NCBI GenBank assembly: GCA_000004985.1 | Contig: GG739200.1 | DNA: 4,040 nucleotides | Source of the DNA: Naegleria gruberi | Taxonomy: Eukaryota | Strand: one strand, 5' to 3' | Shown here: positions 1 through 4,040 of the stretch, piece by piece | Layout: each line of letters begins with the position of its first letter | How positions within the stretch are numbered: position 1 is the stretch's first letter | Notes under the pieces: model-generated | What the model was told of the DNA's origin: nothing | The model's input: only the letters and a program-made list of their open reading frames with translations | Database searches by the model: none | Position numbers and translations under genes: made by a program

Positions 1-200
1 GGGTTAGATTGTTCTCAGAGGAGTATCTTCCAACAAATTCAATCATTATTCCCAAGACAAGTAATAATACTATTATAGCTGTGAAAAGTACTATCATTAC
101 TCAGAAGAGTTCAAATGTTTCTCAGTCTTGGAGAACGTCAATACTCGACTGTATTCATTTCAACTTAAATGCATCAAATAATTCAAACATTACCTTATGA
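1..200 (+). CDS. Possible 3'-terminal coding fragment of an upstream gene, with a Ser/Thr/Asn/Ile-rich tail. The frame is open from the window edge (codons from nt 3) to TGA at 198-200.
   Basis: About 65 codons run without a stop in an AT-rich context where stops are frequent. The track's start at 9 is TTG, not ATG. The product is low-complexity (TNSIIIPKTSNNTIIAVKSTIITQKSSNVSQSW...) with several N-x-S/T sequons. No domain is recognisable, so this may be non-coding. Confidence 0.2.
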   Translation, partial: VRLFSEEYLPTNSIIIPKTSNNTIIAVKSTIITQKSSNVSQSWRTSILDCIHFNLNASNNSNITL

Positions 201-237
201 ACCTGAACAAATGTATAATTGTATTTTCTTCAATTTC

Positions 238-249
238 AAATATTAAAAA
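238..249 (+). promoter_or_regulatory. A-rich translation-start context (AAATATTAAAAA) immediately before the ATG at 250. It contains the 11-mer AATATTAAAAA, which is also found upstream of the gene-2 ATG.
   Basis: Read directly from the sequence. A at -3 and the A-run before the ATG are typical of AT-rich eukaryote start sites. Any role as a core promoter or initiator element is speculative. Confidence 0.25.
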
Positions 250-863
250 ATGTCATTACAACTCATTCCACTCGATACCATCACGATCATTGCTAAATTT
301 CTTTCATTTTCCGAACATCTCCAACTCATGCTAATCAATACCATTTGGTTCCATCTTTTAAATAGTGATGAGATGTGGAGAGGAAGAATAACACAACTCG
401 ACTCTCATCTTTCAATTCATGCCAAGTTGCTCAACAGGGAAGAACCCATTAAACTCCATGCAGAAAGTTCGAATATTAGAGAAATTCTAATGAATATTTA
501 TAAAGAAACCAAGGAATCGATCGATCTAGCATATAAATTGAAAGAATGTAAGAAAATTAAAAAACTCAAAAACACTTGGAGTACTAATTCGGAAGAAATT
601 GAAAACTTTACTAAATTTTGTGAGAATTTCAAATTGGAGGAATATGCGAATTTACTGAAAGAATCAGAGCCAATTAGATGTTGCCTAGTTGGGCCACATG
701 CTATTGGAAAGACCACTCTGTGTTATTATCTTCACCTTAGGAATGAAAAATCCAAATTGGAAGAGTGGTTTTCTGGATGGGGTCCCCATTACTATGATTC
801 GTGTGATATTGATAGAAGTGAAGGTTATTGTTTACAATTAGTAGACACACCAGGTCAGGAAGA
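250..863 (+). CDS. Exon 1 of an F-box/Rho-like GTPase gene. It carries an N-terminal F-box-like motif (about nt 262-378, LIPLDTITIIAKFLSFSEHLQLMLINTIWFHLLNSDEMW). A Lys/Glu-rich linker follows. The small-GTPase G domain starts at about nt 670, with P-loop GPHAIGKT at 691-714 and DTPGQE at 844-861. The exon ends in phase 2 (GA|).
   Basis: The ATG at 250 sits in an A-rich context. A 204-codon open frame covers the exon. The F-box spacing pattern (LP.D....I...L.....L..L..V...W....W) and the G1/G3 GTPase motifs were read directly from the translation. The in-frame TAA at 865-867 lies inside the proposed intron. Confidence 0.7.
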
Positions 864-920
864 GTAAGTTTAATGATTCATTCTCAACCCTTTAATCATT
901 GAATTATTATTATTACTCAG
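864..920 (+). other. Spliceosomal intron, 57 nt, phase 2. The donor is GTAAGTT and the acceptor is ..TTACTCAG.
   Basis: Removing 864-920 joins ..DTPGQE-GA|T-YDRLRPLSY.., which is exactly the Rho-family switch-II consensus DTAGQEDYDRLRPLSY. The canonical GTAAGT donor starts at 864 and an AG acceptor sits at 919-920. The intron holds an in-frame stop and an (ATT)4 run. Confidence 0.65.
903..914. repeat. (ATT)4 trinucleotide run inside the intron.
   Basis: attattattatt is visible in the sequence. Minor. Confidence 0.5.
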
Positions 921-1170
921 TTATGACAGATTAAGACCTTTATCTTATGATAAACCATCCAAATGTCACATTTTTATAATGTGCTATGCAATATCGAGTC
1001 CAGTAATGATGATTAAGTGTTTGGAGGATTTTTCTGATAGATTTCTTCCAGAAATTCAATCATTTTTGGATTACAACAGGTCAGTGTTGGTAGTTGGAAC
1101 AAAATCTGATATTTGTGATTATTCAAAAACAGGAGATTTTCGTTTGGGAAAATATTGGAATAGTTATTTG
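921..1170 (+). CDS. Exon 2 of the F-box/Rho-like GTPase gene, truncated by the assembly gap. It encodes (D)YDRLRPLSYDKPSKCHIFIMCYAISSPVMMIKCLEDFSDRFLPEIQSFLDYNRSVLVVGTKSDICDYSKTGDFRLGKYWNSYL...
   Basis: The frame is continuous with exon 1 after splicing. It aligns collinearly with RhoA residues 63 to about 140 (DYDRLRPLSY ... F.C.S..SP.S.EN..EKW.PE.... ...LVG.K.DL). The G4 motif reads TKSD instead of NKxD. The frame runs open into the N-run at 1171. Confidence 0.7.
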
Positions 1171-2613
1171 NNNNNNNNNNNNNNNNNNNNNNNNNNNNNN
1201 NNNNNNNNNNNNNNNNNNNNNNNNNNNNNNNNNNNNNNNNNNNNNNNNNNNNNNNNNNNNNNNNNNNNNNNNNNNNNNNNNNNNNNNNNNNNNNNNNNNN
1301 NNNNNNNNNNNNNNNNNNNNNNNNNNNNNNNNNNNNNNNNNNNNNNNNNNNNNNNNNNNNNNNNNNNNNNNNNNNNNNNNNNNNNNNNNNNNNNNNNNNN
1401 NNNNNNNNNNNNNNNNNNNNNNNNNNNNNNNNNNNNNNNNNNNNNNNNNNNNNNNNNNNNNNNNNNNNNNNNNNNNNNNNNNNNNNNNNNNNNNNNNNNN
1501 NNNNNNNNNNNNNNNNNNNNNNNNNNNNNNNNNNNNNNNNNNNNNNNNNNNNNNNNNNNNNNNNNNNNNNNNNNNNNNNNNNNNNNNNNNNNNNNNNNNN
1601 NNNNNNNNNNNNNNNNNNNNNNNNNNNNNNNNNNNNNNNNNNNNNNNNNNNNNNNNNNNNNNNNNNNNNNNNNNNNNNNNNNNNNNNNNNNNNNNNNNNN
1701 NNNNNNNNNNNNNNNNNNNNNNNNNNNNNNNNNNNNNNNNNNNNNNNNNNNNNNNNNNNNNNNNNNNNNNNNNNNNNNNNNNNNNNNNNNNNNNNNNNNN
1801 NNNNNNNNNNNNNNNNNNNNNNNNNNNNNNNNNNNNNNNNNNNNNNNNNNNNNNNNNNNNNNNNNNNNNNNNNNNNNNNNNNNNNNNNNNNNNNNNNNNN
1901 NNNNNNNNNNNNNNNNNNNNNNNNNNNNNNNNNNNNNNNNNNNNNNNNNNNNNNNNNNNNNNNNNNNNNNNNNNNNNNNNNNNNNNNNNNNNNNNNNNNN
2001 NNNNNNNNNNNNNNNNNNNNNNNNNNNNNNNNNNNNNNNNNNNNNNNNNNNNNNNNNNNNNNNNNNNNNNNNNNNNNNNNNNNNNNNNNNNNNNNNNNNN
2101 NNNNNNNNNNNNNNNNNNNNNNNNNNNNNNNNNNNNNNNNNNNNNNNNNNNNNNNNNNNNNNNNNNNNNNNNNNNNNNNNNNNNNNNNNNNNNNNNNNNN
2201 NNNNNNNNNNNNNNNNNNNNNNNNNNNNNNNNNNNNNNNNNNNNNNNNNNNNNNNNNNNNNNNNNNNNNNNNNNNNNNNNNNNNNNNNNNNNNNNNNNNN
2301 NNNNNNNNNNNNNNNNNNNNNNNNNNNNNNNNNNNNNNNNNNNNNNNNNNNNNNNNNNNNNNNNNNNNNNNNNNNNNNNNNNNNNNNNNNNNNNNNNNNN
2401 NNNNNNNNNNNNNNNNNNNNNNNNNNNNNNNNNNNNNNNNNNNNNNNNNNNNNNNNNNNNNNNNNNNNNNNNNNNNNNNNNNNNNNNNNNNNNNNNNNNN
2501 NNNNNNNNNNNNNNNNNNNNNNNNNNNNNNNNNNNNNNNNNNNNNNNNNNNNNNNNNNNNNNNNNNNNNNNNNNNNNNNNNNNNNNNNNNNNNNNNNNNN
2601 NNNNNNNNNNNNN
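1171..2613. other. Assembly gap of 1,443 N.
   Basis: An uninterrupted run of n. It separates the 3' portions of two convergent genes. All ORF-track entries made of X are artifacts of this gap. Confidence 0.99.
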
Positions 2614-2881
2614 CATAACATTGATTCTTGGTAGTTATGGCAATTATTAAATTATTTAATTGATTAGTCGTAACAGTAGTAATATATGAAATGGTACCAT
2701 CAAGTTTTGGGAGTGTATAATCTATTTTATGGAAATTAATATGGAGTACTTTAACTTTGTTTACTCCGAGTTGATCTTTCAAGCCTTGTGGAATTTTTAA
2801 TAAATTATCGGATAGAATTAGTTTTACTAATTCTTGTTCATGATCTTCTTGATGTTCTTCTTTTTGTGGAATTCTCTTCAT
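2614..2881 (-). CDS. N-terminal part of a leucine-rich-repeat protein. The product is MKRIPQKEEHQEDHEQELVKLILSDNLLKIPQGLKDQLGVNKVKVLHINFHKIDYTLPKLDGTISYITTVTTNQLNNLIIAITTKNQCY... and continues into the gap.
   Basis: The first ATG on the - strand is the reverse complement of 2879-2881. It is preceded by AAAAAAA, the same A-rich start context as gene 1. A classical LRR signature LxxLxLxxNxLxxIPxxL is present (LVKLILSDNLLKIPQGL), followed by a second LRR-like unit (VKVLHINFHKI). The frame stays open down to the N-run. The upstream in-frame hydrophobic stretch on the track begins at TTG, not ATG. Confidence 0.5.
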
Positions 2882-2892
2882 TTTTTTTGTAG

Positions 2893-2908
2893 TTTTTAAT
2901 ATTAAAAA
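2893..2908 (-). promoter_or_regulatory. A/T palindrome TTTTAATATTAAAA (2894-2907) containing AATATTAAAAA in the minus sense. It lies 12-27 nt upstream of the gene-2 ATG.
   Basis: Read from the sequence. It is a perfect 14-nt palindrome and shares an 11-mer with the gene-1 start region. Its function is speculative. Confidence 0.2.
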
Positions 2909-3694
2909 TAATACCAAAATAAAGATCAGCAAGGCTACACTTTTAAAAAGCAATAAATAAACTCGATTGTTAGCTATCTTTATTCTTCAATAACCTGAAC
3001 AAACAAGATTCGTCCAAGAACTCTTGAATTCACTGTTCATACAGTCAAAGACTGTAGCGGGATTGTCGCCATATTCCTGGCAGGCTTCCCGTCTAAATCA
3101 TTAAGTGAAATTTATTAAAATCTTAAATTTAATTATTTTTTAGTCATTAATATTATTGGCATTCTACATTGGGGCAGTAGTTGATTATGAAGAAACTCTT
3201 TTCATTTTCCAGTATTTAGTACCAAGCCAAATATTTCCTTAGGTGTCCTAAGATTTCAGGATAAAGAACTATTTGCCAAGTTAATTGAAAAAAGACTACA
3301 GCAGCACAGGTTCCCACATCAGTACTACAAAGACCAATGTTAGATTCATTATTGCAGGTGGATTTGTTACACATCTGGTATCTAATTGTGGTTGTTGTGA
3401 TATTGATATTTTCACAATTTCTAATGGGTCTAGTTACGAAATTATCGATGATATGATCATCATAGATTTGGTATTATTTTTTAATGAAAAACTATTATCA
3501 TCATTCCAGTGAAATGTGAGCTTAAAAACTCTCTGAGCCATGTCATGAATGTTTGTGCATGGAGTCTGTGTTCAAATGGGTGCAAATCAACACACAGTGT
3601 ATCCAATCCTCTTCTACTATATTTGATGGCTCTATTTACAATATGATATTCACTACTTTTGTCATACCATTGAAGAGTTACTCATCAAACATCC

Positions 3695-4040
3695 ATGTAC
3701 ATTACTGAAGGTTATTTGGATAGCCATCATAAAAGCAAGTATGGATTCGATAGATGCTACTTGTGCAATCAATACAAGATGGACGGCTTTAAATCCATGT
3801 GTCACAAATGTAAATATTGGAATATTGGAATGGAAAAGATGCATAGAGATCTTTCTGGAAAAGTTGCATTCGTTACAGGAGGAAGATGTAAAATAGGTTA
3901 TGAAACTAGTTTGCTATTATTGAGAATGAAAGCAACTGTAGTGGTCACAACAAGATTTGGCTTTAATGCACTCTCCAAATTCCAGAAAGAAAGCGACTAT
4001 AAGGAATGGAAAGATAATTTGATTATTTACCCTCTGAATT
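3695..4040 (+). CDS. N-terminal part of a short-chain dehydrogenase/reductase (SDR) family oxidoreductase; the ORF runs off the window end. Alternative starts lie at 3779 (MDGF.., strong Kozak context A-3/G+4) and at 3830 (MEKMHRDLSGKVAFVTGG.., the canonical SDR N-terminus).
   Basis: The frame is open from the TGA at 3671-3673 to the window end (122 codons). The Rossmann nucleotide-binding motif KVAFVTGGRCKIGYETSLLLLRMKATVVVTTR was read directly; it has the TGxxxGxG form and a basic Arg after beta-2, which suggests NADP(H) preference. Upstream of that core is an in-frame CYLC-x11-CHKC segment. The ORF track did not list this ORF because it has no stop inside the window. Confidence 0.6.
   Translation, partial: MYITEGYLDSHHKSKYGFDRCYLCNQYKMDGFKSMCHKCKYWNIGMEKMHRDLSGKVAFVTGGRCKIGYETSLLLLRMKATVVVTTRFGFNALSKFQKESDYKEWKDNLIIYPLN

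What the first reader, a model, noticed from the sequence alone, without database searches (positions are those of the whole stretch)
250..1170. F-box motif fused to a Rho-family GTPase domain in one spliced reading frame
Residues 5-43 of the exon-1 product fit the F-box (Skp1-binding) spacing pattern. Residues from about 141 onward, continuing through exon 2, form a Rho-like G domain with P-loop, DTxGQEDYDRLRPLSY and xKxD motifs. I do not know of a common, well-characterised family that combines an F-box with a small GTPase domain. The nearest conceptual analogue is RhoBTB, which pairs a Rho domain with a Cul3-adaptor BTB domain. An SCF-type (Cul1) counterpart could be either a nucleotide-state-dependent substrate receptor or a self-regulating GTPase. 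This functional reading is inference from domain content only.
Basis: partly seen in the sequence, partly recalled or inferred. Interest (0 to 1): 0.7.

Follow-up and report, generated by a model that had tools for sequence, protein, structure and literature searches.

The report
Naegleria Rho GTPase with cryptic F-box
This Naegleria gruberi gene encodes an unusual Rho-type GTPase with a weak but real-looking F-box motif at its front end, but F-box-plus-GTPase fusions were already catalogued in Naegleria in 2021, so it is a further member of a known, still untested class.

Summary
The window is a 4,040-bp Naegleria gruberi scaffold. The two-exon gene is real: exon 1 at 250-863, a 57-nt GT..AG intron, and exon 2 from 921 into the N run. 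A gap-free metagenome allele (L001) and a published corrected model give the full 348-aa protein ending KKEKCILC.

Residues 141 onward are an atypical Rho/Rac G domain. It passes the Pfam Ras model (E 1e-11 to 2e-12) and best matches Cdc42, TC10 and Rac. The P-loop is GPHAIGKT and the switch I threonine is missing.

The N-terminal F-box resemblance falls just below Pfam's cutoff: 14.4-18.4 bits, 20.2 in the allele, against 20.5. It depends on residue order, since 0 of 20,000 shuffles match it. Structure prediction gave no support.

Herman et al. [quoted passage not shown] Their Table S8 lists this gene as "Rac" with no F-box flag.

Verdict: a probable new, cryptic member of a known, functionally untested class. 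Interest is low to moderate.

The parts
250..863 (+). Exon 1: start codon through the first two bases of codon 205. Encodes the F-box-like motif, the helical linker and G1-G3 of the Rho domain.
   Evidence: The ORF begins at the first ATG after an in-frame TAA at 244-246. It is identical to P0002 = XP_002668220.1.
259..381 (+). F-box-like motif, residues 4-44 (QLIPLDTITIIAKFLSFSEHLQLMLINTIWFHLLNSDEMWR).
   Evidence: PF00646 scores 14.4-18.4 bits and PF12937 13-15.4 bits, both below cutoff. The L001 allele scores 20.2 bits. hhalign against published Naegleria GTPase F-boxes gives P=0.0039. On a local F-box HMM it scores 15.5 bits, with 0 of 20,000 shuffles as high.
382..669 (+). Lys/Glu-rich linker, residues 45-140, predicted helical. 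It has no detectable homologue outside the N. gruberi copies.
   Evidence: AF2 secondary structure is low confidence. An exhaustive profile search found only the gene's own cluster. Flagged F-box Racs have linkers of similar length.
691..714 (+). P-loop (G1) GPHAIGKT, residues 148-155. The Rac D11 and G12 positions are Pro and His.
   Evidence: Alignment to a canonical Rac-type sequence and to TC10/Cdc42.
757..798 (+). Switch I region, residues 170-183 (LEEWFSGWGPHYYD). It carries an insertion and has no equivalent of the invariant Thr35.
   Evidence: The aligned residue is Gly or His, depending on the aligner.
844..863 (+). Start of switch II (G3), DTPGQE plus the first two bases of the Asp205 codon. 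Gln61 equivalent retained; A59 is Pro.
864..920 (+). Intron, 57 nt, GTAAGT...CAG.
   Evidence: The splice restores DTPGQEDYDRLRPLSY. The published corrected model uses the same junction. L001 conserves the intron with 2 substitutions.
921..1170 (+). Visible part of exon 2, residues 205-288: the rest of switch II (YDRLRPLSY, 922-948), G4 TKSD (1099-1110) and the start of the Rho-insert region. It runs into the N run.
1171..1353 (+). Inferred remainder of exon 2, hidden by Ns: 60 codons plus the stop (CKKYDSYGKKLSQWMGAVSYVTTSSREFVGLEELEDLIVKTFIYSKLIKAPNKKEKCILC*). Includes G5 and a polybasic CaaX motif.
   Evidence: Not readable in the window. Inferred from L001 1294-1476 and from Herman et al.'s corrected model of this very gene. 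The two are identical over these 60 residues.

Best explanation
The locus encodes a 348-residue, two-exon protein specific to the N. gruberi lineage. Its parts, in order, are a divergent F-box (residues 4-44), a helical linker of about 95 residues, an atypical Rho/Rac-type G domain (about 141-330), and a polybasic CaaX tail (KKEKCILC).

It belongs to the large Naegleria expansion of GTPases carrying N-terminal F-boxes that Herman et al. described in 2021. In this gene and its paralogue XP_002682426.1 the F-box has diverged below standard detection thresholds.

Most likely mechanism (inferred, not shown):
- The CaaX tail is prenylated and anchors the protein on a membrane.
- The F-box docks Skp1, and through it Cul1-Rbx1.
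- The Rho-like domain acts as the target-recognition or localisation module of an SCF ubiquitin ligase, or the protein is itself turned over by that ligase.
- This parallels RhoBTB with Cul3 and Rab40 with Cul5.

The Rac Gly12 position is His and the switch I Thr is missing. The G domain is therefore probably not a conventional GAP-regulated hydrolysing switch. As with the other atypical Rho proteins, control by abundance and degradation is more plausible than control by a GTP/GDP cycle.
For: Shown:
- Gene structure and full ORF, from the window, a published corrected model and an independent gap-free allele.
- Rho-family G domain: Pfam Ras 45-47 bits, with TC10, Cdc42 and Rac as best solved relatives.
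- Motif map: GPHAIGKT, no Thr35, DTPGQEDYDRLRPLSY, TKSD, a Rho-insert-length segment, and CILC.
- F-box similarity: PF00646 and PF12937 are the top two hits for the N-terminus, at E 0.002-0.04. This is reproduced in the paralogue and reaches 20.2 bits (E 5e-4) in the L001 allele.
- Published flagged Naegleria F-box Racs themselves score only 20.2-22.8 bits.
- hhalign places residues 4-44 in register with those F-boxes, P=0.0039.
- On an HMM built from 13 flagged Naegleria GTPase F-boxes plus 3 solved F-boxes it scores 15.5 bits. None of 20,000 shuffles reaches that, and the reversed sequence scores -1.2.
- 0 of 9 individual shuffles hit the Pfam F-box model.
- Same-genome context: at least 11 N. 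gruberi Rac genes are flagged F-box, with the same order of F-box, linker of roughly 80-140 residues, G domain and CaaX.
- Herman et al. propose GTPase-dependent ubiquitination for the class.

Inferred from established knowledge: F-boxes bind Skp1, Gly12 and Thr35 are needed for normal hydrolysis and switching, and CaaX motifs direct prenylation.
Against: - The F-box never reaches Pfam's gathering score in the window gene.
- Herman et al., using SMART, Pfam and CDD, did not flag an F-box in this gene or its paralogue.
- The gene's own N-terminal profile retrieves no solved F-box protein at E<=10. The flagged-set profile, by contrast, retrieves about 30.
- A 6-sequence Naegleria-only HMM gave only 5.5 bits, p about 0.011.
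- AF2 gave no three-helix F-box fold. The 140-aa model has pLDDT 45.9, and the 57-aa model is a single long helix.
- Leave-one-out scores of true members (23-59 bits) are well above this gene's 15.5.
- There are no data on transcription, on the start site, or on Skp1 binding.
- pN/pS between the two alleles is 0.57 on only 10 differences, so constraint is not demonstrated.
Confidence: 0.6

Rival explanations
1. The N-terminal segment is not a functional F-box. It may be a degenerate relic, or an unrelated amphipathic helical extension that happens to fit the Leu/Ile-rich F-box spacing. On this reading the protein is just a lineage-specific atypical Rho GTPase with an N-terminal helical or coiled-coil extension and has no link to SCF.
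For: - The Pfam scores are below threshold.
- It was not flagged by Herman et al..
- Its own profile gives no solved F-box hits.
- AF2 gives one long helix or a low-confidence model.
- Part of the Pfam score depends on composition: the hit vanished when the segment was embedded in same-composition context.
- It scores far below leave-one-out members.
Against: - The similarity depends on residue order: 0 of 20,000 shuffles match it and the reversed sequence scores -1.2.
- The only Pfam families hit by the N-terminal 57 residues are the two F-box models, over the full model length.
- The allele with canonical 'LP' reaches 20.2 bits, equal to a published flagged member.
- The position and architecture match the many F-box GTPases of the same genome.
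Confidence: 0.25
2. The locus is a decaying copy in a birth-and-death gene family and is no longer under selection. The domain combination would then be a historical remnant without current function.
For: - Herman et al. note birth-and-death evolution and disrupted copies in the related Naegleria-specific Rab-like clades.
- The paralogue model XP_002682426.1 lacks GQEDYDRLR (switch II).
- A third copy, XP_002668755.1, exists only as a C-terminal half fused to DUF4116.
- The catalytic Gly12 and Thr35 positions are lost.
- pN/pS of 0.57 is not clearly low.
- No orthologue was detected outside N. gruberi.
Against: - The 348-codon ORF, both splice sites, the CaaX box and switch II are intact in two independent sources.
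- All six amino-acid differences between the alleles are conservative or surface-type changes.
- Herman et al. did not mark this gene as a putative pseudogene.
- Loss of Gly12 and Thr35 is typical of functional atypical Rho proteins (established knowledge).
Confidence: 0.1
3. The fusion is a gene-model artefact, and the F-box-like part and the GTPase part belong to different transcripts or proteins.
For: - No transcript evidence could be examined.
- Two small upstream ORFs (ATG at 197 and at 211) precede the start codon, so start-site usage is untested.
- The original NCBI model stopped at the intron.
Against: - The F-box-like motif (codons 4-44) and the P-loop and switch regions (codons 148-204) share one continuous exon-1 ORF with no stop, so no splice is needed to join them.
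- The arrangement is conserved in the L001 allele and in the paralogue.
Confidence: 0.05

Closest known systems
Naegleria F-box-GTPase fusions, specifically the F-box 'Rac' proteins of N. gruberi and N. fowleri (Herman et al. 2021, BMC Biol 19:142, Supplementary Material 4, Fig. S7, Table S8)
   Same: Same genome and same domain order: an N-terminal F-box, a helical linker of roughly 80-140 residues, a divergent Rho/Rac G domain, and often a CaaX tail. This gene is in the same table as a 'Rac', with the same corrected splice.
   Different: Its row and the paralogue's row carry no F-box flag. Its F-box is weaker: 15.5 bits against 23-59 in leave-one-out. The N-terminal 140 residues have no detectable homologue outside its own small cluster. 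No member of the class has been tested experimentally.
RhoBTB (atypical Rho domain plus tandem BTB domains; a Cul3 adaptor and substrate)
   Same: An atypical Rho-type G domain, probably not a hydrolysing switch, is fused in one polypeptide to a cullin-RING-ligase adaptor module. This is the same logic of coupling a Rho module to ubiquitination. Naegleria also has true RhoBTB genes.
   Different: The adaptor here is F-box-like (Skp1/Cul1), not BTB (Cul3). It lies N-terminal rather than C-terminal to the G domain. No BTB hit was found. This protein has a CaaX tail. RhoBTB properties are cited from established knowledge and from the Ji & Rivero 2016 reference listed.
Rab40 (Rab GTPase with a C-terminal SOCS box; an Elongin B/C-Cul5 adaptor)
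   Same: A prenylated small GTPase carries a short cullin-adaptor box, so the GTPase is the substrate receptor of a cullin-RING ligase (established knowledge; not tested here).
   Different: Rab family rather than Rho. SOCS box with Cul5 rather than F-box with Cul1. The box lies C-terminal to the G domain.
TbFRP (FYVE + F-box + Rab-like GTPase, Euglenozoa; PMC3593210)
   Same: An F-box lies upstream of a Ras-superfamily G domain in one protein, in another discoban lineage. [quoted passage not shown]
   Different: [quoted passage not shown] Its authors found no Naegleria orthologue. Neither FYVE nor Rab features are present here.
SCF ligases acting on Rho GTPases in trans (e.g. FBXL19 on Rac3; PMC3994216), and the non-SCF F-box protein Roy1 binding Ypt52 (PMC3084679)
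   Same: These show that F-box/Skp1 modules and small GTPases do work together, either for degradation or for nucleotide-state-specific inhibition (abstracts).
   Different: There the F-box and the GTPase are separate polypeptides.

Membership tests
F-box domain (Pfam PF00646 / PF12937) | Score at or above Pfam's gathering threshold (20.5 / 24.3 bits) | tested here: not met
   The window gene scores 14.4 bits (full length), 16.5 (residues 1-140) and 18.4 (residues 1-57). The paralogue scores 14.8 and the L001 allele 20.2. PF12937 scores 13-17.3. Published flagged Naegleria F-box Racs are also just below cutoff in Pfam, at 20.2-22.8.
F-box domain (Pfam PF00646 / PF12937) | A motif of about 40 residues with (L/I)P, regularly spaced hydrophobics, a conserved Trp and a terminal D..(L/M)W, matched over the full model | tested here: met
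   Residues 4-44 align to model positions 2-42 of 43. The hallmark residues are I/L6-P7, D9, I11, I14, F17-L18, L24, L26, L28-I29, W33, L36-L37, D40 and M42-W43.
F-box domain (Pfam PF00646 / PF12937) | Similarity exceeds what composition alone gives | tested here: met
   It scores 15.5 bits on an HMM of 13 flagged Naegleria F-boxes plus 3 solved F-boxes. None of 20,000 shuffles reaches that (maximum 13.4), and the reversed sequence scores -1.2. 0 of 9 shuffles hit the Pfam F-box model.
F-box domain (Pfam PF00646 / PF12937) | Three-helix F-box fold | tested here: inconclusive
   The AF2 model of residues 1-140 has pLDDT 45.9, with helices at 10-19, 22-37 and 42-63. The AF2 model of residues 1-57 is one continuous helix, 8-56, which is typical of a near-single-sequence prediction. 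No fold search was worthwhile.
F-box domain (Pfam PF00646 / PF12937) | Binds Skp1 and assembles into SCF | not testable with these tools
   Requires co-IP, yeast two-hybrid or a complex prediction with N. gruberi Skp1.
Rho family of small GTPases | Ras-superfamily G domain above the curated threshold, with Rho/Rac/Cdc42 as nearest relatives | tested here: met
   PF00071 scores 45.1-47.3 bits against a cutoff of 21.6. The top 60 solved matches are all TC10, Cdc42 or Rac, E 1e-14 to 3e-12. NCBI names the paralogue 'rho family member'. Herman et al. class this gene as 'Rac'.
Rho family of small GTPases | Rho-type switch II (DTAGQEDYDRLRPLSY) and a Rho insert between G4 and G5 | tested here: met
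   Switch II reads DTPGQEDYDRLRPLSY. There are about 42 residues between TKSD and the G5 TSS, against about 38 in a canonical Rac-type sequence, and the two align across the insert.
Rho family of small GTPases | Canonical catalytic and switch residues (Gly12, Thr35, Gln61) of a cycling GTPase | tested here: not met
   The P-loop is GPHAIGKT, so the Gly12 position is His and the Asp11 position is Pro. No Thr lies at the Thr35 position (His or Gly here, Arg in the paralogue), and there is an insertion in switch I. Gln61 is retained. The protein is therefore an atypical Rho.
Rho family of small GTPases | C-terminal CaaX prenylation motif | tested here: met
   The protein ends KKEKCILC* in the L001 allele and in Herman et al.'s model of this gene. 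This part is hidden by Ns in the window itself.
Naegleria F-box-GTPase fusion class (Herman et al. 2021) | A Naegleria gene with an F-box N-terminal to a Ras-superfamily G domain, listed and flagged as such | tested here: inconclusive
   The organism and the listing as 'Rac' are confirmed. The architecture matches. The authors' 'additional domain' column is empty for this gene and for its paralogue, so membership rests on the sub-threshold F-box evidence above.
RhoBTB | Tandem BTB domains C-terminal to the Rho domain | tested here: not met
   No BTB hit appears at E<=10 in the full 348-aa protein. The protein ends about 20 residues after the G domain.
TbFRP (FYVE-F-box-Rab-like GTPase) | N-terminal FYVE domain and a Rab-like G domain | tested here: not met
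   There is no FYVE hit and the G domain is Rho-type. The TbFRP authors found no Naegleria orthologue.

The most novel reading that the evidence does not exclude
This protein and its flagged relatives could be membrane-anchored SCF (Skp1-Cul1) substrate receptors in which an atypical, non-cycling Rho domain is the substrate-binding or targeting module. That would be a third, independently evolved way of wiring a small GTPase directly into a cullin-RING ligase, after RhoBTB with Cul3 and Rab40 with Cul5. Such a system, massively expanded in Naegleria, could be a major and so far unexplored layer of regulation by GTPase-directed ubiquitination.
Probability: 0.35. Interest if true: 0.6.

Novelty: new member of a known kind. 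Interest (0 to 1): 0.27.

Why it matters
If the F-box works, this gene adds a hidden member to Naegleria's large family of GTPases fused to ubiquitin-ligase adaptor boxes. It also shows that threshold-based domain searches undercount the family. In the published table, two other unflagged entries score at least as high as this gene on the same F-box HMM, and a third scores about the same.

The class is a natural Cul1 counterpart of RhoBTB and Rab40 and has never been tested experimentally, so any member that binds Skp1 would be a useful entry point. The idea itself, F-box plus Rho in Naegleria implying GTPase-dependent ubiquitination, is already in print. The finding therefore refines an existing catalogue rather than opening a new question.

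Tried and rejected
- The exhaustive HMMER search with the N-terminal 140-aa profile found only the gene's own cluster. The word-index search with the N-terminus also found only itself. No orthologues were available to deepen the profile.
- Contig look-ups for the paralogues P0001 and P0003 and for P0002 returned nothing. I could not check at the DNA level whether the missing switch II in XP_002682426.1 is real or a mis-splice.
- The PDB sequence search with the gene's own N-terminal profile gave no F-box hits.
- A Pfam control using concatenated shuffles was uninformative. The positive control (the real 57-mer embedded in same-composition shuffles) also lost its hit. I replaced it with individual shuffles and a local HMM with 20,000 shuffles.
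- The third homologue search, with an F-box profile, returned only 28 short FBXO3, FBXW and Skp2 fragments almost identical to the seeds. I therefore dropped the planned AF2 run with an F-box-containing alignment, which would have been circular and uninformative.
- Both AF2 jobs failed to give a usable fold for the N-terminus, so no fold search was run.
- Literature searches for the locus tags, and for Naegleria Skp1, found nothing specific.
- Rfam and tRNA scans of the window were empty.
- I rejected filing the gene as RhoBTB or TbFRP, because it has no BTB or FYVE domain.
Full report
**What the window is.** The 4,040-base window is 32% G+C and carries a 1,443-base run of N at 1171-2613. The exon-1 ORF (250-867) is 100% identical to a 205-aa 'predicted protein' of Naegleria gruberi, P0002 = XP_002668220.1 (NAEGRDRAFT_76869). 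That protein's only contig on record is 4,040 bp long, so the window is that whole scaffold.

**Checking the observation.**
- Exon 1 (250-863) ends with two bases of a codon.
- A 57-nt intron follows at 864-920, with GTAAGT at its start and CAG at its end.
- Exon 2 begins at 921. Joining the two exons is in frame and gives ...LQLVDTPGQE|DYDRLRPLSYDKPSK....
- Only that frame of exon 2 is open.
- An in-frame TAA at 244-246 lies directly before the ATG.
- The F-box-like segment (codons 4-44) and the P-loop and switch regions (codons 148-204) sit in the same uninterrupted exon. Their fusion therefore does not depend on the splice.

Two independent sources confirm the gene model.
- Herman et al. 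2021 (PMC8296547) list a manually corrected model of this very gene in Table S8. It uses the same junction, is 348 aa long and ends ...NKKEKCILC.
- A 1,779-bp metagenome contig (ENA ERZ929261, locus L001) carries a gap-free allele that is 98.7% identical. It has the same 57-nt intron (2 substitutions, splice sites intact) and an open exon 2 running to a TAA.
- The 60 C-terminal residues of L001 are identical to Herman et al.'s model.
- The window's CDS should therefore end near 1353, inside the N run.

**The G domain.**
- Pfam Ras (PF00071) scores 45-47 bits against a cutoff of 21.6.
- All 60 best solved relatives are TC10, Cdc42 or Rac, with E values from 1e-14 to 3e-12.

Aligned to a canonical Rac-type sequence, the domain is Rho-like but atypical:
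- The P-loop is GPHAIGKT. The Rac Asp11 and Gly12 positions are Pro and His.
- Switch I carries an insertion and has no Thr at the Thr35 position. The aligned residue is His or Gly here and Arg in the paralogue.
- Switch II, DTPGQEDYDRLRPLSY, is almost canonical and keeps Gln61.
- G4 is TKSD and G5 is TSS.
- A Rho-insert-length segment is present.
- The C-terminus is a polybasic CaaX motif, KKEKCILC.

From established knowledge of Ras and Rho proteins, substitutions at Gly12 and loss of Thr35 predict poor hydrolysis and altered switching. The same is seen in the atypical Rho proteins RhoBTB, Rnd and RhoH.

**Evidence for the F-box.**
- The only Pfam families hit by the N-terminal 57 residues are F-box (PF00646) and F-box-like (PF12937), over model positions 2-42 of 43.
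- PF00646 scores 18.4 bits (E 0.002) on residues 1-57, 16.5 on residues 1-140 and 14.4 on the full protein, against a cutoff of 20.5.
- The paralogue scores 14.8 bits.
- The L001 allele has the canonical Leu-Pro and scores 20.2 bits, E 5e-4.
- Published F-box-flagged Naegleria Rac proteins score only 20.2-22.8 bits in the same test, also just under Pfam's cutoffs.
- hhalign places residues 4-44 in register with six flagged Naegleria GTPase F-boxes, P=0.0039. That six-sequence profile is a valid F-box profile, because it retrieves about 30 solved F-box proteins from the PDB.
- I built an HMM from 13 flagged Naegleria F-boxes plus 3 solved ones. It scores the window sequence at 15.5 bits. None of 20,000 composition-matched shuffles reaches that (maximum 13.4), and the reversed sequence scores -1.2.
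- On the same HMM the paralogue scores 13.4 bits, matched by 1 of 20,000 shuffles.
- Nine individually submitted shuffles gave no Pfam F-box hit.

**Evidence against the F-box.**
- The Pfam threshold is never reached in the window gene.
- Herman et al., who used SMART, Pfam and CDD, left the 'additional domain' column empty for this gene and its paralogue.
- The gene's own profile finds no solved F-box protein at E<=10.
- True members score 23-59 bits in leave-one-out.
- AF2 gave no support. The 140-aa model has pLDDT 45.9, and the 57-aa model is one long helix.

I put the probability that residues 4-44 are a genuine, divergent F-box homologue at about 0.75-0.8. The probability that it still binds Skp1 is lower.

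**What is already known.** Herman et al. 2021, Supplementary Material 4, make these points:
- Both Naegleria species have many novel architectures that include a Ras-superfamily GTPase domain.
[quoted passage not shown] '

At least 11 N. gruberi 'Rac' rows in Table S8 are flagged F-box, some together with Kelch or BTB. True RhoBTB genes are also present. In Euglenozoa, TbFRP combines FYVE, an F-box and a Rab-like GTPase, and its authors found no Naegleria orthologue. What is new here is the case that this gene and its paralogue XP_002682426.1 carry a cryptic F-box and belong to that class.

**Distribution.**
- The 140-residue N-terminal region has no detectable relative outside its own 50%-identity cluster among 1.84 billion representatives.
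- N. gruberi has one full-length paralogue, XP_002682426.1, which is 80% identical. Its gene model lacks GQEDYDRLR.
- A third copy, XP_002668755.1, is seen only as a C-terminal half fused to DUF4116 repeats.
- The two alleles differ at 12 of 921 bases and 6 residues, all of them mild changes. pN/pS is 0.57 on 10 differences, too few to judge selection.

**Most likely mechanism (inferred).** A prenylated, membrane-anchored, non-canonical Rho module carries an N-terminal Skp1-docking F-box. Either it acts as the targeting or substrate-recognition subunit of an SCF ligase, or it is kept short-lived by SCF. This would parallel RhoBTB with Cul3 and Rab40 with Cul5.

Rival explanations, with my confidence in each:
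- A non-functional or relic F-box-like helix: 0.25.
- A decaying family member: 0.1.
- A transcript or gene-model artefact: 0.05.

**Verdict.** The gene is a probable new member of a known but uncharacterised kind. Interest is low to moderate.

Noticed in passing
window 1171-2613: A 1,443-base run of N hides the last 60 codons and the stop of the gene. Herman et al.'s corrected model and the L001 allele supply an identical C-terminus, so the sequence exists elsewhere. I could not tell whether the Ns are an assembly gap or masking.
   Followed up: yes
L001 1-1779 (ENA ERZ929261, run ERR1078381, project PRJEB11402, contig k127_528333): A metagenome sample contains a Naegleria allele of this gene that is 98.7% identical. 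It has an intact ORF and intron, and it has the canonical F-box 'LP' (I6L). It presumably comes from an environmental N. gruberi-like strain. The sample's origin was not looked up.
   Followed up: partly
P0001 = XP_002682426.1 and P0003 = XP_002668755.1 (other N. gruberi scaffolds; not in the window): Both paralogue gene models read ...LQLVDTPYSYDT..., skipping GQEDYDRLR (switch II). P0003 is modelled as DUF4116 repeats fused to the C-terminal half of the Rho domain and is absent from Herman et al.'s Table S8. This could be real degeneration or mis-splicing. The DNA could not be retrieved.
   Followed up: partly
Herman et al. Table S8 rows ACER01000821.1** (Rac), XP_002671737.1* (Rab), XP_002681167.1* (Ran): Other rows without an F-box flag also score on the local F-box HMM, at 20.5, 41.0 and 15.1 bits. 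The published count of F-box GTPases in N. gruberi is therefore probably an underestimate.
   Followed up: partly
window 197-334 and 211-246 (+): Two small upstream ORFs precede the start codon. The ATG at 197 opens a 45-codon ORF in another frame that overlaps the main ATG. The ATG at 211 opens an 11-codon in-frame ORF that ends at the TAA at 244-246. Both ATGs are conserved in L001. Their relevance depends on the unknown transcription start.
   Followed up: no
window 2614-2883 (-) and L001 1574-1777 (-): A convergent gene on the minus strand starts with MKRIPQKEEHQEDHEQ... at 2883 and runs into the N gap, with no Pfam family at E<=0.01. L001 shows the C-terminal end of a minus-strand gene about 100 bp downstream of the Rho gene's stop. 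It may be the same neighbour.
   Followed up: partly
window 3776-4040 (+): A partial ORF at the 3' edge reads ...MDGFKSMCHKCKYWNIGMEKMHRDLSGKVAFVTGGRCKIGYETSLLLLRMKATVVVTTRF... It carries a TGxxxxIG Rossmann start and gives a weak adh_short hit (E 0.017, residues 63-95). It is probably the 5' end of a short-chain dehydrogenase/reductase gene with a Cys-rich N-terminal extension.
   Followed up: partly
window 2950-3700: This AT-rich stretch contains only short ORFs on both strands, with no Pfam, Rfam or tRNA hit. It is presumably intergenic or holds small exons that could not be modelled.
   Followed up: partly

What the first reader, a model, noticed from the sequence alone, without database searches (positions are those of the whole stretch)
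691..1100. Nucleotide-binding and catalytic motifs of the Rho-like domain are degenerate, consistent with a GTPase-deficient or atypical GTPase
The P-loop reads G-P-H-A-I-G-K-T. The position equivalent to Ras Gly12 / Rho Gly14 is His. Non-Gly residues there abolish GAP-stimulated hydrolysis in Rnd, RhoH and RhoBTB-type proteins. Switch II reads DTPGQE, with Pro where Ala59/61 normally sits. G4 reads TKSD instead of NKxD. The switch-I region (LRNEKSKLEEWFSGWGPHYYDSC) is about 4 residues longer than in RhoA, with no clear effector Thr. Such a protein would more likely act as a constitutively bound scaffold or pseudo-GTPase than as a cycling switch.
Basis: partly seen in the sequence, partly recalled or inferred. 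Interest (0 to 1): 0.55.

Follow-up and report, generated by a model that had tools for sequence, protein, structure and literature searches.

The report
Atypical F-box-like Rac GTPase, Naegleria
The window holds a Naegleria gruberi gene, already listed in a published catalogue, for a Rac-type small GTPase in which two key switch residues are replaced by histidine, so it probably does not switch on and off in the normal way, although nobody has tested this.

Summary
The window is the 4040-bp Naegleria gruberi scaffold that carries XP_002668220.1.

The gene has exon 1 at 250-863, a 57-nt GT-AG intron at 864-920, and exon 2 from 921 into the N run. It encodes a 348-aa protein with three parts: an N-terminal F-box-like module, a Rho/Rac G domain and a CaaX tail (CILC).

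Aligned to Rho proteins:
- His150 takes the place of Gly12.
- There is no Thr anywhere in switch I. His180 or Gly176 aligns with Thr35.
- Pro201 takes the place of Ala59.

An independent metagenome contig (98.5% identical DNA) has the same codons, so these are not assembly errors.

- TKSD is the normal Rac-type G4 motif.
- DTPGQ also occurs in an otherwise canonical Rho.
- Lys16, Thr17, Asp57, Gly60 and Gln61 are all kept.
- Switch II matches human Rac1 at 15 of 16 positions and is the best-conserved segment of the protein.

The protein most likely still binds nucleotide but resists GAPs and does not behave as a classical switch. It is not a nucleotide-free pseudo-GTPase.

The gene is already listed as "Rac" in Herman et al. 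2021, which also describes F-box-GTPase fusions in Naegleria. A sister paralogue has lost switch II altogether. Modest interest: a new member of a known kind.

The parts
250..863 (+). Exon 1 (ATG at 250; aa 1-204 plus two bases of codon 205). The NCBI model XP_002668220.1 reads on into the intron and stops at TAA 865-867, giving 205 aa.
   Evidence: The corrected model in Herman et al. 2021 Table S8 uses the same splice.
262..381 (+). F-box-like segment (aa 5-44: LIPLDTITIIAKFLSFSEHLQLMLINTIWFHLLNSDEMWR)
   Evidence: Pfam F-box E=0.0023-0.038, 14-18 bits, below the 20.5-bit cut-off but covering profile positions 2-42 of 43. hhalign to the N-termini of other Naegleria-type Rac proteins: E=1.1e-4, probability 57%. 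The family profile hits solved F-box proteins (FBXO3 9e-10, beta-TrCP 1.6e-5).
382..669 (+). Predicted helical linker between the F-box-like segment and the G domain (aa 45-140)
   Evidence: Helices in the AF2 secondary structure, at low confidence. Alignable with the linkers of other N-terminally extended Naegleria Rac proteins.
691..714 (+). G1/P-loop GPHAIGKT. His150 (697-699, cat) is at the Gly12 position. Lys154 and Thr155 are kept.
   Evidence: Identical in L001.
739..798 (+). Switch I region (aa 164-183, RNEKSKLEEWFSGWGPHYYD), 4 residues longer overall than in Rac/Cdc42/TC10 and without Thr. His180 (787-789) or Gly176 aligns with Thr35.
   Evidence: Only 45% identical to the paralogue, against 83-96% in the other regions outside the two switches.
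845..863 (+). G3 start DTPGQE(D). Pro201 is at the Ala59 position. Asp199, Gly202 and Gln203 are kept.
864..920 (+). Intron, 57 nt, GTAAGT...CAG, phase 2, with an in-frame TAA at its start
   Evidence: The same intron with 2 mismatches is in L001. The splice restores DYDRLRPLSY.
921..1170 (+). Visible part of exon 2 (aa 205-288): rest of switch II (DYDRLRPLSY, 922-948), beta4-alpha3-beta5, G4, and the start of the Rho insert. It runs into the N run; by colinearity with L001 the stop falls at about 1353.
   Evidence: P0005 and Table S8 give the remaining 60 aa, ending in CILC.
1099..1110 (+). G4 TKSD (aa 265-268), the canonical Rac-type TKxD
   Evidence: Compare TKID/TKVD in P0004, P0008, P0012 and P0019.
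1111..1170 (+). Start of the Rho insert region (ICDYSKTGDFRLGKYWNSYL...), present at full length
   Evidence: the alignment of Rac1 residues 119-140 shows no gap here, whereas H-Ras lacks the segment.

Best explanation
The finding lies in the G domain of a Naegleria gruberi-specific, divergent Rac-type Rho GTPase (XP_002668220.1, NAEGRDRAFT_76869; true length 348 aa). The protein has an N-terminal F-box-like module, a helical linker, a Rho G domain with a Rho insert, and a C-terminal CaaX box (CILC).

Shown: the residues that hold nucleotide and Mg are intact (GxxxxGKT with Lys154/Thr155, Asp199, Gly202, TKSD, TSS). Gln203 and an almost perfectly Rac-like switch II are also kept.

Inferred: the protein most likely still binds guanine nucleotide and is anchored to a membrane by prenylation. 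His150 at the Gly12 position should block the arginine finger of a RhoGAP. The loss of the switch-I Thr removes the gamma-phosphate/Mg sensor that closes switch I. The domain is therefore probably GAP-insensitive and not a classical on/off switch, and resembles Rnd/RhoH in behaviour.

More speculative: the F-box-like head may tether this G domain to Skp1/Cul1. That would be a Cul1 analogue of RhoBTB-Cul3 and Rab40-Cul5.
For: - Identity: 100% match to the N. gruberi protein on a 4040-bp contig. The gene is listed as 'Rac' with the same corrected splice in Herman et al. 2021 Table S8.
- Rho family: the best PDB hits are TC10, Cdc42 and Rac at about 1e-14. DYDRLRPLSY and the Rho insert are present. 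The CaaX box comes from L001 and P0005.
- Substitutions: H150=G12, H180 or G176=T35, P201=A59. K16, T17, D57, G60, Q61 and TKxD are kept.
- Real, not error: L001 has the same codons, and the paralogue has GPHGIGKT.
- Constraint pattern: switch II matches Rac1 at 15/16 positions, against 32% identity over the whole domain. Between the two paralogues every region is 83-96% identical except switch I (45%) and switch II (deleted in the paralogue).
- Relatives: the distant relatives with the same architecture also carry non-Gly at position 12 (P0010 GSSSVGKT, P0023 GLSGSGKY).
- Literature: a non-Gly residue at G12 goes with GTPase-deficient, non-cycling Rho proteins (PMC2565660, PMC13236570). F-box-GTPase fusions are frequent in Naegleria (PMC8296547 supplement).
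- F-box evidence.
Against: - No biochemistry exists. GTP binding, hydrolysis and GAP sensitivity are all inferred.
- Gln61 and switch II are conserved, which is unlike Rnd/RhoH and would suit a protein that still hydrolyses GTP or still meets GEFs and GDI.
- A non-Gly residue at position 12 is compatible with GAP-assisted hydrolysis in other Ras-superfamily branches (Rab and Arf; own knowledge).
- The switch-I alignment is ambiguous. Ser175 lies one residue from the Thr35 column in the HMMER alignment.
- The F-box call is below the Pfam threshold. The window protein alone finds no solved F-box protein.
- Both AF2 models were unusable (pLDDT 47 and 39).
- Evidence for selection is weak: dN/dS about 0.57 from only 10 coding changes, and coding against non-coding divergence gives p=0.053.
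Confidence: 0.55

Rival explanations
1. It is a working, cycling Rac-like switch despite the substitutions. Gln203 and the intact switch II carry out hydrolysis, possibly with a lineage-specific GAP that tolerates His150, and another residue such as Ser175 or a main-chain contact replaces Thr35.
For: Q61, G60, D57, K16, T17 and TKxD are all kept. Switch II is 15/16 identical to Rac1, more canonical than in Rnd3 or RhoH. DTPGQ is found in an otherwise canonical Rho (P0018). Rab and Arf proteins hydrolyse GTP with a non-Gly residue at position 12 (own knowledge).
Against: In Rho and Ras proteins, replacing Gly12 impairs GTP hydrolysis and makes the protein constitutively active (PMC2565660, PMC13236570). 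No Thr occurs in switch I in either alignment. Switch I is the fastest-diverging retained segment between the paralogues, and the sister copy has deleted switch II. Both points suggest relaxed constraint on switching in this clade.
Confidence: 0.2
2. It is a decaying or functionless recent duplicate in a birth-and-death gene family, and the odd residues are simply drift.
For: - The clade is tiny and confined to N. gruberi-like genomes: an exhaustive search found only 18 hits at E<=1e-3 and nothing between 32% and 82% identity.
- No 1:1 N. fowleri orthologue is listed.
- The sister lineage lost PGQEDYDRLR plus the intron, and one copy (P0006) is frameshifted.
- dN/dS of about 0.57 cannot be told apart from 1.
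- Herman et al. describe birth-and-death evolution in the related F-box Rab-like clades.
Against: - The 348-codon reading frame, the splice sites and the CaaX box are intact in two independent assemblies that differ by 1.5% in DNA.
- No change falls in the 250 nt of exon 2.
- Non-coding flanks and the intron diverge about 3 times faster than coding sequence (5/146 against 10/864).
- Switch II is 15/16 identical to Rac1, which requires long purifying selection.
- The curators did not flag the gene as a pseudogene.
Confidence: 0.17
3. It is a nucleotide-free pseudo-GTPase scaffold. This is the strongest form of the first reader's reading.
For: Both Gly12 and Thr35 are replaced, and Asp11 is replaced by Pro. 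The relatives P0023 (GLSGSGKY, LTVADD) and Ng_ACER199 have clearly wrecked motifs.
Against: The P-loop Lys/Thr, Asp57, Gly60, the guanine-specificity TKSD and the G5 TSS are all present in the window protein. Proteins that have given up nucleotide binding usually lose these residues (own knowledge of pseudoGTPase classes).
Confidence: 0.08

Closest known systems
F-box-GTPase fusion proteins of Naegleria (Herman et al. 2021, BMC Biol 19:142, Supplementary Material 4 and Table S8)
   Same: Same organism and same gene set. This very gene is listed there as 'Rac', XP_002668220.1*, with the same corrected splice and C-terminus. [quoted passage not shown] The N-terminal module aligns with those of entries flagged as F-box.
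   Different: For this entry the table flags no extra domain, because the F-box signal is sub-threshold. The paper does not discuss the G-motif substitutions. Many flagged F-box-Rac proteins have canonical GDGAVGKT/DTAGQE motifs.
Atypical, GTPase-deficient Rho proteins of animals: Rnd1-3 and RhoH
   Same: A Rho-family G domain with a non-Gly residue at the Gly12-equivalent position and a CaaX tail. The expected behaviour is the same: GAP-insensitive and regulated by means other than cycling (PMC2565660, PMC13236570).
   Different: There is no orthology, and the gene is specific to the Naegleria lineage. Here the residue is His rather than Ser, Val or Ala. Gln61 and switch II are kept (15/16 against 9-10/16), whereas Thr35, which Rnd and RhoH keep, is lost. 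The N-terminal extension is absent from Rnd and RhoH.
RhoBTB (Rho + BTB, Cul3 adaptor) and Rab40 (Rab + SOCS box, Cul5 adaptor)
   Same: A small-GTPase domain, atypical in RhoBTB, joined in one chain to a module that recruits a cullin-RING ligase (PMC13236570).
   Different: The module here is F-box-like (Skp1/Cul1 type), lies at the N-terminus and is only weakly detected. There is no BTB or SOCS domain. The C-terminus is a plain CaaX tail. Naegleria has separate true RhoBTB genes.
Canonical Rac/Cdc42/TC10
   Same: These are the best sequence relatives with solved structures. They share DxxGQEDYDRLRPLSY, the TKxD/TQxD G4 motif, the Rho insert and the CaaX box.
   Different: Overall identity is about 32%. 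The window protein has G12H, no Thr35, A59P, D11P, insertions around alpha1/switch I and before beta4 and alpha3, and a 140-aa N-terminal extension.

Membership tests
Rho family of the Ras superfamily | Ras-like G domain whose nearest relatives are Rho proteins | tested here: met
   Pfam Ras E=2e-12. All 60 listed PDB hits are TC10, Cdc42 or Rac, best E=1.2e-14.
Rho family of the Ras superfamily | Rho insert (about 13 residues between beta5/G4 and alpha4) that H-Ras lacks | tested here: met
   The alignment of Rac1 residues 119-140 shows ICDYSKTGDFRLGKYWNSYLCKKYDS filling the insert, whereas H-Ras is gapped there. The second half of the insert lies in the N run and was read from L001 and Table S8.
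Rho family of the Ras superfamily | Switch II signature DTAGQEDYDRLRPLSY | tested here: met
   DTPGQEDYDRLRPLSY across the intron, 15/16 identical to Rac1.
Rho family of the Ras superfamily | C-terminal CaaX prenylation box | tested here: met
   CILC at the C-terminus in L001, P0005 and Table S8. It is not visible in the window itself because of the N run.
Classical (cycling) small GTPase | Gly at the Ras-12 position and Thr at the Ras-35 position | tested here: not met
   His150 at position 12. His180 or Gly176 at position 35, with no Thr in switch I.
Classical (cycling) small GTPase | Catalytic Gln61, the DxxG motif, P-loop Lys/Thr and N/TKxD | tested here: met
   Q203, D199-x-x-G202, K154/T155 and T265-K-S-D268.
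Atypical GTPase-deficient Rho proteins (Rnd/RhoH type) | Substitution at Gly12 | tested here: met
   His150. The literature criterion is given in PMC2565660 and PMC13236570.
Atypical GTPase-deficient Rho proteins (Rnd/RhoH type) | Substitution at Gln61 or a degenerate switch II | tested here: not met
   Gln203 is kept and switch II is 15/16 identical to Rac1.
Atypical GTPase-deficient Rho proteins (Rnd/RhoH type) | Measured lack of GTP hydrolysis, or a constitutively GTP-bound state | not testable with these tools
   This needs recombinant protein.
F-box proteins (SCF substrate receptors) | F-box domain of about 40 residues recognised by profile | tested here: inconclusive
   - Pfam F-box scores 14.4-18.2 bits against a cut-off of 20.5 (E=0.0023 for the 61-aa fragment), covering profile positions 2-42 of 43.
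- hhalign to related N-termini: E=1.1e-4, probability 57%.
- The family profile hits FBXO3 at 9e-10, several FBXW proteins and beta-TrCP. Adding the window clade improved most of those E-values.
- The window clade alone finds no solved F-box protein.
- The AF2 model is too poor to use.
F-box proteins (SCF substrate receptors) | Binding to Skp1 | not testable with these tools
   This needs a pull-down or a confident model of the complex. The tools would not accept the spliced sequence.
RhoBTB | Tandem BTB domains C-terminal to the Rho domain | tested here: not met
   Only about 35 residues plus the CaaX box follow the G domain, and Pfam finds no BTB domain. Naegleria RhoBTB genes are separate entries in the table.

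The most novel reading that the evidence does not exclude
The protein is a prenylated, membrane-anchored SCF (Skp1-Cul1) substrate receptor whose recognition or targeting module is a GTP-locked or state-insensitive Rac domain. That would be a Cul1 counterpart of RhoBTB-Cul3 and Rab40-Cul5, evolved independently in Heterolobosea. Paralogues that go on to delete switch II would show that the G fold is being reused as a plain binding domain.
Probability: 0.2. Interest if true: 0.55.

Novelty: new member of a known kind. Interest (0 to 1): 0.3.

Why it matters
Small GTPases fused to cullin-ligase adaptor modules are few (RhoBTB, Rab40). Naegleria has expanded F-box-GTPase fusions on a large scale. 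This gene and its paralogues show three stages side by side: canonical relatives, a copy with G12H and no Thr35 but an intact switch II, and a copy with switch II deleted. They could therefore serve as a natural series for studying how a switch GTPase turns into a non-switching binding module.

On its own the finding adds a residue-level annotation to a gene that is already catalogued. It does not open a new class.

Tried and rejected
1. Structure prediction.
- The N-terminal 140 aa gave pLDDT 46.9. The paralogue P0001 gave pLDDT 39.4.
- Both models are too poor for fold search or ligand placement, so no fold search was run.

2. Genomic DNA of the paralogues. P0001, P0003 and P0002 are not on record for look-up by exact protein. 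dN/dS between paralogues and direct inspection of the paralogue's deletion in DNA were therefore impossible. The deletion is inferred from an intronless ORF call (P0006).

3. Searches for more relatives.
- The word-index protein searches found almost nothing beyond N. gruberi.
- The exhaustive search found only 18 hits.

4. The N-terminal segment alone against PDB gave no F-box hit.

5. Readings rejected.
- RhoBTB-type: there is no BTB domain.
- Rab-like: all best hits are Rho, and the Rho insert is present.
- Assembly error: the independent contig L001 agrees.
- TKSD and DTPG as signs of degeneracy: both occur in canonical Rho or other working GTPases.

6. The overlapping alternative-frame ORFs (for example 689-841 on + and 498-716 on -) are by-products of the real reading frame.

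Full report
**What the window is**

The 4040-base window is AT-rich (32% G+C) and has a run of 1443 N at 1171-2613. The ORF at 250-867 is 100% identical to the Naegleria gruberi protein XP_002668220.1 (NAEGRDRAFT_76869), whose only contig is 4040 bp long. The window is therefore that unplaced scaffold.

**Gene structure**

- The NCBI model stops at a TAA (865-867) that is really the start of an intron.
- GTAAGT at 864 and CAG ending at 920 delimit a 57-nt intron.
- Removing it joins ...DTPGQE to DYDRLRPLSYDKPSK..., the hallmark Rho switch II sequence.
- Herman et al. 2021 use the same splice in their manually corrected model of this gene (PMC8296547, Table S8).
- An ENA metagenome contig, L001, supports it independently. 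L001 is colinear with window 161-1170, with 15 mismatches in 1009 nt and no indels. It has the same intron and continues to a stop codon.
- The full protein is 348 aa. Its last 60 residues and the stop codon (61 codons in all) fall inside the window's N run, with the stop at about position 1353. It ends in the CaaX box CILC.

**Check of the observation**

- GPHAIGKT is at 691-714, DTPGQE at 845-862 and TKSD at 1099-1110.
- The stretch between GKT and DTxG is 43 residues, against 39 in TC10, Cdc42 and Rac. HMMER places four gap positions in TC10.
- No Thr occurs in that stretch after alpha1.
- The domain is a Ras-superfamily G domain far beyond chance (Pfam Ras E=2e-12). All of the best solved relatives are Rho proteins (TC10, Cdc42, Rac; E about 1e-14).
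- HMMER and MAFFT both put His150 at the Gly12 position and Pro201 at the Ala59 position.
- For Thr35 the two alignments differ. MAFFT aligns P179-H180-Y-Y-D-S-C with P-T-V-F-D-N-Y. HMMER aligns Gly176 with Thr35. Neither places a hydroxyl residue there.
No alignment restores Gly or Thr. The independent assembly L001 has identical codons at these sites, and its only G-domain amino-acid change is K167R. The paralogue XP_002682426.1 reads GPHGIGKT.

**Where the interpretation goes too far**

- TKSD is not a degenerate G4 motif. TKxD is the usual Rac form: TKID or TKVD in P0004, P0008, P0012 and P0019. Cdc42 and TC10 carry TQxD.
- DTPGQ also occurs in P0018, a Rho-family protein with canonical GDGAVGKT and YVPT. 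DxPG is the normal G3 motif of many active GTPases (own knowledge).
- The residues that bind phosphate, Mg and guanine are all present: Lys154, Thr155, Asp199, Gly202, T265-K-S-D268 and the G5 TSS. So is the catalytic Gln203.
- Switch II is the best-conserved piece of the protein. It matches human Rac1 at 15 of 16 positions, while the G domain as a whole is 54/171 identical.
- The domain is therefore atypical through the P-loop and switch I, not through the catalytic switch II. A nucleotide-free pseudo-GTPase is unlikely.

**Relatives**

An exhaustive HMMER search of 1.84 billion representatives with the paralogue found only 18 proteins at E<=1e-3.

Close relatives are all fragments or copies from N. 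gruberi-like genomes:
- P0002/P0022 and P0005 are the window gene itself.
- P0024 (XP_002672299.1) is a chimeric model on a 310-kb scaffold whose C-terminal half is identical to the window protein's from LRPLSY to the C-terminal CILC (visible in the window only as far as NSYL).
- P0001 and P0003 are paralogues, and P0006 is a frameshifted copy.

The next relatives are only 24-25% identical over their full length. P0010 and P0007/P0023, from metagenome contigs, have the same layout: an F-box-like head, a linker, a Rho domain and a CaaX box. They also carry non-Gly P-loops (GSSSVGKT, GLSGSGKY).

The published table lists no one-to-one N. fowleri orthologue for this gene or its paralogue.

**Pattern of constraint**

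- Against the 80%-identical paralogue P0001, every region is 83-96% identical except switch I (45%) and switch II.
- In switch II the paralogue lacks PGQEDYDRLR. With the intron, that is an 87-nt loss that removes Gly60 and Gln61.
- The same junction appears in an intronless ORF call (P0006), so the deletion is probably in the DNA and not a gene-model artefact.
- Between the window and L001 there are 7 non-synonymous and 3 synonymous changes (dN/dS about 0.57, too few to test). None falls in exon 2.
- Flanks and intron diverge about three times faster than coding sequence (5/146 against 10/864, Fisher p=0.053).
- Together these results suggest the fold, the linker and the CaaX box are maintained. 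Switch I is free to vary, and switch II is either strictly kept (window copy) or discarded (sister copy).

**The N-terminal module**

- Residues 5-44 (LIPLDTITIIAKFLSFSEHLQLMLINTIWFHLLNSDEMWR) match Pfam F-box over profile positions 2-42 of 43, but below threshold: 14-18 bits against 20.5, E=0.0023 for the isolated fragment.
- A profile of ten such N-termini hits solved F-box proteins in their F-box regions: FBXO3 at 9e-10, several FBXW proteins, beta-TrCP at 1.6e-5 and FBXL5.
- The same profile without the window clade gives the same hits with mostly weaker E-values.
- hhalign of the window clade against the rest gives E=1.1e-4 and 57% probability, in register.
- The window clade alone finds no solved F-box protein, and AF2 was uninformative.
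- I therefore call the segment F-box-like: probable but not proven.
[quoted passage not shown] Their table does not flag one for this entry.

**Most likely mechanism**

*Shown:* a Rho-family G domain with an intact nucleotide-binding framework, His at position 12, no Thr35, a near-canonical switch II, a Rho insert and a CaaX box.

*From established knowledge:* in Ras and Rho proteins, replacing Gly12 impairs GTP hydrolysis and locks the protein in the active state, and Rnd and RhoH are non-cycling for this reason (PMC2565660, PMC13236570); the usual explanation, a clash with the GAP arginine finger, is own knowledge. Thr35 couples the gamma-phosphate and Mg to closure of switch I.

*Inferred:* the protein binds nucleotide and sits on a membrane by prenylation. 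It is GAP-insensitive, and its switch I does not report the nucleotide state. The retained switch II may still serve binding of GEFs, GDI or partners. The F-box-like head may link the protein to Skp1/Cul1. I put about 0.55 on this package.

*Rivals:* a still-cycling GTPase (0.2), a drifting and functionless duplicate (0.17) and a nucleotide-free pseudo-GTPase (0.08).

**Novelty**

The gene is already catalogued, and the F-box-GTPase theme is already published. The residue-level oddities and the paralogue that lacks switch II are not discussed there. This is a new member of a known kind (atypical Rho GTPases; Naegleria F-box-GTPase fusions) and of modest interest.

Noticed in passing
window 1171-2613: A run of 1443 N hides the last 61 codons of the GTPase gene (G5 motif, alpha5, CaaX CILC). 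By colinearity with L001 the stop codon falls at about 1353. The missing sequence was recovered from L001, P0005 and the published corrected model.
   Followed up: yes
window 864-920 (TAA at 865-867): The public protein model XP_002668220.1 (205 aa) is truncated because it reads into a 57-nt intron that begins with an in-frame stop. The intron length is a multiple of three.
   Followed up: yes
window 262-381: An F-box-like segment lies at the N-terminus of the GTPase. The published table does not flag it for this entry. It scores below the Pfam threshold but is supported at family level.
   Followed up: yes
paralogues P0001 (XP_002682426.1), P0003 and P0006, aligned to window 850-936: The sister paralogue lineage reads VDTPYSYDTPSK. 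Ten residues (PGQEDYDRLR, including Gly60 and Gln61) and the intron are missing, an 87-nt loss. P0006 also carries frameshifts, so at least one copy is a pseudogene.
   Followed up: partly
P0024 (XP_002672299.1, 310-kb N. gruberi scaffold), matching the window-gene protein from LRPLSY (window 931) onward: A chimeric gene model (NHL/EGF-like N-terminus fused to TPGQEE-LRPLSY...CILC) carries a second half identical to the window protein's, up to the C-terminal CILC. The 4040-bp scaffold may be an allelic or redundant copy of a locus on that large scaffold. P0003 (DUF4116 plus the paralogue's second half) is a similar case.
   Followed up: no
window about 161, against L001 161-283: The window and the metagenome contig L001 share the 5' flank, but L001 has about 123 extra bases inserted roughly 90 nt upstream of the ATG.
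   Followed up: partly
window about 3700-4040, + strand: An open frame runs off the window end: ...CYLCNQYKMDGFKSMCHKCKYWNIGMEKMHRDLSGKVAFVTGGRCKIGYETSLLLLRMKATVVVTTRF... It has a Rossmann-type GxxxGxG-like motif. The match to short-chain dehydrogenase is weak (Pfam adh_short E=0.015, below the cut-off). It is probably the 5' part of a neighbouring gene, with possible upstream exons in 3000-3700.
   Followed up: partly
window 2614-2953, - strand: An ORF runs from about 2953 or 2881 (MKRIPQKEEHQEDHEQELVKLILSDNLLKIPQGL...) into the N run. It has no Pfam family (best E=0.033), and its function and extent are unknown.
   Followed up: partly
relatives P0010, P0023, P0014, Ng_ACER821: In the alignment, seven of the eight N-terminally extended Naegleria-type Rac proteins lack Thr at the Thr35 column, including two with a canonical GDGxVGKT P-loop; only Ng_XP678060 keeps it. 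Loss of the switch-I Thr may therefore be older and more widespread in this group than the G12H change. The switch-I alignment is uncertain.
   Followed up: partly
C-termini of the window protein and relatives (CILC, CMLC, CLLC, CLIC): The CaaX box ends in Cys in the window gene, in both paralogues and in the distant relative P0010. Other Naegleria Rac proteins end in M, Q, L or T. This may indicate a clade-specific preference in prenylation.
   Followed up: no

What the first reader, a model, noticed from the sequence alone, without database searches (positions are those of the whole stretch)
3695..3850. SDR oxidoreductase is preceded by an in-frame Cys-rich CxxC-x11-CxxC segment, a possible zinc-ribbon N-terminal extension
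A canonical SDR N-terminus would be MEKMHRDLSGKVAFVTGG, starting at 3830. The same frame, however, is open for 52 further codons upstream, which is unusual in AT-rich non-coding DNA. That stretch encodes ...GFDRCYLCNQYKMDGFKSMCHKCKYWN..., four cysteines arranged as two CxxC knuckles 11 residues apart. This is the spacing of a small zinc-ribbon or rubredoxin-like metal site. I do not know of a characterised SDR family with a zinc-ribbon at its N-terminus. The ATG at 3695 has a poor Kozak context (T at -3), whereas 3779 and 3830 have good ones. The extension may therefore instead be a uORF or leader, and the status is open.
Basis: partly seen in the sequence, partly recalled or inferred. Interest (0 to 1): 0.5.

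Follow-up and report, generated by a model that had tools for sequence, protein, structure and literature searches.

The report
Conserved zinc finger fused to SDR
The four-cysteine block is a real, conserved zinc-finger-like module that always precedes the dehydrogenase fold in a very large uncharacterised enzyme family. This copy is an ordinary member whose upstream half is scrambled, so the "start codon" at 3695 is not the ancestral start.

Summary
An open frame runs from the TGA at 3671 into an SDR N-terminus and encodes CYLC-x11-CHKC.

The block is neither chance nor leader. The four Cys, plus the Tyr after Cys1 and an Asn after Cys4, are at least 90% conserved in frame in hundreds of homologues at 35-54% identity. 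At least 8000 proteins belong to this family. They come from bacteria, heterolobosean amoebae and ciliates, and three giant-virus proteins match it structurally. All that carry a name are labelled only "SDR family oxidoreductase" or similar. No Pfam model and no solved structure covers the Cys block.

AlphaFold models (pLDDT about 91) show a beta-hairpin knuckle plus a helix that starts at the second CxxC. That is treble-clef-like rather than a classical zinc ribbon.

It is not an N-terminal extension. In the nearest relatives (Naegleria, Willaertia) the module lies inside roughly 1000-residue F-box / nucleotidyltransferase / zinc-finger / SDR proteins. In Willaertia this is a single exon.

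The window holds fragments of that upstream region. One is inverted, about 600 nt are missing, and 4 nt are lost just before ATG 3695. The copy is probably a rearranged, possibly dead or truncated paralogue. Interest is modest.

The parts
3671..3673 (+). In-frame TGA that closes the reading frame upstream of the finding
   Evidence: In the 98%-identical contig L001 the frame is open here because 4 more bases are present downstream.
3690..3697 (+). Site of a 4-nt loss (ATCCATCC reduced to ATCC). It puts the upstream YDIHYFC...IKHP coding out of frame with SMYITEGY...
   Evidence: blastn alignment of L001 against the window: L001 reads AACATCCATCCATG and the window reads AACATC----CATG.
3692..3754 (+). 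Conserved pre-finger segment SMYITEGYLDSHHKSKYGFDR. A helix is predicted at DSHHKSKY. Met3695 is an internal residue in relatives.
   Evidence: Aligns with SIYITEGYLDSHLMKKYKYYK (N. gruberi) and SFYFQEGYFESHLRAKYNFYK (W. magna). The window model shows helix 10-17.
3755..3766 (+). First CxxC knuckle (Cys21-Tyr-Leu-Cys24, counting Met3695 as residue 1)
   Evidence: C22, Y23 and C25 of alignment A2 are at least 90% conserved. Cys counts are 142/142 and 142/143 among covering hits.
3800..3811 (+). Second CxxC (Cys36-His-Lys-Cys39) at the N-terminus of a helix
   Evidence: C37 and C40 of A2 are at least 90% conserved. Cys counts are 153/156 and 154/156. The helix at residues 38-48 starts here in the window model.
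3746..3835 (+). Whole Cys4 module: a beta-hairpin carrying knuckle 1, a variable 11-residue loop, knuckle 2, and a helix that leads into the Rossmann fold. The conserved Asn43 (WN) is included.
   Evidence: AlphaFold2 models. The window fragment has pLDDT 90.5. The full-length homologue P0021 has pLDDT 91.2 and pTM 0.91. No Pfam hit even at E<=10.
3851..4040 (+). N-terminal third of the SDR Rossmann fold (beta1 to beta3). It runs off the window end. It includes TGGRCKIG (3875-3898) and TTRF (3947-3958).
3639..3694 (+). Remnant QYDIHYFCHTIEELLIKH(P) of the region that precedes the finger in intact relatives. Here it lies in a different frame from the finger.
   Evidence: tblastn: P0003 residues 583-600 match 3639-3692. 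tblastx to the Willaertia gene.
3502..3639 (-). Inverted fragment encoding (V)NRAIKYSRRGLDTLCVDLHPFEHRLHAQTFMTWLREFLSSHFTGM. This is the end of the nucleotidyltransferase-like region of relatives.
   Evidence: tblastn: P0003 residues 421-463 match 3636-3511 on the minus strand, 60% identity, E 1e-12. P0156 and P0157 match likewise. L001 positions 1-241 are the reverse complement of 3739-3502.
3312..3500 (+). Fragment encoding ...TNVRFIIAGGFVTHLVSNCGCCDIDIFTISNG.... This is the G-G...D-x-D core of the Gad2-like nucleotidyltransferase domain of relatives.
   Evidence: tblastn: P0003 residues 264-297 and P0002 residues 268-308 match 3312-3434. The W. magna domain hits PHROG 1614, nucleotidyltransferase, at E 1.3e-9, and has a precomputed Pfam PF26128 Gad2 hit.

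Best explanation
Bases 3746-3835 encode a Cys4 metal-binding mini-domain. It consists of a CxxC knuckle on a beta-hairpin, a variable loop, and a second CxxC that caps the N-terminus of a helix. That helix runs straight into strand beta1 of an SDR Rossmann fold.

This finger-plus-SDR unit defines a very large, functionally uncharacterised family found in bacteria, heterolobosean amoebae, ciliates and giant viruses.

Inferred, not shown:
- The four cysteines bind one Zn2+.
- The finger is a rigid structural cap or docking surface held against the dinucleotide-binding half of the enzyme.
- The cofactor is probably NADP(H), because of the invariant Arg in TGGR and in TTRF.

In the closest relatives (Naegleria, Willaertia) the unit is the C-terminal half of a roughly 1000-residue, single-ORF protein. 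Its order is F-box, Gad2-like nucleotidyltransferase domain, linker, finger, SDR.

The window carries a 5'-rearranged copy of such a gene:
- The nucleotidyltransferase core fragment is at 3312-3500 (+).
- The next segment is inverted at 3639-3502 (-).
- About 600 nt are missing.
- A 4-nt loss at about 3694 breaks the frame.
- No F-box region is present.

ATG 3695 is therefore an internal Met codon that only looks like a start. The copy is most likely a decaying or truncated paralogue, at roughly 55-60% for that part. If it is expressed at all, it could yield only a stand-alone finger-SDR.
For: - Conservation. phmmer against 1.84 billion representatives found 1671 hits, 689 of them at E<=1e-10. 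Most align from the first CxxC through the SDR.
- The CxxC...CxxC motif is visible in nearly all of the 150 best hits. Cys counts are 142/142, 142/143, 153/156 and 154/156.
- Alignments A1 and A2 show at least 90% conservation of all four Cys, of Tyr after Cys1, and (in A2) of Asn after Cys4.
- Family size and spread: at least 8000 proteins at E<=1e-30. Giant-virus structural matches have TMq 0.77-0.79.
- Structure: P0021 model pLDDT 91.2, pTM 0.91, hairpin at 16-17 and 24-25, helix 35-49 starting at Cys34/37. The window fragment model has pLDDT 90.5 and the same topology.
- Internal position: tblastn maps four collinear pieces of N. gruberi D2VJT2 onto the window. The second is inverted and the third and fourth are in different frames.
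- The W. magna gene is one 3060-nt ORF. There the fragments lie 823 nt apart, against 220 nt in the window.
- L001, a 96-98% identical metagenome contig, has the continuous ORF ...SSHFTGMADEG...IEKYDIHYFCHTIEELLIKHPSMYITEGY... and the extra ATCC.
- L001 also shares the inverted junction.
Against: - Metal binding is inferred from sequence and model topology only. I had no access to model coordinates, so no Cys-Cys distances were measured.
- The role of the finger is inference. Bacterial gene neighbourhoods gave no clue.
- The rearrangement could be an assembly artefact. The window contains a 1443-N scaffold gap. L001 carries a suspicious perfect 103-bp inverted repeat and could be a k=127 graph chimera.
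- The coding sequence from 3756 to 4040 is 100% identical to L001 and has no defect. The rest of the gene lies outside the window. A functional truncated gene therefore cannot be excluded.
- Short family members exist, for example P0021 with only 17 residues before Cys1. A stand-alone finger-SDR is therefore viable.
Confidence: 0.78

Rival explanations
1. This is a live, truncated gene. After the rearrangement the copy is transcribed from a new promoter in the 150-200 nt upstream. It is translated from ATG 3695 into a stand-alone finger-SDR enzyme of about 400 residues, like the short family members.
For: The ORF from 3695 to the window end is intact and identical to L001 from 3756 onwards. 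All four Cys and every invariant SDR residue in range are retained. Short members with little sequence before the finger exist, such as P0021 (377 aa) and P0080 (372 aa). With or without the 4-nt loss, Met3695 is the first ATG of the frame.
Against: Several out-of-frame ATGs lie between 3540 and 3650, so a longer leader would be burdened with upstream starts. Met3695 is not conserved as a start in any relative. The sister contig L001 has a deletion of about 100 codons plus a frameshift inside the SDR domain, which suggests this lineage of copies is decaying. The rest of the window gene is unseen.
Confidence: 0.3
2. The rearrangement is an assembly artefact. The real locus is an intact gene of about 3 kb for F-box, nucleotidyltransferase, finger and SDR. 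The inversion, the missing 600 nt and the 4-nt loss come from mis-joined short-read contigs.
For: The window is a scaffold with a 1443-N gap. The junction lies on a near-palindrome, AATATGATATT. L001 contains the correct order (segment B, the segment missing from the window, YDIHYFC, finger) and a perfect 103-bp inverted repeat of the kind graph assemblers can create.
Against: The same improper junction occurs in two assemblies that differ by 2-4% in sequence. A k=127 assembly needs real reads across it. Only about 435 nt separate the nucleotidyltransferase fragment from the divergent minus-strand ORF that starts at 2880. That leaves no room for the roughly 800 nt of F-box region seen in Willaertia.
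Confidence: 0.15
3. The Cys4 site is a redox-active iron centre (rubredoxin-like) or a redox-switch disulphide pair that feeds or gates the SDR, not a structural zinc site.
For: The catalytic Tyr of the SDR is missing in the family, so unusual chemistry is conceivable.
Against: The rubredoxin knuckle consensus (C-x-x-C-G ... C-P-x-C-G, from my own knowledge) is absent. Family consensus is CY[IV]CK ... CxxCxxxN. The second pair sits on a helix N-terminus, which is typical of structural treble-clef zinc sites. The inter-knuckle loop varies from 11 to more than 50 residues.
Confidence: 0.08
4. The stretch is leader, uORF or a chance open frame. The Cys block is non-coding or a separate upstream peptide, and the enzyme starts at ATG 3830 or 3779.
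For: ATGs also exist at 3779 and 3830.
Against: The block is conserved at the protein level across domains of life. Chance gives 0 in 200,000. A start at 3779 would cut the metal site in half, and a start at 3830 would remove it.
Confidence: 0.02

Closest known systems
Naegleria gruberi NAEGRDRAFT_58420 (UniProt D2VJT2, 'F-box domain-containing protein', 995 aa), its N. fowleri paralogues, and Willaertia magna KAL9648981.1 (1019 aa)
   Same: These are the best full-length hits, at about 52% identity over 120 residues by tblastn and 53-54% in alignment A2. They share the SxYxTEGYxxSHL pre-finger segment, the CY[IL]C...CxxC finger, TGG/A-R-x-KIGY, TTRF and the YPLN strand. Fragments of their nucleotidyltransferase-like region are present in the window.
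   Different: In those proteins everything is collinear in one ORF. In the window the F-box part is absent, one fragment is inverted, about 600 nt are missing and the frame is broken. The inter-knuckle loop is 16-24 residues in those proteins and 11 here.
Bacterial 'SDR family NAD(P)-dependent oxidoreductase' proteins of 440-520 aa. Examples are Labrys neptuniae WP_367623220.1, Ochrovirga pacifica, Microseira, Waterburya and Aureispira.
   Same: They have the same finger-SDR unit, including the CYxCK...H.FY..LC..C..FNY.KR consensus, NNAAQT, the insertion of about 100 residues after beta4, HPHTNMAKAALNM and a C-terminal Trp.
   Different: Their N-terminal region is a helical segment of about 100 residues instead of F-box plus nucleotidyltransferase. 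Identity to the window is 31-41%. None is characterised, and no conserved neighbouring genes were found.
Classical SDRs with solved structures, such as gluconate 5-dehydrogenase 3CXR/1VL8 and FabG 4I08/1I01
   Different: They have no Cys4 module and no 100-residue insertion, and identity is only 15-20%. Their catalytic Tyr aligns with Thr or Asn in this family.
Treble-clef and zinc-ribbon Cys4 fingers (structural classes; from my own knowledge of Grishin's and Krishna's classifications)
   Same: Two CxxC pairs, the first on a beta-hairpin knuckle, and small size (about 30 residues).
   Different: The second pair lies at a helix N-terminus. No sequence model matched. The geometry was not measured.
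Klosneuvirinae 'dehydrogenase/oxidoreductase' proteins: Harvfovirus A0A3G5A578, Klosneuvirus KNV1 A0A1V0SKJ3 and Homavirus A0A3G5A6W1
   Same: Whole-length structural match to the finger-SDR model, with TMq 0.77-0.79 and 27-36% identity. They are 570-635 aa long and so have N-terminal extensions.
   Different: They are viral, and their sequences were not examined here residue by residue.

Membership tests
Finger-SDR family (uncharacterised; defined here by alignments A1 and A2) | Four Cys arranged as CxxC-loop-CxxC, with Tyr after Cys1 and Asn 3 residues after Cys4, ending about 15-20 residues before strand beta1 | tested here: met
   The window has C21, Y22, C24, C36, C39 and N43. All of these columns are at least 90% conserved.
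Finger-SDR family (uncharacterised; defined here by alignments A1 and A2) | TGG(A)-R-x-K-I/V-G-Y/F motif and T-T/S-R-F after beta2 (invariant T, G, R, G, R and F) | tested here: met
   TGGRCKIGY at 3875-3901 and TTRF at 3947-3958. The invariant columns are T62, G63, R65, G69, R88 and F89 of A2.
Finger-SDR family (uncharacterised; defined here by alignments A1 and A2) | NNAAQT, an insertion of about 100 residues containing D-x-R-x-x-NSW, HPHTNMAKAALNM, DTGW and a C-terminal Trp | not testable with these tools
   These features lie beyond the window end at 4040. L001 shows NNAAQT but then a deletion.
Classical SDR (Pfam PF00106 adh_short) | Pfam gathering score | tested here: inconclusive
   The window fragment scores 15.2 bits against a cut-off of 26.6, because only the first 33 profile positions are present. 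Full-length homologues score 59-79 bits, apart from one shorter, possibly incomplete one at 30.9 bits.
Classical SDR (Pfam PF00106 adh_short) | Catalytic Tyr of the YxxxK motif | tested here: not met
   This was tested at family level, not in the window. hhalign of A1 against E. coli FabG aligns Y151 with Thr282 of P0021 and K155 with K286. The position is Thr or Asn in members. His279 is invariant nearby.
Zinc ribbon (two beta-hairpin knuckles) | Both CxxC pairs lie on hairpin turns | tested here: not met
   In both AlphaFold models the second CxxC opens an alpha-helix: residues 35-49 in P0021 and 38-48 in the window fragment. This evidence comes from models only.
Treble-clef zinc finger | A knuckle on a beta-hairpin supplies ligands 1-2, and the first turn of a helix supplies ligands 3-4 | tested here: met
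   DSSP on the models shows strands flanking C22/C25, with C37/C40 at the helix start. The same holds in P0021. Metal binding itself cannot be tested here.
Rubredoxin | C-x-x-C-G and C-P-x-C-G knuckles, and an Fe(Cys)4 centre | tested here: not met
   No Gly follows either pair and there is no Pro in pair 2, in the window or in the consensus. No Pfam hit at E<=10.
Heterolobosean F-box / nucleotidyltransferase / finger / SDR proteins (D2VJT2 type) | One collinear ORF: F-box, G-G...DxD nucleotidyltransferase domain, linker, finger, SDR | tested here: not met
   No F-box match upstream. The nucleotidyltransferase fragments are broken: 3312-3434 on the plus strand and 3636-3511 on the minus strand. 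About 600 nt are missing and the frame shifts at about 3694.

The most novel reading that the evidence does not exclude
The finger-SDR family may not be a set of ordinary dehydrogenases. It has at least 8000 members in bacteria, amoebae, ciliates and giant viruses. A treble-clef Cys4 finger is obligatorily welded to an SDR fold whose catalytic Tyr is replaced by Thr or Asn, with an invariant His beside it. In amoebae, and in a divergent homologue (P0007) that lacks only the F-box, the unit is fused to a Gad2-like nucleotidyltransferase, with an F-box in amoebae. The family could therefore be an undescribed enzyme class acting on nucleotides or nucleic acids, or a ubiquitin-ligase-linked sensor. 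The finger would be the substrate- or partner-docking element. The window would be one, possibly degenerate, representative.
Probability: 0.2. Interest if true: 0.6.

Novelty: new member of a known kind. Interest (0 to 1): 0.3.

Why it matters
For this locus it matters little. It is one more, probably damaged, copy of a gene type already present by the thousand in public databases.

The wider points are these:
- A metal-binding finger that no domain library models is an invariant part of a huge, cross-kingdom SDR subfamily.
- That subfamily has no characterised member and no solved structure.
- It has a non-canonical catalytic motif.

Annotators currently label these proteins simply "SDR family oxidoreductase". 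A finger model and a biochemical test would improve thousands of annotations.

The case also shows that an apparent N-terminal extension with a weak start codon can be the stump of a larger rearranged gene.

Tried and rejected
- Word-indexed protein searches found nothing, with the 115-aa window peptide and with the N. gruberi nucleotidyltransferase region. The index evidently misses these eukaryotic sequences. The exhaustive phmmer search was needed.
- Pfam on the Cys segment alone gave no hit at E<=10.
- NCBIfam on homologues gave only generic SDR models, all far below their cut-offs.
- PDB sequence and fold searches found only classical SDRs. None covers the finger.
- Exact-protein look-ups for two window ORFs and for N. 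gruberi P0003 were not on record.
- The JGI metagenome scan with P0001 found no relatives.
- Literature searches for a zinc-ribbon or CxxC SDR, for Naegleria F-box SDR, and for PRJEB11402 found nothing relevant.
- Three bacterial neighbourhoods showed no conserved partner.
- I looked for GT-AG introns that could splice the upstream fragments into frame with the finger, or rescue the L001 deletion. None fits the frames (reading).
- Synteny with the Willaertia locus: none beyond the gene itself.
- A minus-strand gene model that I first drew over 3000-3540 was dropped once the plus-strand homology appeared.

Full report
**1. The observation**

The window is AT-rich (A+T 68%) and looks eukaryotic. 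The first gene carries a 57-nt GT..AG intron.

- An in-frame TGA lies at 3671-3673.
- Met codons lie at 3695, 3779 and 3830.
- Cys codons lie at 3755, 3764, 3800 and 3809, giving CYLC-x11-CHKC.
- The SDR-type start GKVAFVTGGRCKIGY follows.

At the window's base composition, a 52-codon open stretch has P of about 0.015. An open stretch that also carries CxxC-x5-40-CxxC never arose in 200,000 simulations.

On the fragment alone the SDR call is sub-threshold (adh_short 15.2 bits against 26.6). Only about 63 residues of the domain lie inside the window.

**2. Is the Cys block a real protein module?**

A word-indexed search found nothing. An exhaustive phmmer search of 1.84 billion representatives found 1671 hits, 689 of them at E<=1e-10. 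Most of the 150 best alignments begin at query residues 15-20, just before the first CxxC, and run through the SDR part.

Inspection of these hits shows the same block almost everywhere. Examples are CYICKxxxxxxHxFYxxxCxxCxxFNYxKR...DLxGKxAxVTGGRxKIGY, CYMCKKYIKYNGKHMCHACDKIN and CYLCKQY...FCKDCKQFN.

- Among the hits that cover each column, Cys is present in 142/142, 142/143, 153/156 and 154/156.
- In two MAFFT alignments of 65-70 sequences at 31-54% identity, the four Cys and the Tyr after Cys1 are at least 90% conserved. The alignment led by the window also shows the Asn after Cys4 at that level.
- The leader or uORF alternative is refuted for the family.
- The inter-knuckle loop varies from 11 residues (here, and in P0007 and P0027) to more than 50.

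**3. How large and how well known is the family?**

Named members include:
- Cyanobacteria: Waterburya, Microseira and Nostocaceae.
- Bacteroidota: Aureispira, Crocinitomicaceae, Flavobacteriaceae and Ochrovirga.
- The alphaproteobacterium Labrys.
- Tetrahymena malaccensis.
- Naegleria gruberi, N. fowleri and Willaertia magna.

Klosneuvirus-type giant viruses hold whole-length structural matches (TMq 0.77-0.79).

Every member that carries a name is generic: "SDR family NAD(P)-dependent oxidoreductase", "hypothetical protein" or "F-box domain-containing protein". Pfam sees only adh_short and adh_short_C2. Nothing covers the Cys block, and NCBIfam has no specific model.

No solved structure contains the module. 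I found no paper describing it. Three bacterial neighbourhoods share no partner gene.

**4. What fold is it?**

AlphaFold2 with the family alignment gives confident models:
- P0021 (377 aa): pLDDT 91.2, pTM 0.91.
- The window's own 116 residues: pLDDT 90.5.

Both show the same layout. A short helix comes before the finger (DSHHKSKY in the window). Two short strands flank the first CxxC. The second CxxC sits at the first turn of a helix of 11-15 residues. That helix leads into beta1 of the Rossmann fold.

A knuckle plus a helix is the treble-clef arrangement (my knowledge of the structural classes). It is not the two-knuckle zinc ribbon and not a rubredoxin, whose Gly/Pro knuckle consensus is also absent.

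Zinc binding itself is inferred. I could not read coordinates or test for metal.

**5. How it probably works (inference)**

The finger is fixed to the dinucleotide-binding half of the enzyme by a conserved helix (N..KR motif). It most likely serves as a structural cap or a docking surface rather than a catalytic element.

The invariant Arg in TGGR and in TTRF suggests NADP(H). This follows the established rule that basic residues at these two sites mark NADP(H) preference in SDRs. It is not tested here.

At family level, hhalign against E. coli FabG aligns the catalytic Tyr151 with Thr (Asn in some members) and Lys155 with the invariant Lys. An invariant His lies in a 4-residue insertion just before. 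The chemistry may therefore be non-canonical. That region lies outside the window.

**6. It is not an N-terminal extension**

The best full-length relatives are N. gruberi D2VJT2 (995 aa), the N. fowleri paralogues (971-984 aa) and W. magna KAL9648981 (1019 aa). In these the finger lies at residues 567-640.

The W. magna gene is a single 3060-nt ORF. Its N-terminal region hits the PHROG family "nucleotidyltransferase" at E 1.3e-9. It also carries a precomputed Pfam hit to PF26128 Gad2. Gad2 is a phage anti-Gabija protein predicted to have a nucleotidyltransferase domain (bioRxiv 10.1101/2023.05.01.538930).

About 22 of the nearest homologues share this upstream domain. Met3695 aligns with Ile, Phe or Leu (S-[IFL]-[YF]-x-[TQ]-[ED]-G-Y) inside that continuous ORF.

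**7. The window copy is broken upstream**

tblastn places four pieces of D2VJT2 on the window in protein order:

| D2VJT2 residues | Window position | Strand / frame |
|---|---|---|
| 264-297 | 3333-3434 | plus |
| 421-463 | 3636-3511 | minus |
| 583-600 | 3639-3692 | plus, one frame |
| 602-723 | 3692-4039 | plus, another frame |

Residues 298-420 and 464-582 are absent, and nothing matches the F-box region. In Willaertia the first and third pieces are 823 nt apart. In the window they are 220 nt apart.

A metagenome contig, L001 (ENA ERZ929261, 1156 bp), is 96-98% identical to the window:
- It carries the continuous ORF ...SSHFTGM-ADEGDYDD...IEK-YDIHYFCHTIEELLIKHPSMYITEGY....
- It reads CATCCATCCATG where the window reads CATCCATG, a 4-nt loss.
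- Its first 241 bases are the reverse complement of window 3739-3502, so it shares the improper inverted junction. That junction sits on the near-palindrome AATATGATATT.
- It also has a perfect 103-bp inverted repeat.
- It has a deletion of about 100 codons with a frameshift after NNAAQTVRRPV.

The simplest reading is a family of recently duplicated, decaying or truncated copies. An assembly artefact is less likely, because two assemblies that differ in sequence share the junction. It cannot be excluded.

From 3756 to 4040 the window is identical to L001 and undamaged. The ORF from 3695 could in principle still encode a stand-alone finger-SDR like the short family members.

**8. Comparison and verdict**

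The window element works like, and belongs to, the finger-SDR family. All family features that fall inside the window are present. It is not an intact member of the heterolobosean F-box / nucleotidyltransferase / finger / SDR architecture.

The metal-site module is real. The labels "zinc ribbon", "N-terminal extension" and "start at 3695" do not hold.

- **Novelty:** a new and probably defective member of a kind already abundant in databases.
- **Open at family level:** the unmodelled finger, the missing Tyr and the nucleotidyltransferase fusion are uncharacterised and moderately interesting.
- **Interest:** 0.3.

Noticed in passing
window 250-1170 (+): A gene for an F-box-like N-terminus fused to a Rho/Ras-family GTPase (Pfam Ras E 6.8e-12; F-box weak). 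A 57-nt GT..AG intron at 864-920 restores DTPGQE|D-YDRLRPLSY. The gene runs into the N gap.
   Followed up: partly
window 1171-2613: A scaffold gap of 1443 N. It shows the source is a scaffolded draft assembly, which bears on how far the rearrangement can be trusted.
   Followed up: no
window 2614-2880 (-): An open frame starts at ATG 2880 and runs leftwards into the gap (MKRIPQKEEHQEDHEQELVKLILSDNLLKIPQGL...). No family match, only a sub-threshold Spo16_N hit. Its start lies about 435 nt from the nucleotidyltransferase fragment, leaving no room for the F-box region of intact relatives.
   Followed up: partly
window 2990-3100, both strands: A GC-richer island (0.35 against 0.25 in the flanks) with open frames on both strands. 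An example on the minus strand is REACQEYGDNPATVFDCMNSEFKSSWTNLVCSGY*. No Pfam match, and unexplained.
   Followed up: partly
window 3502-3639 (-) and junction 3639/3640: An inverted coding fragment of the same gene family abuts the plus-strand coding at the near-palindrome AATATGATATT. The same junction is present in an independent metagenome contig.
   Followed up: yes
L001 1-103 versus 568-670, and L001 about 1076-1084: The 98%-identical metagenome contig has a perfect 103-bp inverted repeat. It also has a deletion of about 100 codons with a frameshift inside the SDR domain (NNAAQTVRRPV | IIECQMVNSIAP).
   Followed up: partly
family level (P0021 residues 279-286; outside the window): The canonical SDR catalytic Tyr is replaced by Thr or Asn (HPHTNMAK). 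An invariant His lies in a 4-residue insertion just before it. The family also has an insertion of about 100 residues after NNAAQT, and the 71 complete members among the 150 best hits end in Trp.
   Followed up: partly
window 3312-3500 (+); L007 6001-9060: The upstream domain of the nearest relatives carries an hG-G-x11-D-I-D motif. It matches PHROG 1614 (nucleotidyltransferase) and has a precomputed Pfam PF26128 Gad2 hit (phage anti-Gabija protein). A fusion of F-box, Gad2-like nucleotidyltransferase, Cys4 finger and SDR in amoebae, and (minus the F-box) in a divergent homologue (P0007), appears undescribed.
   Followed up: partly
BFVD hits A0A3G5A578, A0A1V0SKJ3 and A0A3G5A6W1: Klosneuvirinae giant viruses encode whole-length structural homologues of the finger-SDR with long N-terminal extensions. 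This hints at gene exchange between amoebae and giant viruses.
   Followed up: no
window 2890-2918 versus 3467-3494: A 29-nt AT-rich inverted repeat (90% identity) flanks the region that holds the upstream gene fragments. It is probably low-complexity chance.
   Followed up: no
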